A stretch of DNA of 64,000 nucleotides from Candidatus Abyssobacteria bacterium SURF_5 (lineage in GTDB: Bacteria > Abyssobacteria > SURF-5), in assembly GCA_003598085.1 (NCBI GenBank), contig QZKU01000045.1, positions 15,852 to 79,851 of the forward strand. Direction: 5' to 3'. Every line of letters starts with the position of its first letter. The stretch's first letter is position 1. Below, piece by piece: positions 1 to 64,000 of the stretch. A program made the position numbers and the translations under genes. The notes beneath the pieces were generated by a model. It was given only the letters and a program-made list of their open reading frames with translations, was not told the DNA's origin and did no database searches.

Positions 1-840
1 TATTCCAATTCGACCTGGACGCTTCCCAGCCACGTATCCATGTTTTCCGGCCTCTTGCCGTCTGAACATAAAGTCGCGAACCAGGGCGATAAGGTTGCGC
101 CCACCTTTGATCTCTTGCCGGAAACGCTGCAGAAAAAAGGATACACAACAGCCGGTTTCGTTGAAAACCTGTGGTTGTCTGCGCCCTTCGGCTTTAGCAG
201 GGGGTTTCACGAGTACATTTACAATGCTGCTCCGCAATCGGCATTCGCAAATGCCGAAAAGTTTCTCGAATCAGCCAAAACGCCCTATTTCATCTTTATA
301 AATACCATGACGGTTCATGAGTGGTGGGCTACTCTGCGAAGTTATCCGATAACCGATGAAGGCTTTGTCGCCGCCGTCGATAATCCGGCAAGCGGGTCTC
401 TTTACGCCGAAGCCGTCAGCGCATCCGACAAACAGGTTTTCCAGTTCATTGCCGCCGTCCTCAAGCATGACCCTGAAACGCGGATCATTCTCACGTCCGA
501 CCACGGCGAAGGTCTCGGAGAATCCGAGTACGGCTATGTCTCAAAGGGTCATCATACATATCCCGTTCCATCGCAAACTCGCGTTCCGTTGATTATTTCC
601 GGCAAACCCCGGACCGAAGGAGCGCTTTTCGACTTGCGAAGCCTCAAGTCCCTCATAATTGGCGAGCCATTTCCGGCCGGCGCCATCGTGTCCGAAATCA
701 ATTACAAAGACATCCATTACACAGCCACAATCTCAGAACGTCAGTATGCAATCAAGGAGTCCGATGCCAAGCCGTCAAACGCTGACGACATTCCCCCCGA
801 CATCGCCGCCCAATTAAAAACCCTGGGATATCTGAATTAA
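1..840 (+). CDS. Sulfatase-family protein (alkaline-phosphatase superfamily), 5'-truncated by the window edge
   Basis: Open frame runs from nt 1 in the frame of the 40..840 ORF. Carries a PSEHKVANQGDK region and an SDHGEGLGE motif typical of the sulfatase C-terminal core. Stop codon at 838..840. Confidence 0.6.
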   Translation, partial: YSNSTWTLPSHVSMFSGLLPSEHKVANQGDKVAPTFDLLPETLQKKGYTTAGFVENLWLSAPFGFSRGFHEYIYNAAPQSAFANAEKFLESAKTPYFIFINTMTVHEWWATLRSYPITDEGFVAAVDNPASGSLYAEAVSASDKQVFQFIAAVLKHDPETRIILTSDHGEGLGESEYGYVSKGHHTYPVPSQTRVPLIISGKPRTEGALFDLRSLKSLIIGEPFPAGAIVSEINYKDIHYTATISERQYAIKESDAKPSNADDIPPDIAAQLKTLGYLN

Positions 841-1199
841 GAATCTTCCGCGACTCTTGTCTGAAATAATTCTTTTGGTCTTGGACAGTGCTCAATCAAA
901 GTGAAAACTGTTGGCGGATACTGAAAATTTCATTAAACCGCAAAGGCGCAGAGGCCGCAAAGACAGGATAAAAGGAGGATTCAAAAGGTCTTGTTGTGCA
1001 TTGTCTTTCTCTGCGCTCTTCGCGTCTCAGCGGTGAAAAAAAGCTTTATAAAAACAGCCTAAAACCAGTCACTCCAATCGGCTCTGCAAGATATGGGTTT
1101 TCGAGAATCAAAAAACCGTATCAGATATTGGACAGCAGTGTTTTTTCAATCCAAAGCATGTCCCGGACCTTGCCCCGGGATCGAAAATCCAAAATCCAA

Positions 1200-1253
1200 A
1201 ATAAAAAAGAGCGCCCGACTGGACTCGAACCAGCGACACGCGGTTTAGGAAAC
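1200..1253. repeat. 54-bp direct repeat (attR-like). It duplicates the 3' part of tRNA-Arg(CCU), from the anticodon loop to the 3' end plus an 8-nt trailer.
   Basis: Perfect 54/54 identity with 8972..9025 (aataaaaaagagcgcccgactggactcgaaccagcgacacgcggtttaggaaac). Flanking bases differ on both sides (1199 a vs 8971 t; 1254 g vs 9026 c). Confidence 0.85.
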
Positions 1254-1510
1254 GAGACCGTTAAAAACGGCTGATGTGCAAACGGCTCGGAGGCTTATAA
1301 ATAAAGGCTTCTGGGCCGTTTCTTTTTGGTTTGCGTCGTGTCGTGTCGGCTCGTGTCGGCGTTTTAAGCACACTCACAAGCACACTGGCATGCACACTAC
1401 TGGACACATTTTGCAGTTGATTATGGGGTTGATCCATGATAGATTATTTCTTGTAGTGCTCGGTTCATCAAGCTCCATACATCTGACCAGAAGGGAGAAA
1501 TCTACTCGGC

Positions 1511-2650
1511 ATGCCATTTGAAATTAAATTTGAACAACTGCCGGGTGGATATGTAGTAACTTCCGCTCGTCCTGGCGAGGAATGGGAGATGGAGCTTCGG
1601 GGTTTCGTCTCCTCTGAAGATGGCGATGAGCTTGTGGCCAAACTCGAAAAATTACCTCAGCAGATTCTCTCTATGCTTCCATTCAAGCCGCCTATTCTGC
1701 CATCCATGGTAGATTCACTTTTGGCCGTGATTCGGAAGGACAGGACGGCAACCATATACCTAAATGAGGCGCAATCGGTTATCTTAATTCGCATAAAAGG
1801 CTCTTGTGAGAAAGGGGAATTAATAACAAAAAATCGTGTGTTGGATATGGGGAAAATGAGATTCCCTGGGGTAGATATTCCTCCAGACGCGGCCATCATA
1901 TACGTCTTTTCTGTAGGTTGGCGCAAAGGGTTCTTCTACGACCTTGAGCCTCTATATGGAGAAAAAGCCGAACCGCGCGGTTATGACCTTGAGGATGTTC
2001 TTGGAAGTCTCTACTCATATCTATCCTTCCAGGAACGGTTCAAGATTGACAATAAGACCTGGCAGACCTTCTTTGCGCAGAAATGGTTTCCATTCGTTTA
2101 CCTCGATGATCAGCTAATCCGCGACATGATATCGCACGCAAGGGCGGGGTGGCAGATCGATGAACTGCTTCCAAAGGTATCGGCCAACGTGGGACGGCTG
2201 CTTGAAACGTCCCCCTTGATTGAGAGGAAGGACTTGGTTTTTGCTGAACATATCGAGATGCTCAAGACATCTGTTGAAAGATATCTCGCAGGCGACCACA
2301 TTAGCTGCGCTTCAATTCTATACCCGCGCATCGAGGGATTGCTTCGGTCATTCCAACGGACCTCTGGATGCACATCCTACCCAACGGCAAAGACGTTGAG
2401 CAAAACTGCCGTGGAACACCATCAAACGGCAAGGATATCAGCTTCCCTTCTTCTTCCGTCGAAATTCAACGAATATCTGGACAATGTCTACTTCGCCCAT
2501 TTTATACCCGGCTCTGCGCCCGATGTTGGGCGACATTCCGTAGCACATGGTGAGGCCCGAACGGACGACTTCTCTCTTAAAGCAACTACTGTTGCATTTC
2601 TCATCATTTATCAGCTATCGCTGTTCTTCTCGGACGAAAAGAAGAAATAG
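1511..2650 (+). CDS. Hypothetical protein (379 aa) with a C-terminal R-x4-H motif suggestive of a HEPN-type RNase fold. Possibly Abi-like.
   Basis: Long ORF with an AGGGAG ribosome-binding site ~10 nt upstream. Motif G-R-H-S-V-A-H-G at nt 2531..2548 fits the HEPN R[NHQ]xxxH signature. The rest has no recognisable family. Lies inside the A+T-rich island. Confidence 0.45.
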   Translation: MPFEIKFEQLPGGYVVTSARPGEEWEMELRGFVSSEDGDELVAKLEKLPQQILSMLPFKPPILPSMVDSLLAVIRKDRTATIYLNEAQSVILIRIKGSCEKGELITKNRVLDMGKMRFPGVDIPPDAAIIYVFSVGWRKGFFYDLEPLYGEKAEPRGYDLEDVLGSLYSYLSFQERFKIDNKTWQTFFAQKWFPFVYLDDQLIRDMISHARAGWQIDELLPKVSANVGRLLETSPLIERKDLVFAEHIEMLKTSVERYLAGDHISCASILYPRIEGLLRSFQRTSGCTSYPTAKTLSKTAVEHHQTARISASLLLPSKFNEYLDNVYFAHFIPGSAPDVGRHSVAHGEARTDDFSLKATTVAFLIIYQLSLFFSDEKKK

Positions 2651-2872
2651 TGGATTTTCTTTCGGCTCACCTTAATGCGAAGGCCACGGCCCCTCCGAAC
2701 GATGACAAAATCTGCACGAACCATGAAGAAATATGCAGGAAAAATCACGAAATATCAAGGGGTTGTCGGGGAGTAGGGTTATTGGTCGGTTTTCTGGAAT
2801 TCGACCAATCTGGTATAATTACGTGCGTTCCGCCTCAGAGCTTTTCAATTTGCCAAAGGTAAAGGAGTCATC

Positions 2873-3985
2873 ATGCTTGGCAAAAACGATCTTCATCTGG
2901 AGTTGCTTGAGGTTGCCGAGCGCTTGGAACAACTAGCTCAGGAAGGTCAACTGCCGGATGTAAAGACACCGTTAGAAGAATTGGAAGGAGCAGCAAATAC
3001 AGTTGGTAAAGCTTGGAGCGGTTCATGGATCGGATATCAATCGCGTATTTACTACTCCTACTTCAAGCCTCCGCCACCGGGGGACCATTTTAATTCATGG
3101 GCGGGAAGGGCTGATACCGACAATTGGAAAGAAGTCGATAATGAAAAGGTACAAGAGCGAATTTACGAAAAGGCTGGTAATCCAGACCTTCAGAAGGCCG
3201 AAAGAGTTGCAGAAAGGGCTAGAAAGGCCTTTGAAAGCGATAAGCTTGAAGTCATGTCACTTTTGAATCATGCATTACTGGAGCAAGAGGATTCTTTTCT
3301 TGCTCAACTGAAAGATCGAGTTGAAAAAACAAATATCACTTCAAGAATGGAATTCATTCACGCGCTTCAACCCTCTAAATTTTCTACGCTTGATGTAGTT
3401 GCAGGACAACAGGGCATTCAAATTCCTCCTCATTTATCTATACTGTCTTTAGTTTACTACTTGCGCAATACGATAGAATCATGTGCGAAATTAGGACAAT
3501 TTGCGCGGAAGGCCGGGTCGCATCTGGCACGGCTACAGCGGCAAACCCGTCGCTCGCTCGAAATAGGCACCAACGTTTTCATTGGTCATGGTCGTTCTCC
3601 GGTCTGGAGGGAGTTAAAGGATTTCGTCCAGGACCGCCTCCACCTCCCTTGGGATGAGTTCAACCGCATTCCAGTTGCTGGAGTAACCAATGTGGCTCGC
3701 CTGTCCGAATTGCTTCAATCGGCGGCAATGGCATTCCTGGTTATGACGGGTGAGGATGAGCAAGCTGATGGTACTATGAACGCACGGATGAATGTAATTC
3801 ATGAAGCAGGATTGTTTCAGGGCCGTCTGGGTTTTAACCGGGCAATCATCTTACTGGAGGAGGGTTGTGAAGGATTCAGCAACATAGAAGGGCTGGGACA
3901 GATACCCTTCCCGAAGGGGAATATCACTGCGGCCTTTGAAAAAGTGCGAGAAGTCCTCGAAAGGGAAGGATTAATTGTGTCATGA
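2873..3985 (+). CDS. Protein with an unknown helical N-terminal domain (~240 aa) and a C-terminal CAP12/PycTIR-type TIR-like (PF10137-like) domain
   Basis: C-terminal segment VFIGHGRSPVWRELKDFV...AFLVMTGEDEQ...ARMNVIHEAGLFQGRLGFNRAIILLEEGCEGFSNIEGLGQI matches, block for block, the VFIVHGHD...FAIVLLTPDD...ARQNVIFELGFFLGKLGRERV..L.EKGVEIPSD..G pattern of the TIR-like domain of CBASS CAP12 and Pycsar PycTIR effectors. AAAGGAG ribosome-binding site precedes the ATG. An extended -10 (TGGTATAAT, 2811..2819) lies upstream. Confidence 0.7.
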   Translation: MLGKNDLHLELLEVAERLEQLAQEGQLPDVKTPLEELEGAANTVGKAWSGSWIGYQSRIYYSYFKPPPPGDHFNSWAGRADTDNWKEVDNEKVQERIYEKAGNPDLQKAERVAERARKAFESDKLEVMSLLNHALLEQEDSFLAQLKDRVEKTNITSRMEFIHALQPSKFSTLDVVAGQQGIQIPPHLSILSLVYYLRNTIESCAKLGQFARKAGSHLARLQRQTRRSLEIGTNVFIGHGRSPVWRELKDFVQDRLHLPWDEFNRIPVAGVTNVARLSELLQSAAMAFLVMTGEDEQADGTMNARMNVIHEAGLFQGRLGFNRAIILLEEGCEGFSNIEGLGQIPFPKGNITAAFEKVREVLEREGLIVS

Positions 3986-4024
3986 GATTTCTGCATTTTA
4001 GATAAAAAAGGGCTGAACAAAGAG

Positions 4025-4720
4025 ATGGCGGGTTCCAAGAAATATGAACCACCGAAGGCCACAGCAGGGGATTATACGCATACGGTTGTTCGTGCAGGTC
4101 TCGGTGCGATTCCTTTAGTGGGCACTGCCGCGACAGAGCTTTTCCGTCTTGTCGTCGAACCTCCATTGGATCGGCGTCGCCAGGTATGGATGGAAGAGGT
4201 CGGGGAGAGTCTCCGAAAGCTGGATGCTGAAAAGGGAGTGCGCCTGGAGGACCTCCGGGAGAATGATACTTTTATCGATATTGTCCTTCAGGCGAGCCAG
4301 GCTGCCATGAGGACCAGCCATGAAGAGAAGCGGAAAGCTTTACGAAATGCAATCATGAATTCGGCCCTCCCTCATTCGCCCGACGAGGCGCGACAACACT
4401 TTTTCATCCGACTAATTGACGAGCTTTCGGCACGGCATCTGCAGGTTTTAAAAATCTTCCAGGACCCCTTGGAATGGGCAAAAGCAAATAAGCACGATAC
4501 TCCGATAATAGTGGGTGACAACGAAGATGCGGATTTGGCGCGAAGACTTGCCTTTCCTGATATGGGTGACGAACGCCCCTATGCTGAGCAAATATGGCGG
4601 GACTTGCATGTTCGGGGCTTGGTTAAAAGAGATTCTTTTCAAAGGGTTTTCGGTCCCGCAAAGAACGAAATAACTGTTATCGCCCATGAATTTCTCCGGT
4701 ACATCAAGGAGCCGGTCTAA
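4025..4720 (+). CDS. Hypothetical protein (231 aa), probably co-transcribed with the upstream TIR-like gene
   Basis: ORF starts 40 nt after the stop of the previous gene and has an AAAGAG ribosome-binding site. No recognisable motif. Charged and helical composition. Confidence 0.45.
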   Translation: MAGSKKYEPPKATAGDYTHTVVRAGLGAIPLVGTAATELFRLVVEPPLDRRRQVWMEEVGESLRKLDAEKGVRLEDLRENDTFIDIVLQASQAAMRTSHEEKRKALRNAIMNSALPHSPDEARQHFFIRLIDELSARHLQVLKIFQDPLEWAKANKHDTPIIVGDNEDADLARRLAFPDMGDERPYAEQIWRDLHVRGLVKRDSFQRVFGPAKNEITVIAHEFLRYIKEPV

Positions 4721-4916
4721 TACACAGAAACAGCATTTCAAGCCTCTGTCCTTTGCAGCCTCCCTCTTGCCGTACTCCCGGTATACTCGAAAGCCAGTCA
4801 GGACGCCTCCGACCAGTGACGAAATCTCCTCGAATCGTGAAGAAAAAGGCAGGAAAATTTACGGAATATGAAGGGCTTCTCGTGAAATGGTGGTTATTGG
4901 TCGATTTTCCAGGAGG

Positions 4917-7445
4917 TCAGCCTCTCTTTCGTCTCGCTGGAATTTCAATAGTGACCGGTAGCCCAATCTGAACCGCGACGGGTGTGTAAATATCAATATC
5001 CTCTTGCGGGGTATAGATAGACACAATCAAGGTGTAACGAGTCCGCCTGCTCCACCTGTTCAAATGATGCCGTTCCCGCCACCATCCTACAGACGGATAA
5101 ACAGCGATTAGATTTGATCCGGCTAAATCCGCGGCTCTTCCGTGCCAGATATCGGAGTGAATTGAACCTACATTTCTTGCCGCTCCAATGAGCCAATTTC
5201 CCCCAATACCTTCCGTGCCAGGATGCTCGCCATCGTCGCGAGCTTGTTCATTCACTCGCTGAACAAATTCGCTTTCTGATTCCCCAGGTCCATTCACCTC
5301 AAAGCGAAGTCCATGTGAGGCATATCTATATCGATCTTCCCACCCCACCTCACCTGGACTGGGCTCAATGAAATATGAGAGAGTTATCCGCATCGTAACC
5401 TGCATTGCCCCAAGTTCCGTGAGAGTATCCTTGGGCCAAGGAAGGTTGTAGAGATGCATCTCTCGGGATATGTAGCGGCTTGCTAATTTCCTCGTACCAT
5501 CACGCCCTATGGATTCCTGAATCTTCTTCTCAAAGGGTGTCAATTCTGCCTGTGAAATCAAAGTCAAAGAATTAGATAAACAATACAAAGCATCATTTAG
5601 CTTGGGTACACCATACCCACAAATTCGCAGGAGTCTTGCGTAATCACTCTTTGATCCAGCTCCGAGGAACTGCCGCTTAAGAGTGCCTGTCCAACCTGCC
5701 GAATGAACAATCAGAGCGCGAATGGTTTCTGGCCAAGCATCCGGATATTGAGCCTGAATTTGTGCAGCCATCCATGCAGCTTGTGCGCAAGCAGCGCTCG
5801 TAGCGCAAAAAGTAGCGAATTGGGCTTCTTGTGGCTTGTAATACGTTGAAAATAGTTGCAGATCATCCGGACCCATTGCGGAACCATCCGGGCTGCGCGC
5901 AACGTTCCCTCCTTCAAAAACAACCTCAGGTTTTATTGGCCATTTTCGACTAGGCCATGCGGTCGAAGTAGTACTATAAGGAGATAGTCCTCCAGATGGT
6001 GCAATTGGCTTGTAGCCTTTATATGTAGGATCACTGATCCATATCTTTTCAGTAAACGCTCCAATAGTCAAGGCGTTCCATGCCTGCCCTGGATCATGGA
6101 CCTCATTTGACAGATTCGCGTCGGAATAGTTTCGCCAATCATCGGAAGTGCTAACGTTTCCGGCGCTGATTAAGATAAGACGTCGAGTATCATCTTCGTA
6201 TCCAGAGGCTATCTCGTCCAATTTGGCTGACCAAGAAGATGGCTTGCCCTGGTCACGGGTTTGCTCGGAGGTGACAGCAATACACCCGATGCGCTTTCGA
6301 GTTGGCGCTTGAATCTCTGCAAGACTTATCCCCTGGGCCGTAAAATATCCCCATAACTCCTTGGCATTCCTGTCAGGCGGTGGTGGCAGTATTTTTGCCG
6401 ACTCTATGCAATGGGTGATGTTCACGGGAACATCGTGATCAAGAAGAAGCGACAAATCACCATACGCAGCAGTTCCCGCCATAAGAGTTCCATGACCATC
6501 ATCATCATTTGTGCCCCAATGTCCACGAACAGCGTGAAGGTCGTCGGGGTTGAGAACCGGCTGAATCAGCAAGTGCCCATTATTCACACCTGTATCAAGA
6601 ATACAGACAGCCACATCTGAGTCTCTGTCAACAATTGTACGCGCCAACAGTCTTTGCACCAACACCAACTGATCGCGGTTATCCATCTGGACGTAAAAAG
6701 AAGCTATCTTCTTGGCCCCCCTAAATTCCGCAATGTCGTCCGAGCATTCAACTAATTGTTTCAGTTGGCTGCGATTCGCCCGAATAAGCATAACTGTTCT
6801 CTCTGGAAACTTAAGAATACCTTCTTTCAATTCGCACTTCACACTTCTCAACAACGGCTCAAAATGAGAGACAACTTGATCTTGGTCGCTGCTCAGCCAG
6901 ACCTCGACCCAATCGGGGGAATTACCCGGTATAAGAGATCGCTCCTCTGGACGCCAGAAAGATTCCAAGACGGCAAGGCGAATGTCGTCAATGCTATTCA
7001 CCAGATTATAATTTTTTGGTCTCTTGCTGCGCTCGTTAATCTCAGTCGCATATGCTCTAATTTTACTTAGGAAGTAGCGGCGCTTGTTATTTGGAACGTA
7101 GACCGTTGCCAGAGTCCGCTCCAGACCTTGCTCGTCTTGCTTTCGGACATTCTGGAGACGAATTCCAGACCGTAACACATCAAGGCTCTGGACAATCAAG
7201 TCGAAACCTGGTGTACTTTGAAATTCAATGTATGTACCTTGGCGTTCCACGTAAACGGCTGTTCGACGTTGACGTTGGTCAGCTTCAGCCCAAGTCTCAT
7301 TGAGGCGCTCCTGCAGATGAGCGCTATGCTGTTCTCGGTTTCGTGGTGGAATCTTTGGAGAGCGGCCCCCTTTATTTGGGCTAGTAAATCCTTGTGTGTG
7401 GGTTGGCCCTGCCAAGAATATGTGCCTGTATCGCTCACCAGCCAT
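4917..7445 (-). CDS. Subtilisin-like serine protease (peptidase S8 domain) with large N- and C-terminal extensions; IetS-like
   Basis: Catalytic motifs ILDTGV (Asp), GHGTLMAGTAAYGD (His) and FCATSAACAQAAW (Ser, GTSxA-like). 842 aa. Start codon lies 6 nt after the stop of the upstream AAA ATPase gene. This arrangement matches the IetA/IetS two-gene module known from Agrobacterium Ti plasmids and reported as an anti-phage system. Confidence 0.75.
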   Translation of the reverse strand: MAGERYRHIFLAGPTHTQGFTSPNKGGRSPKIPPRNREQHSAHLQERLNETWAEADQRQRRTAVYVERQGTYIEFQSTPGFDLIVQSLDVLRSGIRLQNVRKQDEQGLERTLATVYVPNNKRRYFLSKIRAYATEINERSKRPKNYNLVNSIDDIRLAVLESFWRPEERSLIPGNSPDWVEVWLSSDQDQVVSHFEPLLRSVKCELKEGILKFPERTVMLIRANRSQLKQLVECSDDIAEFRGAKKIASFYVQMDNRDQLVLVQRLLARTIVDRDSDVAVCILDTGVNNGHLLIQPVLNPDDLHAVRGHWGTNDDDGHGTLMAGTAAYGDLSLLLDHDVPVNITHCIESAKILPPPPDRNAKELWGYFTAQGISLAEIQAPTRKRIGCIAVTSEQTRDQGKPSSWSAKLDEIASGYEDDTRRLILISAGNVSTSDDWRNYSDANLSNEVHDPGQAWNALTIGAFTEKIWISDPTYKGYKPIAPSGGLSPYSTTSTAWPSRKWPIKPEVVFEGGNVARSPDGSAMGPDDLQLFSTYYKPQEAQFATFCATSAACAQAAWMAAQIQAQYPDAWPETIRALIVHSAGWTGTLKRQFLGAGSKSDYARLLRICGYGVPKLNDALYCLSNSLTLISQAELTPFEKKIQESIGRDGTRKLASRYISREMHLYNLPWPKDTLTELGAMQVTMRITLSYFIEPSPGEVGWEDRYRYASHGLRFEVNGPGESESEFVQRVNEQARDDGEHPGTEGIGGNWLIGAARNVGSIHSDIWHGRAADLAGSNLIAVYPSVGWWRERHHLNRWSRRTRYTLIVSIYTPQEDIDIYTPVAVQIGLPVTIEIPARRKRG

Positions 7446-7451
7446 TTGGCA

Positions 7452-8420
7452 TTAACCTTTGTGTTTTCCGTGCGAGCTTTGTCGTTCCTTCAACATTTGT
7501 AGTAGCAAGGTTGCCTTCACCTTTCCCAAATCAGCAAGGATAACTTCTTTAATGGCGTCTCGGCAGGCTTGGTCAATCTCTGCATGACTCAACCCTTCAC
7601 TTTCGGCAAGCACGCTCTTCCACGCAAATCGTGAAGCCAAGAAACTTCCCAGTACGTTTTGCATCAAACGTCGCCGTTCGTTTTCTTTTGGCTGGTCATA
7701 GTAAAGAACGTCATCGAAACGTCGAAACAATGCTCGATCCAAGAGTTTTGGGCTATTCGTAGCGGTAATGATTAGGCTATCAGAAACATCCTGCTCGATG
7801 AATTGCAGAAATGAATTCAGAACACGGCGCATCTCTCCCACATCATTTTCTAAAGTCCTCTCACCGCCAATCGCATCGAATTCATCGAATAAGTACACCC
7901 CAAGGTCCCTCTGAACCAAGTCAAAAATCTGGCGGAGCTTTGCACTTGTTTCTCCCATAAATTTAGTTACCAGTCGATCCACCTGAATTGTATGGAGCGG
8001 CATGCGAAGCTCGTGTGCCAATACGCGCGCAGACATTGTCTTTCCCGTTCCTGGCGGGCCAACAAGCATAATTTTCCGGCGAGGCATTAGACCGTGCTCT
8101 TTGAGTTTCTGCCTTTGCCTGTACTCGTGGATTATTCGTTTTATTCGCTTCTGTAAGGCAAGGGGTAAAACCAAGGTCGCCTGAGAAACGTCCGGTTCCC
8201 CCGACAGGACAAGTCCCCGCAAATCTTGCGGAAACTTTAAAAGTGTGAGCCTATTTTCGCTGCGCGCTTCATCAACCATTTTGCGGATATCATGAGCCAG
8301 CGCGCCATGTCCCTGCTGAGCCTCGTATGCTGCAACCTGAAGTGCAATAGTGTAAAAACGTTCCGGGTCCTCACTGAAATGACACCTTATCAATGACTTG
8401 ATCTGTTCCGCAGTTGCCAT
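7452..8420 (-). CDS. AAA+ ATPase (classic AAA clade), IetA-like partner of the S8 protease
   Basis: Walker A LVGPPGTGKT, Walker B VYLFDEFD, sensor-1 ITATN and an SRH-like LDRALFRRFD. 322 aa. GGAGAA ribosome-binding site upstream. Confidence 0.8.
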   Translation of the reverse strand: MATAEQIKSLIRCHFSEDPERFYTIALQVAAYEAQQGHGALAHDIRKMVDEARSENRLTLLKFPQDLRGLVLSGEPDVSQATLVLPLALQKRIKRIIHEYRQRQKLKEHGLMPRRKIMLVGPPGTGKTMSARVLAHELRMPLHTIQVDRLVTKFMGETSAKLRQIFDLVQRDLGVYLFDEFDAIGGERTLENDVGEMRRVLNSFLQFIEQDVSDSLIITATNSPKLLDRALFRRFDDVLYYDQPKENERRRLMQNVLGSFLASRFAWKSVLAESEGLSHAEIDQACRDAIKEVILADLGKVKATLLLQMLKERQSSHGKHKG

Positions 8421-8478
8421 AAGATTCTCCGAATTTCTTTTCGCTAGCTCATGCGCGACTGCAAATGTCTATGTTCAA

Positions 8479-8507
8479 AGTGTACTTGATTTGCTGAAGA
8501 TTATCAA
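8479..8507 (-). promoter_or_regulatory. Candidate sigma-70 promoter for the ATPase-protease operon (TTGATA-17-TACACT read on the minus strand)
   Basis: -35 TTGATA is the reverse complement of 8502..8507. -10 TACACT is the reverse complement of 8479..8484. Spacer is 17 nt. About 60 nt upstream of the ATG at 8420. Confidence 0.25.
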
Positions 8508-8971
8508 ATTATTAGAGGTACAGGCGAATGGAATCATTTCATACGGCTCCTACACCCCACCTTCCTGATGCCTATGCATCATCCATTGTGAATTGGATCA
8601 GGTTCTGCTATCTTCTCCGCAGATGGACACGACGCCTTATAGAAGACATCCGACCACCTCGATGCAACATAAGCGGCTGTGTCAGCAGCGGCTGTGTCAG
8701 CATCAGCCTTCACATCTTCCTCTGTCGGCTCCTGTGCCCACAGGCGGACATTCTGCACCCTTGCCTCTCTCTTTGCCTCTAGGAAGTCCTCCTGATACTT
8801 CATTCGGCGGGAATGTTCCGCGATGCCGGTCTGAAGACGGCTGCACTGAAGCAAGGGGTTTATTCAGAGAGGCTTGGAAATGAAACAAGTACACTGACAA
8901 GCACACTCGTCCATTTTCCCACCAACCAAGAAAAATCTGCCGAGCTCACAAATAAAAATAGGGCAAAGAAT

Positions 8972-9025
8972 AATAAAAAAGAGCGCCCGACTGGACTCGA
9001 ACCAGCGACACGCGGTTTAGGAAAC
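8972..9025. repeat. 54-bp direct repeat (attL-like), the copy that lies within and next to the intact tRNA-Arg gene
   Basis: Identical to 1200..1253. Confidence 0.85.
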
Positions 9026-9055
9026 CGCTGCTCTATCCTTCTGAGCTACGGGCGC
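8982..9055 (-). tRNA. tRNA-Arg(CCU)
   Basis: Reverse complement folds as a cloverleaf. Acceptor stem GCGCCCG/CGGGCGC. D arm GCUC-AGAAGGAUA-GAGC. Anticodon stem-loop GCGGU-UUCCUAA-ACCGC (anticodon CCU). T arm GCUGG-UUCGAGU-CCAGU. 74 nt with no encoded CCA. Confidence 0.85.
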
Positions 9056-9296
9056 TTACATGTGCCGCCGAAGCGGCCGCTTTTTCCTTGAGAAAGCGCG
9101 AATCCATTGCATCCGCGCTTCCAAACTCTTCTCTATTTATACAGGAAATCCGGGCGAAAGTAAAGCCCACACGAACATTTGTACGGGAAGAAAAGGAGCA
9201 GGATTATGAGGCGGCAATTGGAAGAAATATGATAAAGACAAGAAGGTGAGAGATGCCCGGTGAGAATTGTGAACCCTTGAATCTATCAATTCTTCA

Positions 9297-9334
9297 GTCC
9301 AAAATTCAAAAACATCCCGAATCCGATCCGGGAT
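9297..9334 (-). terminator. Rho-independent terminator downstream of apt (minus strand)
   Basis: Hairpin ATCCCG-N9-CGGGAT at 9314..9334. Read on the minus strand it is followed by GTTTTTGAATTTTGG (9297..9313 on the plus strand). Confidence 0.45.
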
Positions 9335-9443
9335 TGAAGACCCTAATTCAGTTGTAGCCGTGCCGCAACGTTTAAGTCCGTGCCCGTCGGTGTGCGTCCG
9401 TGTTAGTCCATGTAGTCCATGCCAGTCCGTGATTCAACCACCT

Positions 9444-9980
9444 TCAATACTGGATCAAGGTGAAAATATCATAGCCCTGCAATTTGTCGCGGCCGTGCAG
9501 GTCGGTCAACTCGATCAGAAAATCGACTGCAACCACCTTCGCCTTGAAATTGTTCACGAGATCGATCGTGGCCGCGGCCGTTCCGCCCGTCGCGAGAAGG
9601 TCGTCCACGATAATCACGTTCTCTCCCCGCTCGATCGCGTCCTTATGAACCTCGAGATGATCCACGCCATATTCGAGCTCGTACTTAGCGCTGTAGGTTT
9701 CGGCCGGCAGCTTCCCCTTCTTTCGAACCGGCACAAACCCCGCCCCGAGCAGATACGCCAGCGGCGCTCCAAGGATGAATCCGCGCGACTCCATGCCGAC
9801 CACCTTGCCGATGTCTTTCCCTTTATGCCGGGCGGCAAGCGTATCAATCGCCTCGGCGAAGGCGGCCTTGTCTTTCAAGAGAGTGGTTATATCGCGAAAC
9901 AGGATGCCCTTCTTCGGGAAATCGGGAATGCTGCGGATCGCCTCTCTCAGTCGTGCGTTCATCGTTCCTCCCGTTCTCAT
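9444..9980 (-). CDS. apt: Adenine phosphoribosyltransferase
   Basis: PRPP-binding motif [16 protein letters not shown] and an APRT-like length. ATG overlaps the upstream sigma gene stop (ATGA). Confidence 0.9.
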
Positions 9981-10873
9981 AGCTCCTCGAAATCGATGTT
10001 GTTCGCTGCGATGTATTTCCTCAATTTCTTGATCGCCTTCGCCTCGATCTGCCGGATGCGCTCGCGGGTGAGGCTGAAGCGATCGCCCGTTTCCTTTAAT
10101 GTATGCGGGTCGCCGTCGGTCAGGCCATACCGGAACTGCAGGATGTCCGCCTCGCGCTGCGTCAATTGATCCAGCATCTGCATCAGTTTCTGGTCCCGGA
10201 AAACCTTGGCGACGATATCGACCGGATCAATCGAGTGAGTATCCTCAATCAATTCGCCCAACTCGATGCCTTCCTCCTCGCCGACTATCGTTTCGAGAGA
10301 CGCGATCTTCTGCGAGTACCTGTGCAATTCCGCCACCACTTCCGGTGTCACCTCGAGCTCGATCGCTATCTCCTCGACCGTCGGCTTGCGCCCCCATTGC
10401 TTATACAGGCGCTGCGTCGCCTGCTTATATTTGATGACCTGCTCGGTCATGTACACCGGAATCCGAATCGTCCGCCCATAATTCGCGAGAAAGCGGGAGA
10501 TCGCCTGCCGAATCCACCACGTGGCGTACGTGCTGAACTTGTATCCCTTGGAATAATCATATTTATCCACAGCTTTGATAAGACCAAGATTGCCTTCCTC
10601 GATCAGGTCCAGCAGCGGGAGCCCATAATGAAGATATTTGTTGGCAACGCTCACCACCAGCCGCAGGTTGGATGTGATAAGACGCTTCCGCGCCTCCTGA
10701 TCCCCCTTCTCCATCCGCTTGGCCAGATCGATCTCCTCCTCGTATGAGAGGAGATTCTGCCGGGAGATCTCCTTGAGGTACGCGCTCAGATTCTCGTTGT
10801 AGTGCCGAAAACCTGAACCCTTTCGCTCGGGAGCGGACTCGGGAGCGTCGTCTTCGTATTCAATTTGATCCAT
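9977..10873 (-). CDS. RNA polymerase sigma factor, sigma-70 family, group-2-like (298 aa)
   Basis: Regions 2 to 4 present: [35 protein letters not shown], and a C-terminal region-4 helix-turn-helix [18 protein letters not shown]. Shorter than the primary RpoD at 27319..29073. Confidence 0.85.
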
Positions 10874-10882
10874 AACAACTTC

Positions 10883-11773
10883 TTAGCGGAAAAGGTACTG
10901 TACCGGAGGGCGCATCCCCTGCGATGCCGGAAGGTACAGTTGCAGCATGTTCTCGACAAATTCCCCGAATGGAAATCGTCTTTTGTGCTTCCGTATGATT
11001 TGAGGCTCGCCCTCGATGCCGGCGAGAGAGGCCGCCCGCATGACCGCATCGTACTGCGTGCCCAACGCATCGACAAATCCGTATTCCAGGGCCTGCCGCC
11101 CGCTGAATACCCGGCCGTCCGCATACTGTCTCACCTGTTCAACCGGCATATTGCGCCCTTCGGCCACAGCCTCCACAAACTGGTCGTAGACATCCATCAG
11201 CATCTTCTGAATCAGATCCTCTTCTTCGGGAGTCATCGACCTGAACACTGAGCCGGTGTCTTTGAATTGTCCCGTCTTTATGATGTCAAACTTTATGCCG
11301 ATCTTTTCCATCAGCCCCTGAATATTCGGGAATTCGGCAATCACCCCAATGCTGCCGGTGATCGTACCGGGATTCGCGTATATCTCATCGGCCGCGCATG
11401 CGATGTAATACCCGCCCGACGCCGCAACCGAGCCCATCGATACAACTACTTTCTTCCCCTGAGCCTTCGCCCGCTTCAGTCCCTCGTAAATCTCCTGAGA
11501 CGGCGCCACGGCTCCACCCGGACTGTTTACCCGCACAACAATCGCTTTCGCGGCCGGATTCTCAATATATTCCTTCAGTTGTGTCAGCGTCTCTTCCCCG
11601 TCGAAGATCGGACCTTCCACCTCGAGCAGAGCCACGCTCTCGCCGGCTCCTCCAAATCGCCAAGCTCCGCCGTCGCCATACGAGACGAAAATCAGGATGG
11701 CCAGCAGCCCCATCCCGAAAATGAAACTCACGAGCACGCCGATCAGCACGCTCGTCCGACAGCCCTTATTCAT
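10883..11773 (-). CDS. sppA: Signal peptide peptidase SppA (peptidase S49, 36K type)
   Basis: Motif GSVAASGGYYIACAADEIYANPGTITGSIGV. N-terminal transmembrane helix. Start chosen at the internal ATG (11771..11773), which is preceded by AAGGAGAG. The longer ORF reaches 11899. Confidence 0.8.
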   Translation of the reverse strand: MNKGCRTSVLIGVLVSFIFGMGLLAILIFVSYGDGGAWRFGGAGESVALLEVEGPIFDGEETLTQLKEYIENPAAKAIVVRVNSPGGAVAPSQEIYEGLKRAKAQGKKVVVSMGSVAASGGYYIACAADEIYANPGTITGSIGVIAEFPNIQGLMEKIGIKFDIIKTGQFKDTGSVFRSMTPEEEDLIQKMLMDVYDQFVEAVAEGRNMPVEQVRQYADGRVFSGRQALEYGFVDALGTQYDAVMRAASLAGIEGEPQIIRKHKRRFPFGEFVENMLQLYLPASQGMRPPVQYLFR

Positions 11774-11936
11774 GAACTTTCTCTCCTTGCGTAGTCCCCG
11801 ATGAGTTTCCGTGAGAAACCGGGCCGAATGAGGTACCGCAGGTGAAAATACTCTTCCGACAACGAATGGTATTATAACAACAGCGGAAACCCTTTGCAAA
11901 CCCTCTGTTGTTCCATCTCCGCATTTCCTCGAATCT

Positions 11937-14348
11937 TCAAAAAGCCGTTCTTCTACATGCGCTCACCCGCAAAGAATCGTTTAGTATCTCGATCACCACC
12001 GCCCCGTCCCGCTCCGTCGCGAGCACGCGCCCGCTATACGGAGCATATCGAATGATCCTTCTCTGTATGCTGTCGTTCACACGAAATGCCCTGCCCGAAA
12101 TTATCGCCAGCTCCGGTTCCACCTGTTGCATGAAAGGCCTGCTGAAGCTGCTTGCGAGCCCGTGGTGAGGAACTTTTAAAATCGTGCTCCGCAGCGTCTT
12201 CCCGCAATTTTGCATGTCACGAAGAGACCCCTCTTCTGCATCTCCCGCCAACAGAAAAGAAAAGTCGCCGCAGCTTATTCTCATGACAAGCGAAATCTCA
12301 TTGGTCGAATAGCGCTTCTGAGAAACCGACTTCGAGGGGTTGAGAACCTCCGCCCGCGTCACCGAATCCACCTCGAACACATCGCCCGCAGCCGCATACT
12401 CTATACGTATGCCCCGCTCTCTCGCGCGCTCCACGATCTCCAGAAATGCCGGCGGCCACTGAGCGATATCAGGCAATAGCAACTTTCCCACTTTGAAATG
12501 CTCCAGAATGAAGCCGGCGCCGCCGTAATGATCCGCATCGGGATGTGTAAGCACAAGCGTATCGATTTTCCTGATATTCTTTCTCCAGAGGAACGGCGCG
12601 ATCAACTGCTCGCCGCAATCAAGAGACGGCGTCGAAAAACCGCAATCCACCAGCATCGTTTTCCTCTCGGGCGATTCGATGAAGCATGAATCCGCCTCGC
12701 CCACATCAAAAACCGTCATTCGGAAAACTCCGTCCGAAAGCAGCCTGCCGCTGGAGGCGCTCATTATCCCCACAGCGGCGCAACAGCCAAATACGACAAG
12801 CTTTCTCCTCCATCCGGTCCTCCACCACGCAATCAGGATGCCGAGCATCGTCAAAACCAACACCCAGTAAGGAGGCGACCCAATACGAGCGAAACTGAAA
12901 GGTAAGCCTGAAAAGAACCTTACAATCCCGAACATTATCTGTGATATGATTTCTGCGCCAAATCCGGGTACCGCGGCGGCTTGAATCGATATCGATCCGA
13001 CTGCAAGCGTGGCGAACCCGAATGCCAGCAGAAAAGAAAGAAGCGGAACCACGAGCAGGTTTGCAAATGGGAACACAAGTGATACCTGGTTGAAATGATA
13101 CGCCACAATCGGCGTGAGACCGATCCCAACAATAACCGACGCATACAACGTGACAACGAGCTTGTGCAGAATCGGCGATAACGCCCAGGGAAACCGTTCC
13201 TGTAACGCCGGATAAAGCCTTCCGCTGAAGAGCGGCTCGGAAACGCACAGCAGGATGACAGCCGTGAAGGATAGTTGAGAACTGACATCATCGATCGATA
13301 GGGGATCCATAAGGAACAGAACAAAGGCCGCCGCCGCCACCGCTGTGAGAAAATCGCCCTCCCGGTCCAGCAAATAGCCCGCAAGCACGAGCGTGAGCAT
13401 GAGCGACGCCCGCATCACCGGCACACCCGCTCCCGTTATCAGTGCATATGACCAGACAATCAACAGCGCAAGCGCCGTCCGCCATTTTCGATCGAATCGA
13501 AGACTTGTCAGTCCCACCGACACAAGAAGATATACCAGTCCCACATGGAGTCCGGAAATCGCCAAAATATGAAATGTCCCGGTCTGCTTGAACCAATCCT
13601 TCATCTCGTCCGTCAAGAGATCACGATCCCCGAGCAGAATCGCAGAAAGAAAAGCTGTCGTTTCCTTCGTCCAAACGGAATCCGAAAGTATGACCGACGC
13701 CTGCCGGCGCAGGAAATACCTCCAACCCGCGGGAGAAGACAGATCAATCCGCTCAACCAGAGAAACCGCGTCCGGCCCTCTCGCTGACATTCTGGTATAT
13801 ATCCCGCGGCGATGCATGTAGCGCTCATAATCGAAAACCCCGGGATTCTTGAACCCCTTAAGCAATCTTAACTTGCCGAAAACCTCCACCTGATCGCCTT
13901 CTAATACTCCCTCCCCGCCTTCATACCAGTTCACCATCGTGCGACCATTAATCGAAACCCACGAGGGATTATCATCACACCTGCTCGCAGCATCCACATC
14001 AAGGAGAAGACTAGTCCGCTCGCCTTCTCCTCTTGAACGGCTGTATTCGACTATTCTCCCCTTCAACCGCATTGCTGCCGGTCGATCAAATCCGAATTGC
14101 AGGGCCAGCGGGTCAAGCGCCTGTACTTCAAATGATTTCTTTTGGTAAAGGGCCGCGCCTAAAAGAAAACAACATACAAGAACGAGGAATACCGCCGGTA
14201 TGCGTTTTCCGCAAAGAATAAATATCAGTCCGCTAATCCACAGGGCAAGAAAAACGAAAGGAAGGAACATGATCGGAAGCGGTAGGAGTGAGGCAAGACC
14301 GGCTCCGCCGATCAGGGATGCTGTCGTCCATACAAGAGGTCTTTGCAC
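11937..14348 (-). CDS. comEC: DNA internalisation competence protein ComEC/Rec2 with a C-terminal metallo-beta-lactamase domain
   Basis: Polytopic membrane N-terminus (competence domain). C-terminal motif LVLTHPDADHYGG of the MBL fold. 803 aa. Confidence 0.8.
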   Translation of the reverse strand: MQRPLVWTTASLIGGAGLASLLPLPIMFLPFVFLALWISGLIFILCGKRIPAVFLVLVCCFLLGAALYQKKSFEVQALDPLALQFGFDRPAAMRLKGRIVEYSRSRGEGERTSLLLDVDAASRCDDNPSWVSINGRTMVNWYEGGEGVLEGDQVEVFGKLRLLKGFKNPGVFDYERYMHRRGIYTRMSARGPDAVSLVERIDLSSPAGWRYFLRRQASVILSDSVWTKETTAFLSAILLGDRDLLTDEMKDWFKQTGTFHILAISGLHVGLVYLLVSVGLTSLRFDRKWRTALALLIVWSYALITGAGVPVMRASLMLTLVLAGYLLDREGDFLTAVAAAAFVLFLMDPLSIDDVSSQLSFTAVILLCVSEPLFSGRLYPALQERFPWALSPILHKLVVTLYASVIVGIGLTPIVAYHFNQVSLVFPFANLLVVPLLSFLLAFGFATLAVGSISIQAAAVPGFGAEIISQIMFGIVRFFSGLPFSFARIGSPPYWVLVLTMLGILIAWWRTGWRRKLVVFGCCAAVGIMSASSGRLLSDGVFRMTVFDVGEADSCFIESPERKTMLVDCGFSTPSLDCGEQLIAPFLWRKNIRKIDTLVLTHPDADHYGGAGFILEHFKVGKLLLPDIAQWPPAFLEIVERARERGIRIEYAAAGDVFEVDSVTRAEVLNPSKSVSQKRYSTNEISLVMRISCGDFSFLLAGDAEEGSLRDMQNCGKTLRSTILKVPHHGLASSFSRPFMQQVEPELAIISGRAFRVNDSIQRRIIRYAPYSGRVLATERDGAVVIEILNDSLRVSACRRTAF

Positions 14349-14358
14349 GGGGCCGAAA

Positions 14359-14730
14359 TCAGGCGCCCAGGTATCGATCCACCAGCGCCTTCACGTCGTC
14401 CATACTCAGTGGCTTTATGAGATAATCAGTCGCTCCTGCTGCCATTGCCTTCTGTATATGCTTGTCGGAACCGACAGCCGAAACAAAGATGACCGGCGTC
14501 AATGAAGTTTCCCCGCGCGAGCGCAACGACTTGCAGATCTCATATCCATCCATATCCGGCAACATGACATCAAGCAGTATCAAATCCGGCTTATGGTCCT
14601 TCGCCCTCGCAAGCGCCACTTTCCCCGTCAACGCGGTAAATACTTCCAACCCCAGTTTCGCCAGGGTCACCTGAAGGAATTCCCGGAAAGAAGCCTGATC
14701 CTCGACCACCAGCACTTTCTTCTGCGGCAT
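14359..14730 (-). CDS. Single-domain response regulator (CheY-like receiver)
   Basis: KVLVVEDQ...LILLDVMLPDMDGYE receiver signature. Start placed at the internal ATG (14728..14730) with a GGAGG ribosome-binding site. The ORF track extends to 14826. Confidence 0.75.
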   Translation of the reverse strand: MPQKKVLVVEDQASFREFLQVTLAKLGLEVFTALTGKVALARAKDHKPDLILLDVMLPDMDGYEICKSLRSRGETSLTPVIFVSAVGSDKHIQKAMAAGATDYLIKPLSMDDVKALVDRYLGA

Positions 14731-15094
14731 ATCAAACCTCCACCCAACGCCCTCATGGCTAAGCGCGTCGGGCATATGCTTCGTAGACGGCACTAGATTT
14801 GTATCACATGGCCGCCCTATTTTCAAGAAAAAAGCCCTTATTGAAAAAACCCACTATACAAACGCATGAACTTCTTTTGGTCGTTTTATTACAAATCTGT
14901 CATTGTCGCTCCGGCAGAAATTTTCCTCGACACCACGCTCTACTCGCTTCTTCAGCATTTGAATTTCTAACCCTTCAAAACCTCTTTCTCTGTCGTGATC
15001 TGCAAAATATTGTATTCTAAGCTCTATCGTTCCAAGGCCTTATGAATCATTCGACCTGTAATCCAAAATCCAAAATCTAAAATCCAAAATCTCG

Positions 15095-16060
15095 CTACAT
15101 CTTCATTCGCGGGTCCAGATAATCCCTCAGCGAGTCCCCGAGCAGGTTCATCGCCATGATAGTAAGAGCAAGCGCGATGCCAGGGAAAACGCTGATCCAG
15201 GGAGCCACGTGCAAAAAATTCCGGCCATTACTGATCATCGCGCCCCACGACGCTGCCGGAGGTTGAACGCCCAGGCCCAGAAAGCTTAAAGCGGCCTCTC
15301 CAAGCATGAACCCGCCCAGCCGGAGGCTTACGGCAACGATCAACAGCGGGATGCAGTTGGGCAGCGCGTGCCCCAGGATCAAACGAGGCCCGGAACATCC
15401 CGTCGCCAGCGCCGCTACATAAAATTCACTCTGTTTAATGGATAAGAAAATGCTTCGGCTCAATCGCGCAAACGTGGGCCAGCCTACGAGCGAGAGAGCA
15501 ACGAACACCGAAACCATTCCGGGGGGAATAATGACGCTTATTGCGATCGCAAGCAGAAGGCTCGGAAAGGCAAGCGCAATATCAATTATACTTACCGCGA
15601 AAGAATCTACCGGCCCTCCCGCAAATCCCGCAATCAGCCCGATGACCGATCCCAGCAACAGCGAAATGATTGCTGCTGCGACGGCGATTCCGAGGGAAAT
15701 ACGGGCGCCCGTGAGCGTGCGCGCCAGGATGTCGCGCCCCTGATTGTCCGTCCCGAGCGGATGTGACATCGAGGGCGACTGCAGCGCTTCATCCAGATCT
15801 ATATCGTTCGGTTGATATCTCCAGACAAGCGGCCCGATTATCGCCGCCGTCACAATAACAACCAAAAGAATTCCCGCAATCGCGGCAAATTTGTCGCGCC
15901 GGAAAAACGCGCGAACAGATCTGATAAGTGACGATCTCTCTGAAGGCATTATCAGGACGTTCTGCACGTCTGTTGCCCCTTTCTGAAAGATTGTATTATT
16001 CCATCCAAAACTTTCGTCATTTTTCCTTCTGCAGCTCAATCCGCGGATCGATTGCCGCAT
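15095..16060 (-). CDS. ABC transporter permease, DppC/OppC type
   Basis: Six-transmembrane permease with an N-terminal extension and a binding-protein-dependent transport signature. Overlaps the upstream fused gene by a few codons. Confidence 0.8.
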   Translation of the reverse strand: MRQSIRGLSCRRKNDESFGWNNTIFQKGATDVQNVLIMPSERSSLIRSVRAFFRRDKFAAIAGILLVVIVTAAIIGPLVWRYQPNDIDLDEALQSPSMSHPLGTDNQGRDILARTLTGARISLGIAVAAAIISLLLGSVIGLIAGFAGGPVDSFAVSIIDIALAFPSLLLAIAISVIIPPGMVSVFVALSLVGWPTFARLSRSIFLSIKQSEFYVAALATGCSGPRLILGHALPNCIPLLIVAVSLRLGGFMLGEAALSFLGLGVQPPAASWGAMISNGRNFLHVAPWISVFPGIALALTIMAMNLLGDSLRDYLDPRMKM

Positions 16061-18632
16061 AGAGCAAATCGACCAGTAAATTTACGGCGACAAAAACAGC
16101 GGCTCCGAAAAGCACCGTTCCCAGAATTACCGGATAATCGTGCTTCAGAATACCCGTCATCGCATACCGTCCAATGCCATCCCACCCGAAAATTGTTTCC
16201 GTCAGAACCGATCCGTTCAGGTAGCTGCCCATATCGATCCCTATCAGAGTCGTGATCGGAATGAGCGCATTGCGCAACGCATGCTTAATTGCCGCCGTCA
16301 ACGGAGTTAATCCTTTCGCCCTGGCCGTCGTTATGAACGGCTGAGAGAGAATCTCCAGCATGCTCGAGCGCGTCACTCTGGCAATAAAGGCCGCCGAATT
16401 TGTTCCAAGCGCAATTGCGGGCAACACAAGATACGCAAGCTCTCCCCGGCCCATACCCGACGGCGGCAACCAGTTCAACGTGTACGCGAATACGAATACC
16501 AGTAACAGCGCGAGCCAGAAAACAGGCGTCGAAATCCCCGCTACCGAGATCATCCCCAATAATTTGTCGGTCACGGTATTGTGCTTGAGAGCCGAAACGA
16601 CCCCAAGTGTCACGCCGAACAGGATCGAGATCGTTATGGCCGCGCCCGCCAGCCGCAGCGTATTCGGAAATTTTTCCATGAGACTCCTGGCGACCGGCCT
16701 CTTCGTGTAATACGAGCGGCCCAGTTCGCCCTTGCAGATGAGTCTGAGGTAATTTGCAAACTGCGCCGCCAGCGGATCATCCAGCCGCAGCTCGCGCCTC
16801 AACTGCTCGATCGTCTGCGGATCGGCCCGCTCGCCCACCAGCGCAAGCGCGGGATCGCCCGGCGCCATTTTTAAAATCATGAATACAATCAGCGCCACAC
16901 CGATCAAAGTCGGTACCGCAATCAGCAGTCTCCGCGCGGCGTAGGGGAGCAGCGATGGCCTCACCAGGGGATATCCGATTCCAAAAGCAAAAATACCGGC
17001 GATTGGCGCCAGAAAAAGGAGCCCCGCCAGACCGGGTCGGCCATTATTGTCCTCGGCGCCCGCCACCTCTACCCCGGTTCCTTTGTCCGCATGAGGAATA
17101 GCTGCCGGCTCGAAACCCTTCACCCACGGCTGCGCCAGAAAATGATCCGTCCGGTGCCACAGAAAAACCCACGGCGCCTCGTCGATCACTACAGTCTCGG
17201 CCTGCGCATATAGCGCCGCGCGCTTCCGCTCGTCCGGCTCACGCTGGGCTCTCTCTATGAGCGAATCAAAAACCGGATTGCGGTAAAATGAGCGGTTTCC
17301 CGAAGCGCCCCAGTTGGAGGAATGAAATACCGGATACAGAAAATTCTCCGCATCCGGATAATCTGCATACCACGAGAGCAGAAACATGTCCGCAAGGCCG
17401 TCGTTCACCGCCTGCTTGTATGCCGTCCATTCCAATTGAACGATCTCAACGTCAACCCCTGCTCTCCTCAAGTAATACTGAATCGCCTCCGCGACCTCCA
17501 GCGTGCGCTGATCGGCGCTCTGATACAGTTTCAGTGGGCGCTGAGGCCGCCTCTCCGATGATAACTCGGCGCGCGCAGTGACCGGATCATATTTGAGCGC
17601 ACTATCCCTGTGGCTGTGCCCGGGCAACTCCGGCGGAATCGGGCCCCCCGCCACCTGTGCGCGCCCCTGGAGGATAACCTCGACAATTTTTTGCCGGTCG
17701 ATCGCCTGTGAGAGCGCCCGGCGAAACGACGCATCGTTCATCGGCGGCTTCTGGCAGTTAAAGCCGAGATAGTACGTGTTCAGCCCGCCGCGCACCTTCA
17801 TCTGTTTCTGACGGGCGCGATCGGCCGATATTCGCGCGTATTCGGCCGCCGGGATCTCAAGAATATCCAGATTGCCCGCCTCGAATTCGGCCACTCGCGT
17901 GAAATCTTCCGGAATAACCCTGTATTCCATTTCATCCACGCGCGCGTGTTCGGCGTAGTAAGCATCATTGCGCGCGAGCGTCAAGCGCTCGTCGTGACGC
18001 CACTCCTTCAGAATGAACGGGCCCGTGCCTGCCGCATGATCCGAAAAATCGTTCCCCCATCGCTCGACCTCTTCACGCGGCACAACATATGCATTTGGCA
18101 TTGCCAGAAATTGGAGGAATACGGCAAGCGGACGGTCGAGTTCGATCCGAATGGTATAATCGTCGACCACCTGCAGGCCGGATACTTCGCCGGCATCGCC
18201 TTCCATGAATGTGCGCGCGCCCCGTATCGGATCGAACAACCATTTCCTCCTCGATCCCGAGTCCGGCGACAACACGCGCTCGAATGAATACTTGACGTCG
18301 TGTGCGGTAAGACGGCGTCCATTATGAAAGAAGATGTCGCGGCGGAGCGTAAAGATATATGTTGTCCCTGCGTCGGAAATATCCCACCCCGAGGCGATAT
18401 CCGGCGCCACGCTCATGCGCTCGTCAAACCTAACCAGCCCATTGTAAAGCTTTGCCGCAACCGATCCGCCAGTCACATCGACGATCATGGCCGGATCGAG
18501 ACTGGTCGGGTCCTGCGGAAGCGCCATCGCCAGGCGCCTCACATTCTTGTCCTGCTCTTTGGAACATGAAGCGGAGATGAAAACAACCAAGAAGAGAAGA
18601 AGGAGGAAGGCTGTCGCACAATTTTTTTTCAT
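16017..18632 (-). CDS. Fused ABC transporter component: family-5 solute-binding lipoprotein (OppA/DppA-like) joined in-frame to a DppB/OppB-like permease
   Basis: A single uninterrupted ORF. N-terminal lipoprotein signal (LLLFLVVFISASC). ~560-aa SBP_bac_5-like region followed by a polytopic permease region (LLIAVPTLIGVALIVFMILKMAPGDPA...). Likely start MKKNCATAF at 18632. The ORF track's 18722 start overlaps the upstream gene. Confidence 0.7.
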   Translation of the reverse strand: MKKNCATAFLLLLFLVVFISASCSKEQDKNVRRLAMALPQDPTSLDPAMIVDVTGGSVAAKLYNGLVRFDERMSVAPDIASGWDISDAGTTYIFTLRRDIFFHNGRRLTAHDVKYSFERVLSPDSGSRRKWLFDPIRGARTFMEGDAGEVSGLQVVDDYTIRIELDRPLAVFLQFLAMPNAYVVPREEVERWGNDFSDHAAGTGPFILKEWRHDERLTLARNDAYYAEHARVDEMEYRVIPEDFTRVAEFEAGNLDILEIPAAEYARISADRARQKQMKVRGGLNTYYLGFNCQKPPMNDASFRRALSQAIDRQKIVEVILQGRAQVAGGPIPPELPGHSHRDSALKYDPVTARAELSSERRPQRPLKLYQSADQRTLEVAEAIQYYLRRAGVDVEIVQLEWTAYKQAVNDGLADMFLLSWYADYPDAENFLYPVFHSSNWGASGNRSFYRNPVFDSLIERAQREPDERKRAALYAQAETVVIDEAPWVFLWHRTDHFLAQPWVKGFEPAAIPHADKGTGVEVAGAEDNNGRPGLAGLLFLAPIAGIFAFGIGYPLVRPSLLPYAARRLLIAVPTLIGVALIVFMILKMAPGDPALALVGERADPQTIEQLRRELRLDDPLAAQFANYLRLICKGELGRSYYTKRPVARSLMEKFPNTLRLAGAAITISILFGVTLGVVSALKHNTVTDKLLGMISVAGISTPVFWLALLLVFVFAYTLNWLPPSGMGRGELAYLVLPAIALGTNSAAFIARVTRSSMLEILSQPFITTARAKGLTPLTAAIKHALRNALIPITTLIGIDMGSYLNGSVLTETIFGWDGIGRYAMTGILKHDYPVILGTVLFGAAVFVAVNLLVDLLYAAIDPRIELQKEK

Positions 18633-19366
18633 ATGCGAGAGGCGGAGAAGCGCTCGCAAGCTTCTGTAAACGCGGAAAAAATGTTCCGCCGATTCTGATC
18701 GGCTGCTTTCTCCGGATGCCATTGAAGCCCGAGAATGAAATGGTCGTTCTGTGACTCGATTGCCTCAATTACGCCGTCCTCACATTCGGCTGAGAGGGTG
18801 AGGCCTGCCCCAACATTACGAACCGCCTGATGATGGCTCGAATTCACTTCAACGCTCTCCCTTCCCATGATCGACAGTAATCGACTGCCCCGCTTTATTT
18901 GCACCCGGTGCCGATACACGAGGTTGCCCGGCTTGTGAATGCGCGATCCCGGCAGTTGATGGGCGATATCATAAAAAAGTGTGCCGCCGAAATGAAGATT
19001 GATGAACTGCATCCCGTAGCAGATTCCCAAGAGCGGCATGCGCCGCTCGAGCGCCCCCATGAGCAGCGCGCGATCCTGTGCCATCCGCTTCTCAGGAGCA
19101 AGGACCAACTCAACCTCCGCTGCTTCATTTGGAACGTTGGTGGGGAGATCCTCTCCGCCGGTCAATAACAGGCCGTCGATCCTCTTGAAGATATCTTCAT
19201 ACAAATTCGACTGCAGGTAGGAGATTATGCAGGGAACCGCGCCGGCCTCGGCGACGGCTTCAGCATATGAGATTTCCAGAAACTGATACGTTCGGTCCGG
19301 ATTGATCCTTGCCCCGACATCGATGCACGTCGAAATGCCAATCAGCGGTTTCACCGTCTTCTTCAT
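18629..19366 (-). CDS. Class I glutamine amidotransferase-like / gamma-glutamyl hydrolase (peptidase C26, PuuD-like)
   Basis: Catalytic Cys context LGICYGMQ and a His/Glu pair near the C-terminus. 245 aa. Confidence 0.7.
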   Translation of the reverse strand: MKKTVKPLIGISTCIDVGARINPDRTYQFLEISYAEAVAEAGAVPCIISYLQSNLYEDIFKRIDGLLLTGGEDLPTNVPNEAAEVELVLAPEKRMAQDRALLMGALERRMPLLGICYGMQFINLHFGGTLFYDIAHQLPGSRIHKPGNLVYRHRVQIKRGSRLLSIMGRESVEVNSSHHQAVRNVGAGLTLSAECEDGVIEAIESQNDHFILGLQWHPEKAADQNRRNIFSAFTEACERFSASRI

Positions 19367-19379
19367 TTGCCGTTACCAA

Positions 19380-20138
19380 CTAATACTTGACCGAGACCAA
19401 ACATAATCCTTGGGCGGGAGCGGTTGGACCGGCTAAGCCGCGGTCCCTCGCCTCCAGTATTGCCGCCATACTCTGCGCCGGCAGTTTGCCGCGGCCGGCT
19501 TCGACCAGCGTCCCAATAATATTGCGCGCCATCTTATAAAGAAAACCGTTCGCCGTGATATCGAAATGAAAAAGACCTTCATTCCCAACGCACGAATTCA
19601 AAATCCCGCCTTCACCAAACGAAATCCCGTGTATCGTCCGCACATGTCCTTTTTCTCCGCCGCCGGCCGCAACAAAAGAGGAAAAATCATGTTCACCCAC
19701 CAAATAGTTCGCGGCCGCTTGCATCGCCTCTAAATCGAGTGGCTCATGAATGTGCCATGCATACCGCCTCTGGAACGGACTGAGATAAGCCCCCAAAGCA
19801 AAAGCATAACGATAAGTTTTCTCCCGCGCGTATCGCGGAGCGAATCCGGCTTCGACTTCTCTTGCATCCGTCAGTCGGATATCAGGCGGCAGAATCCCAT
19901 TCAGTGACCGCCGAAGCTTCTCCATCGGAATCTCTGATTCCGTTGTAAAAGCGGCTACCTGCCCGAGCGCATGCACGCCGGAATCGGTCCGGCTCGCACC
20001 TGATACCCGGATTCGTTCCCTGAGTATCATCGAGAGCGCTCTCTCGACAAGCTCCTGAACTGTGACGGCATTCTCCTGTATCTGCCAGCCCGCGTATTCC
20101 GAACCGTCGTACTGGAGGTCGAGCCTGATCGTATGCAT
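19380..20138 (-). CDS. truA: tRNA pseudouridine(38-40) synthase TruA
   Basis: N-terminus MHTIRLDLQYDGSEYAGWQIQ. Conserved RTDSGVHALGQV catalytic Asp motif. Confidence 0.85.
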   Translation of the reverse strand: MHTIRLDLQYDGSEYAGWQIQENAVTVQELVERALSMILRERIRVSGASRTDSGVHALGQVAAFTTESEIPMEKLRRSLNGILPPDIRLTDAREVEAGFAPRYAREKTYRYAFALGAYLSPFQRRYAWHIHEPLDLEAMQAAANYLVGEHDFSSFVAAGGGEKGHVRTIHGISFGEGGILNSCVGNEGLFHFDITANGFLYKMARNIIGTLVEAGRGKLPAQSMAAILEARDRGLAGPTAPAQGLCLVSVKY

Positions 20139-20300
20139 GTATTCGCGGCGAAACGGCGGCTTCTAACTGGTACTGCGGGAAACATTTCATCTGTATCTCG
20201 TTTCACTATACAGCGCCGAAAGCAGAAAAATCAAGATAAGCGGACGCACCTGAGAATCAGTAAATGGCCGGGAGAGACCTGGGATGAGCGCCAGCTGGAT

Positions 20301-23147
20301 TTAATCAGTCGCCGCTTGCGCAGGCAGGAAAATGTCTACTATGGTACCTTTATTCTTTTCGCTCGTGAATTGCAGCCTCCCGTTATGCGCTTCAATAATT
20401 TTTCTGCAAATGGTAATCCCGAGACCGGTCCCGTGAGTTTTCGTCGTGAAGAAAGGCTCATCAATCCGTTCCAAAGTCTCACTGTCAATTCCGCAACCCG
20501 TATCCGCAATAGACAGATTCAGGTACGGCAAGCCCTCGACCGAGCAGAAGCGTGAGGAGATGATCAGGTCGCCGCCGCCAGGCATGGCTTCCACCGCATT
20601 ATTTATGAGATTTACCAGCACTCGCGAGATCTTCTCCAAATCAAGCTGTATCTTCTTTTCCGATTCCTCGAGCCGCTTGGCTACATTTACGTGCGCAAGG
20701 CGCTCATGGAGCAGGCTCAGGGTGTGCTCGACTGTTTCCTCCACCGACCACCCAGAATACATCAGGTTCACCGGCTTCGAATAATCCAGCAGTTCCCGCA
20801 CGATCGCATCCAGGATCCGGACCCCCTTGGAGATCTCCTCCAGAATCTCTGCTTTTTCGTGGTCGTTCTTCAGCTCCTTTCGAAGCGCGTCGGTTCCCAT
20901 GTAGATATTCTGGAGCGGATTCCGTATCTCGTGCGCCACGACCGAAACCATCTGACCGAGCGACGCCAGCGTTTTTGCCTGCTGGAGTTCCGCCACCTTC
21001 TTTTTTACGGTCGCCTCAAGTCCCGCCGATAACCAGCGGTAACGGGCCTCCGACCGCTGCACTGCGAGTAGATATTTGCTGTTGCGCAATGCGACCGCCG
21101 CATGACCCGCAAACGCACCGGCAAGCTGCACGTCTTCCTCTGAAAATCCATTGTGCTTGTTATATAAAGTCAACAGGCCGACCGCACACTCGTCAAGCAG
21201 GATCGGAACGATCAGAACCTCTTGCGCCTTTAACGAGAGAGGCGATAATTCAATGTCGGCGCCCGCATTATTCTTGCATATCGGTTTTGCCGTAGTGTAT
21301 GCCGTCATGCGTGTCCCGCCCGGATCAAGCCGGCTCTTCTTTTTTCCGCCGCCGCTGCTGTGCGCGCCGTCGCCATCGACTATTATCAGCTCCTCGCAAT
21401 CAGCGTTCTCCTCGTCTCTTAAAGTTATGCTCCCCGCCGAAGCACCGATCACTCTTCTGCATGAAGCAATGATTGCCGCCGCCGTTTTCGAAAAATCCTG
21501 ATACTCCTGTACCGCCTTCGAGCTCTCCAATAGCGCCGACGCCTCCGCAACCTTCCGCCGCGATAAGTCGAGAGCCTGCCTCACCGTCTCGTTCATCTGT
21601 ATGCGCACAATCGCCGTCCCGATATGGATGACAGCTTGTGTCAATACCCTCAGCGTCTTTTCCTGAACGGTCTTCTGATCTCGAGCGGCCACTTGAATAA
21701 GCCCAACGAGGCGGCGCTCAATCCGAACAGGCACGGACGCAATCATCTGAAAACCGAGACTCTGACATTGCGGAATCACGTCGCCTCCGCTCTTCGTCGA
21801 TACATGGGGCGACGTCTGATTGCCGCCAAGATTAAAGATGCCCGTTGAACCTTCCGCCGCTATCCGGCAAAGACACCATTCATCCGCGGTTGAAAGCGGA
21901 CACACGTTCTCGAAGAACCCCTTGTTGAATCCAATCTGCACTTGCTTGGAAATCGTTTTGCCGGGTTCAAAAACCCGGATGCCGACCGCGTCGCAGCCCG
22001 TGAACGCATGGATTATCCGCACAAAGTCCTTCAGCAGAGGCTCCATTTGGGTATGTTCATTGGCCACCTGAAGAAAAAGATTCGTCAGGTGCAGGATTTC
22101 CTCCGCCTGCTTCCGGTCTGTTATATCCAGAGCCGTAGAGTGAAAACCGATCGGCTCACCCCGGTTCTTCAACAAAGTGACGCTGCTTTCAAGCGTTCTT
22201 CGTTCCCCGGCCTTTGTAATGACATCGTACTCGAAACTGCTGACTCCTTCGCCCGTCCGAAAAACCCTGTTGTACTCGCCAAATACTCTTTCCACGGCAT
22301 CGGGGGCGACGTGCTCCCGATAGCTTTTTCCCACGACTTCTTCGGGTGACTGTAACCCGAGAACGTTCAGCGCAGCGGTGTTTATCGAAGTGTAATTCCC
22401 CCGCAAATCCATCGAAAAAATTCCCATGAGCGAATTTCCGAAGTGGGCTCGATACTTCTCCTCGTTCTGAAGAAGCGCTTCCTCGGCTTCCCTCTGCTTC
22501 GTTATGTCCTGTATCATCCAGTGGATTCGGCGGTTCCCATCTTCATCCAGCGAGGAGGCGGCATGTAATGCGGCGGGAAGCAAAACTTCTCTCTTCGGCT
22601 GCAGGCGCACCTCCCAGCCCGACACCCCCTGATCCTGTCTCAAATGCTGAAGCGCCGTGTAGAAATCGAGCCTATTCTCCTTCGAAAGAGAACTGAGCAG
22701 TGGTCTTCCGATCAGCTGTTGCTCCGAAATGTCCAGAAGCGAGAGCGCAGCCTTGTTGCACTCGAGCACCATACCGGAATTGTCTGTGATAAGATACCCG
22801 CTGGGAGCGAAATCAAAAAAATCCTTGTAGCGCCTGCGCTCGCCCTCGATTGTGCTGAGCACGCCCTGGAGTATCTCGTTCTGCTCCTTCAACTCCTCTC
22901 CGGCAAGCGCCAATCCCTCCTGCGCCGATAGCAGGGCTTGATGCTCTGAAGGAAAATTGGCCACAGGGTTCGCAAGGCGCGCCTCGAATTCCTGCATCCG
23001 CTTTTTCAACTCATTGAATTCGTCCGTCATTTTCTTCAGGTGACGTCGATACCGGTCTATCGCCAGGTCGGACTTCCTCTTTTGTGCGAATAGAAAGTCC
23101 TTGTCTTTGGCAGGTTTCGTATGAGATATGTCGGTCTCTTTTCGCAT
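20301..23147 (-). CDS. Multi-domain sensor histidine kinase (PAS and GAF sensor domains, HisKA, HATPase_c)
   Basis: H-box VVAHEIRNPLQNI. N, G1 and G2 boxes (NLINNAVEAM, DTGCGID, GTGLGITICRKI). 948 aa. Confidence 0.8.
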   Translation of the reverse strand: MRKETDISHTKPAKDKDFLFAQKRKSDLAIDRYRRHLKKMTDEFNELKKRMQEFEARLANPVANFPSEHQALLSAQEGLALAGEELKEQNEILQGVLSTIEGERRRYKDFFDFAPSGYLITDNSGMVLECNKAALSLLDISEQQLIGRPLLSSLSKENRLDFYTALQHLRQDQGVSGWEVRLQPKREVLLPAALHAASSLDEDGNRRIHWMIQDITKQREAEEALLQNEEKYRAHFGNSLMGIFSMDLRGNYTSINTAALNVLGLQSPEEVVGKSYREHVAPDAVERVFGEYNRVFRTGEGVSSFEYDVITKAGERRTLESSVTLLKNRGEPIGFHSTALDITDRKQAEEILHLTNLFLQVANEHTQMEPLLKDFVRIIHAFTGCDAVGIRVFEPGKTISKQVQIGFNKGFFENVCPLSTADEWCLCRIAAEGSTGIFNLGGNQTSPHVSTKSGGDVIPQCQSLGFQMIASVPVRIERRLVGLIQVAARDQKTVQEKTLRVLTQAVIHIGTAIVRIQMNETVRQALDLSRRKVAEASALLESSKAVQEYQDFSKTAAAIIASCRRVIGASAGSITLRDEENADCEELIIVDGDGAHSSGGGKKKSRLDPGGTRMTAYTTAKPICKNNAGADIELSPLSLKAQEVLIVPILLDECAVGLLTLYNKHNGFSEEDVQLAGAFAGHAAVALRNSKYLLAVQRSEARYRWLSAGLEATVKKKVAELQQAKTLASLGQMVSVVAHEIRNPLQNIYMGTDALRKELKNDHEKAEILEEISKGVRILDAIVRELLDYSKPVNLMYSGWSVEETVEHTLSLLHERLAHVNVAKRLEESEKKIQLDLEKISRVLVNLINNAVEAMPGGGDLIISSRFCSVEGLPYLNLSIADTGCGIDSETLERIDEPFFTTKTHGTGLGITICRKIIEAHNGRLQFTSEKNKGTIVDIFLPAQAATD

Positions 23148-23648
23148 TGTTCGCCTCTGCTCTCGCCTGTATAAAAGAGGGACCCGACTTGAATCATGAG
23201 AGGCAACAGCGGGAATTCTCTGACGTGAAACTTTAAAAAGAATAGACTGCAGTTACGGGTTTTCTTGATCTACCGCAAAGGGTGTGGGTCTTAGCGAAAA
23301 ACTCCCGTCTCTCTCATCAGATGCTTCAGCCTTGGGGAGATTGTACAAGAGGAAAATATTATTGTCAAGCAAAAAAATAATCCTCACCATGCCCCCTTTT
23401 TCGGCGCGATAAAATAGCACTTTGCTTTTTATTTTCCGCGTTTTCCGCTGTCTAATGACGCTTTTTTTGCGATAGGTTTTGCCAGCATTGCCGGGGGACT
23501 ATTTTCTTTGCTTTTTCCGTTCCTGATAGCTTTGCCCGCACCATTTCCTCCTCGCTTTCGATGCGGTTTGGTCCGGGAACCCCCTGAAGTGTTGACAATC
23601 CAGCGAACTCTCGGATAGTCTAGGTGAACTCGCAGGAGCCTTTGCCGC

Positions 23649-24626
23649 TTGTCATCAATACACATGAGGAATGAAATGAAACGAGTACTGCTTGGAAACA
23701 GCGGAATCGAGGTAACGGAGCTCTGCTTCGGAACGTTGACCATGAGCTGCCTTCAAACAGATATGCCTTCCGCCGAGGGCGGCAGAATTATCGCTCATGC
23801 ACTGGAACTCGGCGTTGATTTCATCGATACCGCGCAGGCATATCGCACCTACGAACATGTCGCCGCGGCCATCAAGCGGAGAAAGAACAAACCAGTCATC
23901 GCAACAAAATCACATGCCCGCACATACGAGGAAATGAATAAGGCTGTCGAGCAGGCCCTTGAAATCATGGGACTCGACCGCCTGGACATTTTTCTGTTCC
24001 ACCTGACTCGCTCCGAGGAGGACTATCTCGACCGCCGCGGCGCCATCGACTGCTTGCTCGAATACAAACAAAAAGGACTGATCCGCGCGCTCGGACTTTC
24101 CACACACACGCTCGAGGGGCTGAAACCAGCCTTCAATCACACCGAGATCGAGATCGTCCTCGCATGCATCAACAGCAAGGGCCTCGGGATTAATGACGCC
24201 TCTCTCGATCAGTTCCTGCCCGCCCTCCGCAAATTGCATGCGCAGGGCAAGGGGGTCTATGCAATGAAGCCGCTCGGAGGCGGCCATCTCTTCCATGACG
24301 TCGCCCCCTCGCTCAACTTCGTGCGGCGGCTCGACACGGTTGACGTTCTCGCTGTCGGCATGAAAAGTGTCGCGGAAGTAGAAATGAACGTGTGCATCTT
24401 TAACGACCAACCCGTGCCCGCGCAGGTCCAGGAGCGAGCAAAACAGGTGTCGAAGCAATTGAAAATTTACACCCACATCTGCCAGGGGTGCGGCAGTTGC
24501 GTCGCGCACTGCGATCAGGGTGCGCTTTCTCTTCAGGACGAGAAAGTCGTTGTTGACCAGAGTAAGTGCATTCTCTGCGGGTACTGCGCCGAGGAGTGCC
24601 CGGTTTTTTGTATTCGAGTTATCTGA
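23649..24626 (+). CDS. Aldo/keto reductase fused to a C-terminal 2x[4Fe-4S] ferredoxin domain
   Basis: AKR core (GIEVTELCFGT...IDTAQAY). C-terminal CQGCGSCVAHC and CILCGYCAEECP cluster-binding motifs. Confidence 0.75.
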   Translation: MSSIHMRNEMKRVLLGNSGIEVTELCFGTLTMSCLQTDMPSAEGGRIIAHALELGVDFIDTAQAYRTYEHVAAAIKRRKNKPVIATKSHARTYEEMNKAVEQALEIMGLDRLDIFLFHLTRSEEDYLDRRGAIDCLLEYKQKGLIRALGLSTHTLEGLKPAFNHTEIEIVLACINSKGLGINDASLDQFLPALRKLHAQGKGVYAMKPLGGGHLFHDVAPSLNFVRRLDTVDVLAVGMKSVAEVEMNVCIFNDQPVPAQVQERAKQVSKQLKIYTHICQGCGSCVAHCDQGALSLQDEKVVVDQSKCILCGYCAEECPVFCIRVI

Positions 24627-24662
24627 TCGGGTCCGCGGGAGAATTCACGCAAGGAGTTTTTC

Positions 24663-25661
24663 ATGAAAATCGCCGCTTACATCGATAAAGGCATCATGGA
24701 GATCAAGGAGATTCCTGTCCCAAAACCGAACGACGACGAGCTTCTCGTGAAAGTTTCTTATTGCGGCATCTGCGGCTCGGACATTCATCAGGTGCAGTAT
24801 GGCATGGAAGAGCCCGGCGACCTCATGATGGGACACGAAATCACCGGAATCATTGCAGAAGTCGGCAGGAACGTCCAGGGATGGAACGAGGGCGACCGCG
24901 CAATAGTCTCGCGCGTCTGGCGATGCGGCGCCTGCTGGTATTGTCATAATCATCTCCCCCAGCTCTGTCCAAACAAGCACGCTACCAGCAACGGCGGCTA
25001 CGCAGAATATCTCACGTGTACTCCCGAGCACCTGTTCCCGATTCCGAACGAGGTCTCCCTCGAAGCGGCCTCCCTGTGGAATCCGATGACCAACTCGATC
25101 CACGGCGTGCAGCTTTCACGCCTGAAAATGGCTGACTTCGCGATTGTGCTGGGCGCCGGCCCCATCGGCCTTTTCACCATTGCGGCCGCCAGACGCGCAG
25201 GAGCGTTTCCCGTCATTGCCGCCGAAATCCAGCCGAAACGAGCCGAGGCCGCTCGAAAACTGGGCGCGCATGCGGTCCTGAACCCGCTCGAGGACAACCT
25301 CCTTCAAGCATGCCAGCACGTGCAGGAATACGGGGCCGACCTCGTTTACGATTGCGCCGGCGGCGCCGAAACACTACAGGAAGCGATTCAACTTGTCCGC
25401 TGCGGAGGCCAGGTCATCCTGCTCGGTATCCACATGGAATTCTTCTCCTTTAGCTCGATTCTGTGGGTGATGAAAGAGGTCGACGTGCAGGCCGCTTTCG
25501 GCACGACCAACCAAATCCCGATCGTTATCGAGATGTTGCGGGACGGCGCTGTTAATGCAAACGATGTTGTAAGTAATATCATCTCTCTCGACGACTTGCC
25601 CGTAATGATGAAAAAGCTGTTCGGACAAAACGATGAGATTAAAGTCCTCGTGCAACCATGA
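24663..25661 (+). CDS. Zinc-dependent alcohol dehydrogenase (MDR family; threonine/sorbitol dehydrogenase-like)
   Basis: Catalytic zinc motif GICGSDIH. Structural zinc cysteines CGACWYC. Rossmann motif GAGPIG. Confidence 0.8.
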   Translation: MKIAAYIDKGIMEIKEIPVPKPNDDELLVKVSYCGICGSDIHQVQYGMEEPGDLMMGHEITGIIAEVGRNVQGWNEGDRAIVSRVWRCGACWYCHNHLPQLCPNKHATSNGGYAEYLTCTPEHLFPIPNEVSLEAASLWNPMTNSIHGVQLSRLKMADFAIVLGAGPIGLFTIAAARRAGAFPVIAAEIQPKRAEAARKLGAHAVLNPLEDNLLQACQHVQEYGADLVYDCAGGAETLQEAIQLVRCGGQVILLGIHMEFFSFSSILWVMKEVDVQAAFGTTNQIPIVIEMLRDGAVNANDVVSNIISLDDLPVMMKKLFGQNDEIKVLVQP

Positions 25662-25742
25662 TTTTTTGCAGTAACCAGCATCCGAAACAAACCACCGGAA
25701 AAGTTTTCTCTCCTCCTACAACGGCCTCTTATTTTCAGAATA

Positions 25743-27146
25743 ATGGCGGAAATACAGTCCGGTAAAATTCATGTCGCCGCACCTTCATTGGAAGCACGCG
25801 AGAAACTACGCCTCAGCACTCATGTCTGCTACGGCGTTTCCCAGTTCGGCCTCAACTGTATCGGCACCGCCTTCGGAATCAATGCCCTTTTCTTTTACAC
25901 CACTGTCCTCAGGTTCGATAGCGTCCTCTTCGGAATTATCATGCTCATCGGACAGGCCTGGGACGCAATCAGCGACCCCCTCATGGGACACCTCTCCGAT
26001 AATACGAACTGGAAACGCGGCAGGCGGCGCCCCTTTATCATTCTCGGCGCCGTCCCGTTCAGCGTCGCCTTCTTTCTCGTATTCTCACCGCCTGCCTTGA
26101 GCAGTCAAAACGTGATCTTCATCTACCTGCTCGCGGCCGTGCTCCTGATGTTCACCGCCAGAACCGTATTCGAAACCCCCTATAATGCGCTTGCACCGGA
26201 ACTGACGCCGGATTATGACGAACGCACGAAACTCTCGGGGTTCAGACAATTCTTCGGTACCATCGGCGACGCGCAGGGGGCAATCCTTCCTCTCCTGCTT
26301 GTAAGCCTCTTCCACGAACACCGAAAGCCGGCTCACTTTGTCTACGGGCTTTTCGCCGCCCTGATCACGATCATTCTCGCAGAAATTACCCGCCGGGGAA
26401 CGTTTGAAAAGCCGAGCCGCATCCACCGCTCGCAGGTAAGCGTGGTCGATTCATTTATCGCCATGTCTCGAAACCGGCCATACCTCATCTTCATCTTCTC
26501 GAGTACCGTCGCCCAGATGAGCAACAACATCGTGACGTACCTCGTGCTCTTCGTAACCAAATACTGGTTCCTCAACGAGGCGCTCGCCACACGATTCTTC
26601 GCCTTCTTTTTCATCGGCTGTGTTCTGGCGGTCCCGCTATGGGTCAAGCTGTCGAATCTGCTCGGCAAGAAATGGACCTACATCCTCGATCTCACCGGCT
26701 ACGGCGTCCTTCTCTCAGGCATCCTCTTCCTGTCGAAGGACGCTCATCTCGCCGCCACAGTGGTGATGTTCTTCGCCGGTATGTTCAACGTCGGCCTCTG
26801 GATTCTTTCGGGCACCATTGCGCCCGATATCATCGAGTGGGATGAATACCACACCGGCAAACGGCGGGAAGGCGTCTACGCCGGCGTGTGGACCTTTATG
26901 TACAAGGCGGGAATCGGACTTGCCCTCATGATCGTCGGATTCGCCTTGAAACTCATCGATTTCAACGCCGACCTGCCGGCTCAGTCCGCCTCCACACTCT
27001 TTAAATTGAGAATCCTCTTCGGGCCGATCCCCGCACTCTTCCTCATCGCCGGCGCTCTCGTCTTCCTCCTGTACCCCATTACCAAGTCAAAGCATCAGGA
27101 AATTCGCCGGCTGATCCTGCAACGCCGGCAGAACGAGCAACCGTGA
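25743..27146 (+). CDS. MFS transporter, glycoside-pentoside-hexuronide:cation symporter-like
   Basis: 12 predicted transmembrane helices. GPH-family-like N-terminal D/R motifs (DAISDPLMGHLSDNTNWKRGRRRPF). Confidence 0.7.
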   Translation: MAEIQSGKIHVAAPSLEAREKLRLSTHVCYGVSQFGLNCIGTAFGINALFFYTTVLRFDSVLFGIIMLIGQAWDAISDPLMGHLSDNTNWKRGRRRPFIILGAVPFSVAFFLVFSPPALSSQNVIFIYLLAAVLLMFTARTVFETPYNALAPELTPDYDERTKLSGFRQFFGTIGDAQGAILPLLLVSLFHEHRKPAHFVYGLFAALITIILAEITRRGTFEKPSRIHRSQVSVVDSFIAMSRNRPYLIFIFSSTVAQMSNNIVTYLVLFVTKYWFLNEALATRFFAFFFIGCVLAVPLWVKLSNLLGKKWTYILDLTGYGVLLSGILFLSKDAHLAATVVMFFAGMFNVGLWILSGTIAPDIIEWDEYHTGKRREGVYAGVWTFMYKAGIGLALMIVGFALKLIDFNADLPAQSASTLFKLRILFGPIPALFLIAGALVFLLYPITKSKHQEIRRLILQRRQNEQP

Positions 27147-27180
27147 GCCTGCTTCTCCGTGTTTCCATAATTGATTCGGT

Positions 27181-27211
27181 TCTTCAATCAAAAATCCAAT
27201 CCCGCCTGGGC
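27181..27211 (-). terminator. Rho-independent terminator downstream of rpoD (minus strand)
   Basis: Hairpin TCCCGCC-TG-GGCGGGA at 27196..27211. Read on the minus strand it is followed by TTGGATTTTTGATTG. Confidence 0.4.
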
Positions 27212-27318
27212 GGGACTAAAATCCAAAATCGGCTGCGGCTCCGCCGCCTCGTTTCTTCTCCCCATAAAAAAAGCCGGACCACGCACCATGCGTGGCCCGG
27301 CGCCTGTTGCCTCTCCTC

Positions 27319-29073
27319 TTACTGCTCCTGAACGGTCCAGTCAAGGAAGCTCTTCAGCTTCCGGCTGCGGGTGGGATGCCGCAGCTTGCGGATGGCCTTG
27401 GCCTCGATCTGGCGGACACGTTCACGCGTCACGTTGAAAACGCTGCCGACTTCCTCCAGCGTTCTCGGGTAGCCGTCGCCGAGTCCGAAGCGCAACCGAA
27501 GCACCTTCTCCTCGCGCTCGGTCAGCGTCTTGAGGACTTCCTCGAGTTTCTCCTGGAAAACGGTGAAGGCGGCCGTGTTGATCGGCGACTCGATTGATCT
27601 GTCCTCGATGAAATCGCCGAATGTGCTGTCGCCTTCTTCGCCGATCGGCGTCTCAAGTGATATCGCCTCCTGGGCGATCTTCAGTATCCCGCGAACCTTC
27701 TCGACGTCCATGTGCATCGCTTCGGAGATTTCCTCGGGAGTCGGTTCCCTCCCGTACTCCTGCACCAATCTCCTCGAGGTGCGAATCACCTTGTTGATCG
27801 TCTCGATCATGTGCACCGGAATGCGAATCGTGCGCGCCTGGTCCGCAATAGCGCGCGTTATCGCTTGCCGAATCCACCATGTTGCATACGTCGAAAACTT
27901 GTAACCGCGGCGGTATTCAAACTTGTCAACGGCCTTCATCAGACCGATGTTGCCTTCCTGGATCAGGTCGAGAAACGACATCCCGCGATTGGTATACTTC
28001 TTGGCAATGCTGACCACCAATCGCAGGTTGGCCTCCACCAGGTCCATCTTCGCGCGATAAATGCCGGCTTCGTTATTCTCGATCCGCGAGATGAGCCCGA
28101 AGATACCCTGCTTGCTCAAACGCGTATCGTGATAAATCGTGTTCAATCTCCGCTGCGCGTTCTGCAGTTTCCGCTCCAACTCCACAAATCGGGCCAGCGG
28201 CACCGGAATCCGTTTCGCCAACCGCTTCGAATCGATCTGGCGCGATCGCAGTTTCCTGCCAAGCGCCTCGATCCTGGAGGCATCCATCTTCAATTCGTCT
28301 TCGATCGACTTGATTTCGTTCTCGGCCGATTTTATCTTATGGCGCAGATTCTTGATCCTCGTCGCGATCCTGCTCGCTTCTTTAACCTTTATATCGATCT
28401 CGCGCAGCGTCGCAATCTGCTTCGTCCGGATGGAATTGATCTCGCTTCGGATTTTCTTCTTCGTGCTGTCGGCAATGCGAGGGCGCTGCAGAGCGCGCTC
28501 GAGCCGTCCTATCTGAGCTTCGCTCTTGTTCAGAAAATCGATTATCTTGGGGACCCGCTCTTCGAGTTGCTTCAGTTTTCGCTCATCGTCCTCGCGGCTG
28601 ATGCTCTCGATCGAAGCTTTTCCCCTGACTATCTTCTGCAGGATCGGAAGGATTTCTCTGACCGCGAACGGAGTGCGAATAACCGTCTCACGCAACGCAT
28701 TTTCCGCTTGCTCTATATTCTGAGCTATCCGGATTTCCTCTTCCTTGCTCAGCAGCGGAACGCGCCCCATCTCCCGCAGGTACATGCGCACCGGGTCATC
28801 CGCCCGGTCGACGCGCGAGGGAGCAAACTCCTTCTCTTCTTCTTCCTCCTCAAGCGCTTCCTCCCCCTCTTCAATTCTCAATGTGTCTACGACATCGATG
28901 TCATGATCACCGAGAGTGAGGAGAATATCATCGATCTCGCCTGCGGAAACAACATCGTCAGGAAGCATGTCGTTGATCTCTTCGAAAGTCAGTTGTCCCT
29001 GCTTCCTTCCTTTTTCGATCAAGTCCTGAACGACGTCATGTTCGTTCAGCTTTTTTTCCAGCTCTTTTTCCAC
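27319..29073 (-). CDS. rpoD: Primary RNA polymerase sigma factor RpoD (sigma-70)
   Basis: Full regions 1.1 to 4. Motifs [56 protein letters not shown] and [20 protein letters not shown]. 584 aa. Located downstream of dnaG. Confidence 0.9.
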
Positions 29074-29177
29074 ATTATCACCCTTTGCGCAGCTAAATTT
29101 TCGCGGTGGTTTTCGGGACCCAGAGGTGTGTTGCCGTTTCCATCAAAAAATTTTGGGTTTACCTCCTTTTTCGAGTC

Positions 29178-31169
29178 CTAAAACGGTACCTCCCAATTTG
29201 GTCTCCCTTCTTGTCCCCCTTGCTTCTGTACCTCTAAAAGTTGCTTCCATGCCCGCATCGCGGCATAATCTCCCGTCTTTTCAGCCCGAGCCAATTCTCT
29301 CGGACCTATTTCGAACACGAGCGAAGCGAGTTCCTCCTGCTTCCGCCCCTCAACGAAAACCGAGATGCCGGCAAGTTCTTTTCTTGCTTGCTCCAACTCT
29401 CTCCGCGCCGCCACCTTCTGCGCTACCAACCGCCGAAATCGCTCCGTATCGCCGGCGCGCTCAGCCTCCGCTATCTCAGCCGTAAGCGTGCTCAGCATTC
29501 TCTCGCTCTGCCGGTTCTTGAATATCGCCAGCCACCACTCAACCGGATATATCAGCTCCGGACCTGCCTTTTCAAAACTCAATCGGGACAATAACTTCTG
29601 CGCTTCTTCATTCTGGACCGCGTCGAGCAGCTTGCTCTCGAGAAGAGCGACCTCTTTTACCTCCAAACCGACTGTCAACAATTCCCTGAGCGCCTCGTTC
29701 TCGATCATCGATAAATCCAGATTATCCTTTAATATCTCCCGGCATTCCGGCCGCTCGGTCAGCGCCTTAATCAGCCACAAGCATTGCTGCTCTTCGTGCC
29801 GCAACCGCTTCTCGTACTGTCTGGCCTCTATTTCTATTCTGTCTGTAAAATTGCTTTTTTGCGAGGCTTTGAGCAGCGTGTCCGGCTGAAGACCAAGTTT
29901 TCCCGCAAGTAACCTCAGGTACTCCTCTTTCTTGATCGGATCCGGCATCCTGCCAACCAGCGAAGCGAGAACGTTTGCGGTCCTTACCTTCGTCTCCAGA
30001 TTCCAGCCGCTGTGGCCGTGAGCACTGTCAATATGATGATCAATGAAATTCTTCGCATCCTTTGAATGGTGCACGAAGGCCTCAGACCCGTGCTCCAGCA
30101 GAAACTCGTCCGGATCTTTTGCCGAAGGAAGCGTTAAAACGCGCACGTCGAGGTCCTCGCCCAAAAGCACCTCGATTCCGCGCCCCGTCGCCGCCTCTCC
30201 CGCCACGTCCGAATCGAAGACGAGCACCACCTCCGATGCATACCTGCGAAGAAGCCGCGCCTGCGCCTGCGTAAACGCGGTCCCCAATGACGCCACTACA
30301 TTCTCGAATCCATTGACAGCCAATCTGATTGCATCTACGTAACCTTCGACGACGAAAACCGAATTCTTATTCGAGATCGGCCGCTTCGCCTGGTGCAGAT
30401 TGTACAGGGTCTCGCCCTTCCTGTATATCGGCGTCTCCGGCGAATTTATGTACTTCGGCTGGTTCTCCTCGAGCGAGCGTCCTCCAAAAGCTATCGCTTT
30501 CCCCATGATATCGAGAATCGGGAACATCACCCGGTTCCGAAATGCGTCATACACCCGGCCCTCGACGCTCTTCTTTGACAATCCTCCCTGGATCAATACG
30601 TCATGGGAAAACCCTTTTTTTGACGCTTCGGTGGTAAAAGCGTCCCACCCGGCCGGCGCAAAACCCAGAGAAAATCGCTGGGCAGGCTCGCCAAGCAGGC
30701 GCCGACGCTCGAGGTAAACACGCGCATGCTCGGCATCGGGCGATCTGTGCAGCTGCCGGCTGTAATACCCGCGCGCGAATTCGTACAGGTCGAACAACTG
30801 CTCCCGAAGACGTTGTTGCTCCGGAACAAAATGCGATTCCTTTATCTCGATTCCCACGCGCCCGGCAAGATGTTTGACGGCCTCCGCGAAGCTGAAACCC
30901 TCCTGCCGCATGAGAAAACCGAATACGTTGCCGCCGGCCCCGCACCCGAAGCAATAAAACATCTGCTTCTGCGCGCTTACGGTGAAGGATGGCGTCTTTT
31001 CCGTGTGAAACGGGCAACATGCCTTGTAATTGGCCCCCGCTTTCTTCAGCGCCATGTACTCGGAGATAACCTGCACGATATCTGTCTGAGATCGGACGTG
31101 CTCAACTGTCTCCGGGGGAATCCTGTAAGATGATGCCATTTTCTTAATCGAACCGTGCGCGCCAGCCAC
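29178..31169 (-). CDS. dnaG: DNA primase DnaG
   Basis: Zinc ribbon CPFHTEKTPSFTV...CFGCGAGG. TOPRIM motif VVEGYVD. Classic dnaG-rpoD adjacency. Confidence 0.9.
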   Translation of the reverse strand: MAGAHGSIKKMASSYRIPPETVEHVRSQTDIVQVISEYMALKKAGANYKACCPFHTEKTPSFTVSAQKQMFYCFGCGAGGNVFGFLMRQEGFSFAEAVKHLAGRVGIEIKESHFVPEQQRLREQLFDLYEFARGYYSRQLHRSPDAEHARVYLERRRLLGEPAQRFSLGFAPAGWDAFTTEASKKGFSHDVLIQGGLSKKSVEGRVYDAFRNRVMFPILDIMGKAIAFGGRSLEENQPKYINSPETPIYRKGETLYNLHQAKRPISNKNSVFVVEGYVDAIRLAVNGFENVVASLGTAFTQAQARLLRRYASEVVLVFDSDVAGEAATGRGIEVLLGEDLDVRVLTLPSAKDPDEFLLEHGSEAFVHHSKDAKNFIDHHIDSAHGHSGWNLETKVRTANVLASLVGRMPDPIKKEEYLRLLAGKLGLQPDTLLKASQKSNFTDRIEIEARQYEKRLRHEEQQCLWLIKALTERPECREILKDNLDLSMIENEALRELLTVGLEVKEVALLESKLLDAVQNEEAQKLLSRLSFEKAGPELIYPVEWWLAIFKNRQSERMLSTLTAEIAEAERAGDTERFRRLVAQKVAARRELEQARKELAGISVFVEGRKQEELASLVFEIGPRELARAEKTGDYAAMRAWKQLLEVQKQGGQEGRPNWEVPF

Positions 31170-31212
31170 CCTGAAGGCTCAATCCTTCATCCCTGAGCCT
31201 CTGAATCCGGCC

Positions 31213-32217
31213 TTATCTTCCTTTTTTCACTCTCGAAACCCTGCTGAAACCCGAGCAGGTCAATATCTCCACTGGACCGTGCCGCCGGTTAAGCTCGTCA
31301 AGAAACAGGTTCATCCCAAGCGCGTCGCTCGACATATGACCGGCAATTATCACATTCACGTGATGCTTCTTCGCCTCTTTCAGATGATCCTCTCCTATAT
31401 GCATCCCGACGACCGTGCCGACTCCGGCCTGAACAAGCTTCTCAAAGGCTTCTTTTGAGCCCCCCGTTCCGCCCGTCATATCCACAAACGTCTTGCCCGC
31501 CCTGTTCGTAGGCGAACCGGCAACTATCCTTGGACCCGCATTCTGCTTTGCGCTGTTCTGGTATTCCGGAATCTCAAGCAGAAGATCAATTATATCTGAA
31601 AGAAAAACCGGCTTGTGCCGGTCAAACTTTTTTTGTAGAAACTGGTTTACCCCATTGTCGGCCGGGGTGTGGACGCACACAAATGAAAGATCAAGCAGTC
31701 GCGCAGCGTCCACTGCACGGGTGTGATTTACTGGAAGAACTCTTCGCTCGACCTCCTTAATGCGCTCCTCTAGTATCCCCTCCGCAACATTTATCGGTAC
31801 CCCAAACTTGTTCAGGATATCCGCCTGCATCTCCATGACCTCATAAAAATTGGCCATCGCCCTGCCTTCCGGGTGATGGGCCACTATGAGATCAATCGGC
31901 TTGCCGTTCGCTCGCATCCGATCTGCCAGCAGAACTTCCGATATCTCTATATCGATCCCGACAAAAAGAGACTTTATCCGCTGATTGGCGCTCCCATGAA
32001 GAATTCGAGTGTCCGCGTAGGGGTTTGAGAATTTCTCTCTATCGAAAAAATCTTTCTGCTTCTGAGTTAGTTTTTCGAAGTTTTTCCGCTGCTTCTGGAG
32101 GAGAGCATCGAGAGCCTTTCTTCCCCTGGGATCATTCCGTATCCCCCAGTCTATCGCAAGCTTATAGAATTCACCCAGAGTGAGAAAGCCTTTGTCTTGC
32201 ACACGGAATTGTACCAC
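31213..32217 (-). CDS. Nif3-family dinuclear metal centre protein (YqfO/YbgI-like)
   Basis: Signature HHP motif (LIVAHHPEG). A second metal-binding region near the C-terminus (IIAGHMSSD). Confidence 0.5.
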   Translation of the reverse strand: MVQFRVQDKGFLTLGEFYKLAIDWGIRNDPRGRKALDALLQKQRKNFEKLTQKQKDFFDREKFSNPYADTRILHGSANQRIKSLFVGIDIEISEVLLADRMRANGKPIDLIVAHHPEGRAMANFYEVMEMQADILNKFGVPINVAEGILEERIKEVERRVLPVNHTRAVDAARLLDLSFVCVHTPADNGVNQFLQKKFDRHKPVFLSDIIDLLLEIPEYQNSAKQNAGPRIVAGSPTNRAGKTFVDMTGGTGGSKEAFEKLVQAGVGTVVGMHIGEDHLKEAKKHHVNVIIAGHMSSDALGMNLFLDELNRRHGPVEILTCSGFSRVSRVKKGR

Positions 32218-32266
32218 ATGATGGGTTTTTTGTCAAACAGACCGGCCGGTATGTTTTGCCGCTTTT

Positions 32267-32611
32267 TTAGGCAAATGTCGAGCTCAGGGCGCGACCCCCT
32301 AACACATGCGCATGAAGATGAAACACCGCTTGACCAGCGTCTCTGTTACAGTTTATTACTACCCGGTATCCTGAGGCTGCTACGTTCTCGGCTCGCGCCA
32401 CAAGCCGGCACGCCTGTAGGAGAGCGCCGATCTCGGCCGGATCGGTCGCAGAAATGTCATTCAGCGTCGGTATATGCTTCCTCGGAATAACAACCACATG
32501 GACCGGCGCCTGCGGCTCGATATCTCGAAAGGCAAAATATGCAGCATCCTCATAAACTTTCTTGGATGGTATCTCGCCATCCGCTATCTTGCAGAAGATG
32601 CAGTCGGACAT
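32267..32611 (-). CDS. HIT-family (histidine triad) nucleotide hydrolase
   Basis: C-terminal HLHAHVLGG histidine triad. 114 aa. Confidence 0.8.
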   Translation of the reverse strand: MSDCIFCKIADGEIPSKKVYEDAAYFAFRDIEPQAPVHVVVIPRKHIPTLNDISATDPAEIGALLQACRLVARAENVAASGYRVVINCNRDAGQAVFHLHAHVLGGRALSSTFA

Positions 32612-32624
32612 TCTCAGTCTCCTC

Positions 32625-33920
32625 TCATGGCTGCTGTACCGCCGTCCCCAAGGCCACGCCGCTCACTTCGTCAATTTCCTCGATCTGAACCGGCAAAATC
32701 TCGTTGATATAGTCGCCGCCTGCCTCCAACCTCACCCGCATATAGTTGGGGGTCAGGCCCCGGCAGAATCCGCCGCGCCGGTCATACGCCTCAATCAGCA
32801 CCGGCAGCGTCTTCCCCATGAATCGGCGTTTATAGCGAGCGGCAGTATCATTTCCCACCCGGATCAGACGGCGGGCGCGCTCGCTCGTCACGTTCGAAGG
32901 GACCTGCGGCCGAAATGAGGCAGCGCTCGTGCCGGGCCGATTCGAATACCTGAACACGTGGATCTTCACAAATCCGACCCTTTCCACAGCTTCACACGTC
33001 TGCCGGAAATCCTCTTCGCTCTCGCCCGGAAAACCAACAATAATATCTGTTGTCAAGCCGATATCGGGAAGTTTCTCCTTGATCCGGCTGATTCTCTCCG
33101 CATAAAACCCGGCTGCGTACCTGCGATTCATCTTCTGTAGTATCCTGTCACTACCGCTTTGCAGGGGCAGGTGGAGGTGGCGGCACAGCTTTTTCGAGCC
33201 GGCCATAAACTCAATCAGCTCATCCGTAACTTCATTGATCTCAATCGAGCTCAGTCTGATACGGTCTATCCTGCATTTCACCTCGATCTGCGACAGGAGA
33301 GCAACCAATGGGATTGGCTCTCGCATCGCGCCTGCTTCACCGGCTTGCCGCCCATAAAACCCGAGGTGGATGCCGCTGAGAACGACCTCCCTGTATCCTT
33401 GCCCCGAAAGCTCGTTTATCGTCGCCAGAACCTCTTCCGGCTCTCGGCTCCATAATGTAGGGCGCACGAATGGGATGATACAGTACGAGCAAAAGCACGT
33501 GCAGCCGTCCTGTATCTTCAAAAATGCTCGCGTATGCTCCGCAAAAAAGGACTGGCGCACTTCCCGAAGGATTCCGCCATTGATCAAGTTGCGCCCGCGC
33601 AAAAATTCAGCCAGCGCGCCCGGACTATCGGGAGAAAATACAAAATCCGCGCTCGGCGGCGCATTTGAGGATCGGACCCGATTGACAAAACAGCCGGTCA
33701 GGCCAATGAGCGCGCCCGGATTCTCCCGCCGAATCTTGCGCAGAGCCTTTCGGAATTTTGCGTCCGCGCCGCCAGTAACCGTGCAGCTGTTGACGATGAC
33801 CAGATCACACTGCTCCGTCTCGGATTCCGCCAATCCCCACGAAACCAGTGTCTCGCGAAGAACCTGTGAATCGCATTGATTCACTTTACAGCCGAATGTG
33901 AGGATGCGAAAGGAAGACAC
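32625..33920 (-). CDS. mtaB: Radical SAM methylthiotransferase, MiaB/RimO family, MtaB-like
   Basis: N-terminal MTTase domain (FGCKVNQCDS). Radical SAM CxxxCxxC (CTCFCSYCIIP). TRAM-like C-terminus. Synteny with rsmE as in Bacillus yqeU-yqeV. Confidence 0.75.
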   Translation of the reverse strand: MSSFRILTFGCKVNQCDSQVLRETLVSWGLAESETEQCDLVIVNSCTVTGGADAKFRKALRKIRRENPGALIGLTGCFVNRVRSSNAPPSADFVFSPDSPGALAEFLRGRNLINGGILREVRQSFFAEHTRAFLKIQDGCTCFCSYCIIPFVRPTLWSREPEEVLATINELSGQGYREVVLSGIHLGFYGRQAGEAGAMREPIPLVALLSQIEVKCRIDRIRLSSIEINEVTDELIEFMAGSKKLCRHLHLPLQSGSDRILQKMNRRYAAGFYAERISRIKEKLPDIGLTTDIIVGFPGESEEDFRQTCEAVERVGFVKIHVFRYSNRPGTSAASFRPQVPSNVTSERARRLIRVGNDTAARYKRRFMGKTLPVLIEAYDRRGGFCRGLTPNYMRVRLEAGGDYINEILPVQIEEIDEVSGVALGTAVQQP

Positions 33921-34664
33921 CTACAGTTCCCCTAATTCATAAAGCACAAGCGCCGCGGCAACAATGGCGGCGGTTTCGGTCCGCAGTATATTCTGGCCCA
34001 AAGAAAATTCCCGCGCCCCATTTCGCGCCAGCAGAGCCAACTCGTCTTCGGAGAATCCGCCCTCGGGTCCTATAAAGACGCTTATCGGGGCCGCCGCGGG
34101 CGCCGCCGACAAAACGTTTTGAAGACGCTTATCCTTCACGTTTTCGCTGGCCGCCAGGCAGATACTCCCCTCACTCAAGTCCGTTAGCGCTTCTTTGATA
34201 TTCTTAGCCGCCCTTATCCAGGGAATACATCGGCGCCCGCACTGCTTTGCGGCGGCCTCTGCAATCGATTCCAGCCGCTGCAGACGCCTCTGCAGGCGCT
34301 CATACGCGTCCGTGTACGGAGAACGCGCCATCGAAACAAACGTGATTCCGCCCACTCCCAGTTCGGTCAGCTTTTGCACGATCAGGTCTGATTTCGGGAG
34401 GCGGGGGATACCTTGCACAACGCTTACGCGCGCTTGCTCGGGAATGCACGGGGGCATCTCATCCAGGGCGACCAGGACTGCCTTGGCGGAAACTTTTCTT
34501 ATGGTGCCGGAATAGAGTTGCTGCGTCTCGTCAACCAGTTTGATCCGGCTTCCCTTTTTCAGACGAAGCACCTGGGAGATGTGCCGTGCATCCTGTCCCT
34601 CGATGGTCACCATGCGGCTCTTATCGATCCGGGACTGCTTGATGAAAAACTGATGGGTCGTCAT
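33921..34664 (-). CDS. rsmE: 16S rRNA (uracil1498-N3)-methyltransferase RsmE
   Basis: RsmE-family size (247 aa) with a C-terminal SPOUT-like region (IGPEGGFSEDELA). Confidence 0.75.
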   Translation of the reverse strand: MTTHQFFIKQSRIDKSRMVTIEGQDARHISQVLRLKKGSRIKLVDETQQLYSGTIRKVSAKAVLVALDEMPPCIPEQARVSVVQGIPRLPKSDLIVQKLTELGVGGITFVSMARSPYTDAYERLQRRLQRLESIAEAAAKQCGRRCIPWIRAAKNIKEALTDLSEGSICLAASENVKDKRLQNVLSAAPAAAPISVFIGPEGGFSEDELALLARNGAREFSLGQNILRTETAAIVAAALVLYELGEL

Positions 34665-34690
34665 CAGGCTGCACGCATCCCTGCGGGTTA

Positions 34691-35830
34691 TCAGGTGCCG
34701 AAGACTTCCTTGAATTTGTCAAGGAATTTCTTAGTGAGAGGCTGAGTTTCTTCGCCGCTGATTTTGGCGAATTCCTCGAGGAGTTCTCGCTGGCGATCGT
34801 TCAGCTTTGTCGGAGTCTCGATAACCGCCCTGACAAAAAGGTCGCCCCGCCCATGACTGCGAAGGCCGGGCATCCCTTTGCCCTTTACTCGAAAAATGTG
34901 GTGGGATTGCGTGCCTTTCGGAATCTTCAGTGAAATCTTGCCGTCCAGAGTGGGTACCCGAATCTCGGCTCCGAGGGCGGCCTGAGGAAAGGAAACGGGA
35001 ACTTCACAAATCAAATTATCGCCTTCACGCTTGAAAAAGTCATGTTCGCGCACATTTATCATGAGATAAAGGTCGCCATTGGGACCGCCTCTTGCGCCGG
35101 CCTCTCCTTCTCCGCGATACCGGATGCGGGAACCGTTATCGACTCCCGCCGGAACCGTTATCCGCAGCTTCCGCGTGGTCCGAATGCGGCCTTCTCCCTT
35201 GCACTTTCTACACGGATTCTCGAGGACCGCCCCCGCGCCCATACACCTGTGGCATGTGCGCGTTATGCTGAAAAATCCCTGCGTCTGCCTGACGCGGCCC
35301 GCGCCCCTGCACACCGGACAAACCGCTTGGCCGCTCCCAGGCTCGGCGCCCGTGCCCCCGCAGATGTCGCAATTGTCCAGGCGGGGAATCGATATCTCGC
35401 GCTCGAATCCTTCAAAGGCCTCTTCCAGCGTGAGGTCCAGGTTATATACAATGTCGTCTCCCTTTTGAACCCGACTGCGGCGGGTATCGGTACGAGCGCC
35501 GAAGAAGTCCTCGAAAATGTCGCCGAAGATATCGCCGAACGACCCAAAACCAAAATCGTTCATTCCTGCCCCAACGCCGGCATGTCCGAATTGGTCATAG
35601 TTCGCCCGTTTCTCCGGGTCAGTCAGAACGGCATACGCTTCCGCAATCTCCTTGAATTTCTCCTCGGACTCCTTATCTCCCTGCGTTCGGTCAGGATGAT
35701 GCTTCATCGCCAGCCTGCGATATGCTTTGCGAATATCATCCTCGGTCGCTCCCCGCGGGATGCCGAGCACCTCGTAATAATCCCGTTTTCCCATAGCTCT
35801 TGAGCTTAAGCAAGAGGACCATCTTTGCAA
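34691..35830 (-). CDS. dnaJ: Chaperone DnaJ
   Basis: J domain with HPD. G/F-rich linker. Four CxxCxGxG zinc-finger repeats. Confidence 0.9.
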
Positions 35831-35857
35831 GACGGCCCTCTCAGTGCAATGCTGTTC

Positions 35858-37762
35858 TTATTTGTTTTCTTCTTCCCCGGAAACCTCGTAATCAGCATCT
35901 GTCGCGTCTTCGGAAGGGCCTTCCTGATTCGCTTCTCCCGCCTGCGCTCCCGCCTGGGCCTGGCCCGCCTGCTGGTAAAGGCGCTCGGCAAATTGATGAG
36001 AGACCCGCGTCAGCTCTTCGATCGCCCTCTCGATCGCGGCGGTATCTTCTCCGGCCATCGCCTGCCGCACCTTCTCGATCGCTTCGTTCGTCTGCTTCCG
36101 CTCGTCATCCGTCACGCGGTCAGCCAGGTCCTTCATCGTCTTCTCGGTGGAATAAATGAGCGAGTCGGCATGGTTGCGCACCTCGGCAAGCTTCCGCTTC
36201 CGCTTGTCCTCTTCTTGATGGGCATCCGCCTCCTGTACCAATCGATCTATCTCCTGCTCCGAAAGTCCGCCGGACGCCTCAATGCGTATCTTCTGCTCTT
36301 TCCCGGTGCCCAGGTCCTTCGCCGAAACATGCACGATGCCGTTAGCGTCGATATCGAACGTTACCTCTATCTGCGGAACGCCGCGCGGGGCCGGCGGTAT
36401 CCCGACCAGGTCGAACCGGCCCAATGTCCGGTTGTTCGCCGCCATCTCGCGCTCGCCCTGCAGTACATGAATGCTCACAGCGGTCTGCCCATCGGCCGCG
36501 GTGGAAAATATCTGGCTTTTCCTCGTGGGAATCGTGGTGTTCTTCTGAATCAGCTTCGTGCAGATGCCTCCGAGTGTCTCGATCCCCAGCGACAGCGGCG
36601 TTACGTCGAGCAGCAATACGTCCTTCACCTCGCCGGACAGCACCCCCGCCTGTATCGCAGCGCCGATCGCAACCACTTCGTCTGGGTTGACCCCTTTGTG
36701 CGGCTCTTTGCCGAACAGGTTTCTCACCAGGTTCTGAACGGCAGGCATGCGCGTCTGCCCGCCCACGAGGATCACCTCATCGATATCTTCAGCCTGCAGC
36801 TTCGCATCTTTGAGCGCTGTCAGGCACGGCCTCTTTGTGCGCTCGATCAGATCGTCTACAAGCTGTTCGAGTTTCGATCGTGTCAGCGTCGTACTCAGGT
36901 GCTTCGGACCCGCGGCATCGGCCGTTATGAAGGGAAGATTGATTTCCGTCGTTTGCGACGTGGATAATTCGCATTTTGCCTTTTCCGCCGCCTCTTTCAG
37001 GCGCTGCAGGGCCATCCGATCACTGCGCAGGTCGATGCCTTGTTCTCTCTTGAATTCATCCGCGAGCCAGTCGATAACGCGCTGATCAAAGTCGTCACCG
37101 CCGAGATGGGTATCGCCATTGGTGGATTTTACCTCAAAGACGCCCTCACCCAGTTCAAGAATGGAGATATCAAAAGTTCCCCCGCCAAGATCGTACACCG
37201 CGATCTTTTCATCCTTCTTCTTGTCAAGTCCATATGCAAGGGAGGCCGCTGTTGGCTCATTGATGATGCGCAAGACCTCGAGACCCGCGATTCTGCCCGC
37301 GTCCTTTGTCGCCTGACGCTGTGAATCATTGAAATAGGCCGGCACCGTTATGACCGCTTGCGAAATTTTCTCTCCCGTATAATCTTCAGCGGTTTCCCTC
37401 ATCTTTTGAAGAATCACCGCCGATATCTCCGGCGGCGTAAAGGACCTGCCGCCCGCTTCCACCACCACATTGTCGCCTTCACCGCTGCGTACTTTATACG
37501 GGACCAGCTTTTCCTCAGCGAGGACCTCATTGTGCCTGCGTCCCATGAAACGCTTGATGGAGAAGATCGTGTTCTCCGGATTCGTGATCGCCTGCCGCTT
37601 CGCAACCGTACCCACCAGGCGCTCCCCGGTCTTCGCGAAAGCGACAACCGAAGGCGTTGTGCGTCCTCCCTCAGCATTCGGAATGACCGTCGGCTCGCCC
37701 CCTTCCATAATGGCGACACATGAATTCGTGGTACCCAGGTCAATGCCTATGACTTTTGCCAT
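35858..37762 (-). CDS. dnaK: Chaperone DnaK (Hsp70)
   Basis: N-terminus [17 protein letters not shown]. Motifs DLGGGTFD and [11 protein letters not shown]. 634 aa. Confidence 0.95.
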
Positions 37763-37878
37763 TGATTATAATGCCTCCACGTTCTCTGGTGTTTTTGTGC
37801 TGATTTGCTGTTTCGAAGTCCGCAAAACACACCCATCCCGCGCTTTGGCAGCGGGGAATGACTTCATAAGGGCAAGCC

Positions 37879-38496
37879 CTAAGAATCGCCCACCTGTTCA
37901 TGCGTGCCCACTGTCACCTGTGCCGGCCGAAGTACCTTGTCGTGCAGATAATACCCTTTACGGATTTCATCCACCACGACTCCTTCGGGGGCATCGGGCG
38001 CGTGAACACGAATAAGAGCGTCATGTTTGTTGGGATCAAACGGCGCACCGACGCTCTCCACAGGCTTCACTCCCAACCTTCCCAAAGTCTCGCGCAATTG
38101 AGCCAGAACCAGTTCGATACCCTCGCGAAGCTGGAAATTCGAATCGCCATGCTTTCTTGCTGAATCGACGGCGCGTTCCAGGTTATCGACAACGGGAAGA
38201 ATTTCGCGGAGAACATTCTCCGCCCCATATTTGATCAGGCTGGCCTGCTCCTTTTGAATCCGCTTGCGATAATTGTCGAAGTCCGCCTGCGTGCGCAATA
38301 GACGATCGTAATATTCTTCCTTTTCCTGAGCGATTTTCGCGACTTCCTCCGGAGTCATCCCCATCGTCTCGACCTTTGCCGGTTCAGAAGACTGCAACTC
38401 CTCGGGCGCACCTTCGGCCCCAACTGCCGGCTCTTCTTCTTGTTCTCTCTCGATATGGGCCCCCTGATCTTCGGGAAAGGTATCCTTATTTTTCAT
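37879..38496 (-). CDS. grpE: Nucleotide exchange factor GrpE
   Basis: GrpE-family coiled-coil plus beta-domain. Sits between hrcA and dnaK. Confidence 0.9.
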   Translation of the reverse strand: MKNKDTFPEDQGAHIEREQEEEPAVGAEGAPEELQSSEPAKVETMGMTPEEVAKIAQEKEEYYDRLLRTQADFDNYRKRIQKEQASLIKYGAENVLREILPVVDNLERAVDSARKHGDSNFQLREGIELVLAQLRETLGRLGVKPVESVGAPFDPNKHDALIRVHAPDAPEGVVVDEIRKGYYLHDKVLRPAQVTVGTHEQVGDS

Positions 38497-38502
38497 CTAT
38501 TA

Positions 38503-39564
38503 TCAGCCTCCACTCAAAACCGTCAAAATGTGGCCGAGCTTGTCGGCGACAACGGCCACGAGCGAGGACGCCCGCGCATAATGCATTCGGGTCGGCCCGA
38601 TCACTCCAATTGCGCCCATCGTTCGTCCCCCAATGTGATAGGGCGACGCAATAACGCTGCAACTCGTGATACCGTCGACCGGATTCTCTCTCCCGATGCG
38701 GATATACACTCCAGGTGTCATCTCCCCGCACAAAAACGTCTCGAAAAGCTCGTTCAATTGCTTCTTTTCGTCCAGCACCTTTAATAATGGCCTCAGGCGC
38801 TCGACATCCTGAAATTCCGGCTGCGAAAAAATGTTCTCCATTCCGACCAGAAATACCTCCCTCGGTGTCTCGTCGAAAAAAAGGCCCGCCATCACTTCAA
38901 TCGCCAGTTGGCTGAGCAGATAATCCTCGCTCGCGCTACTGAGCTTGTGGTACGACTCCAGATGCGAGCGCGCGCCTGCAAACGATAAAGAACAAAACTC
39001 ACGGTTGAGATAAGCCGAAAGCTTCTCGATTTCTTCGTCAGCCAATCTGGCGGGTCGCGAAAAAACCCTCTTTCGCACCTCGCCGAGATTGGTCACCAAA
39101 ATCGTCAATATCTTTTCCGAGGTCAAAGAGACAATCTCTACATGCCTTATCGTCTCCGTCTCCACCTTCGGGGTCTGGACCACTGCCGTGTACTGCGTGA
39201 GGAACGAAAGAAGGCGGCACGCCAATCCCATTAGCTCCTCAAGCCCGACAACTCCGGGCCCTAAAGATTCCTCAATGCGCAAAAGCTCGTCAAGTGCCAA
39301 CTCGTAAATGTCCATCAGGTCATCTACATAAACCCGATAACCCACATCCGTCGGAACTCGCCCCGCCGAGGTATGCGGCTGGCGGACGTAACCTTGCTCC
39401 TCAAGGTCCGCCATCACGTTCCGGATGGACGCCGGACTCAGCTTGAATCCCATCTTTTTCGCCACCGTGCGCGACCCGACAGCAGAAGCTGTCATAATAT
39501 GCGTGGTTACAACAGCTTGTAAAACATCCTTCTGCCGATCGTTCAGGGACGCATCCTGCTTCAT
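38503..39564 (-). CDS. hrcA: Heat-inducible transcription repressor HrcA
   Basis: N-terminal winged-helix region (LLQAVVTTHIMTASAVGSRTVAKK). 353 aa. CIRCE operator immediately upstream. Confidence 0.9.
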   Translation of the reverse strand: MKQDASLNDRQKDVLQAVVTTHIMTASAVGSRTVAKKMGFKLSPASIRNVMADLEEQGYVRQPHTSAGRVPTDVGYRVYVDDLMDIYELALDELLRIEESLGPGVVGLEELMGLACRLLSFLTQYTAVVQTPKVETETIRHVEIVSLTSEKILTILVTNLGEVRKRVFSRPARLADEEIEKLSAYLNREFCSLSFAGARSHLESYHKLSSASEDYLLSQLAIEVMAGLFFDETPREVFLVGMENIFSQPEFQDVERLRPLLKVLDEKKQLNELFETFLCGEMTPGVYIRIGRENPVDGITSCSVIASPYHIGGRTMGAIGVIGPTRMHYARASSLVAVVADKLGHILTVLSGG

Positions 39565-39583
39565 TTCTTTTACGCTCTCATGT

Positions 39584-39610
39584 TTGGCACTCGATTGTAA
39601 AGAGTGCTAA
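39584..39610. promoter_or_regulatory. CIRCE operator (HrcA binding site)
   Basis: TTGGCACTC-gattgtaaa-GAGTGCTAA, a near-perfect match to TTAGCACTC-N9-GAGTGCTAA. Lies 20 nt upstream of the hrcA start. Confidence 0.85.
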
Positions 39611-39808
39611 TCCACAACGAAGTTTATCAAAATTCTCCCGCCGTTGTCAAGTTCGCCCTTTACCCTAATCAGCATACAATATTGTTATCCGCTCCGCATA
39701 AAAGGTTCCTTCTCGTTGATTACAGCATCGACATAATCTCGTTCTATCACTTTATCTCACAAAGATTTACAAATTGAACTGGCGCCAGCTTGAAAAAGGG
39801 CACAGATC

Positions 39809-40657
39809 TTGCTCATCCTTCCGGGACGGCTGGAATTGGAACTTGCGGCAAAGGAAGATAACATGCATATTATTTTAGTATTTCAAAAACTTGCGTATTT
39901 CTGCTCGACATTCTATGCGGGCAAACCCGCTGATGCGGCAAAGAAAAGAAGGCGAACCACGCGCGATTTTATCGAAAACACAGCGTCCGACCAAAGAAGA
40001 CTCTGGATCATGTACATATGCGCCGGCCTCTTTATCGTGGGCACGGCCGCTTTTTCGATATCCTCCATCCTTGGCACCCGGGAAATGAAGGGATTGGATG
40101 CCGATCAACCATCCGTTTCTGCCCCGGCCGAACCGACTCCTGAAGAGACAAACCAGAAGAAAAGCGCCCTCTCTGTTCCGAAAACACATATTCAGAAAAT
40201 GACCAGTGCGTGGACGGGGGCCGAAGCGGAAGCGGCAATAGAACCGGCGCCCTTCACGACCTCAACCACCAATATGAAGTCAAGGCTGATAACGCGGCCA
40301 GAGATAACACCGCTGACTGGCGAGATCGAAGCCTTGCTCATGATGTTTCAAGGCGCATGTGAAAACGAGGATAAAGAGGCGCTTGTGGCTCTGATCGACG
40401 ACCAGGATCAGGATTTTCATTCCCGCTATATCCGGACCGCCGAAAGGTTGTTCCGTCGGTTTAATGGAATAGACGTCTCTTTCTCGGATATCGAGGTTAC
40501 CCCATTGAACGAAGACGAGATCCTCGTCAATTTGCACGTCCGCGTTGAGGGCGAATTCTCCATCACCGGCAAGTGGATGGTTCTCAAAAATTCAGACCAG
40601 AGCTTTACCCTGCGAAAACCGAATGGGTCGAACTGGAGGCTGTGCTCTATAAATTAG
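39809..40657 (+). CDS. Hypothetical membrane-anchored protein (282 aa)
   Basis: One N-terminal transmembrane helix (WIMYICAGLFIVGTAAF). No recognisable family. Confidence 0.4.
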   Translation: MLILPGRLELELAAKEDNMHIILVFQKLAYFCSTFYAGKPADAAKKRRRTTRDFIENTASDQRRLWIMYICAGLFIVGTAAFSISSILGTREMKGLDADQPSVSAPAEPTPEETNQKKSALSVPKTHIQKMTSAWTGAEAEAAIEPAPFTTSTTNMKSRLITRPEITPLTGEIEALLMMFQGACENEDKEALVALIDDQDQDFHSRYIRTAERLFRRFNGIDVSFSDIEVTPLNEDEILVNLHVRVEGEFSITGKWMVLKNSDQSFTLRKPNGSNWRLCSIN

Positions 40658-40822
40658 TTCCTGCCACCGACCTGCACCAAGCCTTCCACATCATTTCTTC
40701 ATTCCACATAAATCTTCTTGGCATTACCGCGCCGTTTGGGGAGCCGCCGCCGGAAAGCCGTCTTCAATTTTCCCGGTTGTTAAACTTTGAATGATTCGGC
40801 TCGAGTCTTAAGGAAGGATGAC

Positions 40823-41638
40823 TTAATTGCAGGCGCCGGCTCTTTCAGAAGTCTCGTCGGCAACGCGATAATATGAATCTTCAAACAATCTTCTCCCGCC
40901 TTCATTGAAGATTCTGAACTTGACGAGCCGCATTTTCTGCAGCCGGAATTTCAACGAGGTGATCACGCAGCCAAACCCGTACTTGATGCTGCGTGAAAAG
41001 TTGATGCTGGAGGCCTCCGGAAAATATTTGGTCGGACAGGAAATCTCTCCGATCTTGAATTTCCAGAAGATAACCTGCGCAAGCATCTCATTATCGAAAA
41101 GGAAATCGTCCGAATTCTCCAGGAGCGGGAGCGATTCGAGCACCTTCCTCGAAAAGGCGCGATAGCCGGTATGGTACTCGGAAAGCTTGAAAAAAAGCAT
41201 TAGATTCTCAAACAGCGTGAGACAGCGATTGAAAATATATTTGTAAGGCGGCATCCCACCCTTGAGTGCCCCGACCCCGAGAATACGGGAGGCTATTACC
41301 ACGTCGTATTCTTGCGCGGCTATGAGAGAAGCCATAGCGGTTATTAGCTTCGGCGAGTACTGGTAATCCGGATGAAGCATCACGACGATGTCGGCTCCCG
41401 TCTTGAGCGCCTCGCGGTAGCAGGTCTTCTGGTTACGGCCATAGCCGAAATTGCGCTCGTGAATAAATGTCTTTATCCCAAGCTGCCGCGAAAGTTCGAT
41501 CGTCTCGTCGTGACTGCCGTCATCGACCAGCAGGATCTCATCGACGATCTGCTTCGGAACCTCGTCGTATGTCTTCTTCAATGTCTTTGCCGCATTGTAG
41601 GCGGGCATTACAACAACGATCTTGTGCCCCTCGAGCAT
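40823..41638 (-). CDS. Family 2 glycosyltransferase (DPM1/polyprenol-phosphate sugar transferase-like)
   Basis: [12 protein letters not shown]...[11 protein letters not shown]. DxD-type GT-A fold signature. Confidence 0.75.
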
Positions 41639-41792
41639 GACAAAAATCTTTCTCTCACCATGCCTTTTTTCAATTTAGTTCATGCTATCAAAAAAAGAGG
41701 AAAATAGCAATCCAAACGGGCATGCGGCAAGCCCTTGCGGCGCCGGTATTGGCGGCTCCGGCAGGCACTCGTTCGTGTTTCCGCCTTGCTTC

Positions 41793-42623
41793 TCAGCGGA
41801 AGGCTGACAGCAGGTCGCCCTTCATCAGGTAGTCCAGACTCGTCCCGAATTTGTCGGACGTCATCTCGAGGGTGAGGCGGGGGAAAATGCGTCGCTCCGA
41901 TAACTTCCTGAAGACTTCGGAAAAACGTATGTGTCCTGCTCCTAAAGCCAGGTGCTCGTCGTCTTCTCCAAGATTGTCGTTCAAGTGCATCTCGATGATA
42001 TCGCTTCCCAGGGATTCCAGCCACTGATCGAGTGTAACCGAGCTGTAAACGTTGAAATGGCCGATGTCGAAGCAGAATTTGATCGCATTGGAGGCGAGCC
42101 CGCCTTTCAATGTGACCATAAATTTCGGGGTGGGAAGGAACATGTTCTCAAGTTGGATCGTGATCTGCAGCTGCTCGGCAAGATCCACGATAGGGGCCCA
42201 CGTGCGCACACTGCTTTCGAGCCATTTATCCAGTGCGCTCTCGGGCAGCAGCGGATTGATTCCCAGATGGAGCACGAGATTCTTTGCACCGAGCGCCTGG
42301 CAAATCGCCAGCGTCTTGAAAAAGCAGTGCTGCGTGTAATCCCGGATTACTACGTCCAGACTGCCCGGGTTCAGGTCGTGCACCGGACCGTGCACCGAAA
42401 CATCTATACCGGCCTCGCGCAGTTGGCGCCCGATTACAGTAACCTTATCCTTCGGCCAGCTGCAGATCCAGTTCGTATCATACAGCATCACTTCCACCCC
42501 GAGTCCACGCGCCTGAAGGAACGGTATCCGGCGGAGCACCATTCGCAGAGGAAGGGCCACGGCGACTTTCAGCATGCTCTCCTTCCAAATATCCGGAAGC
42601 TTCTTTTCTTTCCTTTCCCGCAT
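41793..42623 (-). CDS. Sugar phosphate isomerase/epimerase (xylose isomerase-like TIM barrel)
   Basis: Motifs around HLNDNLGEDDEHLALGAGHI and NLVLHLG typical of the AP-endonuclease-2/TIM family. Confidence 0.65.
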   Translation of the reverse strand: MRERKEKKLPDIWKESMLKVAVALPLRMVLRRIPFLQARGLGVEVMLYDTNWICSWPKDKVTVIGRQLREAGIDVSVHGPVHDLNPGSLDVVIRDYTQHCFFKTLAICQALGAKNLVLHLGINPLLPESALDKWLESSVRTWAPIVDLAEQLQITIQLENMFLPTPKFMVTLKGGLASNAIKFCFDIGHFNVYSSVTLDQWLESLGSDIIEMHLNDNLGEDDEHLALGAGHIRFSEVFRKLSERRIFPRLTLEMTSDKFGTSLDYLMKGDLLSAFR

Positions 42624-42651
42624 ACACCGCTCCTCCTTCAGGAGGAAAGCC

Positions 42652-43923
42652 CTAGTTTTCTTTGTCCTGCAGCACCTCGGGGCATAACTCCAGGCTCTTC
42701 ATCTCGTGCCCCATCGCCAGACATGAAATCCGCGCAATCGTGTAATAGAGGTCAAAAGAACAGTGCCCGCGATAACAAGCCAGTGCCTCGTCGAATTCAT
42801 CCGCTTCCCTCAGGCACAATTTGGCGAACTTCGTGCCGGGTGAATTCAGGTTGTCGATCTCCGATTTGCTCTCGCTGTAACGGAAAAACCCCCCCAGCAC
42901 CTGATCGCCGATCATATGAACCACCGGTTCCCCCGGCTGGCCGATGAAATAGTCGGAAGTGGGAATGCCCTCTTGAATAATGACTGAGCGGATATCGGCG
43001 CCGCTCTTCCCTCTCGACATCTTCTTGCGCTGGTTTCGGTTCAGGCTGAGCACCTGTTCCCCGGAAGCCACCGTGATAATACCCATGCCGTAAGTGCCCG
43101 CATTATCCTTTATAAAGATCACCGGCTCCCGATCAATTTCATATTCCCGGTATTTCGCAACCACGGCTTCCCTGACGTGGTCCACCTTCTTCGCCACACG
43201 GTCCAATCCTTCACCTGTCTTGAAAAGAATATTGCTCTCGAATTCCGTCACCGGCGACAACAGCCATGGATCCACTGAAAGGATATCCGCAAATTCCTGA
43301 ACCAGCGACATGTAGAATTGGGTGTGCTCCCATTTCGAGCGAATAAACCAGCCCATCTCCGCAGGAGGACTCACTGGCTGATCCAGATCGACCAGTTCCT
43401 GCGGTTTCCCATCCGAAAAATCGTTGTTAATAAGGATGAGCTCCGGGATGAATCCCTCCGATACCAGCGCGTTTGCCTCCCTGAATAGCCGGTGAATGTG
43501 GATCTTCTGACCCTCAACAGTCTCCAACTCAGTGACGGGAGGGGAAAATCGCGGGTCGGCCGTTGCGATAATGGCTTGAAATCCGGATTGCTCCACCAAA
43601 AACTTCAGCGAGTGAAGATTCTGTAAATAAAACTTGTTGCGAGTGTGACTCTCCGGATAAATCGCCACTCGTTCTATGTCCCCAAAATTCTGCTTGACAT
43701 ATTCCCGAAAAAGAGTTGCCCCCTTTTCGAGGAACGATCTACACAAATTGTTGAAACCGGCGGGGAAAATATTGGCATCGATAGCGGATATCTTGAAACC
43801 GGCATCGCGCAGATCAACGGAACTGTAGATGGGAAAACATACTTTCTCGGCGTGCCGCTTTATCCAGACCTCCACAGAGGATCTTTTTTCCTTGAGTTTC
43901 TGTTCTATTCCTGATACATCCAC
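42652..43923 (-). CDS. Putative glutamate--cysteine ligase (GshA-like, non-enterobacterial type)
   Basis: N-terminal region FPIYSSVDLRDAGFKISAIDANIFPAGFNNL resembles my recollection of the Thiobacillus-type GshA family. Recognised weakly. Confidence 0.35.
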   Translation of the reverse strand: MDVSGIEQKLKEKRSSVEVWIKRHAEKVCFPIYSSVDLRDAGFKISAIDANIFPAGFNNLCRSFLEKGATLFREYVKQNFGDIERVAIYPESHTRNKFYLQNLHSLKFLVEQSGFQAIIATADPRFSPPVTELETVEGQKIHIHRLFREANALVSEGFIPELILINNDFSDGKPQELVDLDQPVSPPAEMGWFIRSKWEHTQFYMSLVQEFADILSVDPWLLSPVTEFESNILFKTGEGLDRVAKKVDHVREAVVAKYREYEIDREPVIFIKDNAGTYGMGIITVASGEQVLSLNRNQRKKMSRGKSGADIRSVIIQEGIPTSDYFIGQPGEPVVHMIGDQVLGGFFRYSESKSEIDNLNSPGTKFAKLCLREADEFDEALACYRGHCSFDLYYTIARISCLAMGHEMKSLELCPEVLQDKEN

Positions 43924-43957
43924 ACATTTTCTCCCTTACCAACCTTTGGGCAGTCAT

Positions 43958-44488
43958 TCAGAAAGACGACAAGCCGATATTGACAAGTTCCGCATGGAAA
44001 AGTTCCGGCTCAAGAGCATCCGGAAAATCTGCAACTCGCGCCGAAAATCTCCTCGTCGAGAATGGGTCGAGCGGCCTTGCCTCAAAACCATCCAACCGGC
44101 TATCGACGATCAACGGAATCTCCATGCAGGCTTCCCTGCCCTCGCGTGTCTTGAAATGGCATTTCAAGTCCGCTGTCTCAACAGCCGACGGGCCGGAATT
44201 TCTGACAACTCCGGTAATCTCCAGCTCCGCAATTCCCGCCGCATTCGTCAAAAACCTATCGTTTAACCGCTCGATCGTAAGAAATGTCTGACCGCCTCTT
44301 TTATCTCCGGCGGCAGCGCTCCATTGCGGGGCTCTCGCCGGGACGGATTGCCGAACGGCGTGAGCCATTAAAAAAAGAACGACCGCCAACGCGCCCGTGG
44401 CGGCGACCACTCCTATCACAAACCCGTTCTGCGTTGTCCTGAGGCCCTCTTGTTCCTGCCTCTCCTGTCCTGATTCCGTCTCCTGCAT
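43958..44488 (-). CDS. Hypothetical membrane-anchored protein (176 aa)
   Basis: One transmembrane helix after a charged N-terminus. No family recognised. Confidence 0.35.
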   Translation of the reverse strand: MQETESGQERQEQEGLRTTQNGFVIGVVAATGALAVVLFLMAHAVRQSVPARAPQWSAAAGDKRGGQTFLTIERLNDRFLTNAAGIAELEITGVVRNSGPSAVETADLKCHFKTREGREACMEIPLIVDSRLDGFEARPLDPFSTRRFSARVADFPDALEPELFHAELVNIGLSSF

Positions 44489-44717
44489 ATCGCTGGCCCG
44501 GCTGGTTCGTCGTTCCTGGTTCTTCCGACAATCTTAACACAAAGCCCAAAATACCGTCAATTAAACTTCGCCGCCACGCCCGGCGAGGTGACATGATCCC
44601 GCATTAAAGGCCGGCGCTTTATAAAAACCTCAAGTTCGGCTGAATAAGCGCCTTCCTCCTCCGTCTAATGCGTGAGAGCGGAGAATCCCGGTAAACCAAA
44701 AGAGGGAGGAGATTCAA

Positions 44718-45095
44718 ATGAAGAAACTGATTCTGGTTGTGACGCTGGCGCTCCTCATGATCGGTATGACAACCGCTTCAGCGCCTGCAAAAGACGAATT
44801 TGAAAGCGGCTTCAAAACAGAACTCGGAGCGATTGCAGCACGATCCGCTGTCGGAGTAGGTGTCGGAGTATTCAATGGGATTTTCGGCGGGGGAGTTGCC
44901 TATAACGGTGTCTACGCCACGCCGGTTCCCGTCTATCGTCCCTATTACCAGGAAAGGATAGTCTACGCACCGCCGCCTCCACCTCCGCCCGTCTATTATC
45001 GGGTTGAACGACGCCACTATGTACCCTACGGCCCCCCAGGGCCGCCTCCGCGGCGGGTAGTGCATCATCACGAACACCACCACTACTACCATTGA
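44718..45095 (+). CDS. Small secreted Gly/Pro/Tyr/His-rich protein (125 aa) with a poly-Pro stretch and a C-terminal HHHEHHHYYH tail
   Basis: Strong ribosome-binding site GGGAGGAG. Signal peptide MKKLILVVTLALLMIGMTTASA. Terminator-like hairpin at 45123..45151. Confidence 0.5.
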   Translation: MKKLILVVTLALLMIGMTTASAPAKDEFESGFKTELGAIAARSAVGVGVGVFNGIFGGGVAYNGVYATPVPVYRPYYQERIVYAPPPPPPPVYYRVERRHYVPYGPPGPPPRRVVHHHEHHHYYH

Positions 45096-45122
45096 ACAAT
45101 CCGGCAGCTTCGTATCCAGGAT

Positions 45123-45151
45123 GCCGGAGCCCTCTTCCCGAGGGCTCCGGC
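45123..45151 (+). terminator. Terminator-like GC-rich hairpin downstream of the small His-rich gene
   Basis: GCCGGAGCCCTC-ttccc-GAGGGCTCCGGC followed by a moderately U-rich tract. Confidence 0.35.
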
Positions 45152-45562
45152 TGCTTCCTTGCTCCTCTGCAAGAGAATTTCGACTATGTTTGTCGGAACA
45201 GCCTCCACTTGCGATGTCTTTCCCTTAAGATGACCGGAATTTTGATCATCTTTCCCCCCTAACCACCTGGTCAGGATGCACCCCCATATTCCTCTATGCT
45301 TATCACAATCATTCCGTCGTGGGGGCGACTCGGCGAGTCGCCCGCCGCAAACCAACTCCAGCGTGCCCAAAACAAGATCGCTCGCGCAAGGACGCAGAAT
45401 CTGTTATGATGGAATCTGAGATAAGTTGCAGAATCCCTCGGAATAGCCGCCGCTTTAGACTGCCAGCAAAAATGATGTGCCCGGAACTAAAAGAGAATAG
45501 GGGAGGAAAAGGGTTTGGTTAGTCTGACTGCGTCCTTTCCAGGTCATTGAGGAGAAGAACGA

Positions 45563-46429
45563 GTGAAAACCCTGCTTATCGGAGCCGACGGACAACTCGG
45601 CAGTGACTTGAAGAAAGTCTATCCGCCGGATGAGCTGATTCCGCTTAACCGGCCTGATCTCGATATCTGCGATTATGCGGCCGTCGATGACATCCTGGCC
45701 GAGCACCAGCCCCATATCGTCATTAACACAGCCGCATACCATCGCGTAGATGAATGTGAGCAATATCCCGACCGCGCTCTGCAGGTCAACGCGCTGGCCA
45801 TCCGCAATCTTTCCCTTGCCTGCAGCAAAGTCGGCGCCGTCCTCGTCCATTTCAGCACCGACTATGTCTTCGATGGCGAGTCCGACCGGCCCTACACCGA
45901 GCAGGACGCGCCTCGCCCGCTGAGCGCCTATGCCATCTCAAAAGTCGCGGGCGAATTTTTCATTCGTTCGCTATTCGACAAATATTTCCTTATTCGCGTG
46001 TGCGGGCTTTTCGGCATTGCGGGCAGTAGGGGAAAGGGAACGAACTTTATTGAAACCATGCTCAAACTGGCGCGTGAGGGCAAGAAGATAAAAGTGGTCG
46101 ACGACCAAGTGCTGACGCCGACGTATACGCGCGCGCTCGCCCCTCGCATCAAGGCCCTCATTGAAACCGGGCGCTTCGGTCTCTATCATATGACGTGCGA
46201 AGGACGGTGCTCATGGTATGAATTCGCTCGCGCCGTCTTCGATCTTGCCGGCGTCAACGCCGACCTCGCGCCCACTGCTTCGGATCAGTACTATACTCCC
46301 GCCAGGCGGCCGCGCTTCTCCGTCCTCGAAAATGAGAAACTCAAGCGATTGCCTTCCATCCCGCCGATGCCCCATTGGAAAGATGCGCTCGCCGACTACC
46401 TCGAAGAGCGAAAGCACACCCGCCGCTGA
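45563..46429 (+). CDS. rfbD: dTDP-4-dehydrorhamnose reductase RmlD
   Basis: N-terminus MKTLLIGADGQLG Rossmann fold. YxxxK catalytic dyad context. 288 aa. Confidence 0.8.
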   Translation: MKTLLIGADGQLGSDLKKVYPPDELIPLNRPDLDICDYAAVDDILAEHQPHIVINTAAYHRVDECEQYPDRALQVNALAIRNLSLACSKVGAVLVHFSTDYVFDGESDRPYTEQDAPRPLSAYAISKVAGEFFIRSLFDKYFLIRVCGLFGIAGSRGKGTNFIETMLKLAREGKKIKVVDDQVLTPTYTRALAPRIKALIETGRFGLYHMTCEGRCSWYEFARAVFDLAGVNADLAPTASDQYYTPARRPRFSVLENEKLKRLPSIPPMPHWKDALADYLEERKHTRR

Positions 46430-46591
46430 TCGCGTTGAAACAGCCGTTGGCGGCAATAACCGAATGGTTTGTCACCCGCGAAACCTGCCCTCCGCTTTTC
46501 GACGGAGCGGGAATTCATCTTCAGACTTTTGCTGCCCGTAACCCTTGCCTGTCCGGGTTCGAATATGTAAAGGACTATCAGGCGCCGCTTT

Positions 46592-47251
46592 CTAGGGGCG
46601 TTCCCTGTAGTGACTGATAAATTGCTCGTAGGCTGGCAGCGCCCGGTTGAGCCCATCCTCAGTCTTCGAGCTAACCGTGAAAATCAAAAAAAAGTCTCCC
46701 TCTTCCCCATATGACACGCGCTCCCAGTTCCCGCTGTTCCCCGGAATGAACGCAAATGATCTCAGATCCTGTCCGTCTCCTGTCGTTTGCGAAGCAACTC
46801 GTGTAATAATGATAGACGGATCCGTCGAAAGAAATTTCTCCTTATCGTTCTCTATCAGCATCTCCATGGATGCGATATCGGGAATTCTCGGTTTGTAAAG
46901 AGCGTTTGCGTATATAACCGCCTCCGCATTAACAAAACTGTAACCGTTCGGGGCCTGTGCATTTACCTTATACGTCAAGCAGGAGTCTCGGTCCTGGTGC
47001 CACCCGTTCACAGCCGGTAATTTCGGCCACCAGAAGAGACACATGCCCTCGTCGCATGGCACAGCCACCTTTTCTATTTCAGCAAACGCCGGCGTTGACA
47101 GAACCAATAAGGCAAGAACTAAACTGGTAAGCGTTCTCATCTTTTTCCCCTTTGCGATCTGGATAATTGACTGCACCTGCACATCATACCGCCTCCCGGC
47201 ACGAAAAGAGCAAAGAATATGCCATTTGCACGTCTGCTCACCGCTTAACAT
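46592..47251 (-). CDS. Hypothetical secreted protein (219 aa)
   Basis: Signal peptide MRTLTSLVLALLVLSTPAFA. No family recognised. Confidence 0.4.
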   Translation of the reverse strand: MLSGEQTCKWHILCSFRAGRRYDVQVQSIIQIAKGKKMRTLTSLVLALLVLSTPAFAEIEKVAVPCDEGMCLFWWPKLPAVNGWHQDRDSCLTYKVNAQAPNGYSFVNAEAVIYANALYKPRIPDIASMEMLIENDKEKFLSTDPSIIITRVASQTTGDGQDLRSFAFIPGNSGNWERVSYGEEGDFFLIFTVSSKTEDGLNRALPAYEQFISHYRERP

Positions 47252-47399
47252 CTATTTGTCCCAGTTCGCCTCCCCCAACGCCGGGGGATGAAATCTCCAG
47301 AAATTACTTGTACACGACCCTGTTTTCCAGTATAATATGTATAGTTATCCTCTTGTAGGCACCGGATTCCCACACTGAGTTCCCGATTAGGAACCTTCC

Positions 47400-48932
47400 A
47401 TGCATGTTTTTCTCGCGTATATCCGCGACGACAATTTTTATCACCTGCTCCCTGAAAAAATCAGGCGCCGCACGCCGGATAATGGTCGCGTTAAAGTCAT
47501 GGCTTTCCCGCCGCTTGGAATACAAACGCTTGCTCCCGTTTTGCGGAGGCATGGACACCGTGTCCAGATGTTCGATTCCTGCCACCCGCAGATGAAAGCG
47601 GCTGATATCGCGCAGGCGGCCAGAAAAAATCGGCCGGACCTGATTGCACTATCCAGTCTCTCTACCACCACGTATCCGGCTGTCAAGGCGACGGCGAATC
47701 GACTAAAGATCGAAGCACCCGACATTCCCATTATCCTCGGCGGTGTCTTCCCATCAATGAATCCTGTCCACATATTACGGGATTGCCCGGATATCGATTG
47801 CATCGGAGTAGGCGAGGGGGAGGAGCTTCTGCCGGAATATTTGGACCATCTTGCTGACCCCGGCGCGGTCGCCGGCCTCGTATGGCGAAAGAACGGGGAC
47901 ATTATCCAAAATGATCGCCGCCCGCTTATACAGGATCTGGACCGTTTCCCGTATCCGGACCGCTCGAGTCTGCCCATCGATTATGTCGAATCCTTGCCAA
48001 TGGATGTGCCTGCAGTCCTTTCACTCGACAGGTTCTGCACGATGCAAACCTCGCGCGGCTGCCCCTACAACTGCAGCTACTGTAATATCTCCGTCCTCTT
48101 CGGCGGAAAATGGCGCCACCGGTCAGCGGAACACGTGCTGGGAGAAATGCAGGAACTCAGTGATCAGGGCTATCGTTCCATCTACTTTACCGATGACCAT
48201 TTCCTCCTGAACCGCAAACGAATCAATGCGATCTGCACCGGCATCATCAATCGCAACCTCAAGTTTCATTGGGGTTGCGAAGGGCGCGTCGATTCCGTCG
48301 CGATCGATCAATTCCCCATCATGAAGAAAGCCGGCTGCTTCGCGCTCAGCTTCGGAATCGAGTCCGGCACGCAGAAGGTGCTTGATCTACTCAATAAGAA
48401 GCAGTCTCTCGATGAGATAGAGCATGCAGTCAAGCAGGCGAAACGCAGTGGCATCTCGAGAATCCACGGCTTTTTCCTGATTGGTTCGCCCAACGAGACC
48501 GAGCCGGACGTAATGGCAAGTTTCCGCTTCGCGGCTAAGCTGCAGATCGACACCTTCAATTTTAATCGTCTATGCGTCTATCGGGGGACACCCCTATGGA
48601 AAGAATACGTCGGGCGTGGAATTATCGATGACGATGCGGATTGGTCCAAGTGGTTCAAGTGTTCCGATATTGACCCCACTGTTCTCCCGAGCGAGGCGCT
48701 CAACAGTATGCGCATGAAAGGCTACTTATACCTCTTCGTTCGCCGTATATTTTGCCGGCCGATCCAGACAATGAAACTGGTGCGCGCCTTCAGTCGAAAT
48801 ATGGAATGGTCCGATATCTTCCGCTTGCTCGCCAGCCCTTTCAAAAAGAGAACCATGTTTCATAAGCCCGACCTCCCGGAAAAAATGATTGCGCTCGGAA
48901 TTGACCAGCCGATACGAGAACATCTGAATTGA
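47400..48932 (+). CDS. B12-binding domain radical SAM protein
   Basis: N-terminal cobalamin-binding-like region. Radical SAM motif CPYNCSYCN. The true start may be internal (MAFPPLGIQ...). Confidence 0.75.
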   Translation: MHVFLAYIRDDNFYHLLPEKIRRRTPDNGRVKVMAFPPLGIQTLAPVLRRHGHRVQMFDSCHPQMKAADIAQAARKNRPDLIALSSLSTTTYPAVKATANRLKIEAPDIPIILGGVFPSMNPVHILRDCPDIDCIGVGEGEELLPEYLDHLADPGAVAGLVWRKNGDIIQNDRRPLIQDLDRFPYPDRSSLPIDYVESLPMDVPAVLSLDRFCTMQTSRGCPYNCSYCNISVLFGGKWRHRSAEHVLGEMQELSDQGYRSIYFTDDHFLLNRKRINAICTGIINRNLKFHWGCEGRVDSVAIDQFPIMKKAGCFALSFGIESGTQKVLDLLNKKQSLDEIEHAVKQAKRSGISRIHGFFLIGSPNETEPDVMASFRFAAKLQIDTFNFNRLCVYRGTPLWKEYVGRGIIDDDADWSKWFKCSDIDPTVLPSEALNSMRMKGYLYLFVRRIFCRPIQTMKLVRAFSRNMEWSDIFRLLASPFKKRTMFHKPDLPEKMIALGIDQPIREHLN

Positions 48933-49042
48933 GAGAAGTCTCTCATTCCGCCGGTCGCCTGACGTGTTGCGCCTCAGCCGCACCGCATTTCCCTCCGGCA
49001 GGTATGCTATAATAGCTTGACAGCGAGTGGTCGCTGATATCG

Positions 49043-51199
49043 ATGCTTTTCCCTTTGTTTATGAAGGCGCGGAAGTACCAATCTAAAAACCATTTCAAAC
49101 AGGCGCTACCCTTCATCATCCTGGCGGTCCTCGTCATTACCGCTTACGCCGGAATGCTGAGGGCCGGGTTTGTCTATGATGATCACACACAGCTTGAAGA
49201 AAACGTCGCACTTCGCAACCTGAAGAATATCCCCACCTTCTTCACCGATCCAGCCCGAACCTCGGGCTCAATGATTTTCGAGGAGATTTATCGCCCCCTG
49301 CGAGCGACTGTCTTCGCAATCGGATATCAGGTGTGGGGACTGAATCCCGCCGGGTTTCATGCCGTAAACATCTTTCTCCATTTACTGAACACGTTGCTGA
49401 TCTTAGTACTTCTGCGGAGACTGATTCAATCGGAATCGGCTGCGTTCGCGGCCGCGCTGCTCTTTGCGGCGCATCCGGCGCTCACCGAAAATGTGTGCTG
49501 GGTGTGCAGCAGCTCCGACCTGCTGTGCATGTTGTTCTTCCTGATCGGCCTCGTCGCTTTCTTTCGATTTCGTGAAGAAGCGGGAACAAAGCGAAAGGTG
49601 TTTTACGCGCTCGCCCTGGTCGGCCTGCTACTTGCTCTTCTCGCCAAGGAGATGGGGGTGACCTTCGCGGCCGCCGTAGTCGTGATCGATCTGTGGCGCG
49701 AGGGGTGGCGTAAGCAGACTTTGCGCCGCTGGATCGAGTACGCTCCCCTGTGGCTGATTACGCTTTGTTACCTCGTATTCCGCGCTACCGTCATGAGTCA
49801 ATTCGCCCAAAGAGAAGCCTGGGGCGCAACACCATGGGCGACCGCAGGCATTATGGCGCGCGGAATAAAATACTACATCCGGCTGCTCCTGTATCCATTT
49901 GATCTCACCATCATTCCCGGGGTCAGAATCGACATCCCACTGACAAGTGTCGAGACGCTTTTCTCAATCGCGCTCGTCGCAGGCCTCCTGGTCTTCGCCA
50001 TTTCCTTTCGGCGCCGATTCCCCGTCGCCACGCTCGGCATTATCCTCTTCTTCGTCCTGCTGCTGCCGGTCTCGAACATCATCCCGATCAAGGCGGTCGT
50101 CGGCGACAGGTTCATTTACATTCCCGCCCTCGGCTTTGTCATAGTAGCTGGCGCTTTTTTTGGAAGACTGGAATCCATCTGCGGCGGATCGAGGGGACGC
50201 GCGGCCCTGGCGGCTGCGGGTTTGATCATTGTAGTATTCCTTCTCTCCCTCAACACGATCGTGAGGACTGTCGATTGGCGCGATGATTTCTCCTTGTATA
50301 AAGCCGCAGTTGATGTCAATCCGCGGCATCCGCGTCCCAGAGAAATGCTTGCCAAGGCGTACTTCATGCAAGGAGATTTTGAGGCGGCGCGAGAGAACAG
50401 CTTGGAAGCGCTCCGGGCGAATCCTTATACCGTTGATGCCCATACTCTGCTCGGAACTGTTTACCTCCAGCAGGGACTGCTGCGGCCGGCGGAACAGGAA
50501 TTCAAGATCGCGCTCGAGCTGGAACCCGCCGCCGGCGACGCCAGGACAAACCTTGGAATCGTTTATAAGGAGCAGGGCAGACTTGACGAGGCGCTGGCGC
50601 AATTCGAGCTCGCGCGCCGGCACAGCCCAATGGTTTCCGAGATACTCAATAACATCGGCAGTGTTCTGCTGACGAAAAAAGATACCGCCGCCGCTACGGA
50701 ATATCTCTACAAGGCCCTTGAGGTAAAACCGGATAACTGGGAAGCCGCCTGCAACCTCACCTTTGCCCTCATCTCATTGCAAAAATATGCCGATGCCGTT
50801 CAGGTGGCCCGTGCATCGCTCGCCTATTACCCGGACGAACCCGAACTGCTGGCGCTTCTCGGACGGGCCTACTCCGCCCAAGGCGACCTTCAACGCGCCG
50901 CCCAAGCGTTTGCCCTCGCTCTCAGCAGAAATCCGGCCGATGCCCAAACCGCGCTATTCCTCGCAGAACTGTACATGAAGTCGAAGCACTATGATCGCGC
51001 CGCCGATATCTATTGCCGCATGTCGGACCGATTTCCCACAGATGTCCGATTTCATGTCCTCTCGGCTTCAGCCCTGGAACGAGCCGGACGCCTCGAAGCG
51101 GCCCTCGAGCGGTTGGAAAAGGCCGCCGCCCTCGCTCCCGGCGACCAGGCCCTTCAGCAAAAACTCGCTGCATTGAGACAGCAAGCCCGACACCAATAA
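49043..51199 (+). CDS. TPR-repeat protein with an N-terminal polytopic membrane domain (PMT_2/ArnT-like glycosyltransferase-fold candidate)
   Basis: ~10 transmembrane helices in the first ~400 aa. Followed by at least 7 TPR repeats (AKAYFMQGDFEAARE..., LGTVYLQQGLLRPAEQ..., etc.). Confidence 0.65.
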   Translation: MLFPLFMKARKYQSKNHFKQALPFIILAVLVITAYAGMLRAGFVYDDHTQLEENVALRNLKNIPTFFTDPARTSGSMIFEEIYRPLRATVFAIGYQVWGLNPAGFHAVNIFLHLLNTLLILVLLRRLIQSESAAFAAALLFAAHPALTENVCWVCSSSDLLCMLFFLIGLVAFFRFREEAGTKRKVFYALALVGLLLALLAKEMGVTFAAAVVVIDLWREGWRKQTLRRWIEYAPLWLITLCYLVFRATVMSQFAQREAWGATPWATAGIMARGIKYYIRLLLYPFDLTIIPGVRIDIPLTSVETLFSIALVAGLLVFAISFRRRFPVATLGIILFFVLLLPVSNIIPIKAVVGDRFIYIPALGFVIVAGAFFGRLESICGGSRGRAALAAAGLIIVVFLLSLNTIVRTVDWRDDFSLYKAAVDVNPRHPRPREMLAKAYFMQGDFEAARENSLEALRANPYTVDAHTLLGTVYLQQGLLRPAEQEFKIALELEPAAGDARTNLGIVYKEQGRLDEALAQFELARRHSPMVSEILNNIGSVLLTKKDTAAATEYLYKALEVKPDNWEAACNLTFALISLQKYADAVQVARASLAYYPDEPELLALLGRAYSAQGDLQRAAQAFALALSRNPADAQTALFLAELYMKSKHYDRAADIYCRMSDRFPTDVRFHVLSASALERAGRLEAALERLEKAAALAPGDQALQQKLAALRQQARHQ

Positions 51200-51324
51200 T
51201 TATTGTCAATTTCTCCGACGATGGCGATGGGGACTGTCCCAGAATTACGGGCCGTGTCTTTTAGGCCGTAGATTCGGGGCTGTCCCCATCGCAACGAAGC
51301 GCGCAAACCAACCGCTGGAAAATC

Positions 51325-52734
51325 TCACTGTCCTGCTTTTTGGACCGTAATCTCTCCGATCATGCCGTTGGCTTCGTGTGGAATGCAGAAATAGCGGTAG
51401 GCGCCGGGTACGGTGAACGTGTAGGAGAATGATTCCTTCGGTCGAATGTTGCCGGAATTGAATGGCCGGGCGCCCTCGGGCAGTTGCACGTGAGACTTGT
51501 CAATGGCCAGAGACGCGTCGGCCGTGACTGTATGCGTCAAGCGCGACCTGTTCACCCACTGAATCGTCTGGCCCGACTGTATTGTCACGGGCGAAGGCGC
51601 GTACCGTAATCGGTCATCCATTTCAACAACGACCGCCGGCTTGCCCGCAGCGCTCTGTAACGACATTCCGCCGTCCCGCATCAGCGAGACCGAACGAACC
51701 GGCAGGCGCTGCGCATCAAGCTCCAGGGTGTCGAACATCACGTGCCAGAATGACAGTTCTTCGCCATCGGGAAGCAAGAAACCCGTTTGAACCGGCTTTT
51801 CCTCAAATTTGCCGTCGCGAATGACCACCGGCGGCGCCAGCACGCGCATGTGAAGGCGCGTCGGGGTCACCTCGTCGTCAAAAGCCAGACGTCCATCGGC
51901 GGTGCGTACATGTTCAGTCAGCATTCCGTGTACGAGAATCCCGCTGTCGGTTACCTCGCCGTTCTTCAGCGTCTCGCCGATTCCCCAAAACGCAAGATAT
52001 GCGAACTCAGTCGGCATCAGAGGCGTTCCAATGCCGCTCGATCCGTTCACAATATGATTCGTTACCACGCCGCCGAATACCGGATACTCCACGCCGTGCG
52101 GCAATACGTTGCTCGTTCGGATCGTATACGTATTCCCGGCGCTGTCCTTTAAATTCGCCTCAAACCGAACAAAATCCTGTGTTGCAGCGGCGTCGGTGGC
52201 CGTTACATCCATTGCTTCAACTGTAAGCGTCCCCTCCGGCAACACCAGATATTTGTCGCCGAACGGCGAAAGCGCCCCCAATTTTGTGTACTCTTCCCCC
52301 CTCCCCAAAAATTTTCCCTCGGTTTCACGCATCTGGAAAGGAACGCCGGTAATAATCGGAGTGCCCGCAAACGCGCGAGGAAAATGCCTCGTCCCAAATA
52401 CCTGCGGGTCAAGTCTCCTATAGTCCGGCAGCGCCAAAAGAACATCGCCGCCGTTCTGGTTCACACTTACCTGGATGGGCCCCCCAAGAAGAGCAAACGG
52501 CTGTCCAAGCCCGCCGTGGGACTCGAGATAACCGAGATACGGCGCCATCGATACCAGTTCCTCTTGCAGCAATTCCTTCTCTTCGACCGCACCGCACGGA
52601 CCAACCGCGCGCTCAGACACTGGACAGGGCCGATCTGCCGGACACACCGCCGGCGACCGCGGCGCCGTCTGACACCCTAACCCGATAAACACCAAAATCA
52701 TTAAACTACCTACTACACACGCTGCCGGCCTCAT
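51325..52734 (-). CDS. Lipoprotein with a C-terminal cupredoxin (plastocyanin/azurin-like type-1 copper) domain
   Basis: Lipobox LGC. C-terminal copper ligands HTVT...YFCIPH...NGM (His, Cys, His, Met). Start at the internal ATG (52732..52734), preceded by GGAGG. The ORF track extends to 52878. Confidence 0.6.
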   Translation of the reverse strand: MRPAACVVGSLMILVFIGLGCQTAPRSPAVCPADRPCPVSERAVGPCGAVEEKELLQEELVSMAPYLGYLESHGGLGQPFALLGGPIQVSVNQNGGDVLLALPDYRRLDPQVFGTRHFPRAFAGTPIITGVPFQMRETEGKFLGRGEEYTKLGALSPFGDKYLVLPEGTLTVEAMDVTATDAAATQDFVRFEANLKDSAGNTYTIRTSNVLPHGVEYPVFGGVVTNHIVNGSSGIGTPLMPTEFAYLAFWGIGETLKNGEVTDSGILVHGMLTEHVRTADGRLAFDDEVTPTRLHMRVLAPPVVIRDGKFEEKPVQTGFLLPDGEELSFWHVMFDTLELDAQRLPVRSVSLMRDGGMSLQSAAGKPAVVVEMDDRLRYAPSPVTIQSGQTIQWVNRSRLTHTVTADASLAIDKSHVQLPEGARPFNSGNIRPKESFSYTFTVPGAYRYFCIPHEANGMIGEITVQKAGQ

Positions 52735-52950
52735 GGGATACCTCCACCCTTGAACGCAAAAGATCAGGTTTTTCTTAATGGTAACATTCAGGCGAAAGAG
52801 ACGCAATTGCCGGAGATAGGGAAGAGGTGGAAGAAAAGAATCGACCGATATCGCACGATAGCGATCGGGCGACGGCAAAAGGAATGAACTGTTGTCCTCC
52901 TGGAAAAGGAAACAGCCTCACAAAACCGAACGTTTCGTGAGGCTCCGGTC

Positions 52951-53023
52951 GGGGCGACTGGATTTGAACCAGCGACCTCATGGTCCCGAACCATGCGCGC
53001 TGCCATCTGCGCTACGCCCCGTA
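52951..53023 (-). tRNA. tRNA-Pro(CGG)
   Basis: Reverse complement CGGGGCGUAGCGCAGAUGGCAGCGCGCAUGGUUCGGGACCAUGAGGUCGCUGGUUCAAAUCCAGUCGCCCCGA. Anticodon loop UUCGGGA (anticodon CGG). 7-bp acceptor stem. Confidence 0.85.
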
Positions 53024-53134
53024 ATTGTCACTTTCCGCCGCGTGTGCTATTATAACAATTAACACGTTGGTTCGTCAATTTGCCGAACCTGCGTTCGCCG
53101 GGATTCACCCGGAATTTCACTGCGGAAGAGGCCA

Positions 53135-53830
53135 ATGAAAACCTGCGCCGTCATCCCCTGTTATAACGTGGGCAATCTGTGCGTCCCCGTAATCGAGCAG
53201 ACTGAACAGTTTGTTGATGCGGTTATTGTGGTCGATGACGGGTCGACGGACGACACCTTTGACCACCTGGCCACAACCCGCGCTGTAACACTGAAACATG
53301 AACAGAACGCCGGCAAAGGAGCCGCCTTATTGACCGCTTTCAGATACCTCCTGGACAACGCTGAATGTGCTGATCTCGATCTGATTGTTACTATTGACGG
53401 CGACGGTCAACACGATCCAAAGGAAATCGAACGTCTTCTGCAAAAATGCGCCGGCAATCCTAATTGTGTCGTCGTCGGAACCCGCGAAGTCAACCGCCGC
53501 GACATCATGCTTCGTCGCCGGCTCGGAAATGTGCTCAGCCGCTACTTCATTTCGAAAGCCTGCGGCCAGAACATCCCCGATTCGCAATCCGGCTTCAGGG
53601 TCTTCTCCCGGTACGTGCTCGAACGGATCATGCCAAAACTCACACCCGGCAGGTACGAGATGGAAACCGCCTTCTTGATCCATGCGGCAAGAGCCGGTTT
53701 TGAAATCGTCCCGGTTGATATCAGCACCATTTATACCCAGGATTCTAATCGCGTATCTTCGTTCGATCCCTACCTCGATACATATCTGGTCTTCAAAGTC
53801 ATAGCAAAAAGCATTCTGTTCAGGAGATAA
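53135..53830 (+). CDS. Family 2 glycosyltransferase
   Basis: AVIPCYNVGNL...VVVDDGSTDDT. GT-A DxD signature. Confidence 0.75.
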   Translation: MKTCAVIPCYNVGNLCVPVIEQTEQFVDAVIVVDDGSTDDTFDHLATTRAVTLKHEQNAGKGAALLTAFRYLLDNAECADLDLIVTIDGDGQHDPKEIERLLQKCAGNPNCVVVGTREVNRRDIMLRRRLGNVLSRYFISKACGQNIPDSQSGFRVFSRYVLERIMPKLTPGRYEMETAFLIHAARAGFEIVPVDISTIYTQDSNRVSSFDPYLDTYLVFKVIAKSILFRR

Positions 53831-53857
53831 CCCGCAACCGCTCAGGCTTTCCATATT

Positions 53858-54985
53858 ATGAAAACACACAAACCGAAACTCTCCCCCAAACGTATCCTGA
53901 TTATCAGGCTGAGTTCAATCGGAGATGTCGCTCGAACACTGCCCGCCCTGACATCGCTCCGACGCGAATTTCCGCACGCGCATATCGCCTGGGCTGTAGA
54001 AGACAAATCGAGCGGCCTCTTGGAAGGACACCCTCACCTCGACGAAGTCATCACGTTCGAAAGAATCAAGATCGAGCGCCTCCTCAAAAGTCCACTTGCA
54101 TTCCCGCGGGCGCTCTTCGAACTCGGCAAGTTCGTCTCGCGTATTTACAACCGCGATTTCGACCTCGTTTTTGATTTCCACGGCATCCTGAAAAGCGGCC
54201 TCATCGCCGCCTGCTCGCGGGCGCCGGTGCGCGTCGGCTTTTCACGCAGTTTTGTGAAGGAATTCAGTTACCTGTTCACCAACAGAAAAGTCTCTCCCTC
54301 AGACTTTTTTTTGCCGCGAGTGGATAGAAACCTGCAACTGATCAAGCCCTTCATTAATGGCAACAACCCGGCGGATAAGCCGCTGCTGGGACTGACTACT
54401 CGACATTGCGAGAAGGCACGGGCTTTTGCAAATGAAAAATTCAAGAATCATCATGCGCTTGTGGCGGTGCATCCCGGCACGAGCCGCCTGCTGAAGCACT
54501 GGTTTCCGCGCCGATTCGCAGAGGTCTGCGACATGTTGGCCGAATCTCTCCATGCAAATGTTCTGCTGACATGGGGGCCGGGAGAGCGAGAACTGGTCGA
54601 AGAAATTCGCGCCCTCACGCGAAGTGCTCCCGAGATAGCCCCACAAACTCAAAGTCTGCTCGAGCTGGCCGCCCTCCTCCAAATGTGCTCCCTCATGATA
54701 ACCGTCGATTGCGGCCCCATGCATATCGCCTCGCTTCTGGGCGTGCCGGTAGTAGCTCTCTTTGGCCCGACCGACACCCGCATCAACGGGCCTTATTGGC
54801 ATCCGTACCATATTATCACCGGCAACATCTCATGCCGTCCTTGCGACGAAAATTGCGAAAGCGCAAAATGTATGGAGGCGATTGCGCCGGGAGAAGTGTT
54901 CCGAGCGGCGGTGGATTTGCTGGCTAAGACCGCCGATGCGGCCGAATGCCCAGAAGGCGGAAAACTCGCGTATCCCTCTCCTTAA
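53858..54985 (+). CDS. ADP-heptose:LPS heptosyltransferase-like (GT9 family)
   Basis: N-terminal KRILIIRLSSIGDV motif of GT9. C-terminal GPMHIASLLGVPVVALFGPT. Confidence 0.75.
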   Translation: MKTHKPKLSPKRILIIRLSSIGDVARTLPALTSLRREFPHAHIAWAVEDKSSGLLEGHPHLDEVITFERIKIERLLKSPLAFPRALFELGKFVSRIYNRDFDLVFDFHGILKSGLIAACSRAPVRVGFSRSFVKEFSYLFTNRKVSPSDFFLPRVDRNLQLIKPFINGNNPADKPLLGLTTRHCEKARAFANEKFKNHHALVAVHPGTSRLLKHWFPRRFAEVCDMLAESLHANVLLTWGPGERELVEEIRALTRSAPEIAPQTQSLLELAALLQMCSLMITVDCGPMHIASLLGVPVVALFGPTDTRINGPYWHPYHIITGNISCRPCDENCESAKCMEAIAPGEVFRAAVDLLAKTADAAECPEGGKLAYPSP

Positions 54986-55098
54986 GAAAAGAATATTAGC
55001 CGCATCTCGCCTTAAAGTCCTGGAACGAGAACGCATCTGACACTCCCGCGGCGCACCACGCTCGCGATTCTCGCTCCCGGCTTGCTAAAGGATTCTCT

Positions 55099-55854
55099 AT
55101 GCCTCGATGGCTGCGTCTGACTTTGGGAAGCATCTGCATCCTCCTCGGAATCGTCGGTTCATTCCTGCCGATCCTGCAGGGATGGCTCTTCTTCCTGCTT
55201 GGCATCTTTCTTCTCTCCCGCGACGTCCCCCTGTTTGCCCGGATCGCGCATTGGCTGAGAGCACGCTTTCCCAGAACATCCAGACTAGCCGATCGTTTGC
55301 ATATCAGACTTCATCGGAAAGGGGTCCGGCATGTAATTAAAGAAGAAGTCGCGAATATGACGAACCGCCAGTTAAAAACCTATTTGAGCAGGCGGAAACA
55401 GATCGGCGGCCTCATCGGATGGCTGTTGCTTTGTTTCGCCGTTGCATGGATCGGGTCGCTCGCGGAGCCGGGACAGTGGTATGCAGAGTTGCGGAAACCC
55501 AAATTCAACCCGCCTGACTGGGTGTTCCCCGTCGTCTGGACTATTCTCTACGCGCTGATGGCAATTGCCGCATGGCTGGTCTGGAGGAGGACCGGCTTCC
55601 GCGGCAAGAGAATTCCGCTGGTCCTGTTTTTCACTCAACTTGCGCTCAACGGCCTGTGGCCGTGGCTGTTCTTTGGATTCCAGGCGACGGGCTGGGCGCT
55701 CCTCGAAATCGTGATCCTTTGGGCCTTCCTTCTGCTTACACTGGTGTCATTCTGGATAGAAAACCCGACCGCAGGCGTGCTCCTCTCTCCCTATCTCGCC
55801 TGGGTCTCCTATGCCGCCCTCCTCAACTTCGTTTTGTGGCGCATTAATGCATAA
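55099..55854 (+). CDS. Fusion of a DUF454 (YbaN/PGPGW) membrane domain with a TspO/MBR tryptophan-rich sensory protein domain
   Basis: N-terminus LGIVGSFLPILQGWLFFLLGIFLLSRD (YbaN-like). C-terminal part PDWVFPVVWTILYALMAIAAWLVWRR...ALNGLWPWLFFG (TspO signature). Confidence 0.65.
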   Translation: MPRWLRLTLGSICILLGIVGSFLPILQGWLFFLLGIFLLSRDVPLFARIAHWLRARFPRTSRLADRLHIRLHRKGVRHVIKEEVANMTNRQLKTYLSRRKQIGGLIGWLLLCFAVAWIGSLAEPGQWYAELRKPKFNPPDWVFPVVWTILYALMAIAAWLVWRRTGFRGKRIPLVLFFTQLALNGLWPWLFFGFQATGWALLEIVILWAFLLLTLVSFWIENPTAGVLLSPYLAWVSYAALLNFVLWRINA

Positions 55855-55935
55855 AAATTTTACGTCTATCACTCACCCCCAGCGCCAAATCGTCCCTCGG
55901 CTCTCATAAAGGATTCGCTTCGCATGCGAAAAATA

Positions 55936-57648
55936 TCATACGGGCAGGACTATCTCGACCGCGGTTCCCTCATTCACCTTGCTTCTTATCAACATGCTGC
56001 CTTCATGAGCTTCGATGATCTTCTTGCAGATCGGCAGGCCCAGACCCGTACCTCTGATCTTTGTAGTGAAGAAAGCCTCCTGCACCTTCGGTAAATTGTC
56101 TTCCGCAATTCCGCAGCCGGTATCAATGATCGAGAACCTCACAACATCGCGCCCGTTCTCCCGTCCGAAACGGGAACGTATGCAAAGACTCCCTCCATCC
56201 GGCATTGCGTCAATCGAATTCGATATCAGATTCGTCAGAGCCGCGGTCACTTTGATGCCGTCTACTGAAATCTCGCGCCCTTGATCATCCAGTTCAAGGA
56301 CCACGTCTATCTTCTGCAACTTGCGGGAAAGCGCTCCCAGCGCCTCTTCGACCAGCGCCCCCACCGGCCGCGATGAGCGCCTCAATTCCATCGGCCTCGC
56401 ATATTCCAGAAGCTCAGTGATGATACTGCTGAGCAGATCAACTCCCTGATCCATGTCGGCCAGGACCTCTTTGCGTTCATCCTCTGCCATTTCCAGATGC
56501 AGTACGTCCATCCCCGTCCTGATGCTTTGAAGCGGATTGCGTACTTCGTGAGCCACCACCGAAACCATCTGCCCAATTGCAGCCAGACTTTGAGCCTGCC
56601 GCAGTTCGGCAACTTTTTGCTCAACCGCCATTTGCAGCCGCTCACACAAAAAGCGGTACCGCGTCTCCGATTCACGCAGCGCCTGCTCGATCCTCTTTCG
56701 ATCCAGCGCATTGGCGAAAATCTCGCCGACGATCTTCAGCAGGGCGATATCGTCCTCGTCCCAAGTCTTTTCCTGCCGCACCGAATCAAAGCCGATGAAC
56801 CCGATCAAGACACCTCGTAATAGCAGCGGCACGCATGCCAGCGACTGAATTTCTTCCAACTCCCACTCCGCCCTCTCAATCGCGGCCTCCGGCGGAAGCT
56901 CCCTTACCTGCGCCGTAAAAACTCTGCCGTCTTTTATCTGCGAAAAGAACCACGAGAAATCCTCTACCGGCAATCCCTTGAGCCGCTGAGCCTGCGGCTC
57001 GATACCCTCGGCGCACCACTCATGGGTGTTCTCCATTTTCCCGCCATCATTGTAAAACTGGAAAATGTAACTTCGATCGACCGACGCAAATTCCCCAATC
57101 TGACGCAGCGCGTCAACCGCTGTCCCGTCTATCTCGTCGACCGGCATATTAATGAACCGCATCGATATCGATGTGATCAGACGGGTGAACTCGATTCTGC
57201 GCCTCACAGCCTCTTCCACTTTTTTGCGCCCGTCGATTTTGCGCACGAGAGCCAGCATGCGCTGTTTGCCCTCGATCATGGCGTGCTTGAGGCTGACTTC
57301 AACCCAAAACAGCCGCCCGCTCCTGTCTTTTGAACGCCATTCGAATACTTGCGGCTGCCCCCTGGCCGCTCTTTGTATCAGGCAACGAGCCTCTTCCAGC
57401 GTGTACGGCTTCTCTCCCGAACCCAGATCCTCAACGGTCAGCCGGCGGATCTCATCCTTCGCATACCCGAACATCTCGCACGCCTTCTCGTTGGCATCAA
57501 GTATTTCACCAGTATCAATATCATGCACGAAAATTGCGTCATTTGCGGCATTGAAAATCGCTTGATAGCTCGAATCCGAGCGGTCATCCTTTTTCATCTG
57601 TACCACCCAACCTGTCCAACTGCTCGCACCGGCCTTGCGCCGGAGCAT
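55936..57648 (-). CDS. Sensor histidine kinase with PAS and GAF domains
   Basis: H-box VVAHEVRNPLQSI. G boxes DTGCGI and GTGLGLPICKKI. Confidence 0.8.
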   Translation of the reverse strand: MLRRKAGASSWTGWVVQMKKDDRSDSSYQAIFNAANDAIFVHDIDTGEILDANEKACEMFGYAKDEIRRLTVEDLGSGEKPYTLEEARCLIQRAARGQPQVFEWRSKDRSGRLFWVEVSLKHAMIEGKQRMLALVRKIDGRKKVEEAVRRRIEFTRLITSISMRFINMPVDEIDGTAVDALRQIGEFASVDRSYIFQFYNDGGKMENTHEWCAEGIEPQAQRLKGLPVEDFSWFFSQIKDGRVFTAQVRELPPEAAIERAEWELEEIQSLACVPLLLRGVLIGFIGFDSVRQEKTWDEDDIALLKIVGEIFANALDRKRIEQALRESETRYRFLCERLQMAVEQKVAELRQAQSLAAIGQMVSVVAHEVRNPLQSIRTGMDVLHLEMAEDERKEVLADMDQGVDLLSSIITELLEYARPMELRRSSRPVGALVEEALGALSRKLQKIDVVLELDDQGREISVDGIKVTAALTNLISNSIDAMPDGGSLCIRSRFGRENGRDVVRFSIIDTGCGIAEDNLPKVQEAFFTTKIRGTGLGLPICKKIIEAHEGSMLIRSKVNEGTAVEIVLPV

Positions 57649-58250
57649 CAGCGTTTAGTCGGTAAATTTCCCCAACTCAAACATAACAGCTACTGAAGGA
57701 AAACGATATCATTGCTCTATCGGGTCCGATCCCTTTTCATCGCGCATTTGATGAAGATCAATGTGCTCAAGCACCCCCTTGATCGTTTGACATATTTCCG
57801 CCTGCGGTTTATACTGATGCTGGAACAACCCACTGGACGGAGGTGAAGTTCGGTGACCGGGAAGATAGACCACAATAATCCGCAAAGGATTTTTAAAGAG
57901 CAAGACGATCTTATCGTCTCGCGCGAGAGCAAACCCATCGGTCCGGATAAGTTGATCTCGATCAGACGGTCCGAGTTGACCAGCATTGCTCCCGACGATA
58001 TCAATTGGGACCACATTTATGCCGGTCCGAGCCGCGCTCCCCACAACATAAAACGCGAAACGGACGATTCGAAATAGAAAACCCTGATCTGGCGACCGAA
58101 AAATCCCGGATTAACTTGTCTCGCAGTAAAGCGGGCCCCCTATATTTTCCGCGTCGCGAATCGGCGACGCCTGGAAAGCCCGGCCCATTATCGGAGTGAC
58201 GGTAATGGGCCGTTCCTTTTATCCGTGCGAGAAAGGCCGCACACACGCAC

Positions 58251-59477
58251 ATGAACAGACACGAACGATGGCTCGTTTTCCTCATCGGAAGCTGCCACAC
58301 AATGGTCCACTTCTACGAACAGATATTCCCGGCGCTCCTGCTGACGATGGTGCTATACTTCCAGATAGATATCGCCACCGCCGGCTGGATGCAGACGCTG
58401 CTCGCCATGGCCTTCGGACTGGGCGCCCTGCCCGCAGGATACATCGCGGATCGAATCGGTTCAAAACGCATCATCATGGTGTACCTCATCGGGGCCGGCC
58501 TCTCGTGCATCCTCATTGCACTGGCGCAGTCAGTCATCGCGCTGGCTGCCGGACTCGCGGCCATGGGCGCCTTCATCAGCCTCTACCATCCGGCCGGAAC
58601 CACGCTCATCACCACGCAGGTAAAAGAAGTCGGCCGCTCCCTCGGCTACCACGGGATGGGCGGCGGCTTCGGGCTCGCCACCGCGCCCGCGCTTGCCACT
58701 CTTCTGGCCTCGCTGCACGCGGGGCAGGGCTGGCGAATCTCCTTTGTCGTCTTCGGTGTCCTCGGACTGCTCGTTGCGGCCGGCGTGCAAACCCTGAAGG
58801 TGACGGAGATCGAGCGCCCTCAAAACTCCACGCGCCGTTTTTTCCCTGAAAAAATCGCGAAAAATTCCATCAAGCCCCTCGTTCTGTTCCTGTTCGTGGC
58901 CGTGATGGTAGGCTTTTGCTATCGCGGCGTCACCACATACCTGCCCGCTTATTACTCGCAGCGCCTCGACAGCGGCATCTTCGCGGGCGCCAATGTACTC
59001 AAAGGCGGCGCCTTCGCAACCATTACCCTCCTCGTGGGGGTTGCTGGACAATACTTCGGAGGCCACCTTTCCGGTAAATTCAGGCTCGAGTATCTCTTCG
59101 CATTCCTGATGCTGATAACTGTCCCCTTCCTGCTCCTGATGAGCGCGCTCTCAAATCTCTCTCTCGTGCTCATCACCATGCTGTTCGCCTTCTTTCACTT
59201 CAGCAGCCAACCCGTCGGAAACACCTTGATCGCTCAATATACCGACCCGCGCGGTCGTGGCATCGGGTATGGACTCTATTTCTCAACTTCGTTCGGTATC
59301 GGCTCACTCGCCTCCGGTTTCTCCGGCATGATCGCCAAACACTTCGGGCTGAACCACGTTTTCACCGTTCTCGCCGCCGTCATCCTTATCGGCTTCTTCA
59401 TTATGATGTATCTCGCCAGAACCAAAGCCATGGCTGCGCCCGTTTCCCTTGACGTCGAAACCGAACGAATGCTATAA
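58251..59477 (+). CDS. MFS transporter
   Basis: 12 transmembrane helices. MFS loop motif between TM2 and TM3 (GYIADRIGSKR). Confidence 0.7.
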   Translation: MNRHERWLVFLIGSCHTMVHFYEQIFPALLLTMVLYFQIDIATAGWMQTLLAMAFGLGALPAGYIADRIGSKRIIMVYLIGAGLSCILIALAQSVIALAAGLAAMGAFISLYHPAGTTLITTQVKEVGRSLGYHGMGGGFGLATAPALATLLASLHAGQGWRISFVVFGVLGLLVAAGVQTLKVTEIERPQNSTRRFFPEKIAKNSIKPLVLFLFVAVMVGFCYRGVTTYLPAYYSQRLDSGIFAGANVLKGGAFATITLLVGVAGQYFGGHLSGKFRLEYLFAFLMLITVPFLLLMSALSNLSLVLITMLFAFFHFSSQPVGNTLIAQYTDPRGRGIGYGLYFSTSFGIGSLASGFSGMIAKHFGLNHVFTVLAAVILIGFFIMMYLARTKAMAAPVSLDVETERML

Positions 59478-59531
59478 TTTGACGTCGATCTAATCGTCGC
59501 GCCGCTCCAAAAACACAAGGAACCTCAACAC

Positions 59532-59864
59532 GTGGAAAACGAAGCAGAATCTCAACTTAAAGAGGCTGCACGACTTTTCGGCATCTTTTCCGAGCCGGCC
59601 AGACTCAAAATACTCCGCCTGCTGCGCGACGGCGCTCGCTGTGGAAGAGATCTGGCAAAAGATTTGAAACTGACTCCCGCCACCACATGCCATCATCTTG
59701 AACGGCTCAAGCTCGCAAACCTTCTGTCCGAAAAGCGTTCCGGCAAACATATCTATTACAGCATCGTCGACAGCGAGCTGGCGCAAGCCCTTGAGCGGTC
59801 AATTGAGGCTCTGCACGGACACGCCGGGCCGGATGAAAAAGCCGGTGTCCAAGGAGATAGTTGA
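59532..59864 (+). CDS. ArsR/SmtB-family transcriptional regulator
   Basis: Winged helix-turn-helix LFGIFSEPARLKILRLLRDGARCGRDLAKDLKLTPATTCHHL. Confidence 0.75.
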   Translation: MENEAESQLKEAARLFGIFSEPARLKILRLLRDGARCGRDLAKDLKLTPATTCHHLERLKLANLLSEKRSGKHIYYSIVDSELAQALERSIEALHGHAGPDEKAGVQGDS

Positions 59865-59873
59865 ACTTCAGGT

Positions 59874-60665
59874 ATGATGAACATCGAAGAGTCACATTTC
59901 TACTGTGAAACATTGGAGCACGAGCAGCTTCATGGAGCCGCCGATATCGCTTTTTTCTCCGACGTGGCGCTGACTTCAGGCGGGCCGATCCTTGAGCTTG
60001 GATGCGGAATCGGCCGGATATCGATCCCATTGGCGATGAGCGGTGTCGATGTGGTCGGACTGGACATATCGCTTGGGCTGCTGGAATCTTTTCGCAGAAA
60101 AATCGATAGTTGTCCCTCCGATATCCGGCAGAGAATCAGATTGCTTCGCGCCGACATGAGGAGGTTCGCGCTCAGAGAACGCTTTCGCTGCATCATATGT
60201 TCTTCAAACACCCTGCTCCTGAGTGGCTCAGACGATGATCTCGCAGAAACAATCGCATGCGCGGCAACTCACCTGCTCGATAACGGAATAGCAGTGTTCG
60301 ATGTCGATTCGATCGATGATGATATGGAAGCGGCTCTGCAAGAATATTCCATCGCCGCTGTGCCGGATGCTGTTTTCACTGCGCCCGACGGACGCATTCT
60401 GCAGCGAACGCACAGGTTGAAACTCGTTCCCTCTCAATGCGGCGCGGTTCGGGTGGCGGTGTCCTACGAATACTTCACCGCTGACGGGCGAAAATATGCG
60501 GAGCGATCTGAAAAACTCGCGTTCATTCGCCCGGACAAACTGCTCTCGCTCGTGAAGAACAGTGGACTGAATATCATCGAAACGTACGGCTGGTACGACC
60601 GCCGGCCTTTCAATCGAAATGAGCGCAAACTATTGATCGTGGCCGGAAAACGGGAGCATCAATGA
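59874..60665 (+). CDS. Class I SAM-dependent methyltransferase
   Basis: Motif I LELGCGIGRISIPLA. Acidic motif II VVGLD. Confidence 0.7.
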   Translation: MMNIEESHFYCETLEHEQLHGAADIAFFSDVALTSGGPILELGCGIGRISIPLAMSGVDVVGLDISLGLLESFRRKIDSCPSDIRQRIRLLRADMRRFALRERFRCIICSSNTLLLSGSDDDLAETIACAATHLLDNGIAVFDVDSIDDDMEAALQEYSIAAVPDAVFTAPDGRILQRTHRLKLVPSQCGAVRVAVSYEYFTADGRKYAERSEKLAFIRPDKLLSLVKNSGLNIIETYGWYDRRPFNRNERKLLIVAGKREHQ

Positions 60666-61357
60666 GCGGACTGTATAAAGTTCTGTATTTCGATGTGGAT
60701 AATACCCTGGTCGATTATGATGCCGATGCATGCCATGCATTCGGCAAGGCATCCGACCACGCAATCACAAAGCATCCGCATCTCGCCGACAAATTGACTG
60801 CCGAAGTCTTCAAGCGCGCCCGCGAGAGCACCTACATCCAGTACGGCGACATCGGCCTCCCATTGCGGGATTGGTACCGTGAGTGCATGCGCTTTGCGCT
60901 CGAGGCCCTCGAGGTATACGATTTCGAGCTCGCGGATCAGATGGGACAGCTGTACGGCCTGTTCAGGAACACCATGCTGAGGGTGTACGAAGATGTGCTC
61001 GACGTGATCCCGCGCCTCGCATCGCGCTATAAGCTCGGCCTCATCTCGAACGGCTCAACCCGAATCGATAAACTGCAGATCGCGCAGTATTTCGCCTACT
61101 CCGTTTATGCCCGCGAGATCGGCTATGAGAAGCCCGCCCCCGAAATCTTTCTTGCGGCCGCCAAAAGAAGCGGTTGCAGCAACGGCGAAATCCTCGTGAT
61201 CGGCGACGGGCAGTACACCGATATCCTCGGCGCCAGAAACGCAAAGTTCAAAATGGTGTGGATTAACCGCCTCCGAGCGGAACTGATGCGCGGAATCCCG
61301 CGGCCCGATTACGAGATACATGATATGCGGGAACTCCTTACTATAGCTCCTATTTGA
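60662..61357 (+). CDS. HAD-superfamily hydrolase
   Basis: Motif I VLYFDVDNTLVDY. Motif II LISNG. Motif IV GDGQYTD. Confidence 0.7.
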   Translation: MSGLYKVLYFDVDNTLVDYDADACHAFGKASDHAITKHPHLADKLTAEVFKRARESTYIQYGDIGLPLRDWYRECMRFALEALEVYDFELADQMGQLYGLFRNTMLRVYEDVLDVIPRLASRYKLGLISNGSTRIDKLQIAQYFAYSVYAREIGYEKPAPEIFLAAAKRSGCSNGEILVIGDGQYTDILGARNAKFKMVWINRLRAELMRGIPRPDYEIHDMRELLTIAPI

Positions 61358-62211
61358 TGCCATCGGAGGAATCGCAAATGAAATTCACCAAGATGCACGG
61401 TCTCGGCAATGACTTCATTGTGGTCAATGGCTTTTCCGAAAAAGTCGAAAACGACCGCCTTACTGTCGAAATGTGCGACCGGCGCACCGGCGTCGGAGCA
61501 GATGGATTGATCGTCGTCATGCCCTCAGATAAGGCCGATTTCCGCATGCATTACGTCAATTCCGACGGCAGCCTCGCCGAAATGTGCGGTAACGGTATCC
61601 GCTGCCTTTCAAAATACGCCTATGAGCATGGGCTCACACGCAAAACCGAATTCGTCGTCGAAACGCTCGGGGGGCTGAACCGGCAGATATTATCGGTCGA
61701 GGACGGCAAAGTGGTCGCCGTCACCGTCGATATGGGCGCTCCTAAATTCAAACGCAGCGAGATCCCCATGATTGGCGATGAAACTGAAGTCATTAATGAG
61801 CCGATCAGCGTGAATGGAAAAAACTTTAAAATCACCGCCCTGTCCACCACAAATCCGCATGCCGTCTTGTTTGTCAAGAACGTCGAGAAGGCGCCGGTCG
61901 CAAGGACGGGTCCGCTCATCGAGCGCAGCCCCCTGTTCCCAAACCGGACAAATGTCGAATTCGTCCAGATCATCGACAGGAAAAATATCCGTATGAGAAT
62001 CTGGGAACGCGGCTGCGGAGAAACGCTCGCTTCCGGAAGCGGCTCTTCGGCTTCGGCCGTCGCTTCGATCCGCAATGGATTTACGGACCGCGATGTGACG
62101 GTGCACGTGCGCCTCGGCCGGCTCCACATCAGGTGGCCCGAAGGCGGCAATATCACGATGACCGGTCCGGCGACTGAAGTCTTCTCGGGTGAGTGGCCCG
62201 AAGACCGGTAA
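61354..62211 (+). CDS. dapF: Diaminopimelate epimerase
   Basis: Motifs MHGLGNDFIVV and the catalytic Cys context MCGNGIRC. Confidence 0.85.
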   Translation: MMPSEESQMKFTKMHGLGNDFIVVNGFSEKVENDRLTVEMCDRRTGVGADGLIVVMPSDKADFRMHYVNSDGSLAEMCGNGIRCLSKYAYEHGLTRKTEFVVETLGGLNRQILSVEDGKVVAVTVDMGAPKFKRSEIPMIGDETEVINEPISVNGKNFKITALSTTNPHAVLFVKNVEKAPVARTGPLIERSPLFPNRTNVEFVQIIDRKNIRMRIWERGCGETLASGSGSSASAVASIRNGFTDRDVTVHVRLGRLHIRWPEGGNITMTGPATEVFSGEWPEDR

Positions 62212-63348
62212 ATGTGGCCTAGTCAAAACGAAAGGAACAGTCGGGTGGGTGACAGAAAAATCAATGTGGCTGTCGTAATGGGCGGGCGAACCGCGGAACA
62301 CGATGTCTCAATCCAGTCCGGTACGATGGTCATCCGGAATCTGAATCTCTCTCGCTACAACGTGAAACCGATCACCATTACCCGGGACGGCGCCTGGCTC
62401 ATCCCGCAGGGATACCTCTCCGACGGCATGCCGGTGGCCGAACTCTTGCCAGAATACCTGAAGCACGATTCGACCGGAAACGAACTCGTCCCGCTGGAAA
62501 CCGGCTCCGCACTCAGCAGAACCGCATCTGAAAAGGTTGACGTCGTTTTCCTGGCGATGCACGGTCCCTACGGCGAGGACGGCACGATCCAGGGTCTGCT
62601 CGAAGTGCTCGATTTGCCGTATACCGGCTCGAACGTGGAGGCAAGCGCCATCTCCATGAACAAAATCCGCTGCAAGGAAATCTACATCCATCACCGGATT
62701 CCCACGCCGCGCTACCTCGTGTTCGATGAGCAAGACTGGCCAAAGAAAAGAATGAGACTCCTCGAGAAGGTCGAGCGACGCCTCGGATTCCCGTGCGTCA
62801 CCAAGCCGCCGCGCCTCGGCTCGAGCGTCGGCATAAAAATCGCCTCCGACAGGAACAGCTTTATCGAAGCAGTCGATCTCGTCCTCAAATACGATAACGA
62901 GGTGCTGATCGAACAATTTATCGCCGGTCGCGAGATTACAAGCCCCATTCTGGGGAACAGGCCGGGCAAGAAACCCACGGCCCTCCCGCTGGTCGAGATC
63001 GTACCGAAAAGCTCGACGTATTTTGATTACGAAGCCAAATATGCTCCGGGCGGATCCGATGAGATCACTCCCGCGCGTATAGACGAAAAACTCACGAAAA
63101 AAGCCCAACAGCTCGGGATCAAGGCGCACCGCGCGCTCGGATGCGGAGGACTGTCGCGGACCGACATGATCCTGAACGGTCAATCGCTGTACGTTCTCGA
63201 AACCAATACGATCCCCGGGCTCACTGAAGCTTCACTCTTCCCCAAGGCGGCGCGGGCGGCCGGCATGTCTCTCTCGCAACTGTGCGATCATCTCATCGAT
63301 ATCGCCCTGATCACCTATAAAACCAAGAAGATTTGTACCGACCGATAG
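62212..63348 (+). CDS. ddl: D-alanine--D-alanine ligase
   Basis: ATP-grasp fold. N-terminus KINVAVVMGGRTAEHDVS. Motifs GEDGTIQGLLE and C-terminal ETNTIPGLTE. The real start may be the downstream GTG. Confidence 0.85.
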   Translation: MWPSQNERNSRVGDRKINVAVVMGGRTAEHDVSIQSGTMVIRNLNLSRYNVKPITITRDGAWLIPQGYLSDGMPVAELLPEYLKHDSTGNELVPLETGSALSRTASEKVDVVFLAMHGPYGEDGTIQGLLEVLDLPYTGSNVEASAISMNKIRCKEIYIHHRIPTPRYLVFDEQDWPKKRMRLLEKVERRLGFPCVTKPPRLGSSVGIKIASDRNSFIEAVDLVLKYDNEVLIEQFIAGREITSPILGNRPGKKPTALPLVEIVPKSSTYFDYEAKYAPGGSDEITPARIDEKLTKKAQQLGIKAHRALGCGGLSRTDMILNGQSLYVLETNTIPGLTEASLFPKAARAAGMSLSQLCDHLIDIALITYKTKKICTDR

Positions 63349-63349
63349 C

Positions 63350-64000
63350 ATGCTAGAAGCAAGAACACCCCTGAAACGAGTCATTTCCGCCAGCAGGCGA
63401 ATCGATATGGTCGCCGGATTCCCGGATCAACTGGCGGCCTTGCTTGAGGAAAAATGCCCGCCCGAAGAGACGCACACCGTCGTTCTCTGGACGAAAAACC
63501 CGTCAAACCTGCTGGAGCATGACGTCCTTCGCCGCACGCTCGGTCGCTACGCTCTCTACCTCCATTTCACCATCACCGGCCTCGGCTCGACCTTGCTCGA
63601 GCCGAATGTTCCCCCCGCTCGTCAAATGCTCGGTCTGCTCGGGCCGCTGGTCGATTTCATCGGAAGCCCGCAACGCATCCGAATCAGGTTTGATCCAATA
63701 GTGCATCTGCAGGCGGACGACGGGCGCACGTACTGCAATCTCGATAAGTTCGAGGAAATCGCTGCCGCTGCAGCCGAGCTCGGTATCCTCACCTTTTCCA
63801 TCAGTTGGATGTGCGCGTATAGGAAAATGGTCTCGCGCCTCCGCCGCAATGGGTTATCTGAAATGCCCCTATCTCGGGAGGAGCGCGACCAGGAATATCG
63901 CCATCTTCTGAACCTTTCCAGCCGGTACAACATCAAACTGAATTGCTGCAGCGTGCCGGGGCTGCCGGTATCTCGCTGCATCGATGGAGAGTTGCTGGCT
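63350..64000 (+). CDS. DUF1848-family protein, 3'-truncated by the window edge
   Basis: N-terminal ISASRRIDMVAGFPDQ resembles the DUF1848 ISASRRTDIPAFY signature. The frame stays open to the end of the window. Confidence 0.45.
   Translation, partial: MLEARTPLKRVISASRRIDMVAGFPDQLAALLEEKCPPEETHTVVLWTKNPSNLLEHDVLRRTLGRYALYLHFTITGLGSTLLEPNVPPARQMLGLLGPLVDFIGSPQRIRIRFDPIVHLQADDGRTYCNLDKFEEIAAAAAELGILTFSISWMCAYRKMVSRLRRNGLSEMPLSREERDQEYRHLLNLSSRYNIKLNCCSVPGLPVSRCIDGELLA

Follow-up and report, generated by a model that had tools for sequence, protein, structure and literature searches.

A probable remnant of a tyrosine-integrase element with defence-type cargo in the tRNA-Arg(CCU) gene of Candidatus Abyssobacteria SURF_5

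The locus and its boundaries

The DNA analysed here, referred to as the window, is a 64-kb stretch of a contig from Candidatus Abyssobacteria SURF_5; the source contig belongs to a metagenome-assembled genome. Near one end of the window, a sulfatase-family gene and a tRNA-Arg(CCU) gene are separated by an island of five cargo genes, which encode an IetA/IetS pair, a TIR-like protein, a HEPN-like protein, and a helical protein of unknown function (Table 1).

Table 1. Features of the island and its host flanks, in window coordinates.
Position	Strand	Feature	Evidence or remark
1-840	+	Left host flank: 3' part of sulfatase-family gene, convergent with the tRNA	Pfam Sulfatase 1.3e-19
1200-1253	-	attR core: displaced tRNA-Arg(CCU) 3' fragment, 45 nt + 9 nt	Exact copy of 8972-9025
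1280-1321	+	Terminator-like hairpin, 17 pairs, then T-run, just inside left end	Consensus scan only
1342-1360	+	CGTGTCGGC x2, second end-associated motif (YGTGTCRGC)	
1366-1398	+	Left-arm repeats AAGCACACT x2 and ATGCACACT, 12-bp spacing, non-coding	Candidate arm-type integrase-binding sites
1511-2650	+	Cargo gene 1, uncharacterised, C-terminal HEPN-like domain, 379 aa	353 aa in deposited annotation
2684-2800	+	Intergenic repeat copy 1, ~115 bp	79% identical to 4798-4912
2873-3985	+	Cargo gene 2, 370 aa, C-terminal CAP12/Pycsar-type TIR-like domain	PF10137 2.4e-18
4025-4720	+	Cargo gene 3, 231 aa, helical, function unknown, winged-helix-like part	
4798-4912	+	Intergenic repeat copy 2	79% identical to copy 1
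4917-7445	-	IetS-like S8 serine peptidase, 842 aa	PF00082 3.3e-59; PADLOC IetS 2e-26
7452-8420	-	IetA-like AAA ATPase, 322 aa	PADLOC IetA PDLC02196 1.4e-72 (residues 2-316); PF00004 7.8e-29
8479-8487	-	Single inverted AAGTACACT copy	
8678-8701	+	TGTGTCAGC x2 within 15-bp tandem	Weak
8819-8938	+	Tyrosine integrase relic, last ~40 codons, reading towards tRNA	Smith-Waterman, family HMM
8887-8907	+	Right-arm repeats AAGTACACT and AAGCACACT, 12-bp spacing	Within integrase relic (codons TSTL-TSTL)
8972-9025	-	attL core: repeat copy forming 3' part of intact tRNA + 9 nt	Exact repeat
8981-9055	-	tRNA-Arg(CCU), intact	ARAGORN tRNA-Arg(CCT); Rfam RF00005 8982-9055, 63 bits
9444-9980	-	Right host flank: apt, first gene of conserved ComEC-SppA-sigma-apt block	Pfam; protein 100% identical to Apt of Ca. 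Abyssobacteria SURF_5

The island is bounded by a 54-bp direct repeat (1200-1253 and 8972-9025) whose copies are identical at 54/54 positions and enclose 7,718 bp. A search of the 64 kb that tolerates up to three mismatches finds these two copies and no others, against none expected from 100 shuffles; no other long exact repeat occurs in the window, and identity breaks off on either side of the 54 bp. The repeat consists of the 3' 45 nt of the tRNA gene and a further 9 nt. Because the ARAGORN and Rfam calls fix the gene ends, its start can be placed at tRNA position 31, within the 5' strand of the anticodon stem and two bases into it. From there the repeat takes in the whole anticodon loop and continues past the tRNA 3' end by 9 nt (ARAGORN end) or 10 nt (Rfam end). 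The first-pass annotation of this DNA had described a perfect repeat at these coordinates, reaching from the anticodon loop to 8 nt past the tRNA; the repeat is exact and the sole such pair in the window, and only the 8 nt needs correction.

The intact tRNA gene had been assigned to the right copy and an orphan to the left, and both ARAGORN and Rfam indeed call the right copy only. Since the left copy gives no tRNA call by ARAGORN, nor by Rfam at E<=1, it is an orphan fragment. Its position downstream of the tRNA gene and its like orientation are what displacement of a 3' fragment would produce. The segment at 1161-1199, a GC hairpin plus a T-rich tract, had been said to look like the tRNA's original downstream region. 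A terminator at this place is not supported: the fold has a z-score of -0.77, and none is called. The T-run after the tRNA is itself part of the 54-bp repeat.

The island also differs from its host in composition. Its GC content is 0.483 versus 0.544, lower than in all 189 host windows of 7.7 kb, and its tetranucleotide distance reaches 0.272, whereas no host window exceeds 0.142. The two intergenic repeats gave neither an Rfam match nor a fold signal.

Cargo genes

The IetA-like gene lies 7 bp upstream of the IetS-like gene, both on the minus strand, so that an IetA-type AAA ATPase is paired with an adjacent, co-oriented S8 peptidase of IetS type, each matching its PADLOC model. IetAS (Gao_Iet) is reportedly an anti-phage system, said to have been described by Gao and colleagues in Science in 2020. 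In NCBIfam the window proteins match IteA (3.8e-62, 211 bits against an equivalog cut-off of 510 bits) and IteS (5e-18, 65 bits against a cut-off of 900 bits); as both fall far below these cut-offs, they are regarded as distant members of their families, and a defence role here is predicted from sequence likeness. Exact-protein look-ups of the window IetA and of the sigma factor found nothing on record.

Gene 2 is matched by PADLOC models for a TIR effector, PDC-S35, and PycTIR at 1e-7 to 5e-10, and by phrog_16442 at 2.4e-35. Gene 1 matches HEPN RNase-type folds and contains the invariant Rx4H motif; its homologues occur alone among housekeeping genes, away from island ends. Gene 3 has no catalytic-domain-like match. 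Stand-alone modules known from defence islands, or from hotspots of defence genes borne by mobile elements, form a general class to which this cargo bears a likeness: unrelated modules (Iet, TIR-like, HEPN-like) are combined in one acquired segment at an integration hotspot. The window island differs in being small, with five genes, two of them uncharacterised and only putatively defensive. The earlier description of five accessory or defence-type genes between the repeats agrees with these Iet, TIR-like, and HEPN-like domain matches. The cargo comprises stand-alone defence or toxin-like modules, with presumed anti-phage activity, and one protein of unknown function.

An integrase relic beside the tRNA

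No intact recombinase is encoded in the island, and no cargo protein contains a recombinase domain or fold. A Pfam scan of the intergenic DNA in six frames, run on X-masked translations, returned no domain. A tblastn search of the window with the integrase of a relative (L035, described below) gave nothing at E<=10, and an HMM search of all 64 kb, run without filters, detected no recombinase except a relic at 8819-8938.

This relic was first spotted by eye and then examined by Smith-Waterman and HMM searches. It corresponds to the C-termini of the integrases of L035 and L084, two relatives, with Smith-Waterman z-scores of 7.3 and 7.4, and for 113 of 120 integrase family members its alignment falls at the extreme C-terminus (median score 43 versus 28 for shuffles). 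An HMM of the same 120 members has the relic as its top match in the six-frame window (positions 325-361 of 364), at an E value of 0.48 that is not significant against the whole window. The relic is short. At the DNA level, 8811-8930 is 50-62% identical to L035 and L084. To the left of this segment the identity drops to about 30%, over a region in which L084 and L035 remain 65-79% identical to each other. The integrase gene upstream of about 8810 is gone. The catalytic R..HxxR..Y domain is absent, the aligned part being downstream of the catalytic Tyr. Strand and frame of the relic are correct, and the gap between its end and the tRNA is 42 nt (38 nt in L084); strand and distance are those at which relatives carry their integrase gene.

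The first-pass annotation had found no recombinase between the repeats and left the choice between a decayed island and one mobilised in trans. Profile searches between the repeats likewise found no intact gene, but the island is not fully integrase-free. Because the 3' end of an integrase survives, a decayed island is favoured, with mobilisation in trans possible in addition.

Repeats at the island ends

Short repeats occur in both arms of the island. The motif AAGYACACT, which was defined post hoc, has all five of its matches in the 64 kb near the island ends, with 0.37 expected, and these 9-mers may mark arm-type binding sites. Analogous 11-12-bp repeats are found in L084 and L035 at the same distance from the tRNA as the right-arm repeats. 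The right-arm copies overlap a peptide repeat conserved across the integrase family, so only the left-arm 9-mers argue independently for a signal at the DNA level. The motif YGTGTCRGC has four of its six window matches at the island ends, and six matches were reached in one of 100 shuffles; because this motif too was defined post hoc, its association with the ends is weak.

The same locus in relatives

The ComEC-SppA-sigma-apt synteny of the right flank is common to L035 and L081-L091. Among the matches listed, a search of genome contigs with Apt returned mostly Chloroflexota and one useful relative, Ca. Abyssobacteria SURF_17 (L035). In this genome apt is followed by tRNA-Arg(CCT) and, 17 nt past the tRNA, by an intact integrase (PF00589 and Int_N), after which comes a Prim-Pol/DnaB-like gene. 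In the metagenomic relative L084 the tRNA is followed by a 5'-truncated integrase that retains PF00589 positions 60-166 of 172 only. In L086, tRNA-Arg is followed after 443 bp by a convergent sulfatase-family C-terminus, without integrase or island; this sulfatase is weakly similar to that of the window (35% over 37 aa, E 0.002). Thus tRNA-Arg(CCT) has been used repeatedly by this integrase family in the lineage, and the three relatives and the window can be read as successive states at one tRNA hotspot: unoccupied, with an intact integrase, with a truncated one, and with a relic. The exact repeat, the foreign composition, and the integrases at the relatives' tRNA genes bear out the earlier proposal of site-specific integration into the tRNA with duplication of the att site.

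An empty site in which 1..1199 joins directly to 8972.. was not found; an analogous unoccupied arrangement exists in the more distant L086. Of the closest relatives, L081, L082, L087, L088, L090, and L091 lack this tRNA after apt, and L085 lies on a contig that stops too early. L085 had resembled an empty site, since the DNA after its apt matches window positions 924-1047, but it was rejected: the match is a palindromic element of which L035 has a partial copy at another place, and only 205 bp of contig follow apt. The element has no Rfam match. The sulfatase of L082 is not an orthologue of the window sulfatase, for which a search of the metagenome contigs found no relative. The 45-nt tRNA/att pattern had no match in viral and metagenome contigs, even with degeneracy covering SURF_17, and no plasmid or phage was matched by the whole island in megablast.

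Proposed history and classification

The locus is best explained, with a probability of roughly 80%, as the remnant of a tyrosine-integrase element in the tRNA-Arg(CCU) gene of Ca. Abyssobacteria SURF_5 that has decayed while keeping both att sites, a CIME-like island with defence cargo. Judging from its anatomy, recombination would have taken place within an att core starting at the anticodon stem-loop. The element's own tRNA 3' half would have rebuilt the gene, giving attL, and the host's original 3' half would have been displaced 7.7 kb away, giving attR. The integrase gene beside the tRNA would later have been deleted except for its last ~40 codons. The result would be a non-autonomous island retaining both att cores and, in both arms, 9-mers that are candidate arm-type sites. 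Excision or co-mobilisation would then require a related integrase in trans or an incoming element integrating alongside; present-day mobility by such a route is possible. The perfectly conserved orphan fragment is somewhat unexpected in an old, decaying island.

CIMEs have lost their integration genes while retaining attL and attR, as in decayed ICEs and IMEs of streptococci, and can be mobilised by accretion (PMC5704250, PMC6323972). The window island is similar in that it occupies a tRNA 3' end, its genes for integration, excision, and transfer are lost, and attL and attR are kept, with cores identical at 54/54 positions and repeats in both arms. It too would be expected to move only with the aid of a related integrase or through accretion with a newly arriving element. 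The relic supports decay from an integrase-bearing element. In contrast to CIMEs, no remnant of conjugation or mobilisation genes (no relaxase, T4SS, or oriT) was found in it, and the integrase-bearing relative L035 carries the Prim-Pol/DnaB-like replication gene instead of a relaxase. It also differs in its uncultivated subsurface host and its defence cargo, and mobilisation here is putative.

The regeneration of a tRNA gene with displacement of a fragment is an established principle, as is an anticodon-centred class of att sites (PMC4383910). This class is the Islander class A att site (Williams, 2002, NAR 30:866, cited in PMC4383910). The window likewise has a regenerated tRNA and a displaced 3' fragment in direct orientation on one replicon, with an identity block at the canonical sublocation, from the anticodon stem-loop to 9 nt past the 3' end, and an integrase slot beside the tRNA in which the relic lies. 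Horizontal acquisition of the content is indicated by the GC and tetranucleotide outliers and by the different content that relatives carry after the orthologous tRNA. As no PF00589 integrase gene is found inside the island, Islander's integrase filter would reject it.

Alternative explanations

The alternative that fares best, though it is unlikely, sees in the island an active hitchhiker and more than a fossil. Selection on the att cores and arm sites would have kept this defence island mobile despite its lack of an integrase, and a related enzyme, supplied from another place in the genome or by an element newly arriving at this tRNA, would excise and integrate it in trans or in cis. This reading overlaps the decayed-element explanation and differs from it on present-day function only. 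A functional version, in which selection kept the att cores, the arm-type sites, and the integrase 3' sliver bearing them while related integrases mobilise the island in trans, is doubtful. Several observations fit such a hitchhiker. No tRNA function attaches to the orphan copy, yet the attL and attR cores are identical. The deletion ended just upstream of the integrase part with the 12-bp repeats, and the non-coding left arm still contains 9-mers that match; moreover, the tRNA has been targeted repeatedly by this integrase family, and CIMEs are known to move by accretion (PMC5704250, PMC6323972). However, no integrase of any family is detectable in the 64-kb window, no second island or att-core copy was found in viral and metagenome contigs, plasmids, or phages, and a recent insertion explains the perfect repeats equally well.

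A recombinase that has escaped recognition in gene 1, in gene 3, or in the N-terminal part of gene 2, and that makes the island autonomous, is very improbable. These three regions have no Pfam annotation, and the winged-helix-like part of gene 3 might bind DNA, but the folds, motif, and genomic setting of gene 1, the lack of a catalytic-domain-like match in gene 3, and a relic showing a conventional tyrosine integrase to have been the element's original enzyme all speak against it.

There is a similarly slight chance of an assembly chimera, in which DNA of another population was joined at the shared tRNA sequence. The metagenomic origin of the contig and the deviating composition of the island would allow this. 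Against it, both junctions lie in one contig with host flanks on each side, and the polarity is that of integration (intact gene, adjoining integrase relic, distal orphan 3' fragment). Assemblers commonly use final k-mers longer than 54 bp, so the repeat is shorter than the k-mers in common use. Lastly, a repeat that arose by chance or by segmental duplication, with no link to integration, is formally conceivable but effectively refuted, with zero matches expected by chance, repeat boundaries at the anticodon stem and the tRNA end, the integrase relic here, and relatives' integrases at the same place.

Implications

The decayed-element reading makes this an ordinary genomic island of a well-known kind and invokes no new mechanism. 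Should the functional hitchhiker reading be true, related tRNA-Arg(CCU) integrases in Abyssobacteria could excise, circularise, and re-integrate the defence cargo, and the island would be a minimal satellite of att sites and immunity genes. As a decayed island, it is a clean and precisely bounded case of defence genes left in a genome after their vehicle has decayed, in a poorly known bacterial lineage of the deep subsurface. Such islands escape finders that demand an integrase. The candidates associated with defence islands gain two large, uncharacterised protein families, of which one is HEPN-like and the other helical and wHTH-like.

Direct repeat and foreign DNA

The DNA between the two copies of a 54-bp direct repeat is foreign. 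Its 7,718 bp have a GC content of 48.3%, compared with 54.4% in the remaining window and a minimum of 52.3% among 189 equally sized host windows, and its tetranucleotide distance to the host profile (0.272) exceeds both the host mean (0.109) and the host maximum (0.142). The repeat, AATAAAAAAGAGCGCCCGACTGGACTCGAACCAGCGACACGCGGTTTAGGAAAC, is present in exactly two copies in direct orientation and is the sole long exact repeat of the window; no further copy occurs in the 64 kb at up to three mismatches, and none is expected by chance. It begins at position 31 of a tRNA-Arg(CCU) gene, within the anticodon stem on its 5′ side, takes in the anticodon loop, variable region, T-arm, and the 3′ side of the acceptor stem, and extends a further 9-10 nt, into a T-run, with sequence identity stopping sharply at both edges. 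A match to Rfam RF00005 (8982-9055, 63 bits) confirms the tRNA, and the left copy has no tRNA match even at E ≤ 1. Exact-repeat search, ARAGORN, and Rfam together bear out the perfect repeat at tRNA-Arg reported in the first-pass annotation. The terminator also proposed there, at 1161-1199, found no support.

Features of the island and its ends (window positions)
Feature	Position	Strand	Basis or remark
Repeat copy, orphan	1200-1253		
Motif YGTGTCRGC	1342, 1352, 8678, 8693		second, weaker end-associated motif
Motif AAGYACACT, left arm	1366, 1378, plus degenerate ATGCACACT at 1390		all at 12-bp spacing
Gene 1	1511-2650		HEPN-like
Gene 2	2873-3985	+	C-terminal CAP12/Pycsar-type TIR-like domain; PF10137 2.4e-18; PDC-S35 and PycTIR models 1e-7 to 1e-9
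Gene 3	4025-4720	+	231 aa; predicted helical, winged-helix-like part
IetS-like S8 peptidase	4917-7445	-	adjoins ietA; PF00082 3.3e-59; IetS model 2e-26
IetA-like	7452-8420	-	PADLOC IetA 1.4e-72
Motif AAGYACACT, single copy	8479		inverted
Integrase relic	8819-8938	+	translates to DAGLKTAALKQGVYSERLGNETSTLTSTLVHFPTNQEKS
Motif AAGYACACT, right arm	8887, 8899		12-bp spacing
Repeat copy, within tRNA	8972-9025		
tRNA-Arg(CCT)	8981-9055	-	ARAGORN

Relic of an integrase gene

A recombinase had been reported absent between the repeats. This holds for domains and folds: all of the island's intergenic DNA, translated in six frames, gave no Pfam match at E ≤ 1, and no recombinase domain or fold was seen in any of the five cargo proteins. 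It does not hold for a short segment beside the tRNA, recognised because the locus was compared with those of relatives, the decisive step. Over its full length, the segment's translation aligns with the C-terminal ~40 residues of the integrases from SURF_17 (locus L035) and from a metagenomic relative (L084) (Smith-Waterman z 7.3 and 7.4), and 0 of 300 shuffles scored as high. Its end is separated from the tRNA by 42 nt; in L084 the distance is 38 nt. DNA identity to the two loci is 50-62% over 8811-8930 and falls to ~30% to the left, while L035 and L084 still share 65-79%.

A profile built from 120 members of the integrase family was run unfiltered on the six-frame translation of the whole window (2,101 segments). 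The relic segment was its best match (model positions 325-361 of 364), at an E-value of 0.48 that is by itself not significant, and no other integrase-like sequence was detected anywhere in the window. In 113 of the 120 members, the relic peptide has its best local alignment at the very C-terminus, with a median score of 43 compared with 28 for shuffled relics; its closest counterpart is in family member P0123, DDDLRTAAEKQAAYLNEKATSMGTLSGTLTVFPTKKE. Outside the island, the window encodes no integrase, including beside tRNA-Pro. These alignments argue, at a probability of roughly 0.9, that the site formerly held an integrase gene of this family, since deleted except for the part downstream of about 8810. 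Such a deletion would have taken the catalytic domain in full, together with the catalytic Tyr, whose position is just before the retained part.

Related loci at the same tRNA

The block ComEC-SppA-sigma-apt is conserved in the Abyssobacteria lineage, and the DNA after apt differs among relatives. The Apt of the window is 100% identical to protein P0001 of Candidatus Abyssobacteria bacterium SURF_5, encoded on an 85.8-kb contig, which identifies the window as SURF_5 DNA. In SURF_17 (Apt 77% identical), apt is followed by tRNA-Arg(CCT) and then by an intact tyrosine integrase (PF00589 and Int_N), which reads towards the tRNA and has its stop codon 17 nt from it; a Prim-Pol/DnaB-like gene comes next. 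In L084 (Apt 86% identical), the same tRNA precedes an integrase fragment covering only positions 60-166 of 172 of PF00589, 5′-truncated to 153 aa and adjoining AT-rich DNA and a MerR-family gene (region 4928-5892). It is a second, independent case of element decay at this tRNA-Arg hotspot. In a third relative (L086, Apt 81% identical), a convergent sulfatase-family gene follows the tRNA after 443 bp of non-coding DNA, and there is no integrase.

The empty site expected from simple insertion, with 1-1199 joined directly to 8972, was not found in its strict form in close relatives: several have no tRNA-Arg after apt, and other contigs end too soon. Locus L085 was considered and rejected, as it shares only a palindromic repeat element with the window. 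Nor was a near-identical copy of the island found in plasmids, phages, viral contigs, or JGI metagenome contigs.

The palindromic element, ~125 nt in the left host flank (924-1047; arms ACCGCAAAGGCGCAGAG... / ...CTCTGCGCTCTTCGCG), folds at -38.5 kcal/mol (z -2.1). Its homologue directly follows apt in L085 (2498-2630) and a partial copy lies elsewhere in SURF_17 (L035, 223-249), suggesting a dispersed Abyssobacteria repeat of REP/MITE-like type.

Putative arm-type sites

The motif AAGYACACT occurs five times in the 64-kb window against 0.37 expected, for a motif defined after the data were seen, and all copies lie near the island ends. Analogous 11-12-bp repeats are found at equal distance from the tRNA in the 3′ ends of the L084 and L035 integrase genes. 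In the right arm, the motif copies code for the relic's TSTL-TSTL repeat, and a comparable peptide repeat is conserved throughout the integrase family; therefore, coding ancestry alone could explain these copies. The left-arm copies lie in non-coding DNA and thus provide independent evidence of a DNA-level signal. The simplest reading is that the motif represents putative arm-type integrase-binding sites on both arms.

Separately, a perfect 15-bp tandem duplication (AGCGGCTGTGTCAGC x2, + strand, 8672-8701) lies in non-coding DNA between ietA and the relic.

Cargo genes

The IetA-like and IetS-like proteins both score under NCBIfam equivalog cut-offs and are therefore distant members of the family. 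The protein of gene 3 has no Pfam family, though 3,024 representative homologues are found at E ≤ 1e-3; R51, F83, and H138 are the only invariant residues in a 49-sequence alignment.

Gene 1 belongs to a sizeable uncharacterised family (proteins P0241-P0360; loci L092 and L093), with at least 407 matches across phyla, a beta-rich N-terminal domain, and invariant R273, E275, R279, R341, and H346. Its homologues are single genes inserted among housekeeping genes, and it is a candidate stand-alone toxin or defence gene.

A ~115-bp intergenic sequence occurs twice (2684-2800 and 4798-4912, 79% identity), directly downstream of two unrelated genes, gene 1 and gene 3. It has no Rfam match, folds unremarkably (z about +1), and is absent from all the loci compared; it might be a cassette-boundary mark or a shared regulatory end.

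Elsewhere in the window, ARAGORN calls a 98-nt tRNA-Ile(GAT) at 34723-34820 that scores under gathering for the Rfam tRNA model; the call is probably false, or else the gene is unusual and possibly interrupted. A 241-nt direct repeat (10431-10671 and 27791-28031, 72% identity) joins the 298-aa sigma-70-family gene beside apt with a longer ORF (27319-29073), presumably sigma-factor paralogues.

Integration, mobility, and classification

Under the Islander model (PMC4383910), integration splits a tRNA gene, which a copy borne on attP regenerates, and leaves the displaced 3′ fragment at the far end as a marker. The anatomy of the island fits this model, and its att identity block is of the anticodon-centred class (PMC4383910). 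Here, the tRNA-Arg gene would have been split and then regenerated by the element's attP-borne copy, with the host tRNA's displaced 3′ fragment marking the island's far end. On the tRNA sense strand, the order is canonical: intact tRNA, integrase (relic), cargo, orphan fragment, and original flank. The first-pass interpretation of tRNA-3′-end integration with att duplication was essentially right.

A related integrase may still be able to move the island, in trans or in cis. A perfectly matching orphan fragment, and an integrase gene reduced to just the part that bears the repeats, are compatible with continued mobility, but equally with recent insertion followed by deletion. Active mobilisation in trans, as an integrase-less defence satellite, is improbable. 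No remnant of a conjugative ancestor was seen in the island. It is a decayed, CIME-like (cis-mobilizable element) tRNA island with defence-type cargo, of a known kind. Beyond the first sequence reading, the analysis adds an integrase relic, a comparative series at one tRNA hotspot, and a classification of the cargo.

Follow-up and report, generated by a model that had tools for sequence, protein, structure and literature searches.

The small island at window positions 1254-8971 (the window being the whole 64-kb stretch of DNA that was analysed) probably carries four independent modules, namely the genes called here g1, g2 and g3 and an IetA/IetS-like gene pair, with g2 as a stand-alone protein in which a sensor is joined to a TIR effector. 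The sequence-only reading had placed the three open reading frames correctly on the plus strand (1511-2650, 2873-3985 and 4025-4720) and had combined them into one cassette, composed of a possible sensor, the TIR effector and two partners. This cassette is not borne out, as the homologues of the three genes do not co-occur, and the N-terminal domain of g2 itself is most probably the sensor that had been looked for in the adjacent genes. The features of the island are the following:

1200..1253: left copy of a 54-nt direct repeat, with the same sequence as the tRNA-Arg 3' half; forms an att-like boundary on the left of the island
1511..2650, plus strand: g1, 379 aa, with a beta-rich N-terminal domain (about residues 1-150) and a C-terminal HEPN domain
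2692..2794: upstream copy of a direct repeat of about 104 nt (79% identity between the copies) that brackets g2 and g3
2811..2819, plus strand: extended -10-like element TGGTATAAT upstream of g2, read from the sequence
2873..3562, plus strand: N-terminal domain of g2 (residues 1-230), helical, predicted sensor or regulatory module
3572..3910, plus strand: TIR domain of g2 (residues 234-346), PF10137 CAP12-PCTIR_TIR, with the putative catalytic Glu311
4025..4720, plus strand: g3, 231 aa, of a small family of 46 clusters; match to phrog_26838 (E=8e-8)
4806..4909: downstream copy of the repeat of about 104 nt, on the other side of g2 and g3
4917..7445, minus strand: IetS-like S8 peptidase, 842 aa (Peptidase_S8, 3e-59; PADLOC IetS, 2e-26)
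7452..8420, minus strand: IetA-like AAA+ ATPase, 322 aa (AAA, 8e-29; PADLOC IetA, 1.4e-72)
8981-9055, minus strand: tRNA-Arg(CCT), marking the right end of the island; the right-hand 54-nt repeat copy (8972-9025) overlaps this gene

The region of 7.7 kb is distinguished by its lower GC content (0.47-0.50 vs 0.53-0.59 elsewhere) and by the perfect 54-nt direct repeats on both sides (1200-1253 and 8972-9025, 100% identity), and it represents a small defence island that has entered at tRNA-Arg(CCT) and carries no integrase. The setting had been described as an A+T-rich tRNA island beside a defence-type ATPase/protease pair, and the base composition, the tRNA-Arg repeats and the IetA- and IetS-like matches agree with that description. 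The two latter genes are adjacent and both on the minus strand, as is required of an IetAS pair, and they represent a divergent member, because the equivalog cut-offs of NCBIfam were unreached (IteS, 64.7 bits with a cut-off of 900; IteA, 210.6 bits with a cut-off of 510). The PADLOC search with CD-NTase and PycC models gave no match in the five island proteins, and the models matched none of the 40 open reading frames from the remaining 55 kb; the earlier statement that the island holds no nucleotide cyclase is therefore true of the whole window by model searches.

The gene g2 (2873-3985, plus strand) encodes a protein of 370 aa, at the C-terminus of which a PF10137 TIR-like domain had been proposed; the Pfam check confirmed it at residues 234-346 (E=2.4e-18; 66.7 bits with a cut-off of 24.7; 117 of the 119 model positions). 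The sequence blocks quoted for this domain, VFIGHG, AFLVMTGEDEQ and ARMNVIHEAGLFQGRLGF, are those that remain invariant in the alignment of the family, and in a PDB profile search they align to the Cap12/TIR-STING structures 9lmq and 7un8, with the Glu of the NVVxExG motif (E311) conserved and aligned. The mean identity within the family is 82% for the TIR domain vs 46% for the N-terminal domain, as would suit an effector under constraint that is linked to a diverging sensor. The TIR part of the AF2 model has low confidence (pLDDT 43-70 at residues 260-330). By likeness to its relatives, the TIR domain is predicted to be an NAD+ hydrolase effector activated by oligomerisation. Upstream of the gene, a Shine-Dalgarno sequence AAGGAG (2862-2867) ends 5 nt before the ATG and, together with the -10-like element, which was missed by the consensus scan because it has no good -35 hexamer, suggests that g2 may be transcribed from a promoter of its own and carry a strong ribosome-binding site.

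The N-terminal part of about 230 aa has no match in Pfam, NCBIfam or PADLOC and is confidently predicted to be helical (AF2 pLDDT mostly above 90), which bears out the earlier description of a helical domain of some 240 aa that could be assigned to no family. Structural comparison returned only generic helical-bundle matches, and no similarity to the STING, SAVED, CARF, SLOG or cNMP-binding folds was found by Pfam or structure comparison. The conserved core is formed by the motifs GS..GY..VYY / PPxGxHF / RDxxAxxQG..PPH. The relatives of this domain comprise 892 representative clusters at 50% identity, in which it is reused in a modular manner, being fused also to TIR_2, HEPN-Ymh, Pkinase, GGDEF/Cas10-palm and PNP_UDP_1, or followed in some cases by tails with predicted transmembrane segments; the invariant core is retained in all the fusion types. 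It may tentatively be proposed, at somewhat less than even chances, that this is a new widespread sensor domain gating at least seven kinds of suicide effectors (CAP12-type TIR, TIR_2, HEPN-Ymh, kinase, GGDEF/Cas10-palm, PNP nucleosidase and membrane tails) in single-protein immunity, that what it recognises may be a single conserved ligand arising from infection instead of a variable phage protein, and that g2 is the commonest member of a new one-gene family using the CBASS/Pycsar TIR without cyclic-nucleotide signalling.

Full-length homologues of g2, at 53-64% identity, form more than 6800 clusters in many phyla, and some are located on conjugative plasmids among transposons, toxin-antitoxin, restriction-modification (R-M) and other TIR genes. 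The distribution is patchy, with 276 pattern-confirmed matches among 185,579 species genomes. Across 80 genomes, no family of neighbouring genes is conserved, the largest shared one occurring in 5 loci at scattered positions; among the genes directly beside the g2 homologues are DNA methylases, Type ISP and IIG R-M systems, SIR2_2, PIN, integrases and transposases, and about half of those in the 80 genomes are ordinary metabolic genes. The match of phrog_16442 to residues 83-367 of g2 (E=2e-35) implies that the architecture circulates in phages or prophages too. The gene g2 thus belongs to a large cross-phylum family of stand-alone proteins, with a helical domain of about 230 aa, the predicted sensor or regulator, before a highly conserved TIR domain, the predicted effector; no experiments on any of its members were found in the literature.

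For g1, the proposed HEPN-like R-x4-H motif is well founded: R341-x4-H346-G347 is invariant in 22 sequences, and the C-terminal domain has the four-helix HEPN fold. The UniRef label of the protein is DUF4209, a family classed as HEPN (PMC3710099); PF13910 (DUF4209) gave no match to g1 at E<=1, and one g1 homologue reached E=0.2. Like the stand-alone HEPN Abi proteins (AbiV, HepS, RnlA/LsoA; C6orf70/DUF4209), g1 has a C-terminal HEPN fold with R-x4-H and is a single gene in variable contexts, while unlike them it carries a beta-rich N-terminal domain assigned to no family and stays below significance with the Pfam DUF4209 model. It is predicted to be an RNase-type abortive-infection effector, separate from g2. 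The protein g3 has no significant family match in Pfam; Abi_alpha (PF14337) gives E=0.03 and 14.7 bits, below the gathering cut-off of 29, and weak matches to the same model occur in 6 of 24 members of the g3 family (best E=0.0055). We consider g3 a separate small gene of mobile hotspots.

That g1 (HEPN), g2 (TIR) and g3 constitute one anti-phage system, with the flanking proteins sensing the infection or regulating the TIR effector, would be in line with their adjacency on the same strand of one island and with the absence of all three from any named system, but it is very improbable, being largely refuted already by the co-occurrence counts. Homologues of g1 were found near g2 in none of 80 g2 loci, and neither g2 nor g3 homologues lie near g1 in any of 80 g1 loci; in the five distinct contexts of g3 homologues there is no TIR gene. 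The closest relatives of g2 (61-62% identity) have neither g1 nor g3 as a partner. The sequence-only reading had itself named homologues that never co-occur as the outcome speaking against the cassette, and this is what the gene neighbourhoods gave. In the gap of 222 nt between g1 and g2, the latter also has a promoter-like element and a Shine-Dalgarno sequence of its own, and each of the two proteins is self-sufficient by architecture, since each joins a non-catalytic N-terminal domain to a toxic effector domain. A narrower union, in which g2 and g3 would be a lineage-specific two-gene module acquired as a unit between the repeats of about 104 nt, in which g3 might, e.g., be a modulator, restrain the TIR protein like an antitoxin or act as a second effector expressed together with it, is unlikely, although less so. 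The two genes lie 39 nt apart, a search of this gap gave no terminator-like site, and the repeats at 2692-2794 and 4806-4909, of which no further copies were found in the window or in 175 other loci and which have no Rfam match, enclose exactly these two. A g3-like gene stands directly upstream of the g2 homologue, on the same strand, in a Nitrospira locus (L025; 32% identity to g3 over 135 aa, E=4e-13), and because the g3 family is so rare, even two such adjacencies are notable. However, this distant homologue lies on the opposite side of the gene, so that the order is reversed, and it is the only one among the 80 g2 loci, the other 79 having none; the closer g3 homologues are those of the five contexts without a TIR gene, and both families inhabit mobile or defence hotspots, where genes often become neighbours by chance. 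Thus, the short gap, the shared repeat bracket and the L025 adjacency make a local functional link between g2 and g3 possible, and g3 is probably co-transcribed with g2 at the present locus, yet it is not a conserved partner.

The remaining alternatives concern g2 itself. It is improbable, in our estimation, that g2 is an orphan effector with an N-terminal pocket binding a second messenger supplied in trans, in a CBASS-, Pycsar- or Thoeris-like way, by a cyclase or TIR protein elsewhere in the genome or in another island. The TIR subfamily is indeed that of Cap12 and PycTIR, the polar/aromatic core is invariant across the effector fusions, as a ligand pocket would be expected to be, and an open reading frame with a cyclase domain (PF00211) is present at one homologue locus (L174); but this frame is divergent, looks truncated and is unconserved, standing alone among more than 85 loci, with no recurrent cyclase family near 80+ homologues and no cyclase in the island or the 64-kb window, and the all-helical N-terminal domain is unlike the folds that bind such signals elsewhere (STING, SAVED, CARF, SLOG, cNMP-binding). 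To our knowledge, known signalling systems keep the synthase and the effector in the same operon, which also counts against a signal in trans. A non-immune role, with g2 as a conserved accessory enzyme or regulator that acts, e.g., in the turnover of NAD or nucleotides under stress and came into the island by chance, has similarly low chances. It would account for the metabolic character of many neighbours in the 80 genomes and for the TIR conservation across phyla (82%), which, with the fixed core of the N-terminal domain, is atypical of fast-evolving sensors of phage proteins and would fit a housekeeping or ligand-responsive role as well. It is opposed by the patchy distribution, the completely variable neighbourhoods, the occurrence on conjugative plasmids amid mobile and defence genes and in a PHROG family, and the swapping of the N-terminal domain onto classic toxic effectors (HEPN, transmembrane tails, PNP, kinase).

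The best reading is that of a single-polypeptide sensor-TIR NADase, which may act like SpbK. By analogy with SpbK, TIR-STING, TIR-SAVED and PycTIR, we infer the NADase activity of g2, its activation by oligomerisation, its trigger and its anti-phage role in the following manner. In the uninfected cell, the N-terminal domain would hold the TIR domains apart or inactive; upon infection, it would bind a cue, which could be a phage protein assembly or, considering the invariant polar/aromatic core, a small molecule or another conserved ligand. The binding would lead to self-association of g2 and to the formation of composite TIR active sites, and the ensuing hydrolysis of NAD+ would abort the infection. 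If this is true, the TIR subtype of CBASS and Pycsar works without a cyclase in a large, cross-phylum and plasmid-carried family and is controlled by a modular N-terminal domain outside Pfam, NCBIfam and PADLOC v2. Once it is known what the core recognises, the list of sensors in bacterial innate immunity would gain a new entry, and the definition of the domain would provide the annotation for several thousand proteins labelled 'nucleotide-binding' or 'TIR domain-containing'. More generally, the side-by-side position of genes in such an island cannot be taken as evidence for a multi-gene system, g1, g2 and g3 being separate modules.

In comparison with the named systems, none matches full-length g2, in agreement with what had been said of the cassette: the PADLOC models cover the TIR domain only, and the NCBIfam Cap12 equivalogs score far below the cut-off. 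For CBASS, the CAP12-type TIR is present (PF10137; 9lmq, 7un8), but no CD-NTase operon was found in the island, among the 40 window frames or as a conserved neighbour in the 80 homologue loci; the Cap12 equivalogs reach 31.2 and 26.8 bits vs a cut-off of 450, in the TIR region only, and the PADLOC CBASS effector TIR model likewise aligns only to that domain. For Pycsar, no PycC is adjacent in the island or window, and PADLOC PycTIR (E=2.1e-7) aligns only residues 243-361 of g2, with positions 164-281 of a model that has 288. The PDC-S35 models (E 1e-9 to 8e-7) cover only residues of about 211-367 with their C-terminal half. No conserved ThsA-type or other signal-responsive neighbour, as in Thoeris, was found in the 80 loci; the PF10137 TIRs fall in the CAP12/Pycsar clade, whose members are NADases upon oligomerisation, and not in the ThsB clades (10.64898/2026.04.30.722052), and stand-alone TIRs are explicitly placed outside Thoeris (10.64898/2025.12.03.692087). 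Thus, g2 shares with Cap12, TIR-STING and PycTIR the PF10137 subfamily, the conserved Glu and, as expected by analogy, the hydrolysis of NAD+ on oligomerisation, whereas those proteins have a STING, SAVED or cNMP-binding sensor and a CD-NTase or PycC in the operon, neither of which belongs to g2, where the TIR stands at the C-terminus and is preceded by a helical domain of an unrelated kind.

Closer counterparts are found among the single-protein systems. Several of these in E. coli, with a TIR alone or a TIR joined to an uncharacterised domain, confer phage defence that depends on the catalytic residues of the TIR (Wang et al. 2024, PMC11350192); g2 is likewise one gene, and its family is probably outside the tested set, because the TIR region has no DNA-level match in 5,426 complete E. 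coli genomes. In the AbiJ-NTD-type Abi proteins, a non-catalytic N-terminal domain precedes interchangeable toxic domains (Anantharaman et al. 2013, PMC3710099), as the N-terminal domain of g2 precedes HEPN Ymh, TIR, kinase and nucleoside-processing enzymes, although it matches no AbiJ_NTD or AbiTii Pfam model and has about 230 aa vs about 140 aa in AbiJ-NTD1. The SpbK of Bacillus subtilis ICEBs1 has been shown by experiment to act as a single protein, in which a helical bundle at the N-terminus binds the phage portal protein YonE and the TIR NADase at the C-terminus is activated by clustering on the portal (PMC12847820). SpbK has 266 aa with a four-helix bundle of 94 aa, unlike the N-terminal domain of about 230 aa with its own motifs and the PF10137 TIR of g2; its name is absent among the PADLOC matches of g2, and no sequence relationship was seen. 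The likeness is one of functional analogy only: both are single polypeptides on a mobile element, in which an N-terminal helical domain is followed by a C-terminal TIR and no partner is needed.

The three open reading frames which the sequence-only reading had described on the plus strand were found at the coordinates claimed, within an island containing only five genes, whose extent (about 1254-8971, 7.7 kb) follows from the duplication of the 3' half of tRNA-Arg(CCT) at 1200-1253.

Features of the island and its borders
1200-1253 and 8972-9025: 54-nt direct repeat, perfect copies, corresponding to the tRNA-Arg(CCT) 3' half
1280-1321: strong terminator-like hairpin with a 17-bp stem, just inside the left repeat
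1511-2650, plus strand: g1, HEPN protein, 379 aa
2873-3985, plus strand: g2, TIR protein, 370 aa
4025-4720, plus strand: g3, 231 aa
4917-7445, minus strand: S8 peptidase, IetS-like (PADLOC IetS E=2e-26)
7452-8420, minus strand: AAA+ ATPase, IetA-like (PADLOC IetA E=1.4e-72)
8981-9055, minus strand: tRNA-Arg(CCT) gene at the right border

The G+C content of the island stretch is 0.47-0.50 versus 0.53-0.59 in the remaining window, and the ORF inventory of 1254-8971 contained no integrase or recombinase; the island is cargo-only and built entirely of defence-type genes, for which the exact-sequence look-up gave proteins annotated as hypothetical. The IetA/IetS-like pair at 4917-8420 is, as judged from its sequence, divergent, with a strong PADLOC match for IetA and a moderate one for IetS, and with NCBIfam equivalog scores far below the cut-offs (210 versus 510 and 65 versus 900). 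GenBank places the start of g1 26 codons further on, giving 353 aa; the longer form of 379 aa is probably the correct one, since the alignment of the homologues begins at the upstream ATG, position 1511, with a conserved MPxEIxF..LPxGY. The family of g3 is small (46 clusters); g3 itself is unassigned, matches an uncharacterised PHROG and has a similarity to Abi_alpha that is below threshold. Because only 39 nt separate g3 from g2 and no terminator-like site was found between them, the two genes are probably co-transcribed at this locus.

The remaining part of the window (9000-64000) looks like core genome, with apt-like, sigma-70 family factor, SppA-like, ComEC-like, radical SAM, GshA, Ddl and MFS transporter genes. 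The PADLOC matches obtained there (MzaA twice, RT_UG29, RTasDnaG-like and LmuA) probably reflect paralogy with housekeeping proteins. The RT_UG29 match (PADLOC E=5e-51) falls outside the island and no ORF location was found for it; ten candidate ORFs were all housekeeping, and a motif search gave only an HrcA-like protein.

The TIR-like domain proposed for g2 was confirmed by PF10137, the TIR of CAP12/Pycsar effectors, at residues 234-346 (E=2.4e-18; 66.7 bits versus a gathering score of 24.7), nearly the whole model being spanned. A search with a profile of 20 g2 homologues retrieved the PDB chains 9lmq and 7un8 (Cap12/TIR-STING), and aligned the invariant block of the family, 'ARMNVvHEAGLFqGRLGF', to the 'RDNVVFEFGLFLG' block of these chains. 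The glutamate of this block, E311 in g2, is invariant in the family alignment, and we take it to be the catalytic residue, as in TIR NADases generally. In the family alignment, members from different phyla share on average 82% pairwise identity (minimum 75%) in the TIR domain versus 46% in the N-terminal domain; the alignment indicates that the two halves of g2 evolve differently. Such conservation of the TIR half between phyla is unusually high. The AF2 confidence is lowest in this half, the catalytic-loop residues 295-320 included, despite its high conservation.

The N-terminal ~230 residues of g2 have no match in Pfam, NCBIfam or PADLOC; structure prediction models them with confidence as long helices, structurally similar only to generic helical bundles. 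An exhaustive phmmer search found 892 representative clusters related to residues 1-230. Among the best 149 of them, 80 carry the same TIR and the other 69 are without it, the latter being partly fragments or N-domain-only proteins and partly proteins with a different C-terminal region, as follows.

C-terminal regions fused to the g2-type N-domain
P0402: TIR_2
P0351: Hypoth_Ymh (HEPN family)
P0313: protein kinase
P0297: GGDEF/Cas10-palm domain
P0408: PNP_UDP_1 phosphorylase/nucleosidase domain
P0288, P0289, P0321, P0326 and P0347: hydrophobic, transmembrane-like tails
P0318 and P0420: C-terminal domains without a Pfam match

The invariant core G50, S51, G54, Y55, Y60, Y61, F73, G78, D174, A177, P186 and H187 is kept in these fusions. 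By its predicted architectures, the N-domain is modular; that it acts as a new, broadly reused sensor is a tentative reading, to which we give somewhat less than even weight.

The sequence-only reading had united g1, g2 and g3 into a candidate three-gene anti-phage cassette built around a TIR-like protein without a nucleotide cyclase. Co-occurrence of the homologues, on which that reading had itself made the cassette depend, was examined in 80 genomic loci of g2 homologues, fetched with 8-kb flanks on each side and queried by tBLASTn with g1, g3, IetA and IetS, and the outcome was against it: a g1 homologue was present near g2 in 0/80 loci and a g3 homologue in 1/80, the latter, in a Nitrospira locus (L025), being distant (32% identity) and located upstream instead of downstream. 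Clustering of the 1176 flanking ORFs gave no conserved neighbour family common to more than 5 of the 80 loci, and only few, of scattered positions, common to five or fewer. A same-strand ORF of 200-300 aa directly upstream of g2 occurs in many loci; a remote-homologue partner hidden among these was rejected, the upstream ORFs being mutually unrelated in all-against-all BLASTP (E<=0.01), and the same-strand ORFs directly downstream were likewise unrelated at that threshold. The four closest metagenomic relatives of g2 (61-62% identity) are without g1 and g3, and in 80 g1 loci neither a g2 or g3 homologue (0/80) nor any conserved neighbour was found. The five distinct contexts examined for g3 homologues, in which these lie next to an MTase-REase fusion, at the border of an element resembling a prophage or satellite, within a metabolic region, beside unassigned genes and beside a transposase, contained no TIR gene (0/5). 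Since the homologues of the three genes do not co-occur in the neighbourhoods examined for g2, g1 or g3, the cassette is dismissed; the domain assignments and the defence setting of the earlier interpretation are retained.

A functional link restricted to g2 and g3 at this locus is kept as a minor and rather improbable rival, because a direct repeat of ~104 nt (79% identity), intergenic at 2692-2794 and 4806-4909, brackets exactly these two genes, and because the Nitrospira locus provides a single adjacency of a g3-like gene and a g2 homologue. Neither the rest of the window nor the 175 loci fetched contained another copy of the repeat. It was rejected as a known RNA or repeated element, with no Rfam match, no extra copies and no convincing conserved hairpin; it may be the scar of an insertion or duplication that placed g2-g3 between g1 and IetS. 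As for a cyclase acting in trans, none was found within the window. At one g2 relative (L174:1948-3084, 62% identical), an ORF of 216 aa in divergent orientation (L174:801-1451, minus strand), ~500 nt upstream, encodes a PF00211 domain (class III adenylate/guanylate cyclase); this ORF looks truncated, its C-terminal third resembles frameshifted or low-complexity sequence, and no homologue of it was found near other g2 relatives. The class III fold of PF00211 is the one used by Pycsar cyclases.

Full-length relatives of g2 abound, with more than 6800 clusters matched; the best share 53-64% identity with it across 98-100% of the length, and the sources include cyanobacteria, Limnochorda, Planctomycetota, Acidobacteriota, Proteobacteria, Chloroflexota and Actinomycetota. 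One homologue adjoins Vsr with a pair of C5-methylases and an enzyme of Type ISP, and another adjoins DUF4258 and DUF3644 genes; a third, on a Ciceribacter plasmid, is located beside a toxin-antitoxin, DUF3800, IS elements and an N6-methylase. On the conjugative IncF plasmid pKGB1a of Klebsiella variicola (NZ_CP071736.1, 22906-36024), a homologue of 42% identity has, at a distance of ~1.2 kb, a cluster that encodes a TPR protein, a DUF4231 protein and two small proteins with TIR domains; Tn3 and IS66 elements enclose the whole region, a compact defence patch rich in TIR genes. Among the 145 immediate neighbours of g2 homologues, the only Pfam families with three members are those of methyltransferases, those with two include Type ISP R-M, SIR2_2, PIN and integrases, also metabolic ones, and many neighbours are ordinary metabolic genes. 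Such surroundings are typical of accessory genes that are mobile. An uncharacterised PHROG matches g2 over residues 83-367, the phage genomes searched gave a single partial match, to the TIR domain alone, and no DNA-level match to the TIR region was found in E. coli genomes. No study of the g2 family was found in the literature on PF10137, PDC-S35, COG4271 and DUF4209.

Since the N-domain is modular and the halves evolve at different rates, g2 is most likely a self-contained sensor and effector protein. SpbK of B. subtilis is one polypeptide in which a helical bundle at the N-terminus precedes a C-terminal TIR; docking of its N-domain on the phage portal clusters the TIR domains and activates the protein (PMC12847820). 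TIRs of the CAP12/Pycsar clade turn into NADases upon oligomerisation (10.64898/2026.04.30.722052), and several TIR systems that consist of one protein confer protection on E. coli (PMC11350192). By analogy with these, the g2 N-domain would sense an infection cue and drive self-association, whereupon composite TIR active sites would form and NAD+ would be destroyed. Since the N-domain has an invariant core of polar and aromatic residues, the cue could be either a protein or a small ligand.

Compared with the known systems, g2 shares its TIR subfamily with Cap12 and PycTIR; however, it differs from CBASS and Pycsar in having no cyclase partner and no STING, SAVED or cNMP sensor, and scores far below the cut-offs of their equivalogs. 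It is not Thoeris, since it has no effector partner, and it gave no full-length match to PADLOC PDC-S35; stand-alone TIRs were expressly left out of a recent census of signalling systems with TIRs (10.64898/2025.12.03.692087). The N-domain family follows the same fusion logic, an N-terminal domain with an interchangeable toxic domain, as the AbiJ-type abortive-infection proteins of Anantharaman et al. (PMC3710099). With SpbK and the E. coli single-protein TIR systems, g2 would share the mode of action, no homology being seen outside the TIR fold. Thus, g2 represents a widespread, uncharacterised stand-alone family combining a new N-domain with a CAP12-type TIR, a putative single-protein sensor-TIR NADase by analogy, in which the N-domain is new and the kind of protein is already known.

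Follow-up and report, generated by a model that had tools for sequence, protein, structure and literature searches.

An AAA+ ATPase gene followed almost immediately by a gene for a large subtilisin-like (S8) protease raises two questions, namely whether the pair is an IetA-IetS (IetAS) module and, if it is, whether it serves the cell against phages or the DNA that carries it against loss. We examined such a pair in a 64,000-nucleotide stretch of the metagenome-assembled genome (MAG) of Candidatus Abyssobacteria bacterium SURF_5 (QZKU01000045.1:15852-79851; the window, from whose first letter positions are counted), for which an original prediction had proposed IetAS identity, phage resistance and a place in a small defence island.

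Organisation of the locus

As predicted, an AAA gene is followed 6 nt later by an S8 gene, with products of 322 and 842 aa according to the ORF list and the sequence, and the protease triad (DTGV, GHGT, ATSAA) is complete, with D284, H318 and S550 intact (Table 1). The 6-nt ietA-ietS spacer suggests that translation of the two genes may be coupled. Promoter-like sites around ietA are no more numerous than in shuffled sequence, so the sigma-70-like promoter is listed as a candidate only. For IetS, the JGI call is 777 aa and the GenBank call is also 842 aa (RJP23515.1); because GenBank agrees and residues 1-65 are kept in homologs, we favour the long start. The GenBank names for the two products are just 'ATP-binding protein' and 'peptidase S8'.

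Table 1. Features of the ietAS locus and its surroundings, in window coordinates.
Feature	Position	Strand	Details
Islet carrying ietAS	1254..8971	.	7,718 bp; GC 0.483 vs 0.543 in flank
tRNA-Arg(CCT), integration target	8981..9055	-	ARAGORN; Rfam tRNA model 63 bits
tRNA-proximal att repeat	8972..9025	.	Last 45 nt (3' end) of tRNA-Arg(CCT) and the 9 nt that follow it
Distal att repeat	1200..1253	.	Partial copy of tRNA 3' end
Candidate sigma-70-like promoter	8479..8507	-	TTGATA-17-TACACT, 5' of ietA
Ribosome-binding site GGAG	8427..8430	-	6 nt 5' of ietA ATG; read from sequence
ietA	7452..8420	-	322-aa classic-clade AAA+ ATPase, putative antitoxin/regulator; ATG start; ORF list
IetA Walker A GPPGTGKT, residues 121-128	8037..8060	-	Conserved in 75 relatives
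IetA pore-loop-1 TKFMGET, residues 152-158	7947..7967	-	Aromatic-hydrophobic-Gly; T, K, M, G, E, T at least 95% conserved
IetA Walker B FDEFD, residues 178-182	7875..7889	-	Sequence and alignment of relatives
IetA sensor-1 TATN (219-222) and second region of homology, Arg fingers RALFRRFD (229-236)	7713..7766	-	
ietA-ietS spacer TGCCAA	7446..7451	-	6 nt between ietA stop TAA and ietS ATG
ietS	4917..7445	-	842-aa cytoplasmic S8 (subtilisin-like) protease, putative toxin/effector; ATG start; ORF list
IetS N-terminal extension, residues 1-275	6621..7445	-	Tail 1-35, then alpha/beta modules
IetS S8 catalytic domain, residues 276-612	5610..6620	-	Pfam and motifs
IetS D284 in DTGV	6594-6596	-	
IetS H318 in GHGT	6492-6494	-	
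IetS oxyanion-hole N430 in SAGN	6156-6158	-	
IetS S550 in ATSAA	5796-5798	-	
IetS C-terminal extension, residues 613-842	4920..5609	-	Variable linker 641-660, then conserved mainly-beta domain

Comparison with the pTiC58 pair

As reference we took the pair at 97873-98859 (ATPase) and 98863-101373 (protease) of pTiC58 (NC_003065.3; ATU_RS23410/23415). Its equation with ietA/ietS, described by Yamamoto et al. 2009 (J Bacteriol 191:4656, as cited in PMC5006074), rests on its being the sole AAA plus S8 pair in the pTiC58 stretch examined and on secondary literature (PMC5006074); among the Ti-plasmid records listed, tblastn found one place per record. By BLASTP, IetA is 48% identical to pTiC58 IetA (residues 1-316 against 1-325 of 328, E 8e-100), the homology taking in the N-terminal helical region ahead of the AAA module, and IetS is 39% identical to pTiC58 IetS (residues 8-835 against 11-832 of 836, E 3e-172), with collinearity across the S8 core and the extensions on either side of it. 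Conservation of both extensions, which the original prediction had named as a check, is thus found across residues 8-835, and the outcome that it had named as fatal, generic AAA and S8 similarity only, does not describe two proteins that are collinear from end to end.

IetA matched PADLOC model PDLC02196 (1.4e-72, 243 bits; residues 2-316 against model positions 2-324 of 374), and IetS matched PDLC02198 (2e-26, 90 bits) and PDLC02197 (1.2e-20); the pTiC58 pair scored essentially the same (IetA 239 bits, 2.6e-71; IetS 86 bits, 4.8e-25). Two adjacent genes that match the IetA and IetS HMMs agree, at the level of model scores, with a PADLOC call of IetAS. Full-length collinearity and these scores bear out the predicted identity, and on them the locus is very probably a canonical IetAS module of the pTiC58 type with both of its genes intact; it is a known kind of system, not a new type.

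An entirely different reading would make the pair a generic housekeeping or secretion AAA protein beside an ordinary subtilase, for example type VII EccA/mycosin or a secreted protease, with no kinship to IetAS. The proteins do give weak matches to the NCBIfam type VII secretion mycosin and EccA models (32 and 35 bits), but the cut-offs are far higher, at 279 and 467 bits. Neither protein has a signal peptide or transmembrane segment (the maximum Kyte-Doolittle value of IetS is 1.26 in a 19-residue window), and the full-length collinearity and the conserved pairing described below also speak against this reading, which on such sequence comparisons has next to no probability and is effectively refuted. 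The EccA/mycosin candidate itself was ruled out by the scores, the lack of a hydrophobic segment and the lack of ESX or secretion genes in the islet that carries the pair. A CBASS TRIP13/HORMA regulator was also rejected, as IetA scores 47.7 bits as TRIP13 against 243 bits as IetA and the islet holds no HORMA or cyclase gene.

Features of IetA and IetS

IetA contains an AAA domain (Pfam PF00004, 7.8e-29, residues 117-240), and its Walker A, Walker B, pore-loop, sensor-1 and Arg-finger motifs show at least 95% conservation among relatives, across which ALfRRFDD is kept. The pore-loop-1 motif of classic AAA proteins serves substrate threading, and the closest solved structures to IetA are p97/CDC48/AFG2, which are protein-threading AAA proteins. 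As a member of the classic AAA+ clade whose pore loop is intact, IetA would most likely be a hexameric protein unfoldase or remodeller.

In IetS, Peptidase_S8 (PF00082, 3.3e-59) covers residues 276-612, and the roughly 275 N-terminal and 230 C-terminal residues outside this Pfam match are unannotated. D284, H318, N430 and S550 are each at least 95% conserved in 80 relatives. PF27160, precomputed for some homologs, was absent from our local Pfam scan, even for a homolog said to carry it, and a PDB sequence search with IetS returned nothing at E <= 0.001.

We modelled the two extensions separately with AlphaFold2. The N-terminal extension (mean pLDDT 73) includes a beta-alpha-beta-beta-alpha-beta unit at residues 178-243 with a pLDDT of about 90; the tail, residues 1-35, has low confidence, which may simply reflect the modelling of this domain on its own, and H8, L11, T21, P23, GG26-27, R35 and H40 are conserved in the tail region. 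The C-terminal extension (mean pLDDT 76.6, pTM 0.71) carries the motifs TLSYFIEP, RYRYASHGLRF, GSIHSDIW and GWWRERHH, which are conserved in the 80 relatives, pTiC58 included. Foldseek searches against the PDB gave weak matches at TM 0.2-0.3, to ACT or ferredoxin-like folds for the N-terminal extension and to jelly-roll-like folds for the C-terminal one, and we use neither for any functional claim.

Relatives and co-inheritance

The two genes are strictly co-inherited. In 78 of 80 related loci, which come from many phyla, the protease gene is immediately preceded on its own strand by a gene for an IetA homolog, and in the other two the protease sits at a contig edge. The spacer between the genes is mostly 3-6 nt (72 related loci), and IetA and IetS identities covary across loci (r = 0.93, 72 pairs). 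Close relatives of the pair, at 60-69% identity, all come from MAGs or metagenomes; homologs on Klebsiella, Enterobacter and Citrobacter plasmids are collinear with IetS over residues 8-823. At the DNA level, megablast of the locus recovered no relatives from E. coli genomes or from plasmids. In 82 loci (L001-L082), tblastn gave no match to the remaining proteins of the island (81, 379, 70, 370 and 231 aa), so their genes do not travel with ietAS. Taken together, the survey shows that the pTiC58-type clade is spread over many phyla, strictly as a pair of genes.

A tRNA islet without a detectable integrase

The pair lies in an islet bracketed by a perfect 54-nt direct repeat (1200-1253 = 8972-9025; chance expectation about 6e-24), and the tRNA-Arg(CCT) gene is found 560 nt upstream of ietA. 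No integrase or recombinase was detected with Pfam or PHROGs in any island ORF, including the small ones in the interval from ietA to the tRNA. Two plus-strand genes (2873-3985 and 4025-4720) are convergent with ietS inside the same repeat-bracketed island, the first of them encoding a Pycsar/CBASS-type TIR domain (PF10137, 2.4e-18), so that the predicted convergence of ietAS with a TIR-like cassette in one tRNA island holds. The phrase 'small defence island' is broadly apt, given the bounds set by the tRNA repeat and the TIR gene within them, with the qualification that, the TIR domain aside, the remaining island genes show no match to a validated defence system.

This setting bears on an alternative view, in which the main role of the pair is addiction that stabilises the islet, not phage defence, a defence role being nonetheless compatible. 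Loss of the islet by recombination between the 54-nt repeats would halt the supply of IetA and free IetS, and the pair and its neighbours would be kept after loss of the integrase. Perfect repeats without an integrase fit such a role, as do similar repeat-bracketed ietAS at two related loci: in L026, a 35-nt tRNA-Val repeat surrounds about 4.6 kb with essentially only ietAS and no integrase, and in L058, a 42-nt tRNA-Met repeat surrounds 10.8 kb with ietAS and two split integrase fragments. The region 5' of ietA, aligned with its L026 counterpart, showed no meaningful similarity. However, a bracketing repeat occurs in only 3 of 81 loci (80 related loci and the locus itself), so the pattern is anecdotal, and the TIR gene fits a defence-island context. 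The characterised relatives, pTiC58 and SgiAT of Salmonella Genomic Island 1 (SGI1), have plasmid or island stability or toxin-antitoxin activity, which favours addiction, and the locus pair is as near to IetA/IetS (48%, 39%) as SgiA/SgiT is by published figures (50%, 36%; PMC5006074).

Two clades under one name

How far a defence role can be claimed depends on the anti-phage representatives. Gao et al. 2020 reportedly described anti-phage ietAS. Such activity is documented for B. cereus m1293, E. coli ECOR52 and ietHAS (PMC13069673; bioRxiv 10.1101/2022.08.27.505566; bioRxiv 10.1101/2022.08.21.504612). The B. cereus m1293 system acts by abortive infection triggered by SPbeta YosG (Stokar-Avihail et al.; bioRxiv 10.1101/2022.08.27.505566), and ietAS defence needs protease activity, while an ietA mutant could not be made (PMC13069673).

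NCBIfam sets its anti-phage equivalog cut-offs at 510 bits for IteA (NF042959) and 900 bits for IteS (NF042956). The locus pair falls below both, with 210.6 bits (3.8e-62) and 64.7 bits, the IteS alignment being limited to residues 189-637 of IetS. pTiC58 IetA also falls short of NF042959 (198.8 bits), pTiC58 IetS has no match to NF042956, and the Klebsiella plasmid pair is likewise under the cut-offs; because these pairs fail too, the equivalogs represent a narrower clade. Firmicute phage-borne pairs, found in a search of a phage collection, score above the locus pair on the NCBIfam models and still below the cut-offs. Their proteases have 695-758 aa. The one from Yerffej resembles the locus IetS only in its catalytic core (residues 276-637, 21% identity), and the one from Acutalibacteraceae only in a short stretch near the catalytic Asp and His. 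On these alignments, 'IetAS' is a name for at least two deep clades, whose proteases appear to be alike only in the catalytic core.

The phage resistance of the original prediction has thus been reported for other representatives, but for this pair it would follow from family and not from orthology, since the anti-phage cut-offs are failed. Because the equivalogs model another, narrower clade, a defence label on pTiC58-type pairs, this one included, would be an extrapolation, and anti-phage function may not carry over to them. The failed cut-offs add to the case for addiction as the main role; against it, PADLOC places the pTiC58-type clade among its IetAS defence models, and toxin-antitoxin and abortive-infection roles often go together. 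Weighing both sides, we give addiction as the main role a little less than an even chance.

Proposed mechanism

IetS-type proteases of pTiC58 and SGI1 are toxins neutralised by their AAA partner (PMC5006074), and in a mycoplasma AAA/subtilisin-like pair the protease is again a toxin neutralised by the ATPase (PMC8562856). By analogy, IetA, with ATP, would hold the cytoplasmic subtilase IetS inactive, and we regard restraint of the protease by its antitoxin as reasonably likely here. IetA may grip the N-terminal extension of IetS, which is pro-domain-like, together with its conserved tail, engagement of the tail being somewhat doubtful. If IetA were titrated, inhibited or no longer resupplied, IetS would become active, a release that could come from a phage-encoded trigger or from islet loss. 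Active IetS would then cut host proteins, and the resulting growth arrest or death would amount to abortive infection or post-segregational killing. The composite account, IetAS on an islet acting by this mechanism, is our best overall explanation, and we consider it probable.

IetA could instead be a substrate-delivery unfoldase, the two proteins forming a proteasome-like or Clp-like ATP-dependent protease for specific targets, such as phage proteins. IetA does group in one clade with the proteasomal, FtsH and CDC48 ATPases, its pore loop is intact, and a holoenzyme would also be expected to show strict pairing and covariation of the two genes. Subtilases, however, are monomeric, open-site proteases and not self-compartmentalised chambers. 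In addition, the proteases of relatives are toxic alone and are neutralised by the ATPase (PMC5006074, PMC8562856), and ietA inactivation is not tolerated (PMC13069673); on this evidence a joint ATP-dependent protease is very unlikely, and we keep to IetA as the restraint on IetS.

A broader proposal, speculative and in our estimate rather unlikely, would make pTiC58-type IetAS the persistence device of decayed tRNA islets. The integrase would have been lost, addiction would block deletion through the att repeats, and 'fossil' islets would persist with an ietAS core and its neighbours (here the TIR gene), the IetS N-terminal tail being the grip by which IetA keeps the protease off.

Relation to known systems

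With our analysis, Candidatus Abyssubacteria, a deep-subsurface lineage that is poorly sampled, gains a correctly identified IetAS pair. The analysis also holds a lesson for annotation, since it is for the pTiC58-type clade that stability and toxin-antitoxin activity have been shown, and the anti-phage models describe a different one. The locus is no more tractable for IetAS mechanism than cultured examples, and the mapped motifs of the IetS extensions, together with the N-terminal tail, are concrete targets for mutagenesis.

With the pTiC58 pair the locus shares the order of an AAA gene and then an S8 gene, a spacer of 3-6 nt, product sizes (328 and 836 aa there, 322 and 842 aa here) and all catalytic motifs. 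It differs in lying on a chromosomal tRNA-integrated islet of an uncultured Hydrogenedentota-lineage bacterium and not on a conjugative alpha-proteobacterial plasmid, in lacking the DUF6088 gene found upstream of the pTiC58 pair, and in the extra variable insert of IetS at residues 641-660. Anti-phage ietAS has the same two-gene logic and AAA subfamily, all being filed under IetA/IetS in PADLOC, and is set apart as the NF042959/NF042956 clade, which we judged through model scores and through phage-borne pairs that are below the cut-offs. The ietHAS system (Liu-DS4) has IetA and IetS components and, unlike the locus, needs an additional SNF2-type helicase, IetH (PMC13069673); no islet ORF has a helicase domain, the neighbours of ietAS being the tRNA upstream and the convergent 231-aa gene downstream.

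SgiA/SgiT (S026/S025) of SGI1 likewise combines an AAA antitoxin with a subtilase toxin on a chromosomally integrated island, whose maintenance it aids (PMC5006074), and its divergence from IetA/IetS is near that of the locus pair; SGI1, however, is large and mobilisable and encodes an integrase of its own, and the islet has no detectable one. Mycoplasma TA132/133, compared by description, differs in size (353 and 757 aa) and in belonging to Mollicutes, yet it has the same arrangement of an upstream AAA antitoxin gene and an S8 toxin, and flanking direct repeats have been noted there too (PMC8562856).

Table. Features of the islet and of the loci compared with it; positions are those of the window unless a locus is named.
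Feature	Position	Strand	Description
Perfect direct repeat, 54 nt	1200-1253 and 8972-9025		3' 45 nt of tRNA-Arg(CCT) plus 9 nt downstream
Islet, 7,718 bp	1254-8971		GC 0.483 vs 0.543 in the flank
81-aa gene		+	in the islet; no family match
379-aa gene	1511-2650	+	no family match
70-aa gene		+	in the islet; no family match
370-aa gene	2873-3985	+	C-terminal CAP12/Pycsar-type TIR domain (PF10137, 2.4e-18, residues 234-346)
231-aa gene	4025-4720	+	phrog_26838 (8e-8); Abi_alpha only at E 0.03
ietS	4917-7445	-	842-aa S8 protease; ORF list, ATG start
ietA	7452-8420	-	322-aa AAA ATPase; ORF list, ATG start
Latescibacterota islet	L026, 5976-10667		35-nt repeat of tRNA-Val 3' end; about 4.6 kb
Victivallales islet	L058, 3672-14546		42-nt tRNA-Met repeat; 10.8 kb
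Paenibacillus phage Yerffej gp23/gp25	L085, 3737-7149		AAA+S8 pair
Acutalibacteraceae phage NatCom_11578	L086, 3995-7434		AAA+S8 pair

Layout of the ATPase-protease gene pair

The original prediction described an AAA ATPase gene and an 842-aa S8 protease gene lying 6 nt apart, the latter with a complete catalytic triad, and the ORF list, Pfam matches and motifs bear this out in every detail. The ietA gene ends in TAA, followed by the spacer TGCCAA and the ATG of ietS, and GGAG lies 6 nt 5' of the ietA start codon. Pfam places an AAA domain at residues 117-240 of IetA (PF00004, 7.8e-29) and Peptidase_S8 at residues 276-612 of IetS (PF00082, 3.3e-59), so that no Pfam family covers about 275 residues at the N-terminal end of the protease and 230 at its C-terminal end. 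The S8 catalytic core is intact, with the triad D284 (DTGV), H318 (GHGT) and S550 (ATSAA), and the oxyanion-hole residue N430 is likewise present. No signal peptide or membrane segment was detected in either protein (maximum Kyte-Doolittle value over 19 residues, 1.26), indicating that both are cytoplasmic.

Gene calls for ietS disagree, JGI giving 777 aa from a start 65 codons downstream vs 842 aa in GenBank; homologs conserve residues 1-65, which favours the longer product. The GenBank labels in SURF_5 are 'ATP-binding protein' (RJP23516.1) and 'peptidase S8' (RJP23515.1, 842 aa), nothing more specific.

Collinearity with the founding pair of pTiC58

On the Agrobacterium Ti plasmid pTiC58 (NC_003065.3), an AAA gene (97873-98859, 328 aa) is followed after 3 nt by an S8 gene (98863-101373, 836 aa). 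We take these to be ietA and ietS because the pair is unique, with one AAA+S8 pair in the stretch examined and a single tblastn place in each listed Ti-plasmid record, and because the secondary literature agrees. In BLASTP, the window IetA is 48% identical to its pTiC58 counterpart (residues 1-316 vs 1-325, E 8e-100) and IetS 39% identical (residues 8-835 vs 11-832, E 3e-172), the latter alignment running collinearly through both the N- and C-terminal extensions. The resemblance is therefore full-length rather than one of generic domains, and both the first observation of this locus and its interpretation as IetA-IetS, including conserved protease extensions, hold.

Profile searches gave a similar picture, as the PADLOC IetA model PDLC02196 matched the window protein at 1.4e-72 over positions 2-324 of 374, and the IetS models PDLC02198 and PDLC02197 matched at 2e-26 and 1.2e-20. 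Calibrated with the same models, pTiC58 scored 239 and 86 bits and the window 243 and 90 bits for IetA and IetS, respectively; by these measures, the window pair is as much an IetAS pair as the founding one.

Conserved motifs and modelled domains

IetA belongs to the classic clade of AAA proteins, with p97, CDC48 and AFG2 as its nearest solved relatives (about 1e-40) and proteasomal ATPases and FtsH as its nearest named families. Its Walker A (GPPGTGKT), Walker B (FDEFD), sensor-1 (TATN), Arg-finger region (RALFRRFD) and pore-loop-1 (TKFMGET) motifs are at least 95% conserved. Classic-clade AAA proteins form hexamers and thread polypeptides, and IetA would be expected to do the same.

No solved-structure relative of IetS was detectable by sequence search of the PDB, and we mapped the conserved motifs of its two unannotated extensions. 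The N-terminal tail (residues 1-35) was modelled at low confidence although it is conserved in the family; conserved N-terminal positions are H8, L11, T21, P23, GG26-27, R35 and H40. Alpha/beta modules follow, among them a beta-alpha-beta-beta-alpha-beta unit at residues 178-243 (pLDDT about 90), whose modelled topology recalls that of subtilase pro-domains; Foldseek returned only weak ACT or ferredoxin-like matches for the N-extension. The C-extension comprises a variable linker (641-660) and a conserved, mostly-beta domain carrying the motifs TLSYFIEP, RYRYASHGLRF, GSIHSDIW and GWWRERHH, which was modelled at pLDDT 77 with only weak jelly-roll matches.

Some close IetS homologs (P0015, P0023, P0024 and others) have the precomputed Pfam family PF27160, which the Pfam copy used here did not report even in those homologs; PF27160 may be a newer family over one of the IetS extensions.

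Two deep clades under one name

The NCBIfam equivalogs 'anti-phage ATPase IteA' and 'S8 family anti-phage peptidase IteS' have cut-offs of 510 and 900 bits. The window pair falls below both, at 210.6 and 64.7 bits, with the IteS alignment limited to residues 189-637. The pTiC58 pair is likewise below them (IteA 198.8 bits; no IteS match at 1e-10), as is a Klebsiella plasmid pair, so that the NCBI anti-phage equivalogs exclude the founding pTiC58 clade. In E. coli this clade is rare, being found on 7 plasmids in a set of 5,426 genomes, always under generic product names.

AAA+S8 pairs of Firmicute temperate phages scored 259-288 and 151-159 bits on the same models, above the window pair and still under the cut-offs. 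Alignment of the window IetS with the Yerffej protease (695 aa) is confined to the catalytic core (21% identity over residues 276-637), and that with the Acutalibacteraceae phage protease (758 aa) to a short segment surrounding the catalytic Asp and His; neither phage protease showed any similarity to the IetS extensions. As the extensions differ in this way, the name 'IetAS' spans at least two deep clades, and on sequence grounds the window pair is assigned to the pTiC58-type one. The two phage pairs are nearer the NCBI IteA/IteS models than is the pTiC58-type clade. The phage pairs immediately follow the lysis cassette or are close to a helicase gene, and in Yerffej a 30-aa ORF separates the AAA and S8 genes.

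This split bears on function, for which the original prediction named both plasmid stability and phage resistance. In the pTiC58-type clade, the demonstrated function is stability with toxin-antitoxin activity. Reports of anti-phage activity concern B. cereus m1293 ietAS, in which SPbeta YosG triggers abortive infection (bioRxiv 10.1101/2022.08.27.505566), E. coli ECOR52 IetAS (bioRxiv 10.1101/2022.08.21.504612) and ietHAS (PMC13069673), three systems that may or may not belong to this clade. Given the clade split and the NCBIfam cut-offs, a 'defence' label on pTiC58-type pairs is an extrapolation.

A self-contained, mobile module

The databases hold more than 3,800 IetS relatives, the closest being 60-69% identical over their full length and found in MAGs of many phyla. 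A scan of species-representative genomes yielded 80 related loci (43-67% identity) from Nitrospirota, Desulfobacterota, Verrucomicrobiota, Acidobacteriota, Bacillota, Bacteroidota, Myxococcota and others. In 78 of these, the protease gene is immediately preceded by an IetA homolog in the same orientation, the protease being at a contig edge in the other two; the commonest spacer is 3-6 nt. From locus to locus, the identities of IetA and IetS vary together (r = 0.93, 72 pairs), and none of the related loci contains a homolog of the other island proteins, the 379-aa and 231-aa proteins included. This constant pairing, covariation and lack of accompanying genes indicate that the two ietAS genes are inherited together and move horizontally as a self-contained module.

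tRNA-bracketed islets carrying ietAS

The source MAG, Candidatus Abyssubacteria bacterium SURF_5, is placed under Candidatus Hydrogenedentota at NCBI. Its ietAS islet now has exact boundaries, set by a repeat with a chance expectation of about 6e-24. Pfam and PHROGs scans found no integrase or other recombinase in any islet ORF, and the islet is either decayed or reliant on a recombinase supplied in trans. Inside both islet ends are AAGCACACT-type repeats (21-nt unit, 86-90% identity) at 1366-1398 and 8887-8907, separated by 113 nt from the distal att repeat and by 65 nt from the one next to the tRNA. They may be arm-type sites of a recombinase, or the match may be due to chance. Elsewhere in the window, ARAGORN called a 98-nt tRNA-Ile(GAT) at 34723-34820 (+), probably a false positive, since it is below the gathering threshold of the Rfam tRNA model and overlaps long ORFs.

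A hypothetical protein from a Rubrobacter tropicus plasmid is 35% identical to the 379-aa protein, which has further, weaker homologs on plasmids of rhizobia. The TIR protein matches phrog_16442 strongly (2.4e-35) and the PADLOC PDC-S35, PycTIR and CBASS TIR effector models weakly, with no cyclase or other signalling partner visible within the islet. With these contents and the tRNA bracketing, the predicted 'small defence island' is a fair description, in which ietAS alone matches a named system.

Two other loci have similar islets. The Latescibacterota islet contains ietAS and two small ORFs, without an integrase, while that of Victivallales contains ietAS, two split integrase fragments, RadC, DUF932 and an ankyrin protein. 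These three loci are anecdotal, and consistent with the addiction property of ietAS keeping decayed islets in place; a similar preservation has been proposed for SgiAT in SGI1 (PMC5006074).

A model of restraint, and comparison with known systems

In relatives, the protease on its own is toxic and is neutralised by the ATPase (PMC5006074, PMC8562856); construction of an ietA mutant was not possible, and defence requires protease activity (PMC13069673). Because of these genetics, we favour a model in which IetA, driven by ATP, would keep IetS switched off, perhaps through a hold on the N-terminal tail and pro-domain-like region of the protease. Were IetA interfered with or no longer supplied, IetS would be freed and the cell killed or arrested. 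To the operon, homology and motifs observed here, this model would add hexameric unfoldase activity, inhibition of IetS and engagement of its tail. Alternatively, IetA and IetS could form a proteasome-like holoenzyme, as the affiliations of the ATPase would suggest, yet this is at odds with the neutralising role of the ATPase in relatives, and restraint of IetS by IetA is the preferred reading. [quoted passage not shown]

The locus does not represent a new type of system. The experimentally validated SgiA/SgiT of SGI1, 50% and 36% identical to IetA/IetS (PMC5006074), stand at a distance from IetA/IetS similar to that of the window pair, which is a divergent yet canonical member of the known IetAS family, from an under-sampled lineage.
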